Source: an uncultured Haloferula sp.
GTDB taxonomy: Bacteria; Verrucomicrobiota; Verrucomicrobiia; Verrucomicrobiales; Akkermansiaceae
Assembly: GCA_965652295.1 (NCBI GenBank)
Contig: CBFGTS010000018.1
Location: 1-64,000, forward strand
DNA: 64,000 bases
Direction of reading: 5' to 3'
This document shows positions 1 to 64,000 of the stretch, piece after piece; position 1 is the stretch's first letter; every line of letters begins with the position of its first letter. Made by a program: the position numbers and the translations under genes. The notes beneath the pieces are model-generated. The model saw only the letters and a list, made by a program, of their open reading frames with translations. It did not search any database and was not told the DNA's origin.

Positions 1-2
1 CG

Positions 3-473
3 AAGGCGATCACCCCGAGAAGGCTCAATGACATCTATTCGCTACGCTGGAGCATTGAATAGCGCCGAAGGCCTGTAGGCGCTATGGACGTAGGGAGTGG
101 AGCGACCGAAGCCCGCAGGGCGAGCCGCCGGGAGGAGGCGGCGAGTCAAATCAACTTCCGGGCGCTCAAGCAATCCTGCCAGATCCATCGGGCTCTCACC
201 CACAAAAGCGACTACTTTCATCTGGAGGCACTCGTCCTCGCAGCCATGATCTACCAGGTTCTGACGCTGAAACTTCACAACGACCTCTGCCGGAAGCACG
301 GGGCTGGAGGCTGGATGAGCATCGAGAAGATCAGTGATTTTTTCTCCATTTATCTCCTGTCACTCGACCGGTTCGAGGAGCTCCGGGTGTTCGCACCAGA
401 TCTCCGTCACCTCAGATACGAACGAAGACGACGCGCAAACCACTGGCAGTCAATCATTCACTGCTTAGGTTGA
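3..473 (+). pseudogene. IS4-family DDE transposase C-terminal part, interrupted by a 90-nt insertion carrying an in-frame TAG
   Basis: KAITPRRLNDIYSLRWSIE (3-59), TAG at 60-62, then the same frame resumes INFRALKQSCQ... at 150. Removing 90 nt restores RWSIEINFRALK. Confidence 0.8.
59..148. mobile_element. 90-nt hairpin-rich miniature insertion of unknown family
   Basis: Stems ATAGCGCC/GGCGCTAT (59-66/78-85), GCCC-GCA-GGGC and GCCGCC-GGGAGGA-GGCGGC. Precise removal restores the transposase codons ATT GAA ATC. Boundary is ambiguous by 1-2 nt. Confidence 0.7.
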
Positions 474-481
474 CGCGATTG

Positions 482-513
482 GGTCAGGGGTTCTGTGCTC
501 CGGCTTGTTCTGC
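482..513 (-). other. Truncated attC site (R''/L'' arm only) of cassette 2
   Basis: 32-nt exact copy of 1121-1152 (GGTCAGGGGTTCTGTGCTCCGGCTTGTTCTGC). The partner arm is replaced by the IS4 end. Confidence 0.85.
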
Positions 514-816
514 TTTGGTTGTTTGTTCTGGGAGCGGTCTAACCAAGAGGCTTGGACGGTCACCAGCCTTGAAGTGAATGCGGTCAGATCTCAACTTCAG
601 AATAATGTTGAAGATGTCGAACCTTGGATTGCCGTTCTCATCAAGGGCGCGTGGCTGAAAGAGCCACTTACGGATCGGCTTGCCGCCGAGAGTCGAATCA
701 TCGGTCAGTGCGAAGCTCGTTCCCTCAGGCACAACGATTAGAACATGCGCCTCATCGCCAAGATCGAGAACGTGCTCTACACGCACCGGCTGATCTACAA
801 GGTCGTCAATACCCAT
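484..816 (-). CDS. Integron cassette 2, second ORF, hypothetical protein (~110 aa)
   Basis: ATG at 816 (MGIDDLVDQPV...), overlaps the upstream ORF by 11 nt, stop lies inside attC. Lower GC than the backbone. Confidence 0.65.
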   Translation of the reverse strand: MGIDDLVDQPVRVEHVLDLGDEAHVLIVVPEGTSFALTDDSTLGGKPIRKWLFQPRALDENGNPRFDIFNIILKLRSDRIHFKAGDRPSLLVRPLPEQTTKAEQAGAQNP

Positions 817-1021
817 ACTTCGACGGGTTCGATAGGGTTGTATCCACCGACCATTCCGCTTGCTCTCGCGACGCGGCAGCATCCATCAGAAGCTGGATCA
901 TCTTCGTTCGGTCGCGTCCCTTAGCTGCGGCCTCGTAATCGTCAAGGAGCCCACATGCAAAGAGACGCTCGTTGACTGTCATGCCACGAAGCTCTTCCTG
1001 CGATGGTCGGGGCGAATTCAT
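806..1021 (-). CDS. Integron cassette 2, first ORF, hypothetical protein (71 aa)
   Basis: ATG 5 nt after the GTTCTGC core site (GTTCTGC-TGAAA-ATG); MNSPRPSQEELRGMTVNERLFACGLL... Confidence 0.7.
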   Translation of the reverse strand: MNSPRPSQEELRGMTVNERLFACGLLDDYEAAAKGRDRTKMIQLLMDAAASREQAEWSVDTTLSNPSKYGY

Positions 1022-1026
1022 TTTCA

Positions 1027-1152
1027 GCAGAACGTCAGAGGACACAGGACCCCTGACCGGGGGTGCTGCTTCGACTGCGGGTTGGGGTTGTAGTAGTCAT
1101 GACGGCTGGAACTCGCGGCTGGTCAGGGGTTCTGTGCTCCGGCTTGTTCTGC
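1027..1152 (-). other. Complete attC site (126 bp) of cassette 1
   Basis: Minus strand R'' GCAGAAC (1152-1146) ... R' GTTCTGC (1033-1027). Imperfect inverted arms GCAGAAC-AAGCCGGAG-CACAGAACCCCTGACC versus GCAGAAC-GTCAGAGGA-CACAGGACCCCTGACC around a ~60-nt loop. Confidence 0.9.
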
Positions 1153-1491
1153 CTTCATTGTTCGGCAGTCTAGGATTGTAGTGTTGTCTACCCCCATTCC
1201 CTCGATAGCGGCCGTAATCCGGTCCCAGGTCTTCATCATGCTCCCCGGCTTCTCCGTGAACTGCGAAGAAAACTTCCGCCCTTCGTCCGTCAACTGAATC
1301 ATCTTCCCGTCTCTTTGGAGAAGACCCTTCGACTCAGCCCATGCGAATGAGGCTTCTATCTCCTTGTGCGTTGGGACCGCATGGTTGATTCCGTCCGCGA
1401 CTGCCTCGATCTCACGGCGCTTCGCTGGTTGATTGGTCGCTGCCGCCGATGCTGCGTAGAAGATCCACGCGTATGTCTGAGCCTCGGTCAT
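1123..1491 (-). CDS. Integron cassette 1 protein (122 aa), possible winged-helix fold
   Basis: ATG 6 nt after the attI core. The pattern ...KGLLQRDGKMIQLTDEGR resembles a wHTH wing. Stop lies inside attC. Confidence 0.75.
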   Translation of the reverse strand: MTEAQTYAWIFYAASAAATNQPAKRREIEAVADGINHAVPTHKEIEASFAWAESKGLLQRDGKMIQLTDEGRKFSSQFTEKPGSMMKTWDRITAAIEGMGVDNTTILDCRTMKAEQAGAQNP

Positions 1492-1497
1492 TTTTTG

Positions 1498-1518
1498 GCA
1501 GAACAGGTTTTATTAGTA
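1498..1518 (-). other. attI-like primary recombination site
   Basis: Minus strand TACTAATAAAACCT-GTTCTGC directly before cassette 1. The A-rich box plus G/TT core resembles attI1 (CTAAAACAAAGTT), and there is no attC-type inverted partner upstream. Confidence 0.7.
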
Positions 1519-1540
1519 GGGTCGAGGATGGCTATATCCA
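1512..1540 (-). promoter_or_regulatory. Possible Pc-type cassette promoter
   Basis: TGGATA-N16/17-TACTAAT on the minus strand overlapping attI; only a partial sigma70 match. Confidence 0.3.
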
Positions 1541-2084
1541 GCGATCCTTTTCGGGGAGGGTGGCTGGGAATCCTCGATTTCACAAGGATTTTTCCGGCTT
1601 GGGTGCGTATATCGGCTGACGTGGGAGTGTGTTTCGGGGGGACGAAAGCGGGGGGTGATATAGGCGGTCTTTCACTGGTGGTGGGTCGTGGGTGCCGCGG
1701 AGTCGGGCAATGACTATCGTCGCAGGGGATCAAGCCGGGGAGCGAGCGTGCCGGAATGCCAATGAGATGAAGCCGCGGATGGACGGATTCACGCAGAATC
1801 GTCGAGGGCCGAGGCCTCATGCAGGCTTCCGAGCCCCAAGTTGCCTTTTTCTATCACCGAGAAACGGAGATGTAAGGAGATCACGGAGAAGGCAGGATGA
1901 GAGGTTTTCGGACCCGGTGGTCTCGGTCATTTTTAGTGTCTCGATATCCGGAAGAATGCCTCTGCAGCCGCGAGCCACCTCGAAGCCTTCTACCGGAAGG
2001 GACTGTTGGGGTTCACAGGCGAGGCACCGGTGCGGGGGGGACCAAGGTGTCTGCCCGTTTGCGTGGGGTCGCGGGTCTGGGGAG

Positions 2085-3004
2085 TCAGCCGGTGCCGGCG
2101 AGGCGGTCGAGCGGGCTGGTGACGCCGAGGCCGTTGGCACCGACGGCGACGTGAAGGTAGATCTCGGTGGTGGTGATGTCCTCGTGGCCGAGGAGGTCCT
2201 GGATGGTGCGGAGGTCGGCTCCGTCCTCAAGCAGGTGGGTGGCGAAGGAGTGGCGCAGGGCGTGGCTGGTGACGCGTTTCTCGATGCCTGCGGATCTAGT
2301 GTGGTGATCACGAAATCCCGAGACGAAATGAGTGACTGAAAGTTTCTGAGAGTCAGCTCGCTTCGCTCGGCCGGTTTCGAAAGCGCGGCGCTTTTTCCCA
2401 TCTCTGCGTTGCTCCTCGGTCACGGATATTCATCCGCTCCCTCGTCGCGCCTCGATCTTGGAAAAAATCCCTCGCGCATTTCGCCCAGCTATTTCGTGAT
2501 CACCACACTAGCGGCGCGTTTGATGGCTTCGTTGTAAACGGGCCCGAGCATGTGGTGGCGGCGGCGGAGGTTGCATTCCGGATCGACGGAGGTTTGGTGG
2601 GCAGGAAAGAGCCAGAACCATTCGAAGGTTTCTCGGGCGCGGCTGAATTTCCGGGCGAGGGCGTTTGGCATGTGGACCCCTGCGAGGCCGGTTTCCCGGT
2701 CACCTTGCCAGACGGCTCTGGCGTGCTCGATCTGCGAGGCGAGCCGGGTGGCAAGGGACTTGGGCAGGACGGTGGAGCGGTCCTTGTCGCCTTTGCCCTG
2801 ACGGACGGTCAGGGTGCCCCGGCCGATGTCCACGTCCTGAATCCGTAACCGGACGAGTTCGGAGAGGCGCAGGCCGGCACCGTATTGGAGGCGTGCGGCG
2901 AGGGCGTAGCGCGGATCGGTGTGGGTGGTTTCGAGTTTCTCGAAGAGGCGGTGGGTTTCTTGTTTGGAGAGGACGACGGGGATGCGGGTGCCGGTTTTTT
3001 TGAG
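2085..3004 (-). pseudogene. intI: Integron integrase, 5'-truncated and MITE-interrupted
   Basis: RIPVVLS...YGAGLRLSE...GKGDKDR, the integron-specific insertion [37 protein letters not shown]...[13 protein letters not shown]. No start codon or N-terminal domain upstream of ~3004 (in-frame stop near 3087). Confidence 0.92.
2296..2511. mobile_element. MITE (212 bp net insertion) with 21-bp perfect terminal inverted repeats, CTAG at both ends (IS630-like)
   Basis: CTAGTGTGGTGATCACGAAAT (2296-2316) / ATTTCGTGATCACCACACTAG (2491-2511). Removal restores intI codons [13 protein letters not shown] in frame. Confidence 0.92.
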
Positions 3005-3028
3005 GCAGAGGGCCTGCGGGGGAAGGCG

Positions 3029-3223
3029 GTGCCGGTTTAAAAACCGGCGCTCCGTTTTGAAGACGCGGCGGGGGTGCGGGGTTGCCTACCTTTGAGGAAA
3101 GGAAGTTTGTGGGGTGGAGCGATGCCGAATTCATATTCGGCGCTCCTCTTGGAAATGCAGATGAAGAGGGTGCACAGGGTGGCGGGCTCGGGAGGTTGTG
3201 GGACGGGGGCGTCCCACCTCCTA
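3029..3223. repeat. REP-like palindromes beside the intI truncation point
   Basis: GTGCCGGTTTAAAAACCGGCGC (~3029-3050) and GTGGGACGGGGGCGTCCCAC (~3198-3217) hairpins in intergenic DNA. Confidence 0.45.
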
Positions 3224-3311
3224 TGCGAGGCGATCCGGGTGACGAGTGACTTGGGCCTGCGTCAAAGGCTTCTTTACTCCACCCTCTGGAACAGGGCAGG
3301 GTGGAGATGCT

Positions 3312-6300
3312 ATGACCTCCCTCCGCCTTTCAAGCGGCCGTCTTGTCGGGTCGCTTCTGGTCGGCCTTTGTCCGGTCGGCTGCCTTCTGGCCGCGAGCAT
3401 CGGTGCGATCGATCCGCCATCGGGAATGCCGGGGGACACGGTGACGTTGACCGGCAGCTTCGATCCTGCCGGCAGTCATGCGGTCGCACTCGGCGGTATC
3501 GCGGCCGGCGGCGTCGTGGTCACCGATACAACTCTGAGCTTCACCGTGCCCGCCGGGGCGGCTTCGGGGACGATCTCGCTGACCGAGAACGGCGAGGAAA
3601 CCAAATACCCGGTTCCTTTCTTGGTTTCCCGCGAGGTGAGCGGCGTGCTGGTCCCGCCGACGGGGATTTCCGCCATCGGCTTCAAGGTGGTAGGCGGTGA
3701 GGGTGAAAGCGCTACCGCCGTGGACGGCAGCTTCACCAGCGTGGTGTCGAGCGGCAAGCCGACCCTGCTATGGGTGTACAAACCCGGCATGCCGGGGACT
3801 TTTCTCGCGCTGGTGACCGATAGCGACGCGAGCGTCACGGTCGATGCGGCATCGACCGCCCTCGCGCTGGCGGCGGTCAACCCTCTGGTGGGCTTCCGCG
3901 ATTCCGCGGAAATGGACGGCGTCAGGGCGGGGATCGAGGCTCACGAGGACTTCGCGGCGCTGGTCGGGGTGATCGAGGACGCCTTCGCTGGCAGCTACGA
4001 CTACCTCGATGACGCCCGGCTGGACGACCCGCTGACGGCGCTGGCGCTGGCCTCGACCCCGCCGGAGCCGCCGGCCGCCGCGGCGTCGCTGGCTTTCGAG
4101 GATGTTGGTTCGGGCTTTCCCGAGGTGCGGCTGGCGGAGCTGAGCCCGGGCGGGGTGCCGAACGTGTTCGACAGCAAGATCGTGGCCTCGCCGAAGCGCG
4201 GCACGGAGTTCCTGATTCTCGAAAACGGCCGGACTTCGCGCCCCAACACCGTGGACTGGACGATGGAGTTGTTCCGGCTCAGCCCGAGCCAGTTCCCGAA
4301 CGGCTTGAGCGACCTGCTGGCGCTCGACGGCAACTCGCTACTGGAGCCGGCGAACGCCGTGCCTTTGCAGAGCGGCTACGAGCGGGCGGAGCTGCTGACG
4401 GCGAACCTCGACGTGCTCGGCAAGCTGGCTGGCGCGGTCTTCGACGTGGTCAACGGCGTGGTCAAGGAGCGCACCGGCCTCGGGCTTGATCCGCCGAAAA
4501 CCAACCAGTTCGCGATCGACCGGCACGTGGACGAGATCTACCTGCTGCAATCTTACAGCGGCAACCTTCCCAATGGGCTCGGATTCCAGTCCGCAGTGCT
4601 GGAGGCGGGTGACCCGAACAGCCAGTGGGCCTTCGCGCTGGCGGGCAATCTGCTCATCTCCGCGCTGGATGCGGCCGGGGTGTTCGCCGACGCCAAGAGC
4701 GTCACGGGCATCGACAGCGATTTCATCGCCAACCTCAACATCGACCTGGCGAAAACCCTGGCGGTCTATCGCGGTCGCGGTGATCTGGATTTCGGCAGCT
4801 TTCTCGATCTCGCCAAGGCGGCGACCACCTCGGTGATCAAGAGCTACTACAGCCACCTGGTCAGCGAGGACACGGTGGCGGAACTGGCGCCGCGCGCGGC
4901 CAAGGCGATCGGCAAGAGCTTCGACATCATCGGAAAGATTTCCAGCGGAGCGCAGGCAGTCGAGCGACTCACCGGGCTGGGCTTCCAGTCAACCTGGGCG
5001 GTCGAGCGTTCGCTGTTGATCGTGGGCAATCCGTTGCGGCCGTTCATTACCGGAATCTCACCGACCGAGGCGAAGGGAGGGCAGACGGTGACCATCGCCG
5101 GCGGAAACTTTTCCTGGGACCCTGCGGAGCTCTCGGTGGCTTTCTGCGACTTCCACTCGACTTCGGGCGATGTCGCCGCCTCGGTGCCGGCCACCATCAC
5201 GCGCGCCTCGCCGACGCACCTCGACGTCACCGTGCCGGACGCCGCCACCTATCGGGCGAACTTCGCCAACGGGACTTCCTTCCTGTGTGTGACGAAGGAC
5301 GGGGAGGAGGTCTTTTCGACGAATGCCGGCGACGCCGGTGTGTTCACCATGCCGCCTCCGCCGACGATCACCGGACTGGAGCCGGAAGTGGTGACTTCGG
5401 GAGCTGTCATTTCGATCGTCGGCGAGCGTTTCGGGTCGGAAGCGAAGGTCTTCTTCGATGGTTTCACGGAAATCGGAACCTTCCAGAAGACCGCCGACCG
5501 GATCGTCGTGGCGCTGCCCGGTGCGGCGGCTGGCGAGCACACCCTGACGGTCAAAATGGGCGACGACACTAGCGAGGCCTTCACCTTCGAGGTGGTGCGA
5601 CCCGAGGACGTGCCGCGGGTGAAGCCCGGCGGGGTCTCGATCCAGATCACGGAAATGACGATGACCAACTCGCCGGACGGCCAGGTCAGCCTGCTGGAAG
5701 CCTTGCTGATCGCCAACGGCACCCTGGGGCGGCCGATCGAGCAGCATGTCGAGGGCGAGCCCGCCGGCATTTCCCGGGAAACCGACTTCGTGTTCGGCGA
5801 CGACGAGTTCGGGCTCGGCGGTGGGGCCGCGGTGCGGGACACCATCAGCTCCAGTCTGGGCGCCGGGGTTTTCCCGATCTCCGCGGCGCTGCCCGGCCTC
5901 GCGGCAGGAGATGACATCGATCTCGACGGCGCGACACTCGATGGCACCGGCGCGCCCGGCGGTGCCTTCGTGCTGGACGGTGCCGACGACGTGGTGCTCG
6001 AGGACGTGATCCTCAAGAACTTCCCCGGCGACGGCATCGTGGTGAGCAACGACACCCAGGGCGCGGAAGTCCAGCGGGTCACCGTCGATGGCGTCGGCGG
6101 CGCGGGGGTGGTCGTGGACAACCTTTGCACCTTCAACACCTTCACTACCATTGAGGTGTTGAACGTCGGCGGCGAGGGACTGCGGGTGAGCGGCGACTCC
6201 GACGAGAACCTTTTCAGCTCTTTTCAGATCGACGGCACCGGAAGCCATGGCCTGCGGATCGACGGCGGGAGCGATCACAATCAATTCAACAGTTTCACCA

Positions 6301-9300
6301 TTCACGACTGCGGTGCGGACGGGCTGCGCCTTGCCGGAGGCTCTGAACGCAATCTTTTCGGGATCTTGCTGGAGATCAGCGAAATGACGGACGCGGGGAT
6401 CCGGTTGACGGGTGCCGGAACGCGTTACAACCGGCTGGCCGAGACGGTGACCAGCGGATCGGACGCGGTGCGGGTGCTGCCGGCGGTGCGGGACTGCGGA
6501 ACCCAGGGTGTGGCGATCGAGGAGGGGGCGAGCTACAACGTCGTGGCCCCGCGTTTCATTTCCAACTGCACCGGAGGAGGCGTGCGGGTGAGCGGAGCGG
6601 CGACGACCCACAACACCATCGGGCATCCCTACCGGCGGTTTCCGGGGGACTTTAACCCGGTGTTCTTCAGCCTGATCGCCGACAACGGCAGCCACGGTGT
6701 GGTGCTCACCGGCGGCTCCGGTCAGACGTTGGTGAGCGGCATCAATCTCTACAACAACCAGGGCGACGGGGTGCGGGTCGATGGCAGTTCGTTCAACTCG
6801 CTGCTGTCATTTCGCAGCGGCGTCCAGGATTTCATCGAGGACACCGATCCGGTCGCCTCGCCGAGCACCGGCGCCTCGGTGCGGCTGACGAACGCTTCGT
6901 CCAACAACGTCATCGGCACGGTGATCGAGGTGGTGGTGTCGAACTTCGGCAGCAACCCGACGGAGGATTTCATCAATCACTTCGCCAACGACCTGGGCGG
7001 CGGAGTGATCATCGAGGGCGACTCCGACCGCAACCATGTCTATGGCACGCGGATCGGCAGCGTGGGATTCGAAGACTACCACGGCGCGGTCGGAGGTCCG
7101 GGCGTGGTCTTGCGTGGCGGCGCCTCGGAGAACCGCTTGGGCGGCGGCAGTGATTACGACGAGCAGATCTTCATCGCCTCCTGCGTGGAGGCGGCGGTCG
7201 TGATCGATGGCGCGGACACCACCGGCAACGAACTGGCCGGCCTGGAGATCGGCCGTTTTCCGGACGGGGTTGCTCCCGAACGTTTGCCGGCGCTGGGAAT
7301 TCATTTGAGAAATGGCACCCGCGGCAACCAGATCGGCGTCATCGGGCCGATGGACAAGGATCTGAGTTTCGGCCCCCGGCGGGAATCGGTATCGGTGGTG
7401 GGGGCCCGGGGACCGGGACTGTGGCTGGAGGCCTGCGGCGGATCGGTGGGTACGGATGGGGAGATGTCGCTGCCTAACGTGGTGCATAACTGTGCCTTCA
7501 ACTCCTGCGAGACGGGCATCCTGATCAGTGACGATGCGATGGCCAATGTGATCGGCGGTACGCGTGGCGGCGGGCCGGAGTCGGATGGCTTCGTGAACTT
7601 CAACGACGTCTACACCGAGGAGAACAACAGCGTATCCGGTTCGACGGTGGCGGGGCTGCGTTTTTCCAACATGAACCACGCCAGCCCGCTGCTGCGCAAC
7701 GTGATCCAGAATCTCTCGATTTCGGGAGCCTTCGGGTCGCTGCCGCCCAGCCTGGATCTGGCGGCGGGTCCGCCGGATGGCTGCGGGATCCTGATCGATC
7801 CGGATTGCTCGGACGTGGTGGTGGGCGAAACGAGGAATGTCGGCATTTCGATCACCAACAGCTTGGTCGGTGCCTACATCGACGGCTCGGAAGGCAATCT
7901 GATCCGCGCGCTCGACCTTTCCTCCTTCGGCCAGATGGCGGCGGGGATCGTCGTGCGCGGCGGCAGCCAGAACGTGATCGGAGAGCCGGGCGCCGGCGCG
8001 AACCGGATTCGTTTCGTCGGCGCGGGGTCGCTGCCGAGTTGTGGCATCGCGCTGGTGGACCATGCGGACGAGAACACGGTGCAGGCGAGCCGGATCGAGT
8101 TCGGCAGCGGGGTGGGGATCGGCATTTCGCAGTCGGCGCTCAACCTGATCGGCGGGGCGGGCCGGCTGGCGGGCAACGAGATCCTCGGCCACACCCTGAG
8201 CGGGGTGGAAATTGACGGCAACCTGGCTGTCGGCAACCGCGTGCAGGGGAACTTCGTCGGGGTCGCCCGCAACGGCGCGCTGGACGACCCGGTCAACGGA
8301 AACTTCGGCAACCTCGAGGATGGGGTGCGGGTGACGGGTGGCGCGAGCGGGAATCTGATCGGCGGGCGCTACGAGGCGAATCGGGCAGGGGCGAGCGTCC
8401 AGGTGAGCGGACCGGTGATTCCGGTGCCGACACCCAACGCGATCACCCAGAGCGGGATGGCCGGGGTGGCGATCGATGGCTCCGCCTCCGATGGAAATTC
8501 GATTCTTTCGAACTCGATTTACGGCAACTCCGGCACGGGGATCGAGCTGAGATCGGCAGGCAACGACGACCTTCCCGCACCGACGGGGAGTTATGCGACG
8601 GGCACCGCCGCGGGGATGGTCGATGGTTCGGTGGCGGTCGGCAGCCGGGTGCAGGTCTTCAGCGATGCGGGCGAGCAGGGCGAAGTGCTGATCGGCGAAG
8701 CGCTGGTTCGGACCGGCGGTGCCTGGACCGCGACCTCACTGGCACCGGCGCCCTTTGCGAACATCACCGCGACGGTCACCGATGCCGTCAGCGGGGCGAC
8801 CTCGCCCTTCGGGCTCATGACCACTCCGGTCTCGACCTTTGAGGTGCGACGCGCCGGCGGTGGGGCGCCCATCGCCCGCACGACGGATCTTCTCGGCGAC
8901 GTCGTCGTCCAGCGCATCGCCCTGGAGGCAAACGGAGCGGATGTCCGGGTGACCGGTCTGACTTTCGCTGCTTCAGGGAGCCTGGATGAAACCACCGGTC
9001 TGAACAGTGTGCGGTTGATGCGCGACAACAACGCCGACGGACAGGTTGACGCCGGCGACTCCCTGCTGCGGGGCGGGATGGCCTTCGATGCCGATGACGG
9101 GATGGTGGCGTTCGGTGAGCTTGGCGAGGTGATCGCCAACGGTGAAACGCAGGAATGGTTGGTGGTCTATGAACCGGCGGCGACACCTCCGGCGGACGGC
9201 ACGACCTTCAGTCTTTCGCTGGCGGAAAGCGGTGCGGTCGAGGCGACGACCTTCCTTCCGGCGGGGCTCGACGTGACGCCGGTGAATCCTTTCCCGGTGC

Positions 9301-9740
9301 GCTCCGACGAGTTTACGGTCGGGCCAAGCGGCGGGCTGGAGTTCGACACCTTCATCGCGACGGCCTTTCCCGGCGAGACCGACCCGTCGATCATCGGCCG
9401 CTTGGCCGATCCTGATGGCGACGGCATCATCAACCTCTTGGAATGGATTCTCGGCGGCGATCCGAGCGTCATGGATCGGGCTCAGATTTCACCGCGACTG
9501 GTCGAGGCGACGGGCGGCGGCCTGGAGTTCACCTTCCGCCGCCGCGAGGGGCTCCCGGCGGGGACGGTGACCGACGTGACGGTATCGGAGGCACTGGCCG
9601 GCTTCGCGCCCGACGCCACGGTCACGGGTGTCCCGGTGGTGATTTCGAACGGCGACGGCACCGAGACGGTGACAGTGCCGGTCAGCGGGCCGCCTGACAA
9701 AGCCAAGGTGTTCCTGCGGCTGGAGGTGTCGGCTCCGTAA
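3312..9740 (+). CDS. Large secreted/surface protein: three IPT/TIG domains, CSLREA-like motif, parallel beta-helix repeats, C-terminal DxDGDG...FxRLxV domain
   Basis: 2142-aa ORF from ATG 3312 with GGAG upstream and a signal-like N-terminus. ITGISPTEAKGGQTVTIAGGNF-type motifs, DGQVSLLEAL, many G-V/I-x-I-x-G...N-x-I-G repeats. Confidence 0.85.
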   Translation: MTSLRLSSGRLVGSLLVGLCPVGCLLAASIGAIDPPSGMPGDTVTLTGSFDPAGSHAVALGGIAAGGVVVTDTTLSFTVPAGAASGTISLTENGEETKYPVPFLVSREVSGVLVPPTGISAIGFKVVGGEGESATAVDGSFTSVVSSGKPTLLWVYKPGMPGTFLALVTDSDASVTVDAASTALALAAVNPLVGFRDSAEMDGVRAGIEAHEDFAALVGVIEDAFAGSYDYLDDARLDDPLTALALASTPPEPPAAAASLAFEDVGSGFPEVRLAELSPGGVPNVFDSKIVASPKRGTEFLILENGRTSRPNTVDWTMELFRLSPSQFPNGLSDLLALDGNSLLEPANAVPLQSGYERAELLTANLDVLGKLAGAVFDVVNGVVKERTGLGLDPPKTNQFAIDRHVDEIYLLQSYSGNLPNGLGFQSAVLEAGDPNSQWAFALAGNLLISALDAAGVFADAKSVTGIDSDFIANLNIDLAKTLAVYRGRGDLDFGSFLDLAKAATTSVIKSYYSHLVSEDTVAELAPRAAKAIGKSFDIIGKISSGAQAVERLTGLGFQSTWAVERSLLIVGNPLRPFITGISPTEAKGGQTVTIAGGNFSWDPAELSVAFCDFHSTSGDVAASVPATITRASPTHLDVTVPDAATYRANFANGTSFLCVTKDGEEVFSTNAGDAGVFTMPPPPTITGLEPEVVTSGAVISIVGERFGSEAKVFFDGFTEIGTFQKTADRIVVALPGAAAGEHTLTVKMGDDTSEAFTFEVVRPEDVPRVKPGGVSIQITEMTMTNSPDGQVSLLEALLIANGTLGRPIEQHVEGEPAGISRETDFVFGDDEFGLGGGAAVRDTISSSLGAGVFPISAALPGLAAGDDIDLDGATLDGTGAPGGAFVLDGADDVVLEDVILKNFPGDGIVVSNDTQGAEVQRVTVDGVGGAGVVVDNLCTFNTFTTIEVLNVGGEGLRVSGDSDENLFSSFQIDGTGSHGLRIDGGSDHNQFNSFTIHDCGADGLRLAGGSERNLFGILLEISEMTDAGIRLTGAGTRYNRLAETVTSGSDAVRVLPAVRDCGTQGVAIEEGASYNVVAPRFISNCTGGGVRVSGAATTHNTIGHPYRRFPGDFNPVFFSLIADNGSHGVVLTGGSGQTLVSGINLYNNQGDGVRVDGSSFNSLLSFRSGVQDFIEDTDPVASPSTGASVRLTNASSNNVIGTVIEVVVSNFGSNPTEDFINHFANDLGGGVIIEGDSDRNHVYGTRIGSVGFEDYHGAVGGPGVVLRGGASENRLGGGSDYDEQIFIASCVEAAVVIDGADTTGNELAGLEIGRFPDGVAPERLPALGIHLRNGTRGNQIGVIGPMDKDLSFGPRRESVSVVGARGPGLWLEACGGSVGTDGEMSLPNVVHNCAFNSCETGILISDDAMANVIGGTRGGGPESDGFVNFNDVYTEENNSVSGSTVAGLRFSNMNHASPLLRNVIQNLSISGAFGSLPPSLDLAAGPPDGCGILIDPDCSDVVVGETRNVGISITNSLVGAYIDGSEGNLIRALDLSSFGQMAAGIVVRGGSQNVIGEPGAGANRIRFVGAGSLPSCGIALVDHADENTVQASRIEFGSGVGIGISQSALNLIGGAGRLAGNEILGHTLSGVEIDGNLAVGNRVQGNFVGVARNGALDDPVNGNFGNLEDGVRVTGGASGNLIGGRYEANRAGASVQVSGPVIPVPTPNAITQSGMAGVAIDGSASDGNSILSNSIYGNSGTGIELRSAGNDDLPAPTGSYATGTAAGMVDGSVAVGSRVQVFSDAGEQGEVLIGEALVRTGGAWTATSLAPAPFANITATVTDAVSGATSPFGLMTTPVSTFEVRRAGGGAPIARTTDLLGDVVVQRIALEANGADVRVTGLTFAASGSLDETTGLNSVRLMRDNNADGQVDAGDSLLRGGMAFDADDGMVAFGELGEVIANGETQEWLVVYEPAATPPADGTTFSLSLAESGAVEATTFLPAGLDVTPVNPFPVRSDEFTVGPSGGLEFDTFIATAFPGETDPSIIGRLADPDGDGIINLLEWILGGDPSVMDRAQISPRLVEATGGGLEFTFRRREGLPAGTVTDVTVSEALAGFAPDATVTGVPVVISNGDGTETVTVPVSGPPDKAKVFLRLEVSAP

Positions 9741-9812
9741 AACGGCATGGAGCCGCATTTCCCGGGTGACCGCTTGTCTGGCAGCAGGTCTGGGAAGGCC
9801 GGGGCAGCCTTC

Positions 9813-10613
<801 letters not shown>

Positions 10614-10669
10614 GGTGGAAAGCTGCGGTTTGGCCGGAGCGGGGGCAAGCGTCAAGGTGCCGACCGGCG

Positions 10670-11440
10670 TCAGAGCATGTCGCGGGTGACCTCGTAGCGG
10701 GCGGCGCAGCGGGGGCACTGGACGGTGATGCGTTCCTCGCCGTGGAAAAGTTCGTCGGGATTGTCCCGCCAGGAGCCGAGGATGGGGAGGATCTTTTCCA
10801 GGTCGCAGCCGCAGTGGAAACGGAAGCGCCGGGTTTCGAGGAGCTTGGTTTCCTCGTCGGTTTCCAAGGTGGCTACGGTCTCCGCGGTGAGGGCTTCGAA
10901 CCACTCGCTGTCGTAGTCCGGTTGGGCGGCGACGAGGACGAAGGTTTCATCGGGTAGGCGGAAGACCCGGGCGGGCCGCTGCTCGGACTGGGTGTAGTAT
11001 TGTTCGACCCAGAAAAGCGGATCGCGGCCGTCGATGGGCAGCGTTGAGGTCCGCGGTTCGGTCCCGGGTTGGGCGAGGGTCTGGGCGTAAAACAAGTCCC
11101 GGTCGGTCTCGCGCACATCTTCGGTGAAGAGCCGGCCGGTGATGTTTTCCGGAATCGAGCCGCCGGTGACAAAGAGGTTCACCCGGGGAGCGCGGAGGTT
11201 GGCGGTCCAGGCGATGGTTTCCGCCCAGGGGCGGGCGACGAGATGCAGGGTGAGTCCGGCGAGCAGGTCCTTGAGCATCTGATCCAGCTCCTCCGGATAG
11301 CGCAGGCCGTGCTGCATCAGGTGGAGGTAGTGGTCGGTGTAGATCGGCGTGAACTGCGCACGGACCGCCAGCACGTTGCGATGGCGGACGAAGATCGATT
11401 CGACGCGGGTGAATTCCTCGACGGGAAGTTGCTCGGACAC
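10670..11440 (-). CDS. hslO: Hsp33-family redox chaperone-like protein
   Basis: C-terminal FHCGC...CPRC zinc motif and YYTQSEQRP motif. Confidence 0.8.
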   Translation of the reverse strand: MSEQLPVEEFTRVESIFVRHRNVLAVRAQFTPIYTDHYLHLMQHGLRYPEELDQMLKDLLAGLTLHLVARPWAETIAWTANLRAPRVNLFVTGGSIPENITGRLFTEDVRETDRDLFYAQTLAQPGTEPRTSTLPIDGRDPLFWVEQYYTQSEQRPARVFRLPDETFVLVAAQPDYDSEWFEALTAETVATLETDEETKLLETRRFRFHCGCDLEKILPILGSWRDNPDELFHGEERITVQCPRCAARYEVTRDML

Positions 11441-11492
11441 GCGCACGGGCTAAGGCCGGAAGGGAAAAGTGCCAAGTGCCGAGTTGAAAGTG

Positions 11493-12293
11493 TTAGAGCA
11501 GCGTGTCGAGCCGCTCTCTCGCGACGGAGAGGTAGTGGTCGTCGAGTTCGATGCCGGTGAATCGGGCGATGCCCATCCGTTTCGCGGCGACGGCGGAGGT
11601 GCCGATGCCGAGGAAGGGGTCGAGCAGGCGGGTTTCGTCGCCTTTGCCGTGGAGGCGGATGCATTGCTCGACGAGGGCGACGGGGAAGGTGGCCGGGTGG
11701 GGGCGCTCTTTGTCGCGGGAGTTGATGGTCTCGTAGGGGATGAACCAGGTGTTGCCGCGGCAGCGGAGGTCTTGGCCGCCGGTGTGGCCCCAGCGGGCGA
11801 TGTTCGACTTGTCCTGATACGGGACGCCGGCGGCACGGCGGTCGAGAGGCACGTCGCCCGTCTTGGTCAGGTGGAAGACGTATTCGTGGCAGTCGTTGAC
11901 GAAACGCTTGGAGTTGATCGGCTTGAAGTGGCCGGCGCTGATCGACTCGCCGGAGCGGGTCTGGACGGTGATGGATTTGATCCAGTGGAAGGTGTTCTGG
12001 AGGACGAAGAGGCCGTCGGTGAGGGCGAGGAGAACCTGGTGGGGGAAGAGCGGATTGGAGGGAGCGGCACCGACGTTGAGGAAGAACGAGCCGTCGGAGG
12101 TGAGCACCCGTTTCACCTCGGCGGCCCATTGTTTGCACCAGTCGAGGAAATCGCTGCGACTACTGGAGTCATCGTAGGTCCGGTAGGCGATGCCGAGGTT
12201 GTAGGGCGGCGAGGTGACGACGAGATCCTGTGACTCGGCGGGAAGGGTGGGGAGGACCGCGAGGCAGTCGCCGAGATGAAGGTCGGGATTCAT
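11493..12293 (-). CDS. Orphan DNA methyltransferase (N4-C/N6-A, beta class)
   Basis: Catalytic DLVVTSPPY precedes SAM-binding LLDPFLGIGTS; HPATFP motif. Confidence 0.92.
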   Translation of the reverse strand: MNPDLHLGDCLAVLPTLPAESQDLVVTSPPYNLGIAYRTYDDSSSRSDFLDWCKQWAAEVKRVLTSDGSFFLNVGAAPSNPLFPHQVLLALTDGLFVLQNTFHWIKSITVQTRSGESISAGHFKPINSKRFVNDCHEYVFHLTKTGDVPLDRRAAGVPYQDKSNIARWGHTGGQDLRCRGNTWFIPYETINSRDKERPHPATFPVALVEQCIRLHGKGDETRLLDPFLGIGTSAVAAKRMGIARFTGIELDDHYLSVARERLDTLL

Positions 12294-12310
12294 GGGAGGA
12301 GTGCGGACCG

Positions 12311-12434
12311 CCTGTCAGTGGCACGACCGTCCCGGTCGTGAAAGGTGGAGCGGGTCGGGCAGGGAGAGTGGGTCTTCGGGATCAGGCGGTCCGGGCGCTG
12401 GGTTCATGACCGGGACGGTCATGCCACTGACAGG
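12311..12434. repeat. REP doublet (REPIN-like), 32-bp inverted arms
   Basis: CCTGTCAGTGGCACGACCGTCCCGGTCGTGAA (12311-12342) and an inverted copy at 12403-12434; GTGG plus internal hairpin. Confidence 0.85.
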
Positions 12435-12444
12435 TGGGTGCACT

Positions 12445-12639
12445 TCAACCATCGAAGCGGAACTCCTCCATGCGGCCTTCGTTTTGCATGAAGTGCTCGT
12501 GGATCTGCTCGTCGCTCATCTCCGCGCGGGTTCGGGTGGCTGAATCGCCGCGAACCCAAGCCTCAAGCACTCCGAGCGGGACCTGAGGGTCAGGCGGATG
12601 GTCGGAGAAGTCAGGCAAATTGAGTTCGATGATCTTCAT
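12445..12639 (-). CDS. Small hypothetical protein (64 aa), coupled partner of the nucleotidyltransferase-like gene
   Basis: ATGA overlap with the upstream gene; MKIIELNLPDF...EEFRFDG. Confidence 0.6.
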   Translation of the reverse strand: MKIIELNLPDFSDHPPDPQVPLGVLEAWVRGDSATRTRAEMSDEQIHEHFMQNEGRMEEFRFDG

Positions 12640-12890
12640 GCAGATCCGAGGATTTGTTCGAAGGCCTCGGGCGTGGCGTAACGGTGACACATCTGACGAA
12701 GCTCGTCATGTCCGATCTGGTCGGGGCCGTACCGCGTTCTGGCGCAGATGTAGTCGAGGTCGAGGGTGGTGCGGGAATAGCCGTGGAAGCAGAGGGCCCA
12801 GCCTCCCGCGAGGACGAAGGGGAGGCCTTCCTCCGCGAAACGTTGGAATAAGGAATAGGCGAAATCGGGGAGGTGACGCTTGGGTTCCAT
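12636..12890 (-). pseudogene. Nucleotidyltransferase-like gene, probably internally deleted (84 aa)
   Basis: FVLAGGWALCFHGYSRTTLDLD (GG...DxD, pol-beta superfamily), but the ORF ends ~35 aa later, too short for the full fold. Confidence 0.6.
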
Positions 12891-12934
12891 GTTAGGTGAA
12901 GGAGGCATGGCGGATGGCAATTCGCCGCCACGGG

Positions 12935-14389
<1,455 letters not shown>

Positions 14390-14491
14390 GAAAGTTTGCT
14401 GGTTTTCAGGGGTCGGTTTTCAGGTCTGAAACCGGGGAACTGGCGGAGAGTGAAGCGGGACGAAGCGCCGGACGCCAAGGTTTTTGATGGG

Positions 14492-15286
14492 TCAGAGGTC
14501 GGCGTGACGGAGGACCTCGCGGAGGTTGTCGTTTTCGAGGAGCCGGTCGAGGCGGGGGTCGCGGAGGATTTCCGAGTAGCGCCCGTCGCGCGCGAGCTGC
14601 CGGAGACCGGGATCGGAGAGAACCAGCTCGCGGATCTGCTTTTCCTCGAGGACGGGGATGGCCTTGGGCGGCGGATCATCGGCGGCGGCGATCAGCTTGA
14701 CGAGATCCAGTCGCGAGTCGGAGGTGAGGGGATCGACGAAGCGGAACCAATCCTGGGGCAGGCCGTGGTCGAGGGCTTGTTTCAACTCGGCGAGGAAGGC
14801 GGTGTGTTCGGGGAGATCGGATTTTTCGACGAACGAGCGGATCTCGGCAAGGGAGCCGGCGTGACGGAGGAGGGTGGCACCGCCGAACCAAAGGGCGGCC
14901 GTGGGAATAAGGCTGAGGAGGAGGGTGACGGCCCAGCGGGCGGGAGAGCGATGCTTTCGATCAGAGGAGTCATCGTGCGGGGAACGGAACAGGCTGAAGA
15001 TGACTTTGGCGCATTGCCGCAGGAAGAGCGCGGTGAGCAGGAAAACGAGGACGGGCAGACCGAAGGAGAGCCATTGGGAATCCCGGCCGAAAAAGCCGTG
15101 GGAGGGGATGTGGTTCCAGGTGTAGAAAGCGGCGAAACCGGCAGCGCAAACGACGGTGGTGCCCCAGAGAATACGGAGGAGCCCGCGCAACACGGCGAGG
15201 CTGGCGATGGCTCCAAAGATAAGGAGGGCCGCCGTGCCGAGGCTGAGCTGGGGAATCTGCTCCGCGATGGCGATCAGGTCCCGCAT
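14492..15286 (-). CDS. Hypothetical membrane protein (about 4 TM segments)
   Basis: Hydrophobic N-terminal helices; overlaps the aroC stop. Confidence 0.75.
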
Positions 15287-16359
15287 TGGGCGCGTTGACG
15301 TAGGAGGTGGTCGCAGAGGACGAGGGCGGCCATGTTGTCGACCATCGGCACGGCGCGGGGCAGCACGCAGGCGTCGTGGCGGCCTTTGCCTTTCAGCTCG
15401 GTGTTTTCGCCGGCGCTGGTGACCGTGTCCTGCGCGGTCATGATGGTGGCGGTGGGCTTGAAGGCGACGCGGAAGACGATGTTCTCTCCGTTGGAAATAC
15501 CGCCCTGGATGCCGCCGGAACGATTGCTGGTGGTGCGGACCTTGCCCTCGACCATACGGAAGGGGTCGTTGTGTTCACTGCCGGTCATGCGGGATCCTGC
15601 GAAACCGGAGCCGATCTCGAACCCCTTGGTGGCAGGGAGGGACATCATGGCTTTGGCGAGTTCCGCCTCCAGTTTGTCGAAGACCGGCTCGCCAAGGCCG
15701 GGCGGGCAGTTGCGGATGACGCATTCGACCACGCCGCCGATCGAGTTGCCCTCGGCACGGACTTGCTTGATCCGCTCGATCATTTTCTCGGCCGCCGCGG
15801 CGTCGCCGGTACGGACGATGTTCGACTCGATCTGGTCGAGCGTGACGGTCGCGGGATCGACGTCGGCATCGAGATCGTGGACCGATTTCACCCACGCGAG
15901 GATTTCGAGATTAGGGGCGAGGGCGGCGAGGACCTGGCGGGCGACGGCGGCCCCGGCGACGCGGCCGATGGTTTCCCGGGCCGAGGCGCGGCCGCCGCCG
16001 GAGAGGGCGCGGATCCCGTATTTCGCATCGTAGGTGTAGTCGGCGTGGGACGGCCGGTATTTCACCGCCATTTCGTCGTAGGAGCCGGGCCGCTGGTCCT
16101 CGTTTTTCACCACGATGGCGATCGGCGTGCCGAGGGTGAGACCATCGTGGGTGCCGGATAGAATAGCGGCGGTGTCGGATTCCTTGCGTGGCGTGACGAT
16201 GTCCGACTGGCCCGGGCGGCGGCGGTCGAGCTCCTGTTGCACGTCCTTTTCCGTCAACGGGATGCGGGGCGGGCAGCCATCGATGATGACGCCGACGCCC
16301 CCGCCGTGGGATTCGCCGAAGGTGTGGATGCGGAAAGCGTGGCCGAAGCTCGAAGACAT
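15274..16359 (-). CDS. aroC: Chorismate synthase
   Basis: [46 protein letters not shown]. Confidence 0.98.
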
Positions 16360-16522
16360 GGGCGGGAGTGTAGAGACGGGAAGGGAAGAGCAAAGAGCGA
16401 AGAGGCGGAAACCCGGGATCGCGTGACGCCCATGTGGCGGAATTGGCACCGGATTCAAGCCCATCGCGGCGAACTCAATCGTTTATTTGAATCGCGGGTG
16501 AAAGCACACGCACCCGTATTCG

Positions 16523-18475
16523 ATGAGGATTGATATCATCACCGACACCTACGCACCGGACATCAATGGAGTCGCCATGACCTTGGGGCGGCTGGCCCAC
16601 GGCCTGCGGAGCAGGGGCCACTTGGTTCATGTGATCCGCACCGGTGACACCAAGGAGGCCGGCCAAACGCTTGCGGCTTCCATCTCGCTGCCCGGCTACA
16701 AGGAGGTGCGGGTCGGCCTGCCCGGCCCCTTCAAGCTCCGCAAGCGGTGGGCGAAGCGGCGGCCGGACGCGATCTACGTGGCGACGGAGAGCCCGCTGGG
16801 GATTTCCGCCATCAAAGCGGCGAATTCCCTCGGGATCCCGGTGGCGAGCGGGTTTCACACGAACTTCCACCAATACATGGAGCAGTATCGCCTGGGCGGA
16901 CTCCAGCCAGCGACGATGGCTTGGCTGCGGCGCGTGCACCGCCGGGCGGCCGTGACGCTGGCACCCACGCCCGACGTTGTGGAGGCGCTGCGAAACGATG
17001 GCTTCGAGAACGTTTCCCTGCTCGGGCGCGGGGTGGATACCGAGCTGTTTCACCCGGAAAAGCGCGACGTGAACCTGCGGGCCGCGTGGGGTGCCCGCGA
17101 GGGCTCGCCGGTGGCGATCGTGGTCGGCCGGGTGGCGGCGGAAAAGAACCTGCCGCTGGCGATGGAGTGCTTCCGCCGGATGCGCGAGCGGATGCCGGAT
17201 TTGCAGTGTGTATGCGTTGGCGATGGGCCGGTGAAGGAAGCGTTGCGCGCGAAACATCCTTTCGTGCACTGGGCCGGGGTGCGCAACGGCGAGGAGTTGG
17301 CGGCGCACTACGCGTCGGCGGACATCCTGCTTTTTCCCAGCGAGACGGAAACCTTCGGCAACGTGTTGCTCGAGGGCATGGCTTCCGGGCTGGTGACGGT
17401 GAGCTACGACTACGCCGCGGCCGGCCGCTACGTGCGGCACGGGGTCAACGGCCTGAAGGTGGAGAAGGGGAATTCCACGGCCTTCTGCGAACTGGCGATG
17501 ATCTCGTTGAGCCAGTGGAAGGGGGAGATGCGCGGGCTCGCCCGCGAGACCGCGGAGCCGCTGGGCTGGGACGCGGTGGTCGGCACCTTCGAGTCCGAGC
17601 TGAAGGGCATCGCCCGCAAAGCCACCGTCAAGCCGCTCGGTCTGAAGGAAATGCGCAAGCTGGGCAGAACGGACGTTCGCACGGTTTTCCTCTCCGACAT
17701 CCATCTCGGAACGGCCGACAGCAAGGCGAGGGAGGTCACCGAATTCCTTCGCCACCTCCGCTGCGAGAAACTGGTCCTGAACGGCGACATCATCGATGGC
17801 TGGGCGTTGCGCCGCGGGTCGAAATGGCGGAAGCGCCACAGCCGGTTCATCCGCAAGGTCCTGAAGATGACCGAGCGGGAGAACACCGAGGTGATCTACT
17901 GCCGCGGCAACCACGACGACATCCTCGACCGCTTCCTGCCGCTCGCCTTCGGCTCGATCAAGTTCGTGAAGGAGCACCTCCACCTCGGAGTCGATGGCAA
18001 ACGCTATCTGGTCGTCCACGGCGATGGTTTCGACAGCGTTTCCACGAATTACCGCTGGCTCGCCGCGCTTGGAGCGATCGGCTACGACTCGATGTTGGTG
18101 ATCAACCGCTGGTACAACCGCTGGCGCGCGTGGCGGGGGAAGGAGTATTTTTCCCTGAGCCAGCGGGTGAAAGCGAAGGTGAAGTCGGCGGTGAGTTTCG
18201 TGGACAACTACGAGCTCCAGCTCCAGGAATACGCCCGGCGTCGTGGCTGTGACGGGATCATCTGCGGACACATCCACACGCCGGAGGATCGGGTGGTCGG
18301 TGACATCCGGTATTTGAACTCGGGCGACTGGGTAGAAAGCCTGACCGCGATCCTCGAACACCACGACGGACGGATCGAACTGGTGCGCTACGAGGAGTTC
18401 ATGGCGGGCCTCGCCGGGATGGAACGTGGGGCGTCCGAGGAACCTGCCGCGAGGCCCCTGGCGCTCTCGGCGTGA
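16523..18475 (+). CDS. Fusion of a GT4 glycosyltransferase and a PlcP/LpxH-like metallophosphoesterase
   Basis: N-terminal TDTYAPDINGV, GRVAAEKN, PSETETFGNVLLEGMASG. C-terminal SDIHLG, GDIIDGW, GNHDD, HGD, CGHIH, NSGDWVES. Confidence 0.9.
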   Translation: MRIDIITDTYAPDINGVAMTLGRLAHGLRSRGHLVHVIRTGDTKEAGQTLAASISLPGYKEVRVGLPGPFKLRKRWAKRRPDAIYVATESPLGISAIKAANSLGIPVASGFHTNFHQYMEQYRLGGLQPATMAWLRRVHRRAAVTLAPTPDVVEALRNDGFENVSLLGRGVDTELFHPEKRDVNLRAAWGAREGSPVAIVVGRVAAEKNLPLAMECFRRMRERMPDLQCVCVGDGPVKEALRAKHPFVHWAGVRNGEELAAHYASADILLFPSETETFGNVLLEGMASGLVTVSYDYAAAGRYVRHGVNGLKVEKGNSTAFCELAMISLSQWKGEMRGLARETAEPLGWDAVVGTFESELKGIARKATVKPLGLKEMRKLGRTDVRTVFLSDIHLGTADSKAREVTEFLRHLRCEKLVLNGDIIDGWALRRGSKWRKRHSRFIRKVLKMTERENTEVIYCRGNHDDILDRFLPLAFGSIKFVKEHLHLGVDGKRYLVVHGDGFDSVSTNYRWLAALGAIGYDSMLVINRWYNRWRAWRGKEYFSLSQRVKAKVKSAVSFVDNYELQLQEYARRRGCDGIICGHIHTPEDRVVGDIRYLNSGDWVESLTAILEHHDGRIELVRYEEFMAGLAGMERGASEEPAARPLALSA

Positions 18476-18530
18476 TTTCCGGAATGGGTGCTTCCCGAAG
18501 CCGACAGCGGCTGTTAAAGCGCGGACATCC

Positions 18531-20594
18531 ATGACCCTTGAGGAGGCAAGAGCGATTCTGGGCATTCCGTCGGACCTCCCTGCCGATGAAGCCCTGAAAA
18601 AGATGGCCGACGCCCGCGAGCGCCTGGCTGAGATGGTGCGTACCTCGCCGACCGAAAAGCTGGCCGGGCAGTTCCAGTCGGAGCTTGAGCGTTTCGATCA
18701 GGCCATGGCCGCGCTCAGGGAAGAGGCCGAGAGGCGACGTTACGAGAAGCTGGCCGGGGTGATGGCTCTGGTGCCCGGCGCGGTCTCCGGCTCCCACGTC
18801 CGCTCGAAGCGCGAAGGGTTCCTCGACGAACCCGCTCCGCCGAAGCAGGGGCGATCTCCGGATGCCACCCAAGTCGTTCCGCCGCCGTCGTCGCCGCCGC
18901 CGCCTCCTCCGGCAAGGCCTGTCGAGCCGTCCGACGAATCAATCGGCGAGCCGGAGCGGAGGTCTTCGAAGGGCCGTTTTGTCAGCTACGCGATCATTTT
19001 CATGGTGATCGGCGGCATTGCCGGCGGTTGGCTTTACACTCAGATCGAGAAGGAGCGCGCCTTGCGCAGGACGACGGAGATCATGTTCCTCGAAAAGCTC
19101 GGCGCGGGACTGGTGAGCACCCGGCGCTGGGATGAGGCAGGCAAGGCGTATCTTCGGATCGAAGAGCTGGAGCCGGGTTCCGAGATCGCGCAGCGGGGTC
19201 GCCGCAGCATTGAGGTGGGAATGCGCGAGGAGCAGGAGCAGTTCGTCGGCTACTGGTCCGGCGAGGCCCAGGCCGCCTTCGAGGCAGGGCGGCTGGATGA
19301 TGCCCGGGAGGCGGTCGAAAAGGTTCTGGAGCGCTACCCGACCAATAAAATCGCCAACGCGCTTGCCGGTGACATCCAGAGCGCGCGCCTCGACGCACTG
19401 CGTAAGACTCTCGGAGGGAAGATTCGCGAGGCGATCGAGAAGCGGGATTGGCAGGCGGCCGAAGCCGGCGTCGCCGAGCTGGCCAACGCGATCCCCGAGG
19501 ATGGTCTGATTACGGTGCTGGCGCGGGAGATCGCCATCGGGCGCGAAAAGGAACGAGCGGATCTCCAACGGGCCCGCGAGCTGGCGGCCTCGGCGAAGCT
19601 GCGGGATCCGGGGAAATTCGACCCCGAGGTGCTCGAATGGGCACGGGAAGCGCTCGCCCTCGCGCCTCACGATCCCGAAGTGCGTGCCATTTACGACAAG
19701 ATCGCCTCTTACAGCCGGACGCTGAATGTTCCGGCCGACGTCGAGTCGCTGGCGCTCGCCTTGCAAAGCGTTCGGCCGAAGGACCGCATCGTTCTCGGCG
19801 AAGGCACTTTCGAGGGCGGGGTCGTAATCAATGTCCCGATCCAGCTCGAAGGTTCGGGCGACGGGGAGTCGGTTTTGGAATCTCCCGCCGAACAGGCACC
19901 GACGATCACCTTTGGACCCGGAGCGAGTGGTTCGGTGGTGACGGGCATTTCATTCCGCTGCAAGGGATTCGACACCTCCGACGAACGCTACCCTGCGGTG
20001 CAGGTGCGCGGGGCCGCGGTGGAATTCACCTCCTGCGAGTTCAAGGAAGCCTCCGGCAACGGGTTGGAGGTGATGGACGGGGGCACGGCCACGGCGGTGC
20101 AGTGCACCTTCGAAGGAAACGGCTGGGACGGGTTCGCGGCCCGCGGAAAAGGCAGCCGCATGGTCGCCCGCCAGTCCCGCGCGATCTCGAACTTCGGACA
20201 CGGATTCGAAAGCTGGGACGGAGCCTCGGCGGTGATCCAGGAGTCGGAGGCACGCGGCAACAGTCGCAACGGCATTCTGGTGGATTCGGCGGCGGATGAT
20301 CTGGAAATCACCGGCAGCCTGGTGGCGGGAAATCGGGAATACGGCATTCTTCTCAGTGCCGGAGCGGCGGGCAAGGTCTCCGGCAACGAGTGTACCGGCA
20401 ACCGCCTCGGCGGGATGTTGGTCCGCTTCGCCGCCATGAGCGTGCTCGTGGAGGGCAATGAGATTGAGAAGAACTCGGGCGACGGACTGGTGCTTGAGCA
20501 GGGTCTCCGGGTGGACACCTACGAGTCGAACCGCCTGCGTGGAAACCAGGGACGCAACCTCCGCGACAACGTCAGCTTCGCCGGTGGCAACTGA
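18531..20594 (+). CDS. Membrane-anchored protein: J-like N-terminus, Pro-rich linker, TM, TPR-like helices, right-handed beta-helix C-terminus
   Basis: [12 protein letters not shown] start, PPPPP linker, hydrophobic [18 protein letters not shown], GNxxxG repeats. Confidence 0.8.
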
Positions 20595-20633
20595 CGCGCT
20601 TGACCCCGCCGCGGCACCTCCGTACGTAGCGGC

Positions 20634-21350
20634 ATGACTCCGCTCTACGAAGGCAAGGCCAAGCGTCTGTGGGCCACCGATGACCCGAACGTGCTCCGCA
20701 TGGAGTTCAAGAACGACGCCACCGCTTTCAATGGCGAAAAGAAGGCCAGCTTCGAGGACAAGGGACGGCTCAACAACGCCATCAGCACGCTCATCTACGG
20801 TATGCTGGAGAAGGAAGGCGTTCCGACCCATTTCGTGCGCCAGGTGGACGAGACCAACGTCGAGGTCCGCAAGGTGGAGATCCTGATGGTCGAGGTCATC
20901 GTCCGCAACCTCGCGGCCGGCAGTTTTTGCAAGCGGACCGGCGTCGAGGAGGGGCGGGCATTTTCCCGACCGATCGTGGAGTTCTCGATCAAGAGCGATG
21001 AACTCGGCGACCCGCTGGTCAACGACGACTACATCCGCGAACTCGGACTCGCTTCGGGGGGTGACCTCGCTTTCCTCCGTGAAGCGGCTTTGAAGGTGAA
21101 CGAGATTCTCATCCGCTTCTTCGGTGAGTGCGGCCTCAAGCTGGTCGATTTCAAACTGGAGTTCGGACGCTTGGCGGAGGACCCCTCGAAGATCGTCCTG
21201 GCTGATGAGATCAGCCCGGACGGCTGCCGTCTGTGGGACCTGAAGACCGGCGAGAAGATGGACAAGGACCGCTTCCGCCGCGACCTCGGCAACGTGATGG
21301 AAGCCTACGCCGAGGTGCTTGAGCGCGTGAAAAAGGCGACCTCGGCCTGA
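20634..21350 (+). CDS. purC: SAICAR synthetase
   Basis: LYEGKAK, VDFKLEFG, LADEISPDGCRLWD, DKDRFR. Confidence 0.98.
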   Translation: MTPLYEGKAKRLWATDDPNVLRMEFKNDATAFNGEKKASFEDKGRLNNAISTLIYGMLEKEGVPTHFVRQVDETNVEVRKVEILMVEVIVRNLAAGSFCKRTGVEEGRAFSRPIVEFSIKSDELGDPLVNDDYIRELGLASGGDLAFLREAALKVNEILIRFFGECGLKLVDFKLEFGRLAEDPSKIVLADEISPDGCRLWDLKTGEKMDKDRFRRDLGNVMEAYAEVLERVKKATSA

Positions 21351-23219
21351 TCACTCAAGTTCGAACAGATCGACCTTCAGCTGCTGGACGACCGCCGGGT
21401 CCAGCAGGAACGCGTCCGGGCGGAGATTGGTCGCAGCCATGTTTCCCTGGACGACGAGCTGGACCCGCTGCACGCCGGCGAACTCGGCGTCCTCGTTGTA
21501 TCTCCGGACGAGCATTTCGATCACCACGTCGGGGTCCTTCGAGAGGCTTGCAGCATCGATCTGGCCCGGCGGCAGCCAGTGGCTCGCCTTGAGTTCCAGA
21601 AGCCGCTTGAGCAGCTGGTTGGCGCGGCCCGAGTTCAGCTCCAGACTGCGATCCGCGCCATCGACCGCAGCCGTCCAGGAATCCGCCGCGAAATCGTAAA
21701 CGAACTGCTCCCGATCGCCGCCGCGGACCACCCGCGCCAAGCCGGCGACATCGGGCTGGCTGATTTTCCAGATCTGGGGGCTCCTCCACTCCCAGAGGCG
21801 GGTCGGGATGATGTTCAGAAGGGCGGGATCGATGCGTACGACGGTCGTCGTACCGGACCGGATCGCGTGCACCGCGCCCTGCTTGTCCTCGCCGAAGCGC
21901 AGCTCGACGCTGGAGTCGTCGAACCCCCGGAAACGCAGCACGAGGAACGGCTGGTCGAGCCCGTAGGGAGAGAGATCCGTCGCGGAGTCCGAGACGAATT
22001 CGGCCACCTTCGCTTCGCTGACGGAGCTGATCAGAGCGTAGAGCGCGGTTTCGTTCGGCTCTTCCGGTTGGCCTTCGACGAGTAGGGCAAAGCGCTCCTT
22101 CGGAGTGCTCCGGGTGATCCGGATGTCCTCGCCGGTGGCGGGGGAGATGAAAATGCTGCGGATTCCCTCGGGCGCGATGGATGTCAGCGTGGGGTCGCGA
22201 AGGGCATTGACGGACAAGGGCAGATCGCTGAGGGCCACCTGAATCTCGGGATTCGCTGGCTTGACCCACGGGAGCTCGAAGACCGCGGTGGGGCGATCAC
22301 TCACCACCGCCATGACCGTCTGGGAAACCTCCGTTTCCGGAGCGAAGATATCCAGCACCACTTCTTCTTCCGAGGTGAAAAACTTGAAGGCAATCTGCCG
22401 CCGTGCGCCGCCGTTCTCGGCCGGGAGGGTGACTTCATCCCGGTTGTGGACGCGCACCGCTTCCAGGTCATACAGCCCTTGAAGAAGCTTTCGGACGCTT
22501 TCCGGATCGGCCTTGAGGTCGAGGGGTTTGGTGATGCTCCACAAACCCGGGCTCGACTGGGCGAGAAGCATTTCCCCCTGGCTCGACTTGATCCGAAGGT
22601 GCTCGACGATGTTCGGGTGAAAGAGGAACGGATGGTGGTCCCGCAGCCGCCGGAAGCCATCACCCAGCAGCTGGTGGATGTCCTGCCGGTCGGTGCAGGC
22701 GTAGACGTAGTCCTTCCGACTGCGGTCCCGCGGCGCTACGAAGACGGTGGGAATCGGATCGCCGGTTTCCTCATCCGTGCCGAACCACGGCGTCTGGTGG
22801 CCGATCCAGAACTTCGCGAGCGGATCGTCCACGGCATTGGCGAAACGGAGGGCGATGCGGCCGTCCTCGAAGGCGATCGCGGAACTCTCGAGCTTGTCGG
22901 TCGGAATGCCTCCTTCGACGCGGGTCCCCAGAACGAATGCCATCAGATGCTGGGCCGCCCGTGGATCCATGCGGTCGGCCCATGGTGAAACCATCTGCCA
23001 GCCATTGGCGGTCCGTTGGCAGTGGGCACCCACTTTGTTTCCCGCCAGGTAGATATCGGTGACCTCCTGCGGATCGAAGTCGTAGAGCGGCTCGCCGATC
23101 TTCGTGGTCGGCTGGCCCAGGACGCGCGAGAGGTCGCCCTCACCGAAATACATCGCGGCCAGACCGACGGTGAGGCACGTCGCGAGGATCAAGACAAAGG
23201 TGACGAAGTAGGAGCGCAT
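21351..23219 (-). CDS. DUF4340-domain protein (ABC-associated)
   Basis: N-terminal TM, repeated W-x-I/M-x-x-P...AD motifs, DLSPYGLDQP; operonic with GldG/GldF-like genes. Confidence 0.8.
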   Translation of the reverse strand: MRSYFVTFVLILATCLTVGLAAMYFGEGDLSRVLGQPTTKIGEPLYDFDPQEVTDIYLAGNKVGAHCQRTANGWQMVSPWADRMDPRAAQHLMAFVLGTRVEGGIPTDKLESSAIAFEDGRIALRFANAVDDPLAKFWIGHQTPWFGTDEETGDPIPTVFVAPRDRSRKDYVYACTDRQDIHQLLGDGFRRLRDHHPFLFHPNIVEHLRIKSSQGEMLLAQSSPGLWSITKPLDLKADPESVRKLLQGLYDLEAVRVHNRDEVTLPAENGGARRQIAFKFFTSEEEVVLDIFAPETEVSQTVMAVVSDRPTAVFELPWVKPANPEIQVALSDLPLSVNALRDPTLTSIAPEGIRSIFISPATGEDIRITRSTPKERFALLVEGQPEEPNETALYALISSVSEAKVAEFVSDSATDLSPYGLDQPFLVLRFRGFDDSSVELRFGEDKQGAVHAIRSGTTTVVRIDPALLNIIPTRLWEWRSPQIWKISQPDVAGLARVVRGGDREQFVYDFAADSWTAAVDGADRSLELNSGRANQLLKRLLELKASHWLPPGQIDAASLSKDPDVVIEMLVRRYNEDAEFAGVQRVQLVVQGNMAATNLRPDAFLLDPAVVQQLKVDLFELE

Positions 23220-23230
23220 AGGTCGCGGGC

Positions 23231-24748
23231 TCAGGCGCGGCGGGACGACCAGACCAAGCCACCGATGGCCAGAATCAGGGCCGGCAGGAGAATGAGGTTG
23301 ACCCGGTTGATGAAGGTGACCTGCGGAGGTAGCAGCGGCAGCTTGTAGAGCCGGAGGTTCGCCGGCCCTTCGCCCGTCAGGTCATCGCGGCCGATCAACC
23401 AGTTCGCGCAGGATGAGAAGAAATCCAGGTTGGCCTGGCGCAGGTGATCGGGTGAGAGGAATTCGGTATTGCCGATGACCACCATCCGCGAGACCTGGCC
23501 GGCGAAACGATCGTCGGTGGAGTTTCCACGCACCACCGCGGCGGCCATTGCTGGCGCGACCGGCTCGGCGTTCTCGTCGCGCACGACCGGGGTGGCCGGG
23601 AAATCGCGATCGCCCCAGAACTGCTTGCCGGCGGTGAGAAGCGTGTAGGGCATGATCCGCTGGTTGAGGAGGTCGTCGGCATTCTCGCGGACTTCAAGGC
23701 TGCGGGTGTGGCCTTCCAGCAGGGTCGATTTTTCCGCGAGGTCGCGGAGGAAATCGAGGCCCTTGGTGAAGGTGGCGGTGACGGTGGTCTGCACCGTGTC
23801 GCCCTTGGTGGTGAGGACCCGGTCGGGTTGCGGGGTGACGCCGTAGGCGCGCAGGAAGGAACGCAGCCGGGGGGGCACTTCCTTGGTGCCGGTCGTGACA
23901 AGAACCGCGGATCGTTCCTGGCGCCAGTAGTTTTCGAGAACGGTGAGCTCCTCGGCGGAGAGGTCGTTGACCGCACCGATGATGGCCACGGCATCGACCT
24001 CGGCGGGCACTTCGTCGATCTCCGAGAGGGCGACCCTTTCGGCGAGGATGTTCTCGGTCGCGAGCTGGGTGACCAGCATGTTCCAGATGCCCTCGCTGCC
24101 GACGCTGGTCAGGTCGCTCTTGTCGGCGAAGATCCACATTCTCCGCGGCTTGCCTTCGATCGCGTTGACCAAACTGGCGCGCAGCGCTTCCTCGCCGATG
24201 AATCCGCGGACGCGTCGCTGGTTTTTCGAATCCGTATCGTAGACGACCATGTCCTCAAGACGGACGATCTGGACGTGCTTGCCAGGACTGGCAGGGGCCG
24301 GTTCTTCGGCGGCTTTCAGCGGTGAGGCATCGATGACGACCAGATCTTGCGAGAATTGGAGCCGGTATTCCGCGGCCAACGACTCCGCCTGGTCGTTCGC
24401 CCGGATGGGATCCATGAGAACCAGCTCGATCTTCCCTTGGGAAAGCCGGGCATACTCCTCGGCGATCGGGCGGATCTTCGCGTAGAACGGGGAGTCGGAA
24501 CGGAAGGCAACAATCAGACGGATCGGCGTTTCCCGGTTCTGAACCGCCTCCGATTCCAGATAGCGCTGGGTGGAAGGCGCGAGGGTGAAGCCCAGATCGT
24601 CGCTCAGGTCGAACGGCCGATGATACTGCGAGGCGAGGAAATTGATGGCCAGGAAGAGCAGGATCACGCAGACGATCTGGATGATCGACAGCAGGCCCAC
24701 GCGGAAGCGCCGGACCGGACGGGCGGAGGTGGTGGAATCTTCGGACAT
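23231..24748 (-). CDS. GldG-like ABC transporter auxiliary component
   Basis: FDLSDDLGFTLAPST, RMVVIGNTEF, N- and C-terminal TM ending WSSRRA. Confidence 0.85.
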   Translation of the reverse strand: MSEDSTTSARPVRRFRVGLLSIIQIVCVILLFLAINFLASQYHRPFDLSDDLGFTLAPSTQRYLESEAVQNRETPIRLIVAFRSDSPFYAKIRPIAEEYARLSQGKIELVLMDPIRANDQAESLAAEYRLQFSQDLVVIDASPLKAAEEPAPASPGKHVQIVRLEDMVVYDTDSKNQRRVRGFIGEEALRASLVNAIEGKPRRMWIFADKSDLTSVGSEGIWNMLVTQLATENILAERVALSEIDEVPAEVDAVAIIGAVNDLSAEELTVLENYWRQERSAVLVTTGTKEVPPRLRSFLRAYGVTPQPDRVLTTKGDTVQTTVTATFTKGLDFLRDLAEKSTLLEGHTRSLEVRENADDLLNQRIMPYTLLTAGKQFWGDRDFPATPVVRDENAEPVAPAMAAAVVRGNSTDDRFAGQVSRMVVIGNTEFLSPDHLRQANLDFFSSCANWLIGRDDLTGEGPANLRLYKLPLLPPQVTFINRVNLILLPALILAIGGLVWSSRRA

Positions 24749-25500
24749 CAGCGTTTCCAACGGCGGTAATCGACCACCTGGTAGGTGAAAAAGAGCACGG
24801 CCGCGGCGAGCGTGCCGTAGTAGACGAAGGGCCGGGTGTCGAGGTAGCCCTTGGCGAAGAACGACAGGTGGTCCTGACACGAGATGTAGCGGAAAATCCC
24901 GGCACCGCGGAAATCACCGCCCCAGATGACCGGGATGTAGCCGAAGAAATAGAGCAGCATCAGGAAAGCCAGCGTCAGCAGGCCGGCGATGATCTGGCTG
25001 GATGTCAGAGCCGAGGCGAAGCAGCCGACCGCGGTGAAGGCCATGCCCATCAGGAAAAGGATGGTGTAGGTCGCCGCCATTTCACCCGGCGTCCATGCGT
25101 CCGGGAAATCCGCCACCCAGCCGAAGAGGTGGAACTGGATGAGCGTGGGGGCCCAGGCGAGGAAGAAGAACACCAGCGCGGCCAGGTATTTCGAGAGCAC
25201 CACCTGCCAGGTGCGGACCGGCGCGGTGAGCAGGGTTTCGAGGGTGCCGGACTTCTCCTCCTCGGCGAAGAGCCGCATGGTGATCAGCGGAAAAATAAAG
25301 AGGAACCAGAACCAGAAAACCGGCGAGTGGAAGGTGACGAAGGTCAGGCTGTGCTGCGAAGGCGTGTCGATGAAGCCCTTCATCGCGGTGGAGATGCCGA
25401 CGCCGTTGGCGAGCGTGATGGCCGCCACCACAACCCAGCCGAAGGGGTTGTAAATGAAGCTCTTGAGCTCTTTGCGGAGCAGGATGAAAAGGATGGACAT
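24748..25500 (-). CDS. GldF-like ABC-2 permease
   Basis: LLRKELKSFI, PLITMRLFAEEEKSGTLETLLTAPV, SKYLA. Confidence 0.92.
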   Translation of the reverse strand: MSILFILLRKELKSFIYNPFGWVVVAAITLANGVGISTAMKGFIDTPSQHSLTFVTFHSPVFWFWFLFIFPLITMRLFAEEEKSGTLETLLTAPVRTWQVVLSKYLAALVFFFLAWAPTLIQFHLFGWVADFPDAWTPGEMAATYTILFLMGMAFTAVGCFASALTSSQIIAGLLTLAFLMLLYFFGYIPVIWGGDFRGAGIFRYISCQDHLSFFAKGYLDTRPFVYYGTLAAAVLFFTYQVVDYRRWKR

Positions 25501-25595
25501 GGGGAACTGGGAGCGTCGCCGCGGCGGGCCGCTTGCTTACGGAATGCGGACAGCCCGGGAAACCAAAAAAGCGGCTGATCCCGGCGGGGGGAGAT

Positions 25596-26231
25596 TCACG
25601 GCGAGAGCCGCTCGATCGACCAACCGTCGGCATGCCGCTGGTAAAGAAACCGGTCGTGCAGTCGCGCGGGCCCCCCTTGCCAGAACTCGATCGTCTCCGG
25701 GACGATGCGGAATCCACCCCAGAATGAGGGCAATGGCACCTCGCCGTCGGCGAATTTCCGCTTCAACTCGTCGAGCTTCTGGAGGAGCAGCTTGCGCGAG
25801 CTGATCACGGCACTCTGACTGGAAACCCACGCGCCAATCTGCGATTCGCGAGGCCGGCTGGCGAAATACTTCAGAGATTCCGTGGCGCTGATGCGTTCGG
25901 CCCGGCCCTGCACGATGACCTGACGCTCCAAGGTGATCCATGGGAACAGCAGTGAAACCCGCGGGTTCGCCGCGATGTGCCGGGCTTTCCGGCTCTCGTA
26001 GTTGGTGAAGAACACAAATCCCGAGGCGTCGAAGTATTTCAGCAGCACCGTCCGCTGCAGGGGCATCCCGTCCGGACTCACGGTGGCCAGGGACATCGCG
26101 TTGGGCTCGTGCAGGCCCAGCTCGACCGCTTGTTTGAACCACGTCTCGAATTGTCGCATCGGCTCTTCGGACAAATCCTCCCGGTGAAGCCCGCGGGCGG
26201 AGTATTCTCGACGGAAATCGGACAGGTCCAT
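25596..26231 (-). CDS. pdxH: Pyridoxamine 5'-phosphate oxidase
   Basis: [41 protein letters not shown]. Confidence 0.97.
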
Positions 26232-26355
26232 GCCCGACCAAAGCCGGTTTCCTGCTCCGATCCAGCCGGAAAGCCCGTCAGCTGCAAACGAATCGGACGG
26301 TTCCGGCAGAACCGGAACCGCCCGATCAGTCAATGACGCAGCAGCCGCAAGAGAG

Positions 26356-29046
26356 TCAGTTTTGGGTCACCTTGAGACGGGCGAAGAGGCGCGCTTCGGC
26401 GGTTGGCAGGGTGAAGGAAATGACGGTCGAGTCGTTGAGATCCGGCGTCACCACTTCCCAAGGATCGGCGATGCCGAGGTCGGTCGAGGTCTCGATTTCG
26501 TAGGTGATGTCGGTCCGCTGCCCGGCCGTTTTCGCGAAGCTCAGGGTCGAACCGTCGAAGCTTCCCGGTGAGCCGTCCGGGACCTGGGGATCGAGACCAA
26601 GCGCGTATTCCACGAGGTTTGAGATTCCGTCGCCGTCGTCATCGCCATCAGGGCCGAGGGTGACTTCGTTGTCAGTGACCCAGTCGGAGTAGCCGCCGCC
26701 GGAGGTGCCGGTGGGCGTCGCTTGTCCCGGCGAACCGACATCCGTGGTGGCAAACACCGGCCCGGTGGGACTGAAGGATTCGGCCCCGGAGAGGATCCAA
26801 TGGGTGCCGAGGTCGTTGTCGCTCGAGTTCATGGCCGAAGCAAGAAGGGCGGTGCTTCCCGCTCCGTCGTCCGCTGGCCAGATCGTGCCGTCGTCGTCCA
26901 GATCGACGATGTCGACCACGCGGGAAAAGCCATCGAGAATCTGGATCACTTCGTTTCCAATCCCCGGGCTGTTGGACAGGTTGCCCCAATCCACTCCGAT
27001 CACGAGGGCGTCCGCCGGAACTCCCCACTCGGAGCGGAAGGTCGTATCGTCGGTGAAGGTGCCATCGAAAATCACCGCAAACTGTCCGGCGGGAAGACTT
27101 CCGCTGCCGATGGTTCCCCAGTCGGTGGTGTCTTCGTCATCGAGCTTGTAGCCCGAGAGATCGACCGTTTCGGATCCGGCATTGTAGATCTCGATCCATT
27201 CGCCCACACCCGGACTGGATTCGTCCGAGGCGGGGTTGAACATGATCTCGGTGATCACCAGGTTCGCCATCGGCGGCAACACGTCGCCATCGTCCTCCAC
27301 GGTGACCGAGCCCGTGGCGTTCAAGTAGCCCGGAGCCATGGCGGTGATCTCGACCACGACATCGCCGTCCGGAAGGGCGTCGTCCACGGGGAAAGCATCC
27401 ACGTTCACCGAAGTTTCACCGGCGGGAAGGGTGACGGGCGTTTCGAGGATCAGGTCGGCTTCGGCCGAACTGGTCAGATGGATGATGAGGTCGTCATCCA
27501 GCGCGCTCGGGATGCTCAGGGTGAGCGCACCCTCGACGAACGCGGCGTTCTCCAACATGGCGGCCGTATTCACCGTGAGGCCCAGGTTGTCGGAAATCAG
27601 GATGAATGGCGTACCGTCGCTCCGGGTTCCGGGGCTGAAAGAAGCGGCCGCCAACGAGGTGTGCAACACGTAGCCCGAGGATGGGTCTCCGTCGGTCGCG
27701 AGCGTCAGAGATCCGCCGGCAGAGCTTGCGGTTTGATCGGGGAGAGGCAGCGCGAACACTTCTTGATCGAAGGTGTTCCGGATGAAGATGGTATCCGTTC
27801 CATTGTCGTTGAGGAAAAGGCCTCCATTGGTCGAGAGCTGGATCGGCGTGGTTCCAAAGCCGGCGGAACTTCCTTCGGAGATATCGCCGCCCGCGAAGAC
27901 CACGATCGCGCCGCCCGGAGGCAGCATGGTATCGGGGGGGAAGAGATGGATTGACCCGAAGGTGTCGAGCATCGTGTAGCCGGAGAGATCAATCGCAGAA
28001 GCCGTCGGGTTGTAGACCTCGATGAACTCATCCAACACCGGCGAGGATGTGTTGGTGACGCCATCGCCGTTGGCGTCCTCCATGCTCGCGTCCACCGCGT
28101 AGTAAACCTCATGGACCACCACGCTGAATGCGTCGGAGCCGTCATCGGTCACCATCAGAGTGACCGTGACCGGATCAAAGCCTGCGGCACTCGCGGTGAA
28201 GGTGACCGTCTGATCGCCGTCCGGCCACAAGTCGTCCAGCACGTCCACGGAAACCGTTCCACTCGCCTCGCCATCGGCGAGGGTCACCGTGGGGGATTGC
28301 ACGACGGCTTCACCGGGGTCGTTGGAGGAGACGTTGACGACGAGATCGCCCGCCGTGCCTCCGAGCCGTTCAATGGTGAGCGTGGCGACCCCGAAGCCGG
28401 CGTTTTCCGCCACTGACGAGGTATCGATGGAGATATCGAGCGATCCCACCAGTCCCAAGGCGTTGAGATAGAATGGATCCGCGGCATCGGCGGTATCCAC
28501 ATCCGCGTGGGCAATCTGCTGCCAGACCGAGGTGAAGCCGGTGATCGATGTGCCGGCCGTCAGATCGAAGCCCGGATCGTTGTTCAACCGATAGAACGAT
28601 GTGTTCGTTCCTTCACTGCCGGTGTTGGTGAATGACAGGGCGTCGACGATGTTGGCGGGATCGACGGAGCCGTTGTAAAGCACGATGCTGTCGTTGCCGT
28701 TGAAGTTGGCGACGGCTGCGGTGGTATCGCCCACCGCGTAAGCGGGTAACGCCGCTGAGCCATTGGCAATCAGGTAGTGGGCTCCGGGAGGAAGGCTCAC
28801 CGAGGTGAGATCCAGGATGGAGTTCGCGGAGGCCGTCGTGGCCGTCTTCCAGTTCTCGGCGGCGGCATTGGTCCAGAGTGTCAGTTGATACCCTGCAAGT
28901 GATACGGTGGAGGCACCGGTGTTCTGAATTTCGATCCATTTGTTATTACTGGTACCTTCGTAATACTGGGTGATGAGAACCTGACCGATGGAGGGGAGAG
29001 GGGTCAGTGCGGCGGCAACGAGGGGAAGCGCGGTTTTCAGATTCAT
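26356..29046 (-). CDS. Secreted lamin-tail-domain protein (3 LTD, Calx-beta-like linkers, C-terminal DxDGDG...FxRLxV domain)
   Basis: Signal peptide [17 protein letters not shown] motifs [22 protein letters not shown]...EFIEVYN...[14 protein letters not shown]...EWIEIYN...VDLSGY. Confidence 0.88.
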
Positions 29047-29199
29047 GATCTCGAAAATGGAGATAGGAGCACGAGATGGGCCAGATGCGTGGGGAGATTC
29101 ATGCTCAATGCGAGACTTCGTCAAAAGTCACGACTCGTGGCATCTAAAAAACCGTGACCCTCTTGTCACGAAGACTTTGACCAGCGAATGATTTCGGTC

Positions 29200-29232
29200 T
29201 TGCAATACCTGAATTTTCAGTAAATACTGAAA
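29200..29232 (+). promoter_or_regulatory. sigma70-like promoter overlapped by a perfect 8-bp inverted-repeat operator
   Basis: TTGCAA(29200)-N17-AATACT(29223); TTTCAGTA-AA-TACTGAAA at 29215-29232, 5 nt before the ATG. Confidence 0.7.
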
Positions 29233-29237
29233 TCCTA

Positions 29238-29759
29238 ATGAGCGCGGAAGCCGGACGACTGAAGGAAGCACGGGACCAATTCGTGGCCCAGTGGGGGGCG
29301 CTGGGGACGCAGTGGGGGATCAACCGTACGATGGCGCAGATTCACGCGCTGCTGATGGTGACTCCGGGTTCCCTGAGCACGGACGAGGTGATGGAAGTCC
29401 TCGAAATCAGCCGCGGCAACGCCCATACCAACCTGAAGGAGCTGGTGTCATGGGGGCTGCTGAGGATCGTGGTCAGGAAGGGTGATCGGAAAGAGTATTT
29501 CGAAGCGGAGAAAGATGTATGGAAGATCTTCACCACGGTGGCCAGAGAGCGAAAGCGTCGGGAGATCGAGCCTGCTCTCGGAGTCCTGCGCCAGTGCGCG
29601 GAGGAGTCGAAGGAGATGAAGTCGGCCGAAGGAAAGCAATTCCACGAGCAGATGCGACAACTTGAAGAGTTCGTCGGCTTTGCCTCCAAGGTTGCGGACA
29701 AGGTGGGAGGGATGAAGCACGGGTTTGCGGTGCAGCTTGCCGCCAAACTGCTCGGTTGA
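29238..29759 (+). CDS. GbsR/MarR-family transcriptional regulator
   Basis: WGALGTQWGINRTMAQIHALL, ISRGNAHTNLKELVSWGL, GDRKEYF. Confidence 0.92.
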   Translation: MSAEAGRLKEARDQFVAQWGALGTQWGINRTMAQIHALLMVTPGSLSTDEVMEVLEISRGNAHTNLKELVSWGLLRIVVRKGDRKEYFEAEKDVWKIFTTVARERKRREIEPALGVLRQCAEESKEMKSAEGKQFHEQMRQLEEFVGFASKVADKVGGMKHGFAVQLAAKLLG

Positions 29760-29817
29760 AGGGGATCGGATCTGATGAACTTATGAAACTCGTGAATAGG
29801 CATGAAAGGAGCTGCGG

Positions 29818-30828
29818 ATGAACCGAGGCAATGTGGTGATTTTCGGGGCGAATGGGTTTCTCGGGCGCTACTTGGTCCGGCATTATGTGGATCAGGGCCG
29901 CGAGGTGGTGGCAGTGGCGCGGCGTGGGGACGGGATCGACCGCCGGGCCATGTGGCTGCCGTGGGATGGCCGGAATCCCGGCCCGTGGGCGCTGGCCCTG
30001 GAGGGTGCGGATCTGGTGATCAATCTCGCCGGGCGTTCGGTGAACTGCCGCTATGATGAGGAGAATCGTAGCGAGATTCTCAGCTCAAGGGTGATGTCGA
30101 CCAGGATCATCGGCGAGGCGATCGTGGCCTGCGCCGTGCCGCCGCGGGTGTGGATGAACGCCAGCACGGCGACATGGTATCGCCATGCGGAGGACCACCC
30201 ACAGGACGAGTGGCAGGGCGAATCGGGCGAGGGTTTCTCGGTGGAGGTGGCCCGTGCGTGGGAGGAGGCGTTTTTCGCCGCCAAGGTCCCGGGCGCGGTG
30301 CGCAAGGTGGCACTACGAACCGCGATGGTGCTGGCGTGGGAACCGGAGACGGTGCTGGATGTCTTGCGCAGCCTGACCCGCCGGGGGCTCGGCGGTCGGA
30401 TGGGTGGAGGTCGCCAGCGGGTTTCGTGGATCCACATGGAGGATTTCATCGGAGCGGTGGAGTTTCTTGAGGAGCGGATCCTTGCGGACGGAGTGTTCAA
30501 CCTGACCGCGCCGGATCACCCGACGAACGCGGGACTGATGGCGGCACTGCGCGACGAACTCTCGGTCCCGGTAGGCTTGCCGGCGTATCACTGGATGCTG
30601 GAAGTCGGGGCGTGGGCGATGCGAACGGAAACCGAGCTGGTGTTGAAGAGCCGCTGGGCGTATCCGACGCGTCTGGAAGAGGAGGGATACCTGTTCCGTT
30701 GGCCGCGGGTGGAGCCGGCGCTCGCGGACCTGCTGGCCCGGAAGGGGGTCGAGGGATTCTTTTCGGGTTCCAAGACCCGCAGCAAGGGTCATACGGCGTG
30801 GGTGCCGGGTCGCCGCGCGGAGGCCTGA
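29818..30828 (+). CDS. NAD-dependent epimerase-like oxidoreductase (TIGR01777/DUF1731 type)
   Basis: GANGFLG, VINLAGRSVNCRY, QRVSWIHMED, ELVLKSRW. Confidence 0.92.
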   Translation: MNRGNVVIFGANGFLGRYLVRHYVDQGREVVAVARRGDGIDRRAMWLPWDGRNPGPWALALEGADLVINLAGRSVNCRYDEENRSEILSSRVMSTRIIGEAIVACAVPPRVWMNASTATWYRHAEDHPQDEWQGESGEGFSVEVARAWEEAFFAAKVPGAVRKVALRTAMVLAWEPETVLDVLRSLTRRGLGGRMGGGRQRVSWIHMEDFIGAVEFLEERILADGVFNLTAPDHPTNAGLMAALRDELSVPVGLPAYHWMLEVGAWAMRTETELVLKSRWAYPTRLEEEGYLFRWPRVEPALADLLARKGVEGFFSGSKTRSKGHTAWVPGRRAEA

Positions 30829-30898
30829 TGAAATCTTTGCGAAGTGGAAGGATTCCTTTGTCACCCGGTCGCGGGCCGACTAGAATTCGCCGAGGAAG

Positions 30899-32197
30899 AT
30901 GACGCCCAGCAACCCTTCGACCCGCCGACCCCGCGCCGCCCAGGTGCTGGTGATGTTGGCTTCGCTGGTGTTGCTCATCGCGGGATTGAAGGCGGCGCAG
31001 GGTTTCATCGTGCCGGTGCTGCTGGCGTTTTTCATCGCGACGGTGAGTTTCCCGATCACCAACTGGCTGCGTCAACGGGGCGTGCCGCGGTCGCTGGCGG
31101 TGATGCTCACGGTGCTCGTGGATTTCGCGTTTTTGGCGGGAATTATCATTTTCGCCCTTTCGGTGGTGAGCGAATTGCAGTCCCGCTGGAATTCGTACTA
31201 TGGTCCTCTGACCATCAACAAGCTGGAGCAAGCGGTGGATTCCTTTGCCGACACGGAGGACCGGTTGCGGAACTGGTGGCAGGCGCGGCCAGCATCGACG
31301 GATGCTCCGATCCCGGTGGAGGAGGGACCCAGCGACGATGAACTTGCGTCCGCACCACGGGCGACCGTGATTGAACCGCCTGCGGGTCAGCCATTGGAGG
31401 AGGAACCACGGGTCGCCCGCACCGCCGAGCTGATGGTTGGTCAAATCAAGGACATCCAGGTTTCCCAGATCTGGAACCTCGGCACCGGCGTGTTGGGAAC
31501 GATGGTGAGCTTTCTCGGCACCACGGTGCTGGTGATCATCCTGACGGTCTTCATGCTCACCGAGGCCCGGATGTTTGGTCGTCGGATGGACGCGATCTGC
31601 GAGGCACGCGGGCCGAACATCCAGCGGATGCTCACCGCGCTGCGCGACACGCAGCGCTATCTGGGCATCAAGACGGCGATCAGCTTGGTCACCGGCCTCA
31701 TGGCGGGCACCTTGTGCTGGGCGGCGGGAATCGACTTCTGGCCGCTGTGGGGAATCCTCGCCTTCGCGCTGAACTACATCCCGGTGGTCGGCTCGGTGAT
31801 CGCTGGAGTGCCGCCGACTTTGCTGGCGCTTCTGGTTTCCGGTCCACCTCACGCTGTGGCGGTGATGGGGGGCTATCTGCTGATCAACACCTTCCTCGGT
31901 AACGTGCTGGAGCCGATGCTGATGGGCCGTCGCTTCGGTCTTTCGACGCTGGTGGTGCTGGTTTCCGTGATTTTCTGGGGCTGGCTGTGGGGTCCGATCG
32001 GGATGCTGCTGGCCGTGCCGCTCACCATGGTGGTGAAGGTGCTGTTGGATAACAGCGAAGAGTTCCGCTGGATCGCGGTGGCGATCGGCAAGGAAGGGCG
32101 CCGTCCCGCAGAAGAGACGCGCATCCTGACCGAGGGGGCGAAGGAGAAGGCGGACGAGGTGACGGTGGACACGGCGGAAGCCGCGGGCCGTTCCTGA
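30899..32197 (+). CDS. AI-2E family transporter
   Basis: Multi-TM; YLGIKTAISL, LNYIPVVGS, WGWLWGPIGMLLAVPLT. Confidence 0.92.
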   Translation: MTPSNPSTRRPRAAQVLVMLASLVLLIAGLKAAQGFIVPVLLAFFIATVSFPITNWLRQRGVPRSLAVMLTVLVDFAFLAGIIIFALSVVSELQSRWNSYYGPLTINKLEQAVDSFADTEDRLRNWWQARPASTDAPIPVEEGPSDDELASAPRATVIEPPAGQPLEEEPRVARTAELMVGQIKDIQVSQIWNLGTGVLGTMVSFLGTTVLVIILTVFMLTEARMFGRRMDAICEARGPNIQRMLTALRDTQRYLGIKTAISLVTGLMAGTLCWAAGIDFWPLWGILAFALNYIPVVGSVIAGVPPTLLALLVSGPPHAVAVMGGYLLINTFLGNVLEPMLMGRRFGLSTLVVLVSVIFWGWLWGPIGMLLAVPLTMVVKVLLDNSEEFRWIAVAIGKEGRRPAEETRILTEGAKEKADEVTVDTAEAAGRS

Positions 32198-32267
32198 ACC
32201 GCGGGGGGATTAACCCAAGAGGGGACTTGGCGGTTCCGGATTCGGCTGATAGATCGGTCGGAATCCC

Positions 32268-32552
32268 ATGACTAACGAGCGAAACCTGCCCGACGACGCG
32301 GCGAAGAAACGATACTGGAGAAAGAACCTGCAGTGGCTGGGCGGACTCCTCACGGTTTGGTTCCTGGTTTCCTACGGCTGCGGGATTCTTTTCGTCGATC
32401 AGCTCGACAAGGTCCGGATCCCGGGCACCGGCTTCAAGCTGGGCTTCTGGTTCGCGCAGCAGGGCAGCATCGTGGTCTTCGTCCTGTTGATCGCCGTGTA
32501 TGTGAAGGTGATGGACCGGCTCGACCGCGAGCTTCTCGGCGAAAACGACTGA
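32268..32552 (+). CDS. DUF4212 small subunit of a solute:sodium symporter
   Basis: YWRKNL, GFKLGFWFAQQGSI; directly upstream of the SSS gene. Confidence 0.9.
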   Translation: MTNERNLPDDAAKKRYWRKNLQWLGGLLTVWFLVSYGCGILFVDQLDKVRIPGTGFKLGFWFAQQGSIVVFVLLIAVYVKVMDRLDRELLGEND

Positions 32553-32562
32553 TCCCGGAATC

Positions 32563-34377
32563 ATGGACGTCAAACTTTGGACCTGGATCCTCGTCGGAAT
32601 CTCCTTCGCCATCTACATCGGCATCGCCATCTGGTCGCGTGCGGGTTCGACCAAGGACTTCTACGTCGCGGGTGGTGGCGTGCCGAGCATTGCCAACGGC
32701 ATGGCCACCGGTGCCGACTGGATGAGCGCGGCTTCGTTTCTCGGCATGGCCGGCCTGATTTCCTCGATGGGCCGCGACGGTTCCGTCTACCTGATGGGAT
32801 GGACCGGTGGATACGTGCTGCTGGCGCTACTGTTGGCGCCGTACTTGCGTCGGTTCGGAAAGTTCACGGTGCCGGATTTCATCGGCGACCGGTATTACTC
32901 GAACACCGCGCGGGTGGTGGCGGTGGTCTGCGCGATCTTCGTTTCCTTCACCTATGTGGCGGGACAGATGCGCGGGGTGGGGATCGTCTTTTCGCGCTTC
33001 CTCGACGTCGACATCAACACCGGCGTGGTGGCTGGCATGGCGATCGTCTTCTTCTACGCCGTTCTCGGCGGGATGAAAGGAATCACCTACACCCAGGTGG
33101 CGCAGTACTGTGTGCTGATCTTCGCCTTCATGGTCCCGGCGATTTTCATTTCCCTGATGCTCACGAATCATCCGCTGCCCCAGACCGGGCTCGGCGCGAC
33201 CACGACGGATGGCACCTACCTGCTCGACAAGCTCGATGGCTTGCAGGAGCAGCTCGGTTTCGCCGCCTACACGGAGGGCCACAAGCCGATGATCGACGTG
33301 TTCGCGATCGCGTTGACGCTGATGGTGGGGACCGCCGGACTACCGCACGTCATCGTGAGGTTCTACACCGTGAAGAAGGTCAGCGACGCGAGGAAGTCGG
33401 CTTTCTGGGCCCTGCTTTTCATTGCGATCCTCTACACCACGGCACCGGCGGTCTCGGTGTTCGCCCGGACGAACCTGTTGGAGACCATTCCGGGCAAAGC
33501 ATACGCCGGTGTGCCGTCGTGGTTCAAAAACTGGGAGGACGCAGGTTTGATCGCGTGGCTCGACAAGAACGGCGATGGGAACATCCAGTATGACGGCAGC
33601 GGCGATCCTTTCGCGAAGGCAGAAGGTGCTCCGAAGCTCACCCCGGAGTTCGCTGAGGGGCAGACCGGGCCGTCCGGTGAACGCTTGGTGACGAACGCCC
33701 CCACGCCCTCGACGAACGAGCTCTACATCGATGCCGACATCATTGTGCTGGCCAATCCCGAGATCGCGCGGCTCCCGAATTGGGTGATCGGTCTGGTGGC
33801 GGCGGGCGGCCTGGCGGCGGCGCTTTCGACGGCGGCCGGTCTGCTGTTGGTGATCTCGACTTCGGTCGCGCACGATCTGGTGAAGCGGACGCTCAATCCG
33901 TCCATTTCCGAGAAACAGGAGTTGATGGTTGCTCGTGCCGCTGCTGGCGTGGCGGTCTGCGTGGCCGGTTACTTCGGGATCAAGCCACCCGGCTTCGTCG
34001 CGCAAGTCGTGGCTTTCGCCTTCGGTCTCGCGGCTTCATCCTTCTTCCCCGCGATCATCCTCGGGATTTTCTGGAAACGTGCCACGCGTGAGGGCGCGGT
34101 GGCGGGCATGGTCATCGGGCTGCTCTTCACGGCGCTCTACATCAGCTACTTCAAATTCGGCCTCCCGGGCATCGGGCAGGGCACGCCGGACGAATTCTGG
34201 TTCGGCATTTCACCGGAAGGCATCGGCATGCTGGGCATGGTGCTGAATTTCGTCATCACGATCGGCGTTTCTTTGGCCACTCGCGTGCCACCGGAGGAGG
34301 TCCGCGATCTCGTCGAGCGGGTGCGGTTGCCCCGCGCCGCCTTCGGCGAAGAAGACAGCGGGCCGGTGGAGCACTGA
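32563..34377 (+). CDS. Sodium:solute symporter, ActP-like (acetate/monocarboxylate)
   Basis: NGMATGADWMSAASF, GWTGGY, GTAGLPHVIVRFYTV, AAALSTAAGLLL. Confidence 0.93.
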   Translation: MDVKLWTWILVGISFAIYIGIAIWSRAGSTKDFYVAGGGVPSIANGMATGADWMSAASFLGMAGLISSMGRDGSVYLMGWTGGYVLLALLLAPYLRRFGKFTVPDFIGDRYYSNTARVVAVVCAIFVSFTYVAGQMRGVGIVFSRFLDVDINTGVVAGMAIVFFYAVLGGMKGITYTQVAQYCVLIFAFMVPAIFISLMLTNHPLPQTGLGATTTDGTYLLDKLDGLQEQLGFAAYTEGHKPMIDVFAIALTLMVGTAGLPHVIVRFYTVKKVSDARKSAFWALLFIAILYTTAPAVSVFARTNLLETIPGKAYAGVPSWFKNWEDAGLIAWLDKNGDGNIQYDGSGDPFAKAEGAPKLTPEFAEGQTGPSGERLVTNAPTPSTNELYIDADIIVLANPEIARLPNWVIGLVAAGGLAAALSTAAGLLLVISTSVAHDLVKRTLNPSISEKQELMVARAAAGVAVCVAGYFGIKPPGFVAQVVAFAFGLAASSFFPAIILGIFWKRATREGAVAGMVIGLLFTALYISYFKFGLPGIGQGTPDEFWFGISPEGIGMLGMVLNFVITIGVSLATRVPPEEVRDLVERVRLPRAAFGEEDSGPVEH

Positions 34378-34422
34378 TCTTGCAGGGCCACGGAACGGGG
34401 AGCCGGCGCTCCGGCACGGGCG

Positions 34423-34875
34423 TCACTCCCGGCTCTTCGAGTCGATGACGATCGTCACCGGTCCGTCGTTGACGAGGGCGACCTTCATGTCGCCGCCGAA
34501 GACGCCGCGGCCAATGGGGTGGCCGAGTTCCGACTCCAGCACCTCGCAGAACCTCTCGTAGAGCGGCTCGGCGAGGTCGGGCGCGGCCGCCCGGATGAAG
34601 GATGGCCTGTTTCCCTTGCGGGTGGAAGCGTGGAGGGTGAACTGACTGACGGCGATCACCCCGCCACCCGTGTCCGCGACGGAGCGGTTCATGAGCCCGG
34701 CTTCATCGGGAAAAATCCGCATGCGGGCGACCTTGCCGACGAGCCATTGGAGGTCTTCTTCGGTGTCGGAGGGCTCGATCCCCACGAGAATCATCAGTCC
34801 GGCGGCGATCTCCGAGACCCGGACACCGTCCACCGTGACGCTGGCTTCGGCCACCCGTTGCAGGACGAGACGCAT
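34423..34875 (-). CDS. dtd: D-aminoacyl-tRNA deacylase
   Basis: [29 protein letters not shown]. Confidence 0.97.
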
Positions 34876-35229
34876 CTAATAACGGGGAACCGAGGGGTCG
34901 ATTTCCACCGACCATCGATCAATGCCGCCGGTCATGGAAAAGCTTCGGGTCACCCCTCGCGAACGGAGGAAGCCGGTGGCTCGCAGCGAGCGCATGCCGT
35001 GGTGGCAGTAGACGAGGCAGGGAAGCCCGGAGGCGATCGCGTCGGACGCGGCCTCCGCGAAGTCTGAAAGCGGCACCAGGCGGGCTCCGGGAAGGTGGGC
35101 GATGGCCCACTCGTCCGGCTCCCGGCAATCGATCAGCAGGACCTGACCGGCTCCGATCTCGGCCGCCAGTGAGGCCACCGCGGAGGGCTCGATCTCCAGC
35201 GTGGCGGTGGGTTCCGGGAGCGTCATCAT
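34876..35229 (-). CDS. Rhodanese-like domain protein
   Basis: LIDCREPDEW, VYCHHGMRS, GGIDRWSVEIDPSVPRY. Confidence 0.92.
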   Translation of the reverse strand: MMTLPEPTATLEIEPSAVASLAAEIGAGQVLLIDCREPDEWAIAHLPGARLVPLSDFAEAASDAIASGLPCLVYCHHGMRSLRATGFLRSRGVTRSFSMTGGIDRWSVEIDPSVPRY

Positions 35230-35846
35230 TCGACGATGACGGGGGTTCCCACCTCGACGTTGTCGAAATAAATGCGGGCCATCTTGTCGGGCATGCGGAC
35301 GCAGCCGTGGGAGGCATTGTAGCCGGGGAGGTAGCCGGTGTGCATGCCGATGCCGCCGTTGAAGCGCATGAAGTTCCACATCGGCGCACCGACGAACTTG
35401 CAGCCCGGCGGGACCTTGTCCTTCGACATGTCGGCATCGTCGTTGACGACCCGGGCGGTTCCGATTTCCTCGAAAATCCCGTAGAGGTTCGAGCGGTGCC
35501 AGCGGTCCTTCTCGGTGATCTTGTAGATTCCCGGAGGGGTGTCGTGGCCTTCCTTGCCGGTGGAAATCCGCGAAACCCCAACGAGTTCGTTGCCCTTATA
35601 GAAGGAGGCCTTCTGCTGGCGGAGGTTGATGCGGATCGAGGGCGAGCCGACTTTTCCCTCGCCGGCCCAGTAGGAAGTGTCGTCCGGCATGGCGGCGCCG
35701 GGATCCGTCTTGGCGCGTTGTTCCTGCTTCGGCCCGTAGGCGGCGAGGTAGCGGCTTTGAGGGGTGCTGGCTCCGCCCATATGGCAAGAAGCCAGGAGGA
35801 AACCGGCCAGCGGAATGAGGAACAGAGTGAGCTTGACCATGGGCAT
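35226..35846 (-). CDS. L,D-transpeptidase (YkuD family) lipoprotein
   Basis: Lipobox LLASC; ISTGK, GIGMHTG, SHGCVRM. Confidence 0.92.
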   Translation of the reverse strand: MPMVKLTLFLIPLAGFLLASCHMGGASTPQSRYLAAYGPKQEQRAKTDPGAAMPDDTSYWAGEGKVGSPSIRINLRQQKASFYKGNELVGVSRISTGKEGHDTPPGIYKITEKDRWHRSNLYGIFEEIGTARVVNDDADMSKDKVPPGCKFVGAPMWNFMRFNGGIGMHTGYLPGYNASHGCVRMPDKMARIYFDNVEVGTPVIVE

Positions 35847-35967
35847 CGGGGATACGAGGCGGCATCGATACGTTTTCTTCCCGCGGGGTCAAGAGCGCGG
35901 ATACGGCGCGAGTCGGGAGTTGATGCGCGTAAATCGTGTGCTATGGACTTCGCCGTTCCATCACACC

Positions 35968-36282
35968 ATGCCCAACTACGACTACCGTTGCGAATCGTGC
36001 GGCCACCAGTTCGAGGTGTTCCAGAGTATGAATGACGCCAAACTCGAGGACTGTCCCATCGACGCTTGCGGCGGACGTGTCAAACGTCTGCTCGGCACCG
36101 GCGCGGGCCTGATCTTCAAGGGCAGCGGCTTTTACCAGACGGACTACCGCTCCGACTCCTACAAGGCGGGCGCGAAGTCCGATGGTACGAGCGACTCGAA
36201 ACCTGCGTCCGGTGGCGATTCGAAGCCTCCGGCTCCGTCCGGCGGCCATTCCTGTGGCGGCGGCTGTGGCTGCGCGGCCTGA
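35968..36282 (+). CDS. FmdB-family zinc-ribbon protein
   Basis: MPNYDYRCESCGH...CP, FKGSGFYQTDY, C-terminal CGGGCGC. Confidence 0.92.
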   Translation: MPNYDYRCESCGHQFEVFQSMNDAKLEDCPIDACGGRVKRLLGTGAGLIFKGSGFYQTDYRSDSYKAGAKSDGTSDSKPASGGDSKPPAPSGGHSCGGGCGCAA

Positions 36283-36289
36283 ACTTCCC

Positions 36290-36324
36290 GCGCCCGTGTC
36301 CCTCTGCCGGATGCGGGCGCTTTT
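36290..36324 (+). terminator. Rho-independent terminator
   Basis: GCGCCCGTGTCC-loop-GGATGCGGGCGC followed by TTTT, right after the fmdB-like stop. Confidence 0.6.
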
Positions 36325-36356
36325 CATTCCTGGCAGCGTTTGCTAGCGCTTCGCAC

Positions 36357-37094
36357 ATGGGTAAGGACGAACCGACGCAAAAGGTGAGGAAGAAGGGCGG
36401 GTGTCTCGGTCGTCTGGTGGCGCTTTTCACCCTGGCGGCTCTCGCCGGGCTGGGCGTGGGCGTGTTTTTCGTCCTGCAACCTCAGGACACTTCCGATATC
36501 GCCGGCACGGGGTCCGCAGCGGTCACCCAGAAGGCGCGCGACCTGCGGGTAGTGCTGCGAAATGCCTCGGAGAAAGGCTACGAGCTGAGCCTGACCGAGG
36601 ATGAAATCAACCGCTACCTGGCGCAGACGCTCAAGGCGAGCCAGACCGGGCCGCTGGCTGAGCTGGCGTCGATCCGGCAAGTGGCGGTGAGGCTGGAGGA
36701 TGGACGGGCGGAGGTCGTGATCACGCGTGAGGTGGCCGGCCGGCCGCTGACGGTTTCGATGTATTTCCGCGTCGAACAGCTCGAATCTCCAGACGGCAGC
36801 GTGAGCACGCAGATCCACCTCGACGGCGGGGGGTATCACGAGGAGCTGCCACGCCCGCTGGTCGGCGGTCGCTTCGGCCGGGTGCCGGTGCCGCAGGGGT
36901 TCCTGGTCCTGGTGCTGCCCGCCTTCCAGCAGCTTGCGGAGGTCTATCGATCGCCGCCGGATGAGAGCGGCCGATTGATTCCGGAGAAGGAAATCGATTT
37001 CATTGAGGACATGGCGAGAATCCGCATTGAGAAAGGAAAGTTGGTGCTGGATCCGGTGGGAGCCAGAGCCATGGTGCCGCCTGCCGCACGATGA
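36357..37094 (+). CDS. Hypothetical membrane-anchored protein
   Basis: KKGGCLG plus TM at the N-terminus; ATGA overlap with the next gene. Confidence 0.75.
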   Translation: MGKDEPTQKVRKKGGCLGRLVALFTLAALAGLGVGVFFVLQPQDTSDIAGTGSAAVTQKARDLRVVLRNASEKGYELSLTEDEINRYLAQTLKASQTGPLAELASIRQVAVRLEDGRAEVVITREVAGRPLTVSMYFRVEQLESPDGSVSTQIHLDGGGYHEELPRPLVGGRFGRVPVPQGFLVLVLPAFQQLAEVYRSPPDESGRLIPEKEIDFIEDMARIRIEKGKLVLDPVGARAMVPPAAR

Positions 37095-38512
37095 AGATTC
37101 GAGTTTCCGGCCTCCTGTGTTTCGTCTTCCTGGCTTGCGTTTCGGCTGAGGAGGAGGGGGAGGCGCTGCTGCAGGAGGACAAGGTGGTACCGGCCGCCGA
37201 GCGGATCGAGCCGTTGGAGGTGAGCCCTCTGGCAGCGGAGTTGGCTTCGCGGGTGATTTCGGAGAGCGGCCAATTCCGGGTGGCGGGAGGGGAGCGGGCG
37301 CTGCGCGGCTCGGTGGCATTGCAAGCAGACTCGGTGCGGATGTGGTTCCACCGGCTGATCGAGACCGAGCCTCTCAGTAAGCCGATGCCGGTGGAGATCA
37401 TCCTCCACGGTCAGGCCGGCGATCCGCCGAAGGCGCGGCCTCTCGCCTACGAACTGCGCTTCACCCCGGACACGTTCATGTTGCGGATTCACGTGGATCT
37501 CGCCCAAGGCATGGATCACGACCGCCTGGAGTCGGCGATCCTCTCGGGCCTGCTTTTTGACCGGGCTTTGGCGGACACGAAGCCCGGGCCGCTGGATGGG
37601 CCTCTGCGTGCACCGGCGTGGATGGTGATCGGTCTCAAGGAAGCCCGCGAGTGGGCGGAGGGCCGGGGCGACCGGAGGTTGTACGAGGGCGTGTTCCAGC
37701 AGAGCGTGCGGTTCGCGATCGACGAGCTGCTGGCGATGGAGAACGACCGCCATGAGCGACTGGATGGGCTTTCGAAGTCGATCTTCCGCGTGCAATCGGG
37801 CGCGATGGTCATGGCGCTGCTCAGTCAGCCGGATGGCAAAGCGGCCTTCGCGCGGTTCTGCGATGACGCCGCGGCCTATGAGGGCGAGTTTCCCATTCTG
37901 CTGCGGCAGCATTTTCCGGACCTCAATCTGTCCGAGAAGAGCCTCGTGAAATGGTGGTCGCTGACCCTCGCCAAGCTCTCTGAAGCACCGTTAACGGAGG
38001 CGATGGGGATCGAGGAAACCGAGAAACGTCTGGAGGAGGAACTCGTGCTCCAGTTCACCGATGGCGAAGGGCTGCGGCGGCGGATTCCGATCGCGCAGTG
38101 GAAGGAGCTACCCGAGATGGGCGAAGCGGCGCGGCTCGAAGTGGTCCGGCCGTTGCAGGACGCGCTCGGGCACCTCAGCTATCGCTGCTTTCCCTCTTAT
38201 CGACCGCTCCTGATGGACTACCAGAAATGGCTGGTCTCGTGGGCGTCGGGTGAGGAAGAGCCGGAACCAGCGCTTTTTGAAATGGAGGAGGCGCGCGAGA
38301 TCATGGCCCAGCGGGCGTTGCGGGCGCGCGACTACCTCGACTTCGTGGAAATCGATCAAGCCCGCGAATTGAGCGGAAACTTCGAGGATTTCATGAAGCT
38401 CAAGCAGGAACTCGCCGAGCGCGTGAGGCCGCCGCGAGGAGACCGGGTCTCGAAGTACCTGGACACGATCCAGGCCGTTTACGGCACCGGCACGGTTGCG
38501 CCGGCACCCTGA
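37091..38512 (+). CDS. Hypothetical secreted protein
   Basis: Signal-peptide-like N-terminus, 473-aa ORF, PAWMVIGL motif. Confidence 0.78.
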   Translation: MKIRVSGLLCFVFLACVSAEEEGEALLQEDKVVPAAERIEPLEVSPLAAELASRVISESGQFRVAGGERALRGSVALQADSVRMWFHRLIETEPLSKPMPVEIILHGQAGDPPKARPLAYELRFTPDTFMLRIHVDLAQGMDHDRLESAILSGLLFDRALADTKPGPLDGPLRAPAWMVIGLKEAREWAEGRGDRRLYEGVFQQSVRFAIDELLAMENDRHERLDGLSKSIFRVQSGAMVMALLSQPDGKAAFARFCDDAAAYEGEFPILLRQHFPDLNLSEKSLVKWWSLTLAKLSEAPLTEAMGIEETEKRLEEELVLQFTDGEGLRRRIPIAQWKELPEMGEAARLEVVRPLQDALGHLSYRCFPSYRPLLMDYQKWLVSWASGEEEPEPALFEMEEAREIMAQRALRARDYLDFVEIDQARELSGNFEDFMKLKQELAERVRPPRGDRVSKYLDTIQAVYGTGTVAPAP

Positions 38513-39345
38513 GCCCGGTCAAGGGCCGCACGGGCACCCGCGGCCTCGTGCAGCGTGTGGGCATCCAATGGCACGAACTGGATGGCTTGCTTTGGGTCCG
38601 TCATTTTCACGGCCTGCTGAAGAGCCTGCTGGATTTCGGGAGCGCCATAAAACGGCCCGCCGCCGGGTCCTCCGGTGGTGTGGGTCTCGATCAAGATGAG
38701 TTCGCCATGACTCAGCAGGAACGACGGGTTTCCTGAGTCGCCGGTAATCAGGGCGTGATCACGATTCCGCGCCTGGTGGTCGAGGTAGCGGAAGTGCATT
38801 CCACTTCCATGAAACCCGCCGATCTCCCGGAAATCGATGGCCCGGCGCGCCCCGGTAACCACGGCGGTGGCGCCGGTCAGGACGTTCGGATCACCCTGTA
38901 GGCGGGGCAGAGGATAGCTGCGGATCGAGGCCGGCAATGGCAGATCCAGCAGACCCACCGCGACATCACCTGCGGCGCCGAGGTCGCGTAGCCGGATGAC
39001 ATTGATGACCTTGCGGGAGTGCGCATGGCCGTCGCGGTCGTGAAACACGGTCGTCTCGCCCGGTTTCAGTCGGTAGTGGTCGGCCATCACCACGTGGCGG
39101 GGAGTGATGGCCGTGGTGGTTTTCGGCTGGCTCCAGGCGATCCCGGTGAGATCGAGCTGCCACGGCCAGGCTTGGTTCCAGCGCGCGCCATGGCCTCGAT
39201 GATAATCGGCAAAAACCGGGGTGCGCTGGGTGTGCTCCGCGGCTAGGCCCATCAGCGTCAGGTCCGGACGGTGGGCGAGCCGTTGGGGCGCGCAGGTGGC
39301 CAACAAGAGGGTCAACAGAAGAGAGGGAGCGGCGATCCGTTTCAT
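38479..39345 (-). CDS. Trypsin-like serine protease domain protein, probably exported
   Basis: AITPRHVVMADHY (His), GDVAVG (Asp), GDSGNP (Ser); signal-like N-terminus. Confidence 0.75.
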   Translation of the reverse strand: MKRIAAPSLLLTLLLATCAPQRLAHRPDLTLMGLAAEHTQRTPVFADYHRGHGARWNQAWPWQLDLTGIAWSQPKTTTAITPRHVVMADHYRLKPGETTVFHDRDGHAHSRKVINVIRLRDLGAAGDVAVGLLDLPLPASIRSYPLPRLQGDPNVLTGATAVVTGARRAIDFREIGGFHGSGMHFRYLDHQARNRDHALITGDSGNPSFLLSHGELILIETHTTGGPGGGPFYGAPEIQQALQQAVKMTDPKQAIQFVPLDAHTLHEAAGARAALDRAQGAGATVPVP

Positions 39346-39431
39346 GCGACCACCCTCAGCCCGAGCAAGGGGCCTCCGCAAGACAAGGAATCCCGCTCGA
39401 CGCCACGCGGAATTTGGCTATCCGTTTTCCT

Positions 39432-40103
39432 ATGACCGAAGACGAAAAGACGCCTGAGTCCGCACCACCCGGCAGCCTTCCGCCGCCCTCGAAGCTGCCT
39501 CCGCCCTCGGGCCTTCCGTCGCCCAGTCTCACGCCTCCGCCGCAACCGCCTCCCATGGACCCGGTGCCGAAGGCCGCGCCGACTCCGGACACGCCGCCGC
39601 CGATGAATCCCGCGCCCTCGCAAAGCACTGCGCCCCCGGTCATTCAGGAAGCCGCGGATGAGGACGAAACCGTGTTGGAAGACGGTGCGATTCCGCCGAT
39701 CAATACGCGGCTCATCGCGGCGGTGATCGACCTTCTGGTGATGATCGGTCTGCAATTCGCGGCCTCGATCCTTCTGCCTGATGCCATCGATTCGATCTCG
39801 TGGCTGGTCGGTGCCGCCTATCTTGTCACCCGCGATTCCCTGCCGTTCCTGAAACAGGGAAGCATCGGAAAAATGGCGATGAAGCTGCGGGTCGAAAAGG
39901 TCTCGGGAGGATCGATGGAAAGCGATTGGACCACCGCCGCCATCCGTAACGCACCGCTCCTCATCCCACTCTTCGGGCTCGTCGAGGCCATCGTCCTCTT
40001 CAACCGCGAAAACGATGCGCGCCAGAAGGGGCTGCGGCTTGGCGACGAATGGGCGAAGACCCGCGTGGTGGTCTCCGCTCCGCCGGCTACTCCCGAGGTC
40101 TGA
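39432..40103 (+). CDS. RDD family protein with Pro-rich N-terminus
   Basis: RLIAAVID, SIGKMAMKLRV, RLGDEWAKTRVV. Confidence 0.88.
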   Translation: MTEDEKTPESAPPGSLPPPSKLPPPSGLPSPSLTPPPQPPPMDPVPKAAPTPDTPPPMNPAPSQSTAPPVIQEAADEDETVLEDGAIPPINTRLIAAVIDLLVMIGLQFAASILLPDAIDSISWLVGAAYLVTRDSLPFLKQGSIGKMAMKLRVEKVSGGSMESDWTTAAIRNAPLLIPLFGLVEAIVLFNRENDARQKGLRLGDEWAKTRVVVSAPPATPEV

Positions 40104-40119
40104 CGCCCGGAAGAGCTTC

Positions 40120-40938
40120 TCACTTCTGACACCTCGGGCACCAGTAGGTCGAGCGCTGGCCCATCACAGCCTGCCGGATAGGAGTGCCGCACACGCGGCA
40201 TGGCATCGCCGCGCGCTCATACACAAAAAGCCGCTGCTTGAAATATCCCGGTTCGCCGGCCGAGTTGACGAAGTCCCGCAGGGTCGTCCCGCCTTGCTCG
40301 ATCGATTCCTCCAGCACGTTTCGAATGGCCTCGGCCAACCGTGCGAGACGCGGTTTCGAAATCCGGTGTGCCGGGGTGCCGGGCCGGATGCCCGCGCGGA
40401 ACAGGGACTCGCTGGCGTAGATGTTTCCGACGCCAACGACCACCTTCGCATCCATGATCACCTGCTTGATCGCTGCCTTCCGGCTACGGCAGGCCTCGTA
40501 CAAAACCCGCGCATCGAAATCCGGCCCCAGCGGCTCCGGCCCCAGATGGCGGAGCAGGGGATGTTCCCCGGCCGGACCGCGCCCGATCGGCAGGACGATC
40601 CCGAACCGCCGTGGGTCGTGAAAGCGAACCTGCCGCCCGTCGTCCAGCACCAGCATCACGTGATCGTGCTTGCGCAGTTCCATGGCCGGTTCGCAGATCC
40701 GGAGGCTGCCGGACATGCCGAGGTGGATCAGCAGTTGCTCGCCGTTTCCGAAGGCGCCGATCAGGTACTTCGAGCGGCGTTGTAGCGAAATCACCCGCTG
40801 GCCTTCCAGCCGGTCGAGATCCGGCGGTACCGGCAGGCGTAGCCGCGTCTCCCGCACGATGATCTCGCTCACCGTGCGACCGATCAGATGAGGCGTGATG
40901 CCCCGCCGCGTCGTCTCAACCTCGGGAAGCTCCGGCAT
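40120..40938 (-). CDS. mutM: Formamidopyrimidine-DNA glycosylase
   Basis: MPELPEVET, HLGMSG, DPRRFG, GVGNIYASE, C-terminal zinc finger. Confidence 0.98.
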   Translation of the reverse strand: MPELPEVETTRRGITPHLIGRTVSEIIVRETRLRLPVPPDLDRLEGQRVISLQRRSKYLIGAFGNGEQLLIHLGMSGSLRICEPAMELRKHDHVMLVLDDGRQVRFHDPRRFGIVLPIGRGPAGEHPLLRHLGPEPLGPDFDARVLYEACRSRKAAIKQVIMDAKVVVGVGNIYASESLFRAGIRPGTPAHRISKPRLARLAEAIRNVLEESIEQGGTTLRDFVNSAGEPGYFKQRLFVYERAAMPCRVCGTPIRQAVMGQRSTYWCPRCQK

Positions 40939-40944
40939 GCAGGC

Positions 40945-41604
40945 TCAGCGCAGGATGTAGCCGGCGGTGGCGACCACGTGGCAGGCGCTCCCCAGCATCA
41001 CGAAGCCGTGCCAGATCGCATGATTGTAGGGCAGCTTTTCCCAGGCAAAGAAGATGACCCCGAGCGTGTAGCCCACGCCTCCCGCGACCAGCCACAGCAG
41101 GCCGGCCAGCGGCAGGCTTCGAATCAGCGGTCCGGCGGCGATCACGATCAGCCAACCCATCACCACGTACAGCGCGGTGGACCACCAGGTCTCGCGTTTC
41201 CCCCGCATGACGGTTTTCAAAACCACCCCGGCGATCGCCAGGAACCAGACGATCCCGAAAATCGTCCAGCCCCACGCCCCGCGCATCGCCACCAGCGTCA
41301 GCGGCGTGTAGGAGCCCGCGATCAGGAGGTAGATGCAGGCATGATCGAACACTTGCAGCAGGGCCTTCATCCGCGGTGAGGAGAACGCGTGGTAGATGCT
41401 CGAGGAGAGGTAAAGCAGCACCAGCGTGCCGCCGAATATCGAGGCAGCCACGATCTCCCGCGGTTGACCGTTCGCGGCGAGCAGCATCACCACCAGAGCG
41501 GCCACGGCGAGCACCGTGCCCACGATGTGGCTCCACATCGAGGCGCGCTCTTCGGCAAGGCTGGCGCAGAGCGGTGAACGGGGTCGGAAGGGGAAGGCGG
41601 ACAC
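40945..41604 (-). CDS. Hemolysin III / PAQR (TrhA-like) membrane protein
   Basis: EE...SH, SSIYH, FDHACIYLLIAGSYTP, HAIWHGFV. Confidence 0.93.
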   Translation of the reverse strand: MSAFPFRPRSPLCASLAEERASMWSHIVGTVLAVAALVVMLLAANGQPREIVAASIFGGTLVLLYLSSSIYHAFSSPRMKALLQVFDHACIYLLIAGSYTPLTLVAMRGAWGWTIFGIVWFLAIAGVVLKTVMRGKRETWWSTALYVVMGWLIVIAAGPLIRSLPLAGLLWLVAGGVGYTLGVIFFAWEKLPYNHAIWHGFVMLGSACHVVATAGYILR

Positions 41605-41682
41605 GGCCGCAGGATAGCAAGGAATGCGGGTTTGTCGATGGACGGGATTGGCAGCGCGGCGGCGCTATGGCAGGGAGTCCCG

Positions 41683-42195
41683 GTGACCGAAGTGCTGCAA
41701 GCCTGCCATCTTGTCTGCGGGCCTCCCGCGTCCGGCAAGACCACCTACGCCACCCGTCTCGCGGATGAAACCGGAGCAGTGCTTCTCGACAGTGATGCGG
41801 TGGCTGAGCGTCTCGTCCGCGCGGGTCTCGCGCTGGCGGGGTTGGATCCGGATGATCGCGATTCGCCGCGCTACAAGTCGGCATACCGCAATGCGGTTTA
41901 TGAAACGCTCTTCGATCTCGCTGTGGCTCATCTTCCGCGGCTCCCCGTGGTGATCGTCGGTCCGTTTACTACGGAGGGAGGAAACGCCGCCTGGCCCGTC
42001 GAATTGAGGGCCCGGCTTGGCGTGTCGCCCGTCCTTCACCACGTCTGGTGTCCGCCGGAAATCCGTCGTTCCCGGCTTGTGGCTCGGGGCGAGCCGCGGG
42101 ACCGACCGAAGCTCCTCGCCTGGGAAACCTATCTCGCCAGCTGCCGTGAAGATCCGCCGGTGTGGAGTCACGTCAGCGTTGATGGCAGGAGGTAA
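41683..42195 (+). CDS. P-loop kinase-like protein (AAA_33 type)
   Basis: GPPASGKTT, LLDSD, RLVARGEPRD; start uncertain. Confidence 0.8.
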   Translation: MTEVLQACHLVCGPPASGKTTYATRLADETGAVLLDSDAVAERLVRAGLALAGLDPDDRDSPRYKSAYRNAVYETLFDLAVAHLPRLPVVIVGPFTTEGGNAAWPVELRARLGVSPVLHHVWCPPEIRRSRLVARGEPRDRPKLLAWETYLASCREDPPVWSHVSVDGRR

Positions 42196-42213
42196 GGCGA
42201 CCGGAGGATGGCG

Positions 42214-42462
42214 CTATGCTCCCTGAGACCGGACCTTCTCGAGGAAGGGAACGAGTTCTTCGACCCCGAAATCGGCGAGGACTTCACCGTCCCAGTCCAT
42301 GGTGGGCGCACGCGACTGGCCGCTGAGCTCGACCATTTCCTTCATGCCGTCGCGGTCGCGGCTGACGTTGACGGTTTCATACTCGATGCCGTGGCGGCGG
42401 AGATAGGCTTCGACATCGACGCACCACGGGCAGCCGGGCTTGATGTAGAGGGTGGGACGCAT
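42214..42462 (-). CDS. Glutaredoxin family protein
   Basis: LYIKPGCPWC, SGQSRAPT. Confidence 0.9.
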   Translation of the reverse strand: MRPTLYIKPGCPWCVDVEAYLRRHGIEYETVNVSRDRDGMKEMVELSGQSRAPTMDWDGEVLADFGVEELVPFLEKVRSQGA

Positions 42463-42501
42463 GGGAGACGATGGCATCACGAGTGGAATCCGCTGGCCCT
42501 G

Positions 42502-43674
42502 TTAGATGAATCGGACGGCGTGTTTTTTCGACAGCTTCAGGACGTCGCCGGGAGCGGGGGTGATGCTGGCGTTGGGATCGGTGAGTTTCTCGCCGTTGAG
42601 CTGGACGGAGCCGGGGGCGATGAACTGTTTTTTGAGCTCGCCGTTCGATTTGGTGATGCCGAAGGCGGATTCGAAGGCCAGCGCGGAGAGGGCGAGCACG
42701 CTCGTTTCACCGGGTGCGGAAATTTCAGGAAGGTCCGAGGCGGCGAGATCTTTCTTGGAAAAGCGCGTGTCCCAATCGGCTCGCGCGGCGCTGCCGGCTT
42801 CGTCGCCGTGATAGCGGGCGGTGAGTTTTTCCGCGAGGGACTTCTTGGCCTCCATCGGGTGCTGGGCGGGATCGAGGGTCTCGCCAAGGAGCAGGAGGTA
42901 ATAGCGGGCCATGAGGTCGTCGGAGACACTCATGAGCTTGCCGAACATGTCCTGCGGCTCGTCGTTCACGCCGACGTAGTTGCCGTAGGACTTCGACATC
43001 TTCTTTACGCCATCGAGGCCTTCAAGCAGCGGCATCGTGATGACGACCTGCTGCGGTTGGCCTTCTTCCTTTTGGAGATCACGGCCCACGAGGAGGTTGA
43101 AGAGCTGGTCGGTGCCGCCCAGTTCGACGTCGGCGCGGACCTCGACCGAGTCCCATCCCTGGACAATCGGGTATTGGATCTCGTGGAGGCGGACTTCCTT
43201 GCCCTGTTCGATGCGGTTTTTGAAATCCTCCCGCTGAAGCATCTGCTGCATGGTGACGCGGGCGTTGAGGCGCAGGACGTCCTCGAAGGTCATCTTGCGG
43301 AACCAGTCGCCGTTGAAGACGACCTCGGTTTTGTCGCGGTCGAGCAGCTTGAACGCCTGTTCGGTGTAGGTCTTGGCATTCTCAAGAACGGCCTCGCGGC
43401 TGAGCGGCGGGCGGGTGGCGGAGCGGCCGGAGGGATCGCCGATGGTGGCGGTGAAATCGCCGATGAGCAGGACCGCCTGGTGGCCGAGCGCCTGGAACTG
43501 GCGGAGCTTTTCGAACACGACGGTGTGCCCGAGGTGGATGTCGGGGGAAGTGGGGTCGAGCCCGAGTTTGACGCGCAGCGGGCGGCCGAGCTTGAGTTTT
43601 TCGAGCAGTTCCTTTTCCGAAAGGACCTTGGCGGTGCCGGCGGTGAGGAGGGCGAGTTGATCTTCGGGCGTCAC
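42502..43674 (-). CDS. tyrS: Tyrosine--tRNA ligase
   Basis: GLDPTSPDIHLGH, IGDPSGR, GGTDQLFN, KMSKS, C-terminal S4 domain. Confidence 0.98.
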   Translation of the reverse strand: MTPEDQLALLTAGTAKVLSEKELLEKLKLGRPLRVKLGLDPTSPDIHLGHTVVFEKLRQFQALGHQAVLLIGDFTATIGDPSGRSATRPPLSREAVLENAKTYTEQAFKLLDRDKTEVVFNGDWFRKMTFEDVLRLNARVTMQQMLQREDFKNRIEQGKEVRLHEIQYPIVQGWDSVEVRADVELGGTDQLFNLLVGRDLQKEEGQPQQVVITMPLLEGLDGVKKMSKSYGNYVGVNDEPQDMFGKLMSVSDDLMARYYLLLLGETLDPAQHPMEAKKSLAEKLTARYHGDEAGSAARADWDTRFSKKDLAASDLPEISAPGETSVLALSALAFESAFGITKSNGELKKQFIAPGSVQLNGEKLTDPNASITPAPGDVLKLSKKHAVRFI

Positions 43675-43777
43675 GGCGGTGGGTCTAGGGCACGCGGGGG
43701 CGGGTGACAAGCGGCGAGGAAATCCGACTCAAATCCCGTATTGCGGCCGGGTGGGGGATTTGCCAGCGTCTGCGGCC

Positions 43778-44395
43778 ATGACCCACCGGTTGCTCCAGCT
43801 CGCTCTTGTCTGTTCCGCCGGACTTGTGGCCTCGTGTGCCAGCGAGGACGGGAGCGGACAGGCGGTGGCGGAGGCACCTCCGGCAAAGTCGGAACGGATC
43901 AAGAGCGGCGATCTTTTCGACGACGATTCGGCCGCCATCGCGGAACGCTTCGGGGCGGTGAATCCGATGTACACCGGGCAGCAGCGCAAGTCCGCCACGG
44001 AAAGCACGAAGACGAACAGCATGTTCGAGGGCGAGTTCGCGAAGCGGGAGTTCGCGGCGAAGGACTACGGCAAGAAGTCGTTCTGGGGCACCAAGGAGTA
44101 TGCGAAGAAGGTTTACGGCGGTGACACCGATGGCAGCCGGTTCTTGAAACCTGCACGCGAGGGTGGAGCGGGCGCTCGGGAGGGCGCGATGGTTTCCCGG
44201 GAAAGCAGCCAGGCTTACGATACCGGAAGCTACGGCACCGGTGCGGCGCGCGAGGCGGGAGTTTCGGGCATTGCCCGGACTTCCGATGCGGAGACCGATG
44301 TCCGCCGGCGTGTCTGGAAACAGCCGGAGGTGCGGGATTACCGCAACCAGCGCGCGCTGTCCGTGGAGGATACGAAGTGGATGCTGGGACGCTGA
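43778..44395 (+). CDS. Hypothetical lipoprotein
   Basis: MTHRLLQLALVCSAGLVASC lipobox. Confidence 0.75.
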   Translation: MTHRLLQLALVCSAGLVASCASEDGSGQAVAEAPPAKSERIKSGDLFDDDSAAIAERFGAVNPMYTGQQRKSATESTKTNSMFEGEFAKREFAAKDYGKKSFWGTKEYAKKVYGGDTDGSRFLKPAREGGAGAREGAMVSRESSQAYDTGSYGTGAAREAGVSGIARTSDAETDVRRRVWKQPEVRDYRNQRALSVEDTKWMLGR

Positions 44396-45052
44396 TCAGT
44401 CCCGCGGGATGGTGGCAAGGAGCGCCTTGCGCAGGTCCGCCCACTTGACGGGTTTGTTTTCCAGAAAACTGGAGGATGCCGCGGTCAGGCGGATCGAGAG
44501 CAGCCCGGGGAATCGTTCGCGCAGGAAACTCTGGAGATCGCGCGAGCCGGTGGTGCCGGAGCGGATGAACTCCGCCGGGAAGATTTCCCGAAGCGAGGCG
44601 ATCCAGCGGTCGATCCAATCGAGCTCCTCGGTGCGGCGCCCGTCACAGGAGATCTCGACGGCGGCTCCACCCAGGTCGGCGGTGTCGATCGACAGGTGGA
44701 CGGTCGTTTCGTGGCGCATCATTGGAATGCGGATGCGGTTCTGCAAGGTGTCGAGAAAGCTCTTTTTCTGACGTTCATCGAGCTTTCTTCGCTGGTCTTC
44801 GGTGAGGCCCTGACTGAGACGGCTCCAGCGATCGTCACTTTCCGGATGCCGGGTGAGGTCGATCAGGAGCCGGGTGACGTCGGCATGGATCAGCGGCGAG
44901 TGGAGCTGCATGGCGATGCCCTGGGCGAGGTTGAGCGCGCCGGGCGACCAACCGTGGGCGGCGATGAAATCCTCCTCTCCTTTGACATCGGCGCGATGCC
45001 ACTCGGGGACGGTGGAGACGGCCGTTTCGCAGGACGGGATGATCGCGGTCAT
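44396..45052 (-). CDS. N-formylglutamate amidohydrolase-like protein (divergent)
   Basis: SCETA, HGWSPGA, TRLLIDLTR resemble the family motifs CEHA, WDPGA, SRLLIDLNR. Confidence 0.65.
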   Translation of the reverse strand: MTAIIPSCETAVSTVPEWHRADVKGEEDFIAAHGWSPGALNLAQGIAMQLHSPLIHADVTRLLIDLTRHPESDDRWSRLSQGLTEDQRRKLDERQKKSFLDTLQNRIRIPMMRHETTVHLSIDTADLGGAAVEISCDGRRTEELDWIDRWIASLREIFPAEFIRSGTTGSRDLQSFLRERFPGLLSIRLTAASSSFLENKPVKWADLRKALLATIPRD

Positions 45053-45066
45053 GGAGGGAGGGAGAT

Positions 45067-47052
45067 TCAGAAGGCGGCACCGATGGCAAAGTGGAATGAG
45101 CCGGAGGGGTCGTGGCCGTCGCGGGTCAAATTGTGTCCATATTCGAATCGCACGGGGCCGATGGGCAGATCGAGCCGCAATCCGAGGCCGATGGCAACCT
45201 CCGGGTCGGTGAAACCGAGATCCTCCCACTCGCGCGAAAGGCCGCCGGCATCGATGAAGACCACGCCGCGGAGCGGACCGGCGAGGAGGTGGCTGTATTC
45301 CACGTTGGCCACCCAGGAGGCCTGCCCGCCGACCGGGTAGCCGGTGACCGACCATGGGCCGAGTTCGCGTTCGGCGAAGGATCGGACGCTGCGGGCACCT
45401 CCGTTGAAGAGCCGGAGATCGATCGGCAGGCGGTCGTCACCGGAAAGAGGAATGAGCAACTGGCTTCGCAGGCCGAGGGACAATCGCCCGGATTCGCCGA
45501 GGGTGTGGTGATAGGAGGATTCGAAGCCGGCCTTGGCGTAGGTCGATGAATCGTCACCCACTGCCGCACCGAGTTCGAAAGGAGTGGCGAGGTGCCAGCC
45601 TTTGGTGGGCAGCACCGGGTTGTCGCGGTAATCGAGCTTTTGGCTCAGCCGGATGTAGGGGTTCTGATAGTCGGTATCGCCGAGTTCGCCCGGCAGCAAG
45701 CCGTCAGCGGTGAGCTGGTTGAAGGTCCAGCCTGCCGATGCTTCGAGTTCGTAATGGTCCGTGACCGGCCAGACCACCCCGGCCTCAAACCCGGTACGGA
45801 GGACGTCGTAGCCCTCGTGATCGCGCGAGTTGGCGAAGAGCCGGACCTTTCCGCTGACGTCGCTGCCGGCGATCCACGGATTGGAAACGGAAATCTCCCC
45901 CAACAGTGATCGCTGGGAGATCTCGAAGCCGGAGTTGAAGTTGAGGATGCGGCCCCACAGGTTCCGGTCGTAGTAGCCGGCTCCGACAAAAGCGCCTTCG
46001 TAAGAATCGACCCCCACGTGGAGGGATACGCCCCGCGCCTCGGCTTCGCGGATCCGCAGCAGGGCATCGACCTTGCCGTCGCTAACCGGTTCCAGTTCGG
46101 TGCGCACCGAGGCGAAGGCACCGGTGGCGACGAGTTCGCCGATCCGCTCGCGGACCAGATTGCCATCGACGGCCGTGCCCTTGAGGTCGTCCAACCGCAC
46201 CCGGATCCGGGCGGGATCCGTCTTTTCCTCGCCGGTTACCCGGATGTCGCGGAGGACGACCTGTTCGCCTTCGGTCACGGTGAAGATCGGACGGACGTTC
46301 TTGCCCTCGCGTTCCAGCGTCATGCGGATCTCGGCGCGGATAAAACCCTGGCTGCGGTAGCTTTGCTCGACCTTCGAGCGGAGGAGGTTGAGGTTGCCCG
46401 TGGTGGCGGGCTCGCCGGTGACGGTGCCCAGCGCCGCGCGCGTGCCGGGGGCCATCGACCCCTCCAGCCGCGGGGAGGCGATGGTGGCGATGGCACCGGG
46501 ATCGACATCGATGACAAAGTCGATCTCGCCGGTCCGCGGGTTCTTCGTCCGGCTCACGATGGAAACCTCGGCGTCGTAGAATCCGATGCTGCGCATCTGT
46601 TTGCGCATCAGATCGAGTCCCAGTTCGTCGTCGCCTTCCTGATAAGGCACCGCGGCGAAACCGCTGGCGCGTTCGACGGGCTTGAGTTTGAAAAGATCGA
46701 CGAGAACCTCGTTGAGTTTCTCGTTCGGCACATCCAGCACCTCGACCTCGCCGAGCAGATCCCGCGGGCCTTCTTCGACGCGTACCTGGATCAACCGCGG
46801 ACCGAGGATTTTCCAGTAAAGGGTGGCGTCATTGAAGCCGGCGTTGCGGTAGGTTTGCTCGATGAGAAAGGCGGCGTCTGCGGCACGGAAAGGGGTCGCG
46901 GGATGGGTGCGGATGTGGTCGAGCCGACCGCTCAGAGCATTGCGCAGTTCGGTTTCCGAAATACTCGCATCACCGATGATCCGGATCTCGGTTTCCTGGG
47001 CGATGGCGGACATCGAAGCAACCGCCGCAAACATGAGCGAGTGTCGGAGCAT
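45067..47052 (-). CDS. Omp85 (TamA/BamA family) outer-membrane protein
   Basis: Signal peptide, POTRA-like repeats, GGARSVRSF, GLGLRLDLPIGPVRFEYG, terminal F. Confidence 0.92.
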   Translation of the reverse strand: MLRHSLMFAAVASMSAIAQETEIRIIGDASISETELRNALSGRLDHIRTHPATPFRAADAAFLIEQTYRNAGFNDATLYWKILGPRLIQVRVEEGPRDLLGEVEVLDVPNEKLNEVLVDLFKLKPVERASGFAAVPYQEGDDELGLDLMRKQMRSIGFYDAEVSIVSRTKNPRTGEIDFVIDVDPGAIATIASPRLEGSMAPGTRAALGTVTGEPATTGNLNLLRSKVEQSYRSQGFIRAEIRMTLEREGKNVRPIFTVTEGEQVVLRDIRVTGEEKTDPARIRVRLDDLKGTAVDGNLVRERIGELVATGAFASVRTELEPVSDGKVDALLRIREAEARGVSLHVGVDSYEGAFVGAGYYDRNLWGRILNFNSGFEISQRSLLGEISVSNPWIAGSDVSGKVRLFANSRDHEGYDVLRTGFEAGVVWPVTDHYELEASAGWTFNQLTADGLLPGELGDTDYQNPYIRLSQKLDYRDNPVLPTKGWHLATPFELGAAVGDDSSTYAKAGFESSYHHTLGESGRLSLGLRSQLLIPLSGDDRLPIDLRLFNGGARSVRSFAERELGPWSVTGYPVGGQASWVANVEYSHLLAGPLRGVVFIDAGGLSREWEDLGFTDPEVAIGLGLRLDLPIGPVRFEYGHNLTRDGHDPSGSFHFAIGAAF

Positions 47053-50000
47053 CAGCGGAAACGGAAGAGATAGGTGAGTTTCGAGCGGGTGTTGCCCTGC
47101 TCGCTGATGCCTGCGGTGAGGAGCCAGTTGTCATCCAGCTCGAAGGCGACGGAGTTATACTTGCGACTGCTGTAGGGGTCCCGTTCGCCGACTTGGAAAT
47201 CGACGCGATCGAGCATCTTGAAAAGCGGCTTGAAGCCCGGTAGGTTCCCGAGACGGCCGCGTCGGAATTCTTCGATCAGGAGCTGGGCCGCGCGGGCGGT
47301 GGCGGCATCCGTGTCCTCGATGCCCTCGGTGGTGGCGCCGGAAGCCAGCAGGGTGTAGATCTCGCTTTCGGGCAGGGGGGGATTCGACGTCGGCTGGATC
47401 TGCGGGTCGGAGATCGGACCATAGACGTAGATGTCGATCTCGTAAGGTCGCACGGAGGAGTGCCCCTTGAGATCGAGGAGCGGATCGAACGGGTGATCCG
47501 GCCGAAGTACGATCTGTCCCGTATCAATGTTCAAGGTGCTGAACGGGAGTTTCGCGGTCACCTCGCGCAAGGTCACGCGGCCGTCCGGGCGGGGGGCTCC
47601 CAAGGTGCCGGTGATGCGGGCGTCGAGGTAGGCTTCGCCGCCGGCGAGGTTGCCGCGGATGAGGAAGGGATTCGCGGTCCGGGCGGTGAGATCCAGGCGC
47701 CAGTCATGGAAGGGTTGGGGAATCGAAGCGGTGAAATCGGCCGGCTTGGCGGCATCGATGGATGCGAGTTCCGGCTCGGCTACGGTGCGAACGGGTCCGC
47801 CGAGGGGCAGGATCTCGACGTCCTTGTGAAACAGGCTGTCGATGACTCCGATCTGCCCGGCCAAGGTGGCGTTCTCCCAGTCGCCACGCAGCGCAAGGTC
47901 CGCGTTGAAGCGGATGATCATCGATTCGTTCCGCACGGCGGGTAGCCCGCGACCGTCGAGTTCGAAGTTCAGGTTGGAAAGCGAGCCTTCGATCAGGTCG
48001 ACGGAGCCGGAGGCATCGAGCGAACCGCCGGAAACCATCGCGGTGAGCTTTTCAAGTTCGAGCTTTTGTGGCGTGGCGGTGAGGTGGAGCGCCGCGTCTC
48101 TCACCCGCGGGATGGAGGGATCGGACGTCTCGAAACGTCCACCGCTCAGGGTAACGGTGGCGAGCGGCTGCGGTTCACCGAGGGTGCCGGTGGCCTCGGC
48201 ACGGATGTTGACTTCACCCTCCAGCCTGCGGGCTTTTGGGACGAGATCGCGGAACAGGTTCAGATTGAGGTTTTCCACCCGGAGCGAGGCATCGAGGGGT
48301 GCCTGCCGCACGGTCTCCGGATCCTCGGCCCATTGTTCGGGAGTCCAGTGGGTGACGGCATCGATCACGGCCGGCGGGTAGCCGGGGGCGCGCAGCTCGC
48401 CTTCCAGCTTGAGAGTCTGCTCACGGCCGGTGGCATCGAGTTCCACATCGACCGGCGGAGCGTCGGAAAAGCGATCCAGCTTCACATCGGTGCCGGTGAA
48501 AGATGCCTCGAGCAGCGGATCGGCGGGGCTGCCGGTGAGCGTCACGGCAAGCTTTCCCTGACTCGTTTCGGGGAAGCGGATGTCGTCCGGCAGAAAGGGA
48601 TGGAGCTTGGCGAAGGGAAGTTCGGTGCTGGTGATATCGATGGAAACGTCCTCGTGTGAACGCAAGATGGCTTTCCAGTCGGTGGGGCTGCCGGGGACGG
48701 GAATCGAGGCGCGGCCGTTGAGGAGGGTATCGGTGCCATCGCTCCACGACAGCTCCTCCAGCTCAAGGCGGTGCTCCGTGAGGCGGGCGCGGGTTTCGAT
48801 CTTTTGCGCGCCCTGCTGCACATTGAGGGAGGTGACCTGCATGCTACTGGGCCAATCGTAGGTGAGTCCGGTGAAGATCTGGATCGGTTTCTCCGTGGGC
48901 TGGCGGTTCCAGGTGAAGGATTCCACATCAAGCTGGCCGGAGTGCGGCTGGGGAGCGAAGCTCCCGGAGCCGGACCAGGCGAGCGTCCCCTGCATGCCGG
49001 CGGGAACTTCGATGCCGAAGGGAATCAGCCAGGGGTTGAGCTGATCGGGCTGGAGGGCCTCGGTCGTCAGCCCGCCCTCGTAGGTCCTTTCCTCGAAATC
49101 GAGGACAGCTTCGAGCTCCGCCCCGGGGACCCGGAGGGTCGCGTCGAGTGGCTCCTGCGGTGCCCAGCCGACCTCGAGATGAAGGGGAGGGGAATCGCCA
49201 CGAGCGACCACATCCATGACCCCCGAGGCGTCGGTCAGGCGGCCGTTCTCAAATCCCGCCTTGGCGGAGGCGGTGATCGAGGAGGGCGGGGGGGAGGGTG
49301 CCTCTGGAGCAAGCGAGTAGCGACGCCGGACGAAGTCAATGGCCGGAACGGCTTCATCGAGGGTCAAGGTGGCCAGCGCGTTGACCGGAGGCCAGGCCAC
49401 ATCCGGTGAGAGCGTGGCTTGCAGACGGAGGTTCGCCGGAGAGCCGAGCGCGGTGCCATCCAACTCGGCGGTCAGCTCGTGCTCACGAAGCGAGGCGGTG
49501 AGTTCGAGGCTTTCGCTGGACCAGTCGTCATAGCTGAGCCCGCGGGCGGCGAGGACCAACTCGGCGTCGAGGTTTTCAAAACCCGCATCCAGATTCGAGA
49601 CGGTCGCTTCGAGATCCGTCACGCTTCCTTCCACGGGAAGCTCCAGATTGAATCTGGCCAGCGTGTTGGGAATGGAGAGCGGCTCTCCGGAGAACGAGGC
49701 GGTTGCCTGATTGAGGTCGCCGCGCAAGTCGATCCGGCTTTCGTCGATCACCACGGCCGCCTCGAAGCGGGTCGGCTCGCCCTCCGGGTAATGAGCCGTG
49801 AGGTCCTGGACGCTGACTCCGGGAAGGAGTTCGAGCTGCTCGACAGCGATGGAGTCCTCTGTCCAGGTGACTTCTGTTTCTTGTGCGGGAACCGACTGAT
49901 CCTTCGGAAGGCTCATTTCACCAAGAGAGAGTTGGAAGCCCGGCGTGCTGGCTTGATGGATCAGATCGGAGGGAGCCAGCTTCACGACGGGTTGATCGCC

Positions 50001-50513
50001 GCGGTGGATGTTGAGGCTGGCGTCCGTGAGGTTGAGTTCCATGGGGCCCAGGCGTTTGTAGAGCGTCTGTAGCAGGGCGATCGGATCGGTCGCTCCATCC
50101 TTCGGCTTTTCTTCTTTTCCCGGCGTGTCGAGGTCGATGTCCACGTGCAGCCCATCGACTTCCAAACCATCGATCCTTCCCTTCAGCAGGTCGCCGAATT
50201 CATAGCTCACGTTCGCCCGGTCGAGGCCCGCGAGGGTGACCGTCGTGTCGCCCTCCAGTTCGAGTTTTTCCACGCCGACCTGGCCGCTGCTCAGCCGGCC
50301 CGTGAGGTCGAAGCTGCCCTCCAATCCGAGATCGGACAGATAGCGGTGGGCGACGCGGGTGGCGATCCACTGCCAGCCCGGTCCATTGAACCATATGAGC
50401 CCGAGGATCAGGACGAGCAGAAACCACCATCGCTTCTTTTTCCAGAATCGGCGGTGCGTTTTTTCCGGCGGCTGGGTCGGCTCAGGGGTCTCGGTGCGTT
50501 CCGCGTCGGGCAT
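47052..50513 (-). CDS. tamB: TamB/AsmA-like translocation and assembly module protein
   Basis: N-terminal TM (WWFLLVLILGLIW), long beta-rich body, SNPPLPESEIYTLLASG, ends YLFRFR; coupled to the Omp85 gene. Confidence 0.85.
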   Translation of the reverse strand: MPDAERTETPEPTQPPEKTHRRFWKKKRWWFLLVLILGLIWFNGPGWQWIATRVAHRYLSDLGLEGSFDLTGRLSSGQVGVEKLELEGDTTVTLAGLDRANVSYEFGDLLKGRIDGLEVDGLHVDIDLDTPGKEEKPKDGATDPIALLQTLYKRLGPMELNLTDASLNIHRGDQPVVKLAPSDLIHQASTPGFQLSLGEMSLPKDQSVPAQETEVTWTEDSIAVEQLELLPGVSVQDLTAHYPEGEPTRFEAAVVIDESRIDLRGDLNQATASFSGEPLSIPNTLARFNLELPVEGSVTDLEATVSNLDAGFENLDAELVLAARGLSYDDWSSESLELTASLREHELTAELDGTALGSPANLRLQATLSPDVAWPPVNALATLTLDEAVPAIDFVRRRYSLAPEAPSPPPSSITASAKAGFENGRLTDASGVMDVVARGDSPPLHLEVGWAPQEPLDATLRVPGAELEAVLDFEERTYEGGLTTEALQPDQLNPWLIPFGIEVPAGMQGTLAWSGSGSFAPQPHSGQLDVESFTWNRQPTEKPIQIFTGLTYDWPSSMQVTSLNVQQGAQKIETRARLTEHRLELEELSWSDGTDTLLNGRASIPVPGSPTDWKAILRSHEDVSIDITSTELPFAKLHPFLPDDIRFPETSQGKLAVTLTGSPADPLLEASFTGTDVKLDRFSDAPPVDVELDATGREQTLKLEGELRAPGYPPAVIDAVTHWTPEQWAEDPETVRQAPLDASLRVENLNLNLFRDLVPKARRLEGEVNIRAEATGTLGEPQPLATVTLSGGRFETSDPSIPRVRDAALHLTATPQKLELEKLTAMVSGGSLDASGSVDLIEGSLSNLNFELDGRGLPAVRNESMIIRFNADLALRGDWENATLAGQIGVIDSLFHKDVEILPLGGPVRTVAEPELASIDAAKPADFTASIPQPFHDWRLDLTARTANPFLIRGNLAGGEAYLDARITGTLGAPRPDGRVTLREVTAKLPFSTLNIDTGQIVLRPDHPFDPLLDLKGHSSVRPYEIDIYVYGPISDPQIQPTSNPPLPESEIYTLLASGATTEGIEDTDAATARAAQLLIEEFRRGRLGNLPGFKPLFKMLDRVDFQVGERDPYSSRKYNSVAFELDDNWLLTAGISEQGNTRSKLTYLFRFR

Positions 50514-50610
50514 CCTGGCCAACGATGGACTCCTTGGCGCGGGGTGCAACCCATGACTTGGGGAAGCGGGGGGACTTGATGAGGAACCCGGGGCTTGGCA
50601 GGTTGGCTGC

Positions 50611-51411
50611 ATGCGCAGCCGGAGGGAGAAGTGGCGGGAAATCATTTTCGAGGCAGAAACCCCGGCGGGGAAGGCCTTCGATGTGGTGCTGTTGGTCATG
50701 ATTTCCCTCAGCGTGCTCGCGGTGATGTTGGAAAGCGTGCGGCCCGTTCGCGAGTCGATCGGACCCCAGCTCGTCATGCTGGAGTGGGTGTTCACCGCCT
50801 TCTTCACCGTGGAGTATGGAGCCCGGCTGTGGACCGCGCGGCGGCCGGCCGCCTACGCCGGATCGTTCTACGGGCTGGTGGATCTACTCTCGATCCTCCC
50901 GAGTTACATCGCGCTTTTGCTCCCGGGCGGGCAGGCGTTGATGGTCGTACGCGTGCTGCGCCTGCTGAGGGTGTTCCGGGTTCTGAAAATGGTGAGGCAC
51001 ATCAGCGGAGCGGAGCACCTGTTGCGGGCTTTGGTCGCCAGCAGGGCGAAGGTCACCGTGTTTTTCATGACCTTGGCTACCATTGCCCTGATCGCAGGCA
51101 CCCTGATGTATCTTATCGAAGGCGAGGAAAGCGGGTTCACCAGCATCCCGGTGGGCGTGTATTGGGCAGTGGTGACGATCACCACGCTTGGCTACGGGGA
51201 CGTCACCCCGACGACCGGCTGGGGTCAGGTCGTGACGGCGGTGCTGGCGCTGACCGGTTATGCGATCATCGCCGTTCCCACCGGGATCGTGACCGCGGAA
51301 CTGAACCGGACGAACGGAGACACCAGCTCCGACGCCTGCCCGGCCTGCGGGGTTCACGGACACCTCCCTGACGCCCGTTTTTGCCGACGCTGCGGAGCGA
51401 CTCTCGACTGA
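50611..51411 (+). CDS. Voltage-gated potassium channel-type ion transporter
   Basis: S4 RVLRLLRVFRVLK, filter TITTLGYGD, C-terminal CxxC...CxxC. Confidence 0.93.
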   Translation: MRSRREKWREIIFEAETPAGKAFDVVLLVMISLSVLAVMLESVRPVRESIGPQLVMLEWVFTAFFTVEYGARLWTARRPAAYAGSFYGLVDLLSILPSYIALLLPGGQALMVVRVLRLLRVFRVLKMVRHISGAEHLLRALVASRAKVTVFFMTLATIALIAGTLMYLIEGEESGFTSIPVGVYWAVVTITTLGYGDVTPTTGWGQVVTAVLALTGYAIIAVPTGIVTAELNRTNGDTSSDACPACGVHGHLPDARFCRRCGATLD

Positions 51412-51560
51412 AAAGCAGCGCATGGTCCATACCGTGTTCCTACCGGAAGGAAGACTATTCTCGAATGCCCGCCCCCACAGGTTGACAAACCGGAGGGGGC
51501 TTGGCCAATGTCCCTCACCGCTGATCGTGGGGAACCTAGGTTTTCCGCTCTAAAACGCGG

Positions 51561-51584
51561 TTTCCAAAGACCTTTCCAAAGACC
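51561..51584 (+). repeat. Perfect 12-bp tandem direct repeat upstream of the pilB-like operon
   Basis: TTTCCAAAGACC x2, ending 5 nt before the GTG start. Confidence 0.7.
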
Positions 51585-51589
51585 CACCC

Positions 51590-53242
51590 GTGTTCTCCAA
51601 CGAAGACTACCTAGTTGACCTGCTCGTCGAATCGGGCGCCGTGACCCAGGATCAGGTGGATCACGCCCGTGCCAAGGGCGGTTCCCCCGTTACCAACCTG
51701 GTTTCCGATACCGAACTCACCGAATCCACCGTCGCCGCCGTGCTCGCGCAGAATGCCGGGTTGGAGGTGATCAACCTCGACGAAGTGACCGTCAGTCCCG
51801 AGGTGAATTCAGTGATTCCCGACGAGATCGCCTGTCGTTATCGCGCCGTGCCGGTGGCGGACGACGGAGTTTATCTCACGGTGGCGGTCGCCGATCCCTT
51901 TGACTTCGAGACGATGGACAGCCTGCCCCAGGTTCTGGGCCGCGAGCTGCTCTTCGTCGTCGCCAACCACGGTCAGATCGCCGCGTTTCTGAAGCAATTC
52001 TACGGAGCGAAAGACCAGCACGACATGCTCGACGTCGCCGGCGCTCCGGGGGCCGAGGGCGAGGACAGCGATGCTCCAATCATCAAGCTGGTGCAGGGCA
52101 TGCTCTCCGAGGCGATGCGCATCCGCGCCTCGGACATCCACATCGAACCGCTTGAGACCTCGGTGCGGATCCGCTACCGGGTCGATGGTCGTCTGATGGA
52201 AGTCGACAACCATCCGAAGAAACTCCTGCCGGCGATCATCGCCCGTCTCAAGGTGATGAGCGGCAGCATGTCCATCGCGGAAAAGCGGCTCCCGCAGGAC
52301 GGCCGGATCCAGCTGAAAGTCGGCGGAAAAGAGGTCGACCTCCGGGTTTCATCCGTACCTTCGAACCACGGCGAATCGATCGTCATGCGGATCCTCGACA
52401 AGTCCGCGCTGGTCCTCGGTCTCCCCGAGCTGGGCTTCTTCTCGGACGATCAGGCGACCTTCGAGGAACTCATCGGCCTGCCAGACGGCATCATCCTCGT
52501 CACCGGGCCCACGGGATCGGGAAAAACGACCACTCTTTACACCTGTCTCAACGTCATCAACCGACCGGATCGCAAGATCATCACGGTCGAAGACCCGGTG
52601 GAATACGAGCTTCCGGGCATCAATCAGGTGATGGTCAAAGCCGACGTCGGCATGACCTTCGCCGCCGCCCTCCGGTCGATGCTCCGCCAGGCGCCGAACA
52701 TCATCATGATCGGTGAGATCCGGGATGCGGAGACGGCGAACATCGCCATCAACGCCGCCCTCACCGGTCACTTGGTGCTTTCCACGCTCCACACCAACGA
52801 CGCGCCCTCGGCCGTGGCCCGTCTCGCCGACATCGGCATCAAGCGTTTCCTCATCGCCTCGGCCGTGCGGGGAATCCTCGCCCAGCGCCTGACCCGGAAA
52901 CTCTGCCCGGCTTGCAAGGCACCGGCCGACCTGACCGAAAAGCAGATGCGGGCCCTCAGCCTCGACCCTTCGCGGGTCCGCGACGCCAGTATCATGGGCC
53001 CCGTGGGCTGCGAAAAGTGCCGCGGTGGCGGTTACAAGGGCCGGATGGGGATCTTCGAACTCTTCACCATCGACGACGAGGTCCGCCACCTCGTGAACGA
53101 AAACCTCCCCTCCGCGCAGCTCCGCAAGCGCGCCCGCGAACTGGGCATGCGCACGATGCGCGAAGATGGCATCCGCAAAGTACTGGCCGGTCTGACCTCC
53201 GCGGAGGAAGTCCTCCACGTGACGATGTCGGACTCCGATTGA
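51590..53242 (+). CDS. GspE/PilB family ATPase (copy 1)
   Basis: ASDIHIEP, RLPQDGR, GPTGSGKTTTLY, TVEDPVE, GEIRD, LSTLHTND, CxxC...CxxC. Confidence 0.96.
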   Translation: MFSNEDYLVDLLVESGAVTQDQVDHARAKGGSPVTNLVSDTELTESTVAAVLAQNAGLEVINLDEVTVSPEVNSVIPDEIACRYRAVPVADDGVYLTVAVADPFDFETMDSLPQVLGRELLFVVANHGQIAAFLKQFYGAKDQHDMLDVAGAPGAEGEDSDAPIIKLVQGMLSEAMRIRASDIHIEPLETSVRIRYRVDGRLMEVDNHPKKLLPAIIARLKVMSGSMSIAEKRLPQDGRIQLKVGGKEVDLRVSSVPSNHGESIVMRILDKSALVLGLPELGFFSDDQATFEELIGLPDGIILVTGPTGSGKTTTLYTCLNVINRPDRKIITVEDPVEYELPGINQVMVKADVGMTFAAALRSMLRQAPNIIMIGEIRDAETANIAINAALTGHLVLSTLHTNDAPSAVARLADIGIKRFLIASAVRGILAQRLTRKLCPACKAPADLTEKQMRALSLDPSRVRDASIMGPVGCEKCRGGGYKGRMGIFELFTIDDEVRHLVNENLPSAQLRKRARELGMRTMREDGIRKVLAGLTSAEEVLHVTMSDSD

Positions 53243-53268
53243 TGGCTAATTTCTAAAAACCCTTTTCC

Positions 53269-54945
53269 ATGGATAACAACCAACTGGTAGAACTCTTCAT
53301 CAGCCGCGGTCTGATCGATCGCTCGCTGGCGCAGGAAATCCTCAACGAGACCAACAACAGCGGTAAGGACGCCGCCGAGGTGCTGGCCGACTTCCAGGTC
53401 GTGCAGCACCGGGAGGACGTCTGGCCGATCGTGGCGTCGGAGCTCGGCGCTCCGCTCGTGGATCTCAAGGGCTGGACGCCGCCGGAAGAACTCGCCGCGC
53501 TGATCCCCGCCTCGACCGCCCGTCTTCACGGTGCGCTGCCGATCAACTTCAACGAGGAGGGCCTGCACGTCGTGCTGGTCGATCCCATGAACCCGCAGAC
53601 GCTTGAGGATCTGCGGTTTGCGCTCGATCGCGAACTCGTCCTCGCGGTGGCCCCGGATTACCTCGTCGAGGAAAAGCTCAGCGAAGTTTATGGCAGCGAT
53701 GCCTCGGCGATGGAGTCGATTCTCGAGCAGTTCGAATTCGGCGGGCCGGATGGCGAACTGAGCGCCGCCGAACTGGAGAACGAGGCCAACTCCGCTCCCA
53801 TCATCCGCTACGTCGATCTGGTGCTCTATCAGGCCATCAAGGAGAAGGCCTCGGACATCCACTTCGAGCCCTTTGAGACCGACTTCAAGATCCGCTACCG
53901 GGTCGATGGATCGCTCTACGAAATGGCACCGCCGCCGGTCCACCTTGCGCTGCCGATCATCTCGCGCGTCAAGGTCATGTCGAACATGAACATCGCCGAG
54001 CGTCGCGTCCCGCAGGACGGCCGCATGGTGAAGCAGGTCGGCGATCGCCAGGTGGACATGCGGGTTTCCTCGCTGCCGACCCAGCACGGCGAATCCGTGG
54101 TGCTCCGGGTGCTCGACCGTTCCTCGGTGAACCTCTCGCTCGAGAACCTAGGCCTGCCCGACCACATCTACGAGTACATCGGCGATACCATCGTCAAACC
54201 CAACGGGATCTTCATCGTCACCGGCCCCACGGGCGCGGGCAAAACGACCACCCTTTACGCGGCGCTACGGCGGATCAACACGATCGATCACAAGCTGCTG
54301 ACCGCCGAGGATCCGGTCGAATATGACATCGACGGCATCATTCAGATTCCCTGCAACGAGGGCATCGGCCTGACCTTCCCCCGCGTCTTGCGCGCCTTCC
54401 TCCGTCAGGACCCGGACCGGATCATGGTCGGCGAGATGCGGGACATGGAAACGGCCCAGATTGCCATCCAGGCCTCGCTCACCGGGCACTTGGTGCTTTC
54501 CACCCTGCACACCAACGACGCCCCGGGCGCGGTGACGCGGCTCATCGACATGGGCGTGGAGCCTTTCCTGGTGGCGGCCTCCCTGGAGGGTGTTCTGGCG
54601 CAACGTCTGGTGCGGACGATCTGCTCCAACTGCAAGGCGACCTACGAGCCCAGCGAGGCGATCCTCACCCAGCTTGGGATTTCTCCTCACGAACTCGGCG
54701 ACAAGGACTTCTTCACCGGCAAGGGCTGCGATGTCTGCGGCCAGACCGGCTACAAGGGCCGGGCCGGTCTCTACGAGCTGCTCGATATCAACGAGCCGGT
54801 CCGAGAGCTGATCACCGACCGCGCGCCGACCGTGGTGATCAAACAGAAGGCCATGGAGCACGGGATGACGACCCTGCGCGAGGACGGCCTCCGCAATATC
54901 TACCTCGGCAAAACCACCATCGAAGAAGTGCTGAAGTATACCTGA
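53269..54945 (+). CDS. GspE/PilB family ATPase (copy 2)
   Basis: ASDIHFEP, GPTGAGKTTTLY, TAEDPVE, LRQDPD, LSTLHTND, CxxC...CxxC. Confidence 0.96.
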   Translation: MDNNQLVELFISRGLIDRSLAQEILNETNNSGKDAAEVLADFQVVQHREDVWPIVASELGAPLVDLKGWTPPEELAALIPASTARLHGALPINFNEEGLHVVLVDPMNPQTLEDLRFALDRELVLAVAPDYLVEEKLSEVYGSDASAMESILEQFEFGGPDGELSAAELENEANSAPIIRYVDLVLYQAIKEKASDIHFEPFETDFKIRYRVDGSLYEMAPPPVHLALPIISRVKVMSNMNIAERRVPQDGRMVKQVGDRQVDMRVSSLPTQHGESVVLRVLDRSSVNLSLENLGLPDHIYEYIGDTIVKPNGIFIVTGPTGAGKTTTLYAALRRINTIDHKLLTAEDPVEYDIDGIIQIPCNEGIGLTFPRVLRAFLRQDPDRIMVGEMRDMETAQIAIQASLTGHLVLSTLHTNDAPGAVTRLIDMGVEPFLVAASLEGVLAQRLVRTICSNCKATYEPSEAILTQLGISPHELGDKDFFTGKGCDVCGQTGYKGRAGLYELLDINEPVRELITDRAPTVVIKQKAMEHGMTTLREDGLRNIYLGKTTIEEVLKYT

Positions 54946-55024
54946 TTCCGACCAGCACGCATTTTCCGTTCGCCAGAGGCACCCGGAATCACTCAAAAAC
55001 CATCAATCGTTTTCCAAAAAAGCC

Positions 55025-56323
55025 ATGCCGCAGTATCAATTCACCGCCGCCGACGCGAAGGGCGAACAGCTCTCAGGGACCGTGGACGCCACCTCGGAGG
55101 CGGAAGCCATCAACCAGCTCCGCTCCCAAGGCTATTACCCCTTGCAAGTCGTCGAAGCTGGCAAAGGCCAGCTGACCACCGCCAAAAAGAAGGGTGCGGC
55201 CAAGGGAAAGAAGGGCAAGACCGCCAAGAAGGGCAAGGCCGCCAAGGCCAAGACCGGCGGCCGGATCAAGCCGAAGACCCTGATGATCTTCACCCGGCAG
55301 TTGGCGACCTTGATCGACTCCGGTCTGCCCCTGCTGCGCGGCCTCACGGTGCTGGCCAAGCAGGAGCCCAATCCGATGTTGAAGGCGACCATCGAGGCGC
55401 TTGCCGACTCGGTCCAGTCGGGTTCCACTTTCTCCGAGGCGCTCTCCCAGCACCCGAAGATCTTCAACAAGCTCTATGTCAACATGGTCAAGGCCGGTGA
55501 GCTTGGCGGTGTGCTCGAGGTCGTCCTGGTCCGCCTTGCGGAGTACCAGGAAAAGGCCCAGAAGCTGAAGAACAAGATCGTTTCGGCGATGGTCTATCCG
55601 GTGATCGTCATGTTCATCGCGGTGGCCATCCTGGTGTTCCTCATGCTCGTCATCGTTCCGAAGTTCGAGACGATGTTCGCGGAAATGGAAGGTGCCGAGC
55701 TGCCGATGATCTCGCAGGTCGTGTTCGGAACCTCCCGCTTCTTCCTCAGCGCCAGCGTCGGACCGATCCCGAACGTGGTCTGGTTCTTCATCGCCATCGC
55801 CCTGATCGTCGTTGCCTTCCAGTCATGGGGTAGGACCAAGGGCGGACGGAAGGCGATCGACACGATGAAGCTCAAGGCACCGATCATCGGGGACATCCAG
55901 CGCAAGAGCGCCGTCGCCCGCTTCTCGCGGACGCTCGGCACGCTGGTCACCTCGGGTGTTCCGATCCTGCAGGCGCTCAATATCACCCGCGATACCGCGG
56001 GCAACGTGGTCATCTCCGGTGCTATCGACAAGGTGCACGCGGCGGTCAAGGAAGGGGAGTCGATCGTGACCCCGCTCCAGGCCTCCGGTGTGTTTCCCGG
56101 GATGGTGATCTCGATGGTCGACGTCGGTGAGGAAACCGGCCAGTTGCCGGAAATGCTGCTGAAGGTGGCGGACGTGTATGACGACGAAGTGGACAACGCG
56201 GTCGGCGCGCTGACCTCGATCCTCGAGCCGATCATGATCGTCATTCTCGCCCTGGTCGTCGGTTCGGTGGTGTTCGCGCTCTTCCTGCCGCTCATCAAGG
56301 TGATCCAGCAGGTCGGCCAATGA
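55025..56323 (+). CDS. pilC: GspF/PilC platform protein
   Basis: FTRQLATLIDSGLPL, YVNMVKAGELGG, VGEETGQL, LEPIMIV. Confidence 0.95.
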   Translation: MPQYQFTAADAKGEQLSGTVDATSEAEAINQLRSQGYYPLQVVEAGKGQLTTAKKKGAAKGKKGKTAKKGKAAKAKTGGRIKPKTLMIFTRQLATLIDSGLPLLRGLTVLAKQEPNPMLKATIEALADSVQSGSTFSEALSQHPKIFNKLYVNMVKAGELGGVLEVVLVRLAEYQEKAQKLKNKIVSAMVYPVIVMFIAVAILVFLMLVIVPKFETMFAEMEGAELPMISQVVFGTSRFFLSASVGPIPNVVWFFIAIALIVVAFQSWGRTKGGRKAIDTMKLKAPIIGDIQRKSAVARFSRTLGTLVTSGVPILQALNITRDTAGNVVISGAIDKVHAAVKEGESIVTPLQASGVFPGMVISMVDVGEETGQLPEMLLKVADVYDDEVDNAVGALTSILEPIMIVILALVVGSVVFALFLPLIKVIQQVGQ

Positions 56324-56355
56324 TTTCAAGGGAAACCCCAGAGTCTCAAACGGAC

Positions 56356-56910
56356 ATGAAATTGATTTCAAAACGACAAGCCCGCGGTTTCACCTTGATG
56401 GAGCTGCTGGTGGTGATCTCGCTCATCGTCGCCCTTGCCGCGTTGACCGCGGGGGGCTTCAAGGTGGTGAAGGAAAAGCAGCGTCGCGAGCAGGCCAAGG
56501 TGCAGGTAAGTCTCCTGATGTTGGCGCTTGAAGACTACGCGACCGATCATGGCGAATACCCGGCGAACCCGGAGCAGAGCGGCCGAAACGGCACCGATGA
56601 GATCTTCAACGCGCTATATCCGGCGACGAATGATGAGAAGATCTATCTCAGCGAACTCGACCCCGAGAACGACACCCAGGACTGGCTTCAGGGCCAGAAC
56701 GGCGTGGAGAACCTGACGATCTACGATCCGTGGGGCACGGAGTTCTACTACCGCACGAATGATCCGGAGAATCCGGATCAAATGATCTCGGCGAATCCCG
56801 GCTTCGACCTCTGGTCCGCCGGGCCGGACGGCAAGACCAGCGCGGGTGCCGCGGGCGACTACGATTCCCAACACCCTGACAATCTCGACGACATTCGCGG
56901 TTGGGATTGA
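56356..56910 (+). CDS. Prepilin / GspG-like pseudopilin
   Basis: RG/FTLMELLVVI class III signal, DPWG, FDLWSAGPDG. Confidence 0.92.
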   Translation: MKLISKRQARGFTLMELLVVISLIVALAALTAGGFKVVKEKQRREQAKVQVSLLMLALEDYATDHGEYPANPEQSGRNGTDEIFNALYPATNDEKIYLSELDPENDTQDWLQGQNGVENLTIYDPWGTEFYYRTNDPENPDQMISANPGFDLWSAGPDGKTSAGAAGDYDSQHPDNLDDIRGWD

Positions 56911-56996
56911 ACCCGCCCCGACGGACGGCCGGGAATGTTGCCCAAGGCGGGAAATCCTCTCGACCTTTGGCCGCCCGGCCTTCTTGCTCGGCGCCG

Positions 56997-57605
56997 ATGA
57001 CAGACGAACTCCCCGAGTTGCCCGAGAACGCTTCCGCGCAGGCTGAAGACAAGGCGAAACCGGCCAAGAAGGCCGCCCGCAAGTCGGCACGGAAACGTAC
57101 CGCGAGAAAGGCACCGAAGGTGGAGGGTGAGGCCGAAAACGCCCCGCCTGCCCATCAGGAATCACAGGCTCCGGCAGCTCGTGAAGAGACCTCTGCGGAC
57201 GCCAGGCCCGCCGCGGTGCGCGACGACCAGAACCATTCGGAGCAACGCCCGGAGGAGCGGCGGCAACGGGACTTTTCTTCCGATCATTCCTCGGATCAGG
57301 ACGATCGCAGTGCGGTGATTGGCGAGCCTCCTTCCTCCGACGAACATGGATCCAGCAAGCGCCGCAAGCGCCGCCGCCGGCGTGGCGGATCGGGCGGCGA
57401 GGAAAAGGGCGAGGAGCGCCACCATGAGCAGCAACGCACGAGGATCGATCCGGACATGGTCGCGAAACGGGCTTGGAAGATCTTTCTCGCGGAAGTCAGT
57501 GAGGAAGGCCTCGCACTCATCAGTGACAACGACGCCCGTGAGTTGAGCCGTCGCAGCTTCCGCTTGGCCGAGGTGTTCCTCGAAGAAGCGAACCGGCATC
57601 AGTGA
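56997..57605 (+). CDS. Hypothetical protein with disordered Lys/Arg-rich N-terminus and compact C-terminal domain
   Basis: KPAKKAARKSARKR, KRRKRRRRRGG, AWKIFLAEVSEEGLALI. Confidence 0.75.
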   Translation: MTDELPELPENASAQAEDKAKPAKKAARKSARKRTARKAPKVEGEAENAPPAHQESQAPAAREETSADARPAAVRDDQNHSEQRPEERRQRDFSSDHSSDQDDRSAVIGEPPSSDEHGSSKRRKRRRRRGGSGGEEKGEERHHEQQRTRIDPDMVAKRAWKIFLAEVSEEGLALISDNDARELSRRSFRLAEVFLEEANRHQ

Positions 57606-58159
57606 TCGTGAGGGAGCGGGATGCCGTCCCGCTTCCGCGTCAGTTCCGCGGCGAGATCATCACGCCCGGTAGCCTTGGCCAGCCGGATCCTCAACTTGAG
57701 CACCTCGAGCGAGGCGAGCTGATCGGCCGGCATTTCCGCGAGGATGCCGGCGGCGGTATCCCAGTCCTCGGCTTCGATCGCCCCTTCGAGCTGCTCGCGA
57801 TCCGTAGGCAGCTCCGCGTCCAGAGGCTTGTCCCGGTAAGCCGCCCATCGCGCGTGTTCGGGAACAGCTTCGCTTCCGGGTCCTTCGATCCGATCGAGAT
57901 AAACGAATTCGTCGCCCTCCCGTTGGTGGCGGATGTGGTTGACGATCAGGACCGTCAATAATCCCAGCCCGGCGAGGCAAAACTCCATCAGGAACGGAGT
58001 GCTGAGGATGCCGGAGATCATCCCGAACCATTCGCCGAGGCCGCCGGGAAGGAAGCGACCGAGCGAGATCAGCATCAAAACCCCACCGGCCGCGGCGATG
58101 ACCGAGGCTCCGATCAGAATCTGCTTCAAGCGAGTGGTGGATGGATCGCGGACGCGCAT
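57599..58159 (-). CDS. Hypothetical membrane protein (2 TM plus helical C-terminus)
   Basis: Two hydrophobic segments, EGDEFVYL motif. Confidence 0.72.
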   Translation of the reverse strand: MRVRDPSTTRLKQILIGASVIAAAGGVLMLISLGRFLPGGLGEWFGMISGILSTPFLMEFCLAGLGLLTVLIVNHIRHQREGDEFVYLDRIEGPGSEAVPEHARWAAYRDKPLDAELPTDREQLEGAIEAEDWDTAAGILAEMPADQLASLEVLKLRIRLAKATGRDDLAAELTRKRDGIPLPHDH

Positions 58160-58269
58160 GTCGGTGGATGTGAACTTGACCACGAGGGCGACCGCTTGCA
58201 ACCGCCACGTGCTTACGAGTTTATTTAAAACTTCTTGATTGTTTTTAAAATAATTGCTCTTTTCCCCAC

Positions 58270-58461
58270 GTGTCCCTGCTCCGATTCCTCACCCTGACGG
58301 CCATTCTTGGCGCGGGCTTCGTTTTGGCGGAGCGCGTCGTTTCCGGCGACAGCCGTGAAGGAGCCTCCGTTTCGATGATGCAGGTGCCGGTTTCGATCCC
58401 GGTCGAGGTGATCGAACTCGGCGGGGAACCGACCCTGCGCCGGGTGGCGGTGCACGAGTGA
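58270..58461 (+). CDS. Small hypothetical exported protein
   Basis: 63-aa GTG ORF with hydrophobic N-terminus, downstream of an AT-rich promoter-like tract. Confidence 0.4.
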   Translation: MSLLRFLTLTAILGAGFVLAERVVSGDSREGASVSMMQVPVSIPVEVIELGGEPTLRRVAVHE

Positions 58462-58519
58462 TCGGCGATTTCATCGGCGTGGCTGTTGAAATGCCCCGGA
58501 CATGCCGCTAACAGGCGTC

Positions 58520-59905
58520 ATGCGCCTGTTCGACACCCTGTCCCGTCAGCAGCGGGACCTCCGCCCGCTGGATGGCTCGACCTTCCGCTTCTACTGCTGC
58601 GGCCCCACGGTTTACGGACCGGCGCACATCGGAAATTTCCGCACCTTCGTGCTGCAGGACGTGTTCCGCCGGGTGGTGGAGACCGGCGGAGTCCGCACGC
58701 TGCACGTGAGGAACATCACGGACGTGGATGATAAGACGATCCGCGGTTCGTTGGCGGCCGGGAAGCCTTTGGGTGAGTTCACGGACGGGTGGAAGCGGAA
58801 ATTCCACGCCGATTGCGGGGCGCTGAACTGCCTCCCGCCCCACATCGAGCCGAGTGCGGTGGAGCACATTCCGCAGCAGATCGGGATGATCGAGCGTTTG
58901 GTGGAAAAGGGGCATGCTTACGCGGCCCCGGACGGCTCGGTTTATTTCCGCATCGCCTCGTTTCCCGAATACGGTGAGCTGAGCCACCTCGACAAACGCG
59001 AGCTGGTGCTTGGGAAAACCCAGGAGCAGCGGGCGAATGCGGACGAGTACGAGAAGGATAGTATCGCCGACTTCGTGTTGTGGAAGGCGCGGCGACCCGA
59101 AGACGGGGAGAATTTTTGGCGCTCGCCCTGGGGCGAGGGTCGACCGGGCTGGCACCTTGAGTGCTCGGCGATGATCCGCGAATATCTCGGCGAATCCTTC
59201 GACCTGCACTCCGGCGGGGTCGATCTGGTTTTCCCCCACCACGAGAACGAGATCGCCCAGAGCCGCTGCGCGTGCGGCGGCGGATTCGCGGCGCATTGGT
59301 TCCACATCACGCACCTGTTGGTGGATGGCGGCAAAATGTCGAAGTCGCTCGGCAACCTCTACACCTTGGAAGACCTGGCCGGACGCGGGGTCACGCCGAT
59401 GGAGGTCCGCTACGTCCTCATCGGAGCGCACTACCGCAAGCCGCTGAATTTCACGCTGGATTCGCTATCCGGTGCCCGCGAGGCGTTGTCGAAGCTGGCC
59501 AAGGGAGCGCGGGCGCTGGCCGAAAGGGCGGGCGAGGGCCACGTGTTCGGAGAGGTCGGCTTCGGACCGTTCCAAGGGGCATGGGATGCGCTGAACGACG
59601 ACCTCAACACCCCGGCCGCGCTCGGTGGGCTTTTCACCGGTTTGAAGGAAACGGCGGGGCTGAAAGGCAAGGCGGCGTCGGAGGCCCTCGCGGCCTTCAA
59701 CCGGGTGCTCCGCGCACTGGGTCTGGAATTGCCTGAGCCGGAGGTCACGGAGGTGCCGCCTGAGATCCGCGCGATCGCCGATGAGCGATGGCAGGCGCGG
59801 ACCGCGAAGGACTGGGCTAAGTCCGACGCCTTGCGGGACGATCTTGCCGCCCGCGGGTGGGTGGTGAAGGATGCCCGCGACGGTTACGAACTCGAACCCG
59901 CCTGA
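58520..59905 (+). CDS. cysS: Cysteine--tRNA ligase
   Basis: CGPTVY, HIGN, NITDVDDK, GRPGWHLECSAM, FPHHENE, KMSKSLGN. Confidence 0.98.
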   Translation: MRLFDTLSRQQRDLRPLDGSTFRFYCCGPTVYGPAHIGNFRTFVLQDVFRRVVETGGVRTLHVRNITDVDDKTIRGSLAAGKPLGEFTDGWKRKFHADCGALNCLPPHIEPSAVEHIPQQIGMIERLVEKGHAYAAPDGSVYFRIASFPEYGELSHLDKRELVLGKTQEQRANADEYEKDSIADFVLWKARRPEDGENFWRSPWGEGRPGWHLECSAMIREYLGESFDLHSGGVDLVFPHHENEIAQSRCACGGGFAAHWFHITHLLVDGGKMSKSLGNLYTLEDLAGRGVTPMEVRYVLIGAHYRKPLNFTLDSLSGAREALSKLAKGARALAERAGEGHVFGEVGFGPFQGAWDALNDDLNTPAALGGLFTGLKETAGLKGKAASEALAAFNRVLRALGLELPEPEVTEVPPEIRAIADERWQARTAKDWAKSDALRDDLAARGWVVKDARDGYELEPA

Positions 59906-59908
59906 ACC

Positions 59909-60892
59909 ATGCATATCCGTCCCCGCCGCAACCGCCGCACCGTCGCGATCCGTTCGCTGGTCCGGGAAACGTCCCTCAGTCCGTCCGACTTCATTCAGCC
60001 ACTGTTCGTTCACGAGGGCGATGAGGATGTGCCGATCGCTTCGATGCCGGGCTGCACCCGTTGGTCGCTCCGCGGGCTGGTGGCGGAGGCGCGTGAAGTG
60101 TTCGAGGCAGGGGTGCCGGCGGTGGTGATTTTCCCGGCGATCGCCGATGCCCTGAAAACGTCCGATGCCGCGGAGGCCTGGAACCCGGAGGGTCTCGTGC
60201 CGCGGGCGATTCGCGCGCTGAAGGCTGCGATTCCGGAGCTTTGCGTCATCACGGACGTGGCCTTGGATCCCTACAACGCGGATGGCCACGATGGTTTGGT
60301 GGAAACGGACGAGTCAGGAACGGTCAGAATTCTGAACGACGAAACCGTCGGTGCGTTGTGCGAACAGGCTCTCTGCCATGCGGTGGCGGGGGCGGACATC
60401 GTGTCCCCGAGCGACATGATGGATGGACGGGTGGGGGCGATCCGCGGAGCGCTCGACGAACTGGGTTTCGAGCAGGTGGGCATCCTCAGCTATTCGGTGA
60501 AATTCGCCTCCGCCTACTACGGCCCGTTCCGCGGTGCCTTGGACTCCGCGCCGAAGGCGGGCGACAAGAAGACCTATCAGATGGACCCGGGAAATGCCCG
60601 CGAGGCGATCCGCGAGGTGGGCCTTGATGAGGGCGAGGGGGCGGACATGGTGATGGTGAAGCCCGCGGGCCCGTATCTCGACGTGATTGCCAGGGTCCGG
60701 GAATCCACCGCGTTGCCGGTGGCCGCGTATCAGGTGAGCGGCGAGTATTTGATGATCGAAAGCGCCGCAGCTGCCGGCTGGATCGACGGCAAGGCGGCGG
60801 CGTTGGAAGCCCTGACGGGAATCAAGCGAGCGGGTGCTGACATGATCCTGACCTACTACGCCAAGCGCGCCGCGGGTTGGGTGCGGGAATAG
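59909..60892 (+). CDS. hemB: Porphobilinogen synthase
   Basis: RPRRNR, DVALDPY, SDMMDGR, YYGPFR, YQMDP, MVKP, AYQVSGEY. Confidence 0.98.
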   Translation: MHIRPRRNRRTVAIRSLVRETSLSPSDFIQPLFVHEGDEDVPIASMPGCTRWSLRGLVAEAREVFEAGVPAVVIFPAIADALKTSDAAEAWNPEGLVPRAIRALKAAIPELCVITDVALDPYNADGHDGLVETDESGTVRILNDETVGALCEQALCHAVAGADIVSPSDMMDGRVGAIRGALDELGFEQVGILSYSVKFASAYYGPFRGALDSAPKAGDKKTYQMDPGNAREAIREVGLDEGEGADMVMVKPAGPYLDVIARVRESTALPVAAYQVSGEYLMIESAAAAGWIDGKAAALEALTGIKRAGADMILTYYAKRAAGWVRE

Positions 60893-60900
60893 TTGCTGCG

Positions 60901-61776
60901 TTACTCCACGTTCTGGACCTGCTCGCGGATCTTCTCGAGTTCGGCCTTGGCGTTGACCACGTGTTGGGCGATCCGGGCGTCGGCAGCCTTGGAGCCGATG
61001 GTGTTGAACTCGCGATGGATTTCCTGGCAGAGGAAATCGAGGTGCCGCCCGGCGGGCTCGCCACCGGTAAGGTATTCCCTGAATTTCCGAAAGTGGGAGT
61101 CGAGGCGGGTCAGTTCTTCGGTGATGTCGATGCGATCGGTGAAGAGCACGAGTTCGCGCAGCACGCGGTCGTCGTCGGGATCAAACGTGAGGCCGGCTTC
61201 CGCCATGCGCTTGGCGAGTTGCTCGCGGTAGCGTTCGGGTCGGGCTGGAGCCAGGGTGCCGATCGACTGGCGGAGGGATTCGAGAAGTTCGAGGCGGGTG
61301 GTGAGGTCAGCGGCGAGGTCCCGGCCTTCGTTTCCGCGCATTTCCAGAAGCTGCTCCAGGGCGGCTTCCAAGGCCGGTTCGATGGCGGCCCAGGCGTGGT
61401 CGGGGTCGAGCGTGCGGTCGTCGAAGATGACGATGCCGGGAGCACGGAGAAAATCCGCGGCGCACGGTAAAAGCTCACGTCCGAGCTGGTGTGAAAGCCT
61501 GCGGAAAGCCTCTTCGAGGTCCTCGGCTGCGGCGGCATCGACCTGCACGTTGGCGCGGTCGGCGGCGATGGGTTGGAAGTCGATCGATACCTGAAGCCGA
61601 CCGCGCGAGACGCAGGTCAGCACGGCGCGGCGGATGCGGTTTTCCAGCTCGGGGACATCGCGGATGCCCAGAATCACCACCTCCGCCTGTTTGCGGTTGA
61701 CGCCGGCGATTTCCACGGTGGCGGTGCCGTGATCAGTGGTGGCCGAACCGCGGCCGAATCCAGTCATCGAATGCAT
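60901..61776 (-). CDS. yicC: YicC/YloC family endoribonuclease
   Basis: SMTGFGR, DITEELTRL, GRHLDFLCQEIHREFNTIGSK, EKIREQVQNVE. Confidence 0.95.
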   Translation of the reverse strand: MHSMTGFGRGSATTDHGTATVEIAGVNRKQAEVVILGIRDVPELENRIRRAVLTCVSRGRLQVSIDFQPIAADRANVQVDAAAAEDLEEAFRRLSHQLGRELLPCAADFLRAPGIVIFDDRTLDPDHAWAAIEPALEAALEQLLEMRGNEGRDLAADLTTRLELLESLRQSIGTLAPARPERYREQLAKRMAEAGLTFDPDDDRVLRELVLFTDRIDITEELTRLDSHFRKFREYLTGGEPAGRHLDFLCQEIHREFNTIGSKAADARIAQHVVNAKAELEKIREQVQNVE

Positions 61777-61846
61777 GGCCGGAAGTAGAGGTGGACCACC
61801 GGCTTCGGCCAAGGGGAAAGGGGGGAAACCCTTGCCCGGCGGCCGA

Positions 61847-62995
61847 TCAATCTCCGCGGTCTTCTTCTTCGTCGGTCTCCACGTCGAGGACCAGAGGTTC
61901 GCCGCTGCCGGCGGCCTCCGCGGCTTTCCGCTGCTTCCGTTCGTCGAGCCATGCCAGCCAGATGCAGGTTTCGTAGAGGACGTACATCGGGACGGCCATC
62001 AGGGAGAGGGTGAGCACGTCCGAGGTGGGCGTGATCATGGCGGCGGCGATGACGATCGCCAGCACCGCGTAAGACCGGGTCCTGCGCATCATGTCGTAGG
62101 TGAGCAGGCCGAGTTTCACCAAGGCCATGATCACCACGGGAAGTTCGAAGGAGAGGCCGAAGAGCAGGGTGAACTGGGTGGCGAAGGTGATGTATTCGCC
62201 GATCCGCCAGTCGTTGGCCACCCCCATGTCGAGGCTCCATTCGAAGAAGAAGACCAGGGTCTTCGGCAGGACGATGAAGTAGGCGAAGGCGACCCCGGTG
62301 AGGAAAAGGCCGAAACCTACCGCCATGGCCGGCCAGAGGATCTTTCGCTCATGGTGGTGCAAGCCCGGCAGCACGAATTGGAGCACGAAATAGAGCAGGA
62401 AGGGGAACGACACGACCACGCCGGCGAAGAAGGCGAGCTTCATGGAGAGCATGAAGGTCTCGGTCGGCTTCAAGGCGGACATCATCATCAGGTCGGCACC
62501 GAGGTTCGTGTCGGGATCGGCTCCGCTGGCCCGGATTTCATCGAGCAGGGAAACCAAGGCCGCATCGGACCCGGCCTGGCCGTGGAGAAAGCTCTCTTGC
62601 TCCAGTTCCGGCAGGGCTTTCGCGGCGCGGAGAAGCCTCACGGCCTCCACGTGACGGAAGGTCTCCTCGCCGAAATAGGCGAAGAAGGCGGACTTCTGTT
62701 CCGGGTTGAGATCGGATGACCGGTCGAGCAGGTCTTTGGCCCGTTCCCAGACGGCGGGGTCGAGGCTCTCCGGCAGGGTATCGCGCGTGTGCTCCTGCCA
62801 GACTTCCTGAACGGGGGCGCGAAGCAGGTTCATCAGGTGCTTCTGGAGCGTGAAGCAGGCGATCATCGAGATGATCAGGGTGAGCACCACCCGGGTGATC
62901 ATCACCCTCAGATCCTCCAAGTGCTCCAAAAACGGTTTCTCCATCTCGGGGTTCGATTTGTCCCGGAGCTGGAAAACCTTTTTGAGCAAATACAT
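61847..62995 (-). CDS. tatC: Twin-arginine translocase subunit C
   Basis: PFLEHLEDLR, FVLPGL, GLSFELP, ITPTSD, LYE. Confidence 0.94.
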   Translation of the reverse strand: MYLLKKVFQLRDKSNPEMEKPFLEHLEDLRVMITRVVLTLIISMIACFTLQKHLMNLLRAPVQEVWQEHTRDTLPESLDPAVWERAKDLLDRSSDLNPEQKSAFFAYFGEETFRHVEAVRLLRAAKALPELEQESFLHGQAGSDAALVSLLDEIRASGADPDTNLGADLMMMSALKPTETFMLSMKLAFFAGVVVSFPFLLYFVLQFVLPGLHHHERKILWPAMAVGFGLFLTGVAFAYFIVLPKTLVFFFEWSLDMGVANDWRIGEYITFATQFTLLFGLSFELPVVIMALVKLGLLTYDMMRRTRSYAVLAIVIAAAMITPTSDVLTLSLMAVPMYVLYETCIWLAWLDERKQRKAAEAAGSGEPLVLDVETDEEEDRGD

Positions 62996-63169
62996 GGGCG
63001 CGCGGCCGGATACTGCGGGCTGCGCGCGTTCTTTCGCAAGCGCCGAGGTGGGATGGGCGCGCCTTTGCGAATCGTTGAGAGTGTCAAGAAATTAATCGCG
63101 GGTGCATTTCGGGCTTTTCTGATTGACCAGATGTCCATACATCATGGATGTCCAAACGGAAATCTCCCC

Positions 63170-64000
63170 ATGAAATTCCCCACCCCCTCCCTCCGGGCGA
63201 TGCTGATCGCCTGCGCTCCCGCGATTGTCGTAGCCGATCCCGTTCTAACGACTCCGGGCACCGCGACGTGGGAAACCATTCTCGGCGACAACGGGACGAA
63301 GACCATCTTCACGATCACCGACGACACGGTTTTCGAGTGGGAAGGCTTCAACCTCGAGAGCGGCAACGAGATCGTCTTCGACTTCATCGGCGGCAATCAG
63401 GTGGTCAACTACCTCAACGGGGACAACGCCTTCTTTATCAACGGGACCATCACCTCCAACGGATCGGTGAGTTTCTTCAGTCCCTCCGGCAGTCTTTACG
63501 TCAACGGCGACATCACCGCGGCCAACGTCACGCTTTCCACCCTCGATGTGGATCCGGCGGACGTGCTGGATGGAAACGGCTTCCTGATGCAGGAAGGCAG
63601 CGTGATCGGCAACGAGCTGGTTCTGACCGGCGAGGTTCATGCGACCAATGGCAGCGTGCTACTGGCGAGCCGGGAGCTGGTGTTGCAGGGCGGGTCGATC
63701 ATCACCGCCAGCGACGCGGTGAAACTGGCCGGCACGGACCGCGCGCGGGTCCCCGGCTCAGGGGCCGGACGAATGACCGACATCGGCAGCGAGGGATTCG
63801 TTCTCCACATGGGCGCGGCGCATGCCACGAAGATCGAGGTGCGCGCCGGACGGGAGATCCACAGTCACGGCACCCTCGATGCCGGAAAGGGACGGATTTT
63901 CATGGAAGTGGGCTCGGATGGACGGGTCTTTTCCGACAACCGGGCCCTGGTGGTGGGAGATCTTGATTTCAGCGGGACGATCCTGCCGTCTCAACGCGCC
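63170..64000 (+). CDS. Secreted filamentous-haemagglutinin/TPS-domain-like beta-helix protein (runs off window end)
   Basis: Open frame from ATG 63170: MKFPTPSLRAMLIACAPAIVVA-DPV...FEWEGFNLESGNEIVF...VVNYLNG...INGTITSNGSVSFFSPSG; absent from the ORF track. Confidence 0.78.
   Translation, partial: MKFPTPSLRAMLIACAPAIVVADPVLTTPGTATWETILGDNGTKTIFTITDDTVFEWEGFNLESGNEIVFDFIGGNQVVNYLNGDNAFFINGTITSNGSVSFFSPSGSLYVNGDITAANVTLSTLDVDPADVLDGNGFLMQEGSVIGNELVLTGEVHATNGSVLLASRELVLQGGSIITASDAVKLAGTDRARVPGSGAGRMTDIGSEGFVLHMGAAHATKIEVRAGREIHSHGTLDAGKGRIFMEVGSDGRVFSDNRALVVGDLDFSGTILPSQRA

Follow-up and report, generated by a model that had tools for sequence, protein, structure and literature searches.

Introduction

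Integrases recognise attC sites by structure more than by sequence. The elements described as targeting attC do so by an RNA guide or by retrohoming. Members of the IS1111-attC group, such as ISKpn4 and ISPst6 of the IS110 family, enter one specific attC position by means of an RNA-guided DEDD recombinase (PMC11187229), and group IIC-attC introns are retroelements specialised on attC (PMC8876359). The IS1111-attC elements make no target duplication. The IS4 family is characterised by duplications of about 10 bp and, in some members, by specific target arms; in its available text, the review of the family mentions attC and integron 0 times and describes the ISH8 elements without target specificity (PMC2266710).

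Here we describe an IS4 lineage of Verrucomicrobiales that appears to target attC. As in the IS1111-attC group, one specific attC position is used; however, the lineage has a DDE transposase, terminal inverted repeats and, in clean cases, 10-bp duplications, and its transposase (DDE_Tnp_1/IS4) places it outside that group (PMC11187229). It shares with group IIC-attC introns the specialisation on attC, but is a DNA transposon that inserts where the R''/L'' arm has its inner end (PMC8876359). In architecture it resembles the IS231 and ISH8 subgroups, with a single ORF, DDE and YREK residues, a CAT left end, a length of about 1.4 kb and, in clean cases, a duplication of about 10 bp, whereas its right end is CAAT instead of CAT (PMC2266710). 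No report of an attC-targeting IS4 was among the papers listed in our search of the openly accessible literature, and the lineage is likely to be a further, apparently undescribed kind of integron-homing element.

Results

Architecture of the locus

The window is the whole stretch of 64,000 nt analysed here; its genome is referred to as G000, and C1, C4, C7, C11 and C14 are contigs. Base 1 of the window is the start of its contig, so that the left end of the IS4 element and the other half of the attC site are not seen in the window, whose left flank is unassembled. The locus is probably a decayed chromosomal integron that has gathered three unrelated insertions, with an IS4 element of the attC-associated lineage among them. 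Its features are the following:

3-473, + strand: final (3') third of the reading frame of a DDE transposase of the IS4 family, corresponding to about residues 300-425 of P0001 (425 aa); the contig start truncates it and a 90-nt insert splits it
60-149, + strand: 90-nt hairpin mini-element without terminal inverted repeats, placed after (G)AA and ending in TCAA, its junction being AA-ambiguous
464-481, + strand: IS4 right inverted repeat; its terminus, ATTG, is typical for attC-associated members of the lineage
482-513, + strand: attC arm R''/L'' (bottom strand), the presumed target duplication being its first 10 nt (482-491)
484-1045, - strand: cassette 2, two overlapping open ORFs listed as 484-882 and 806-1045, whose true starts are probably internal
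1027-1152, + strand: intact 126-nt attC site (its bottom strand is +), from structural scan and fold
1123-1491, - strand: cassette 1 ORF, 122 aa, family unrecognised by Pfam/NCBIfam
1493-1991, no strand: attI-like site at about 1498-1520 together with its leader; C4, C7, C11 and C14 carry complete or partial copies
2085-2297, - strand: intI remnant, C-terminal 70 codons (TIGR02249 positions 252-315)
2299-2508, no strand: 210-bp IS630-type MITE in a CTAG site, flanked by the two copies of the TA duplication at 2297-2298 and 2509-2510
2510-3004, - strand: intI remnant, central part of 165 codons; at the N-terminus about 185 codons are missing
2999-3146, no strand: dispersed repeat at the intI truncation point; contigs from three runs (X1, X3 and X7) cross the junction

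The three insertions that the preliminary description had recognised in an integron are all real, and the cassette ORFs, described there as intact, have no internal stops. There are two cassettes, with three ORFs in total, of which 0/3 match Pfam or NCBIfam. The attC site at 1027-1152 lies after the cassette ORFs, carries R''/R' boxes with AAC/GTT and folds into a long bottom-strand hairpin (z = -4.26, vs -1.48 for the other strand). attC sites were called with a home-made scan and a profile in place of a curated attC covariance model: strict scans gave 3 and 4 matches, and a looser scan supplied the training set of the profile. A regular-expression scan was mostly noise and was discarded. The sites called here are predicted IntI substrates. 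The attI label is based on location before the first cassette, a GTT triplet and a match upstream of intact intI in two related loci (L156 and L157).

The intI remnant is the sole IntI of the whole assembly. It covers TIGR02249 positions 94-315 only, and its pieces score 171 and 100 bits against a cut-off of 265; homologues in relatives are open frames of 444-511 aa. With the N-terminal part absent, the locus does not hold a complete integron, that is, an intact intI beside attI and cassettes. Of 11 relative loci fetched, 2 show the attI leader, and compared with these the remnant is inverted with respect to attI. A 'reverse-orientation integron' was considered and dropped, given that L156 and L157 carry attI upstream of, and divergent from, intact intI. 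Beside the MITE, the integrase has another lesion of independent origin, in which the 5' part was deleted and the remnant inverted, and either lesion may have come first. Both lesions are common to contigs from several studies. Loss of intI is common in chromosomal integrons (PMC12444791). An Rfam scan of 1-3400 returned no family and two chance lncRNA matches only, and no RNA dataset holding the locus was among the matches listed.

The IS4 element and its ends

Family assignment was run on P0001, a full-length relative of 81% identity to the C4 allele, the window having the last third of the transposase only. P0001 scores 174.5 bits with NF033592 (cut-off 115) and also matches PF01609, and its model matches the Tn5 transposase fold (E = 1e-10). 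The Y-2-R-3-E-6-K motif (Y311, R314, E318, K325) is invariant in alignment A1 and present in the C4 allele. Full copies of the attC lineage measure 1381-1472 bp between ends, within the 1.2-1.8 kb of the IS4 family, and have terminal inverted repeats, the left end being CATT and the right one CAAT; sister elements mostly have CATT at both ends. Lacking the 5'-CAT at both ends that marks the IS231 and ISH8 subgroups, the lineage was filed in neither. The nearest plasmid matches of the transposase are IS231-like, at 27-29% identity. No outward promoter was detected by consensus scan at the left end of the L038 copy.

A second IS4 copy is located at the end of C4. On C14, an IS4 left end is flanked by a 10-mer identical to 482-491. 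This end was considered as the missing left half of the window copy and not adopted as such: the 10-mer agrees, but the C14 copy stops at about codon 50 and runs into another array.

Most right ends of the IS4 lineage lie at a fixed position in attC

In the window, the IS4 right end (464-481) adjoins, as had been described, an attC arm (482-513); the site is 93% identical to the intact one at 1027-1152 along 42 nt. The arm scores 32.6 with our profile, a value reached by 0/100,000 random positions. This insertion is not an accident of the locus; it belongs to a lineage-wide pattern that the preliminary description had overlooked. With the arm profile, trained on 18 IS-free attC arms that come from the same loci and genomes, 19/27 non-redundant right flanks of the lineage passed at p < 0.001, the arm end being always at +32 or +33; kin among them do not count as independent. 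None of the 15 sister IS4 elements passed. A later search gave 4 further IS ends, of which 3 passed, bringing the right ends that adjoin an R''/L'' arm in one orientation to 22/31 (20/29 without G000). The insertion point and the outer end of R'' are 32-33 nt apart, with the transposase on the bottom strand and the right end towards R''. On the left side, an R' arm is found 101-107 nt upstream in 11 of the 15 scorable cases (p < 0.02). G000 itself has all five of its IS4 ends in attC (2/2 right, 3/3 left).

In a quick tree, every attC-associated transposase belongs to a single branch (SH-aLRT 96); this branch also includes L034, a long-branch row that is not in attC. The residues diagnostic of the lineage (V116, S118, M119, N129, N130, R162 and Q166) cluster in the part of the catalytic core that follows the first Asp. 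As for the target, G000 has 222 occurrences of the pattern GGYAGSSGGT. The same 10-mer is found in the R' arm of L038, of L076 and of several IS-free sites, yet 0 passing insertions lie in an R' arm.

Nine of the 31 right flanks are below the cut-off. L026, L028 and L029 have the attC half on the left, L024 and L082 are borderline, and the lineage copies L025, L031, L071 and L195 show no attC at their flanks. Among two-sided loci, 3/16 have a perfect 10-bp duplication (L029, L038 and L076), L199 has 9/10 matching positions and 12/16 are mismatched. Assembly chimeras account for some mismatches, as with the left flank of L027, which in L196 is followed by another right flank; the duplication of L062 is mismatched despite a one-contig genome. 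Rows were dropped as duplicates (L039, L075, L085, L201 and nine ends seen twice), for a right flank of 14 nt (L032), as chance pattern matches outside an IS context (L067, L070, L072, L080, L084 and L198), or, for L068, as a 140-bp Acidobacteriota mini-element with a non-attC flank and no transposase.

The MITE and the 90-nt element

intI is split, as first reported, by an insertion with terminal inverted repeats (212 bp net, 2296-2511, CTAG flanking both sides). The duplication proposed for it, CTAG, is actually TA, the C1 copy ending TA-A, and the candidate reading as an IS5/IS701 MITE with a 4-bp CTAG duplication was abandoned for the TA duplication. An element of another genome, G444, has an 18/19 end match to the MITE and encodes an IS630 transposase (NF033545, 112 bits with neighbours, cut-off 100). 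In G000, no IS630 transposase above the cut-off and no exact partner of the MITE were found. In IS630-derived MITEs, the TA of a CTAG site is duplicated, the terminal inverted repeats are long and there is no ORF; the window copy has the same traits and nothing unusual. It is probably an IS630 passenger that would take any tolerated CTAG or CTAA site. The suggested bias towards mobility genes did not hold: 1/6 full copies in G000 lies in such a gene, the others being at or near stop codons or intergenic. No MITE-free contig was among the matches listed in 4 runs; contigs of runs show presence, not absence.

The 90-nt insert at 60-149 does lie directly after the catalytic Glu of the Y-R-E-K motif of the IS4 transposase, its first codon being an in-frame TAG. 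The target previously assigned to it, TTGAAATC, was dropped, since family-wide sites indicate about SAA; a 2-nt AA duplication or core may be present at the junctions. The C4 copy of the IS4 provides an empty site. Contigs of run X3, from a study different from that of the best holder X1, hold both filled and empty alleles; the IS contig of X1 has the empty site only, which bubble removal can produce. The family, defined by alignment A2 and model R1, is widespread (49/150 genomes), and 15 of 16 aligned copies end in TCAA. Hairpins are present, although the fold of the window copy is no more stable than those of shuffled sequences (z = -1.19).

The bias to mobility genes that had also been proposed for this element is seen in G000, where 2/3 copies are in transposase genes (the IS110 label being the reading of a translation). 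Family-wide it shrinks to a modest enrichment, with 6/30 sites in genes of mobile-element enzymes (transposase, integrase, RT), and 3/21 after leaving out model-building loci and near-copies; housekeeping genes are entered as well, and sites are found in moeA, cfa, RHS, RhuM and many non-coding places. Part of the excess could be explained by survival in dispensable DNA.

Non-autonomous IS200/IS605 elements of the PATE type have subterminal hairpins, a TCAA right end, no duplication, and a cognate TnpA that acts through guide-target base pairing. The 90-nt element resembles PATEs, other IS200/IS605 derivatives and REP/RAYT elements in being small and hairpin-rich, with a TCAA right end, no inverted ends and a precise insertion after a short word. 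It differs in a target of only about SAA, in AA ambiguity at both junctions and in the absence of an Rfam match. A HUH enzyme of the IS200/IS605 kind, acting in trans, likely mobilises it in single-stranded form; no enzyme for it, TnpA or RAYT, was found.

Discussion

On the basis of genome comparisons, and with a probability of roughly three in four, we propose that this IS4 lineage homes to attC at one position and in one orientation, likely through a transposase recognising an extended R''/L'' sequence. Transposition would be of the cut-and-paste type with a 10-bp stagger, and the transposase would read a target wider than the 10-mer. The 10-bp duplication would restore the arm, leaving both attC arms whole and the variable terminal loop enlarged to about 1.5 kb, which would sharply lower, and perhaps not abolish, IntI recombination. 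A long VTS lowers replicative recombination by up to 4 logs and leaves post-conjugation recombination unaffected (PMC8946536). The MITE and the 90-nt element would have persisted at the locus because the genes that they entered were dispensable, and are of lower interest than the IS4. More tentatively, and with some doubt, one may imagine that a DDE cut-and-paste lineage has evolved homing to one arm of the near-palindromic attC while keeping the recombination arms whole. The IS would then ride the variable loop as a passenger that IntI still moves on single-stranded DNA, and through its copies arrays could be cut and rearranged independently of an integrase.

Alternatively, the lineage could read attC structure (an extruded hairpin or single-stranded bottom strand with an unpaired T) more than double-stranded sequence. 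Indeed, the duplicated 10-mer is variable in its inner bases although the position and the arm used stay constant, and T is dominant at positions 10 and 11 (in 19 and 17 flanks out of 23), where R'' has bases missing from R'. In addition, L081 is labelled a gammaproteobacterial MAG, and L034, from the same branch, sits in another palindrome. However, clean 10-bp duplications suit a staggered attack on duplex DNA, the targets share a G-rich consensus and nearly all matches are in one family of attC sites of about 125 nt; we regard this explanation as unlikely.

Less probable still is the initial proposal of one phenomenon, in which small hyperparasites seek mobility genes or selection has frozen the array. 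The 90-nt family is in IS91, IS4, intI and RT genes (6/30 sites; 2/3 copies in G000), and the shared occurrence of both intI lesions on contigs of several studies would fit. In contrast, the insertions have three different chemistries, an IS630 TA duplication, an IS4 10-bp duplication and an end-less AA/TCAA element; the MITE is in a mobility gene in only 1/6 copies, housekeeping genes are entered too, and intI is deleted and inverted besides being split, so that one coordinated shutdown is not borne out.

A loose GG-N6-GT preference combined with survival in neutral cassette arrays, without true targeting, is similarly improbable: the duplications of sister elements likewise begin with GG, arrays tolerate insertions and at least 4 lineage copies are outside attC, but of 6,010 GG-N6-GTTS sites in G000 only 14 have TTGTT at attC spacing, offset, arm and orientation are fixed in 22 flanks, and the sister group under the same selection gives 0/15.

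If true, an IS4 with fixed position and orientation in attC would show how a plain DDE enzyme acquires site specificity; the sister group offers a built-in control, and there is a short list of candidate specificity residues. attC finders will miss IS4-split sites because the halves are about 1.4 kb apart. For Verrucomicrobia, insertion of such an IS4 is a possible route to the splitting and silencing of chromosomal cassette arrays.

IS4 copies adjoining attC sites

The integron locus opens contig C18 of the 4.37 Mb, 35-contig assembly and reads from left to right as follows.

Last third of an IS4 transposase
IS right end
Half attC
Two cassettes carrying three open ORFs
1027-1152, intact attC; the + strand folds (hairpin z -4.26)
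attI-like site
Minus strand, right of the attI-like site, intI remnant

Next to the integron remnant, a gene (3246-9740) encodes a protein of 2164 aa that contains IPT/TIG and beta-helix domains.

Full-length relatives of the transposase (420-432 aa) pass the IS4 model, retain YREK and have a Tn5-like predicted fold; the named relatives of the IS are mostly from Verrucomicrobiales. In this genome, an R''/L'' attC arm directly follows both right ends (C18 and C4), and the remaining attC sequence precedes each of the three left ends (C9, C14 and C30). Further copies came from protein alignment against metagenomes (14 loci) and 301 family genomes; a right-end pattern devoid of flank bases was also run over the genome collection, where 13 of its 19 matches are IS ends. 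An attC arm profile was built from 18 IS-free attC sites, with 100,000 random positions for calibration. Of the non-redundant right flanks of elements ending in ATTG, 19/27 pass it, against 0/15 sister-element flanks; training and test sites come from shared genomes. The arm ends at +32 or +33 in all 19. A later pattern search covered 401 genomes of the order and returned 17 matches, among them four new IS ends; three of these pass, bringing the total to 22/31. On the left, the R' arm lies 101-107 nt upstream in 11 of 15 scorable flanks, and at 60 nt in one.

In a quick maximum-likelihood tree, the attC-associated rows all fall in one branch (SH-aLRT 96), which they share with three copies outside attC and a single sister row on a long branch. 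Identities within it to a 425-aa reference transposase (P0001) range from 35 to 81%; a single inherited insertion therefore does not account for the association. The attC sequences and adjoining cassettes also vary from locus to locus. Four lineage copies (L025, L031, L071 and L195) have no attC on either seen side.

At three loci (L029, L038 and L076), the 10-bp duplication is perfect and lies inside one attC; its length is that expected for IS4 according to a review of the family (PMC2266710). Duplications are mismatched in 12 of 16 two-sided loci. For the pair L027/L196, the assemblies join flanks from different IS copies; in L062, from a one-contig genome (G210), the duplication is still mismatched. 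The IS4 of L062 has an internal deletion; its right 10-mer pairs with the far arm of the attC, and its left 10-mer comes from another attC type.

Other observations concern IS fragments and element ends. IS4 5' fragments at C9:194448 and C14:about 57900 break at the same nucleotide (~codon 50) and continue into different DNA. An Acidobacteriota MAG (L068) holds a 140-bp element with these same IS4 ends and no transposase, in non-attC DNA. At the ends of C11, C16 and C30, another repeated end starts directly after GGACCGACCC-like words, possibly an IS targeting a REP-like repeat.

Possible basis of targeting and effect on attC

The 10-mer pattern occurs 222 times in the genome, and L038 and L076 have the identical 10-mer in their R' arms as well; hence, the 10-mer alone is not the target. 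All passing insertions lie in the R'' arm in a single orientation, and T at positions 10-11 sets this arm apart from R'. The transposase thus probably reads bases flanking the 10-mer on both sides, including this T. The main rival is that it recognises the folded attC site. Concerning the reading of flanking bases, strong target-arm specificity is described for some IS4-family members in PMC2266710. The residues that are almost invariant in the lineage and seldom seen in the sister group cluster at 162-166 and downstream of the first catalytic Asp. In other DDE enzymes, the corresponding region touches target DNA.

The duplication would rebuild the arm, so that both attC arms would survive with the IS in the variable loop. 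Long variable loops lower recombination by up to 4 logs in replication, with little effect after conjugation, according to PMC8946536. The loops in that study were reportedly far shorter than 1.4 kb. The shutdown initially proposed for the IS-bearing attC is thus likely but not certain.

Lesions in the integrase gene

Two intI pieces match TIGR02249 profile positions 94-250 and 252-315, and a second IntI was not found anywhere in the assembly. The best genus matches are open frames of 444-511 aa with ~185 extra N-terminal codons. The attI leader was seen in 2 of 11 fetched relative loci, where it is upstream of and divergent from intI, while the remnant here has a 5' deletion at a dispersed repeat and is inverted relative to attI. 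Besides the MITE, intI has therefore suffered a second, independent lesion. Contigs from sequencing runs X1, X3 and X7 cross the deletion junction, and the MITE-intI junctions occur in contigs from X1, X3, X7 and X8; both lesions are thus shared beyond one assembly.

Separately, attI and its leader (1493-1991) recur without intact integrase at C4:218888, C7:182749, C11:87600 and C14:55325, the C14 copy retaining the first ~40 intI codons. Intact genus IntI proteins (L151-L161) have an N-terminal extension of ~100 aa relative to the TIGR02249 profile.

The MITE and the 90-nt element

The MITE adds a net 212 bp to intI. Its target duplication is TA, since the C1 copy terminates in TA followed by A. 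An element in another genome (G444) matches its end at 18/19 bases and encodes an IS630 transposase. Six full copies and a few fragments are present in the genome, where CTAG is rare (966 sites). One full copy interrupts intI; by flank inspection, two coincide with TAG stop codons, another falls in the final codons of an ORF and the remaining two are intergenic. With one of six full copies in a mobility gene, the suggested preference for such genes shows no sign here. Among 150 family genomes, 14 contain related MITEs with differing ends; MITEs of quite different ends (L093-L120) share an internal palindromic motif with the window copy (2390-2460).

The 90-nt element sits in frame in the IS4 transposase, but its first codon is TAG, immediately downstream of the catalytic Glu; this transposase copy is therefore predicted to be dead. 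The second IS copy, on C4, lacks the element, and run X3 contains both alleles. Relatives were found by BLAST in 23 of 200 family genomes, and a covariance model built from 16 copies finds the family in 49 of 150, this genome included. Most copies are preceded by GAA or CAA and terminate in TCAA. A TCAA end and absent inverted repeats are the rule for IS200/IS605-like single-strand movement, which suggests that the element moves in this way; no partner enzyme for it was found. Some copies (L005, L018, L138 and L014) are in frame and open, keeping the reading frame continuous, for instance in a cyclopropane-fatty-acid synthase gene.

The three copies in this genome lie in the window, in an IS110-like remnant (C14) and in a type I methyltransferase-like ORF (C1), the latter two labelled by inspection. 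The methyltransferase-like gene (C1:474920-476350) seems to contain three distinct small structured inserts, including a variant of the 90-nt family. A Pfam scan of 49 of the candidate frames at 30 fetched sites, one per genome, placed six in mobile-element enzymes, namely an integrase (L123), IS91-type enzymes (L126, L140 and, by likeness to L126, L148), an intron RT (L129) and the window transposase. Six others lie in moeA, cfa, RHS (twice), RhuM and a 23S IVP family gene, and 18 have no Pfam family. Among sites outside the model-building loci and near-copies, mobile-element enzymes make up 3/21. This looks above the usual genome share of such genes. Survival in dispensable genes could account for part of this apparent excess, alongside the proposed bias towards mobility genes.

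Relation to known attC specialists

IS1111-attC elements and group IIC-attC introns are described as attC specialists, in PMC11187229 and PMC8876359, respectively. IS4 at attC was not found in the literature searched, which included the IS4 review (PMC2266710) and excluded ISfinder, subscription papers and supplements. The nested insertions of the preliminary description, with a MITE in intI, IS4 in attC and a small element in the transposase, are all real. Judged from sequence, the IS4 lineage, which probably homes to attC, is the new part of the locus, and the nested picture is mostly ordinary decay.

Follow-up and report, generated by a model that had tools for sequence, protein, structure and literature searches.

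The window, by which we mean the whole 64,000-nucleotide stretch analyzed, belongs to contig C18 of an uncultured Haloferula sp. and opens inside an IS4 transposase gene, the contig itself starting within the insertion sequence (IS). Frame 3 translates as ...YSLRWSIE, meets a TAG stop at 60-62 and, after 29 further codons, continues as INFRALK, which bears out the same-frame interruption described by a sequence-only reading of this DNA. PMC2266710 gives Y(2)R(3)E(6)K as the hallmark of IS4. The host gene has this motif as well as the features of a DDE transposase: its intact homologues match DDE_Tnp_1, and one of them, 57% identical, scores above the cut-off for the NCBIfam IS4 transposase NF033592. 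A structured, gene-less unit has been inserted here and brings a stop codon into the YREK catalytic motif; the interrupted transposase copy is predicted to be dead. The features of the locus are as follows.

1-57, + strand: portion of the IS4 transposase upstream of the insert, with the Y and R of YREK; homologues match DDE_Tnp_1 and NF033592
56, + strand: marker base, T in the filled and C in the empty allele, synonymous (Ile); T also in the filled alleles L050 and L090
58-149, + strand: mobile unit of 92 nt (most likely extent), AA at both ends, likely replacing two bases of the target (net gain 90)
59-85, + strand: hairpin 1, with an 8-bp stem, a GA/GKA internal loop and a 2-bp covarying tip; holds the in-frame TAG
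86-110, + strand: conserved GGAC linker plus a variable middle region whose small hairpin is clear in many relatives and weak in this copy
111-121, + strand: mini-hairpin with a GCA triloop; a GNA triloop is found in 33 of 37 scored relatives
124-142, + strand: last hairpin, with compensatory change in 6 of 6 pairs
143-149, + strand: conserved 3' end GA(A/G)TCAA, which taken with 111-142 is similar to the 3' module of the E. coli lys tRNA-linked repeats
150-473, + strand: remainder of the transposase gene, with the K of YREK and a stop at 471-473; identical to the empty allele
470-483, + strand: IS right end, beyond which the window and C4 copies diverge

The right end of the IS abuts a 42-base repeat that is also present at the end of the next small ORF and forms an inverted repeat; these stretches, at 482-523 and 1043-1162, look like integron cassette recombination sites. 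Homologous IS copies (C4, L134, L135 and L166) are also followed by one common sequence. Based on this shared downstream sequence and the cassette-site-like repeat, the IS4 may target such sites. Further along the window lies an integron integrase gene (2085-3085, - strand; TIGR02249, E of 1e-50 and 3e-28 for its two halves) that is interrupted at 2296-2511 by 216 bases bounded by terminal inverted repeats, with CTAG at each end; this insert is probably an ordinary MITE.

An uninterrupted copy of the same IS segment is present in the same genome, at the start of contig C4 on the reverse strand, and reads YSLRWSIEINFRALK. Outside the insert the filled and empty alleles are identical at 390 of 391 bases, the sole difference being window position 56, where the filled allele has T and the empty allele C. 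The true empty allele is therefore ATC GAA ATC; the sequence-only reading had the 90-nucleotide removal right, but the ATT GAA ATC that it rebuilt is not the real allele. A 90-base skip from 57 to 148 was found in contigs of all 4 sequencing runs examined, from 3 studies, and the filled form in contigs of 2 runs from 2 studies, both among the studies with the empty form; the best-matching runs may be the source sample itself. No RNA run was among the matches listed. Each empty run-contig carries one other letter on the position-56 side, from which we infer C at 56. One of the filled run-contigs is an IS variant that diverges from 3 bases past the junction, and there are filled alleles of two close IS variants or more. 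Position 56 is T in all three filled IS4 alleles and also in some empty homologues (L135, L136), a distribution that fits the copying of one flanking base from a donor. An assembly artefact or a one-off event was rejected based on the empty copy in the genome, the filled and empty run-contigs, and the many further copies described below. The segment is also no regular part of intact transposases, the C4 copy and the empty homologues being uninterrupted. A search by blastn found no close second copy of the element in this genome. At L150 and L157, related IS4 genes carry a different short insert within a few codons of the same W..E motif.

The AA found at both junctions could in principle be a duplication, put at 1-2 nucleotides at most from the sequence alone, or could belong to the element. 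An ungapped empty homologue was obtained for 29 site groups, 20 of which reach 82% identity outside the junction; these homologues are not the actual pre-insertion alleles, and 3 of the 20 share one repeat class. At the position of the junction the 20 close empty homologues read AA in 9 cases and another dinucleotide in 11 (GG, AC, AT, GA, GC, TG or AG). Mismatches occur at 16 of 40 junction positions compared with 69 of 680 positions elsewhere, a background rate that is lowered by choosing the empties by identity outside the AA. In genome G013, all 5 distinct empty repeat units read GG at the place where 3 filled units carry AA at each end. The AA would, in two host genes, turn a Thr codon of the empty homologues into Ser, and the swapped bases change conserved host residues. 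Because the flanking AA is absent from 11 of the 20 close empties, the unit 58-149 has likely taken the place of two target bases; and because the AA so often differs from the empties, including the GG of G013, comparison of these sequences makes it most likely that the AA at both ends belongs to the element. The AA at both junctions thus stands, but most likely does not represent a true duplication; the target in the window by chance already read AA.

The element shows no terminal inverted repeat in the window, in agreement with the earlier statement that long ones are absent, and the ends of 33 aligned copies (AAAA.. and ..GARTCAA) are not inverted repeats of each other. When the 90-mer was folded alone the result was not significant (z of -1.76 with RNA and -1.83 with DNA parameters). 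The family gives a stronger signal. A covariance model, the check that had been proposed, was built from 33 copies. In the alignment of these copies compensatory pairing is strong: 97.1% of cells are paired, compared with 77% in shuffles and at most 53% in slid controls, both sides have changed in compensatory fashion in 12 of 18 pairs, and the covariation score is 0.53, compared with 0.14 for shuffled and no more than 0.10 for slid controls, the covariation tests being inflated by the relatedness of the copies. The structure has thus been kept by compensatory change. G-U pairs are present in it. The mean fold z was -2.09 with DNA parameters versus -1.40 with RNA parameters, and z fell below -2 in 33 of 58 copies with DNA parameters versus 16 of 58 with RNA parameters. 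GNA triloops are especially stable in DNA. Judged from these triloops and from the better z under DNA parameters, the family fold looks DNA-like.

Relatives of the element are numerous. A DNA search found them in 7 of 60 related genomes, and a scan with the 5'-hairpin pattern found at least 119 loci (about 170 estimated), whose titles name Verrucomicrobia in 110 cases, other groups in 6 and no group in 3. From 123 pattern matches listed, the 108 with a 3' end within 85 bases were kept, so that there are at least 108 further copies beyond the window, in 61 rough site groups (about 60 sites); of the 15 dropped, 3 were chance matches, 3 were cut by contig ends and 9 were variant, truncated or nested. 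The copies lie at many unrelated sites and in both orientations. Among the matches listed, lengths range from 71 to 119, mostly 84-90, in 109 copies, of which only 44 have a length that is a multiple of 3. The covariance model recognized at least 3 copies in this genome, among them two divergent relatives (C1:475823-475904 and C14:57444-57520), and matched at least 14 of 35 genomes of the genus and at least 9 of 151 of the phylum, the matching ones all belonging to one family. Most genomes have 1-5 copies; two small genomes of genus g3 reach high numbers, with at least 28 and at least 25. Rfam gave no relevant match for the element (one search matched Acido-Lenti-1 alone, beside L127), and blastn gave no match to the element in E. 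coli genomes. Intragenic multicopy sequences are reported from Geobacter genomes in PMC2996986. In the open literature searched, no description was found of the family, of a two-base replacement or of recurrence at the same codon; the supplementary repeat lists of PMC2996986 and PMC3733652 may bear on novelty.

Several related arrangements were encountered. Five loci in transposase remnants (L177, at G000:C14:57444-57520 on the - strand, and L190, L197, L314 and L317) have the same 3' modules with another 5' end. At C1:474975-476200 of this genome (L176, L320), an hsdM-like gene behind a tRNA-Ser gene contains at least 3 short structured inserts, one a divergent family member. At L104 and L131, a TIR element of about 180 bases with an 8-base duplication is inserted in the triloop hairpin of the element. 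The high-copy genomes G061 and G098 contain stacks of nested copies (L281, L286, L288, L290, L294, L303 and L304), inserted after GGGTG or GGAC of another copy.

Over the 61 site groups of the matches listed, the junction consensus is G/C-A-A-not G with nothing further out: position -1 is A in all 61, position -2 is G or C in 60, and positions -3 to -12 are unbiased; the second junction A is partly imposed by the 3'-end search pattern. Pfam named the host gene at 24 of 60 site groups scanned, as tyrosine integrases (6), IS91-type transposases (5, 2 of them weak matches), Y1 (2), IS4 (1), IS110 (1), RhuM (3), RHS (3) and others (3). The hosts include RAYT genes and, as read by eye, reverse transcriptase (RT) genes, and also non-mobile RhuM and CMAS genes; further copies are found inside REP-like hairpins, in runs of heptamers or nested in one another. 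Mobile genes and repeats make up most of the targets. At the 24 named host sites, 16 copies are in sense and 8 in antisense orientation. Copies inside RHS-repeat genes (L217, L222, L226) leave the reading frame open, with no stop. Guide-like pairing between element and flank was no better for an element's own flanks than for permuted ones (p of 0.66-0.91), and no difference was found in target fold at the junction; pairing at -2 is weakly in excess (p of 0.002 at one window size and 0.055 at another, uncorrected), which is not relied on.

The element sub-lineages follow the site and not the genome. The two nearest of the at least 108 relatives of the window element (83% identical) occupy the same IS4 codon in two other genomes. 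Their IS4 genes are 60% identical to that of the window downstream of the junction, with a pS of 0.68, so that synonymous sites are near saturation. The window allele is its own empty copy but for the insert, and is closer to the empty L134 and L166 (64-66%) than to the other filled alleles; the filled alleles are therefore not one IS lineage. The nearest neighbor lies at the same site for 52 of 64 elements in multi-member groups. Elements at the same site in different genomes are 86% identical (193 pairs), compared with 74% for different sites of the same genome (29 pairs) and a background of 71%, the kin pairs in this comparison not being independent. The site groups are rough, having been joined by single linkage with a 58% threshold across 60 bases; of these, group 2 is a mixture and group 0 includes a few other sites. 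In a weakly resolved element tree there are 7 label changes for 7 groups, compared with 27.3 after shuffling, and the IS4 element group has support of only 96/74. In the high-copy genomes, each element sub-lineage is confined to one repeat class. Elements at three different sites of RhuM genes are 90% identical to one another (5 pairs), which strict re-insertion at the same site does not explain.

The sequence-only reading had proposed a class of small structured elements that normally target tRNA T-arms. A class exists and so does a link to T-arms, but T-arms as the normal target are not supported. Three members (L205, L206, L219), located downstream of tRNA-Ser, -Gly and -Pro genes, interrupt the T-loop where a T-arm and tRNA 3' end have been duplicated. 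The tRNA 3' repeat behind these genes matches at 17 of 17 positions in L206 and 16 of 17 in L219, and spans 30 bases in L205. The TTCG of the tRNA reads TTTG before the element in L206, L219 and L224, the same C to T as at window position 56. None of the 109 pattern-scan copies has a T-arm context; a T-loop consensus target was accordingly rejected, with no T-arm-like junction in the 109 and a consensus of only G/C-AA-not G. In tRNA-linked repeats, 18-19 bases from the 3' end of the upstream tRNA or rRNA recur at the 3' end; the window copy has no such repeat, its contig being without a tRNA gene and its flank being transposase. According to PMC8144298, tRNA-linked repeats have been known since 1978 without an assigned function or origin, and those of E. 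coli rRNA operons are transcribed and processed. Like the E. coli repeat (rtT, RF00391), the element is without genes, and the 3' module (CCC-GNA-GGG, GAG, hairpin, GAGTCA) is common to both; in E. coli the module directly precedes the copy of the tRNA 3' end, the same layout as in L205, L206 and L219. The covariance model matched the E. coli lys and tyr repeats weakly (E of 0.09-0.8) and through the 3' module only, and RF00391 has no match at the window. Unlike the E. coli repeats, the window copy and all 109 pattern-scan copies lie outside a T-arm context, and the 5' hairpin differs. Free mobility and base replacement are not among the features that the consulted sections of PMC8144298 describe.

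The element was also compared with other known systems. Like MITEs (PMC3184786) it is small, non-autonomous and folded, with filled and empty sites; unlike them it has neither terminal inverted repeats nor, most likely, a true target duplication. The earlier judgement that it is not a standard MITE is upheld by the missing inverted repeats and by the 11 of 20 close empties without the flanking AA. It shares with REP/REPIN sequences (RAYT; the GTAG and CGTC REPs of Verrucomicrobia, PMC3733652) that it is short, hairpin-forming, non-autonomous, intragenic and clustered. Unlike these, it is 80-110 nucleotides long with four modules, its consensus ends lack a GTAG or CGTC tag, it mostly has 1-5 copies per genome, it usually breaks the reading frame, and REP hairpins are among its targets. 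The NTS/SRM repeats of Ssn (SsnA, GIY-YIG) are directional hairpin repeats of single-stranded DNA with a small nuclease acting on them (PMC11893778), and in this genome a small GIY-YIG-like ORF lies behind tRNA-Met; unlike the Ssn case, no such gene is found beside any copy examined. That ORF, of 81 amino acids, lies between tRNA-Met and partial tRNA copies (end of contig C3 and C9:1-420; L319), and is named from its motif, with no NCBIfam match.

No mobilizing enzyme was found beside the copies in 198 flanking frames, and none of these frames, from a scan of ORFs of 60 amino acids or more, matched GIY-YIG. The longer variants carrying an enzyme that had been suggested as worth seeking did not appear among the matches listed, the long cases being nested copies or TIR inserts. 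Presence of the element showed no pattern with PF01541 and PF01797 in 5 genomes or with PF13366, PF05635 and PF04480 in 14 genomes, most of the genomes being drafts, and none with the local GIY-YIG-like ORF in 35 + 5 genomes; relatives of this ORF are present in 1 of the 13 other genomes of the genus that bear the element, and in 0 of 4 high-copy genomes. Among these draft genomes, Y1_Tnp has no match in G061 or G090 and 6 in G098, and is present in two element-free genomes.

We consider it likely, with reasonable but not strong confidence, that the element is selfish and non-autonomous, that it takes the place of two bases of the target, and that, having entered a gene family, it inserts again at the corresponding position of related empty copies. 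The element would be handled as single-stranded DNA, and an enzyme acting in trans would make a nick or a 2-base gap in the target. Similarity between the flanks of donor and empty allele would guide re-insertion, copying along a base or so of flank such as T56, and rarer jumps would found new sites. Against this model, the searches brought up no mobilizing enzyme, no guide-like pairing of element and flank and no clear fold of the target, and 9 of the 20 close empties already have AA.

The site fidelity might instead be passive: the element would be of the same kind, but ordinary homologous recombination would have spread a single old insertion per site among IS variants, without a nick or drive at the empty allele. 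T56 would then be a tightly linked base requiring no special targeting, and the filled alleles on at least two close IS variants would be possible stepping stones. A null allele would nevertheless have to persist across hosts at synonymous saturation and in many gene families, including RhuM and CMAS, and no more than 3 bases from the junction the flanks already match the local IS variant; we regard this explanation as unlikely. More doubtful still is a PATE-like, non-autonomous derivative that would depend for its movement on an HUH transposase (Y1 or RAYT) working by single-strand peel-and-paste. The element resembles the IS200/IS605 PATEs (PMC7290912) in consisting of ends only, with hairpins at both ends, no TIR and no true duplication, and RAYT genes are among its hosts. 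IS200/IS605 elements, as that paper describes them, insert next to a fixed target of 4-5 bases, whereas here only G/C precedes the AA and two target bases are apparently lost. Y1_Tnp has no match in the draft genomes G061 (at least 28 copies) and G090 (10 copies), and no parent IS was found: none of the 15 matches without a near 3' end, from at least 119 of about 170 stretches, is an element with tnpA sharing the ends.

It had also been suggested that the unit is excised or spliced, switching the transposase on and off. The IS4 of L161 is intact save for the insert, distant IS4 lineages have the unit at one and the same codon, and filled and empty forms coexist, all of which a switch would accommodate. 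With 8 of 24 host sites antisense and with empty alleles lacking T56 (C at 56 in C4, and one other letter on that side in each empty run-contig), a switch or RNA intron is not supported, and the multiple-of-3 lengths in only 44 of 109 copies likewise speak against it. Many copies moreover lie in intergenic repeats or inside other copies, the swapped bases alter conserved host residues, and the filled L160 is full of stops. The contig evidence leaves room for rare excision, but we give the switch very little chance. Movement as an RNA copy by a reverse transcriptase in trans, which would make the element a tiny retro-element derived from tRNA-linked transcripts, is just as improbable, since the G-U pairs, the RT genes seen by eye among the hosts and the processed E. 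coli transcripts (PMC8144298) are set against GNA triloops, a better z with DNA parameters and no Rfam match.

The element is thus best placed among the tRNA-linked and REP-like repeats, as a variant whose junction is unusual and whose site fidelity is striking, and not as a switch. Beyond re-insertion at matching sites, we put forward tentatively a broader proposal that we rate as possible and somewhat short of even: the mobile core of tRNA-linked repeats might consist of undescribed, enzyme-less single-stranded DNA micro-elements that overwrite two bases, home codon for codon across lineages and parasitize transposases, integrases and retro-elements, with a mobilizing activity outside the GIY-YIG and HUH families tested. 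The family ties tRNA-linked repeats to free insertions through exact filled and empty pairs, a marker base and high-copy carriers, and these same materials make the mobility of tRNA-linked repeats directly testable. If the proposal is true, a 90-base gene-less unit coming back to a single codon in genes that share 60% identity would represent a new mode of homing, and the element would be a natural brake on other mobile elements.
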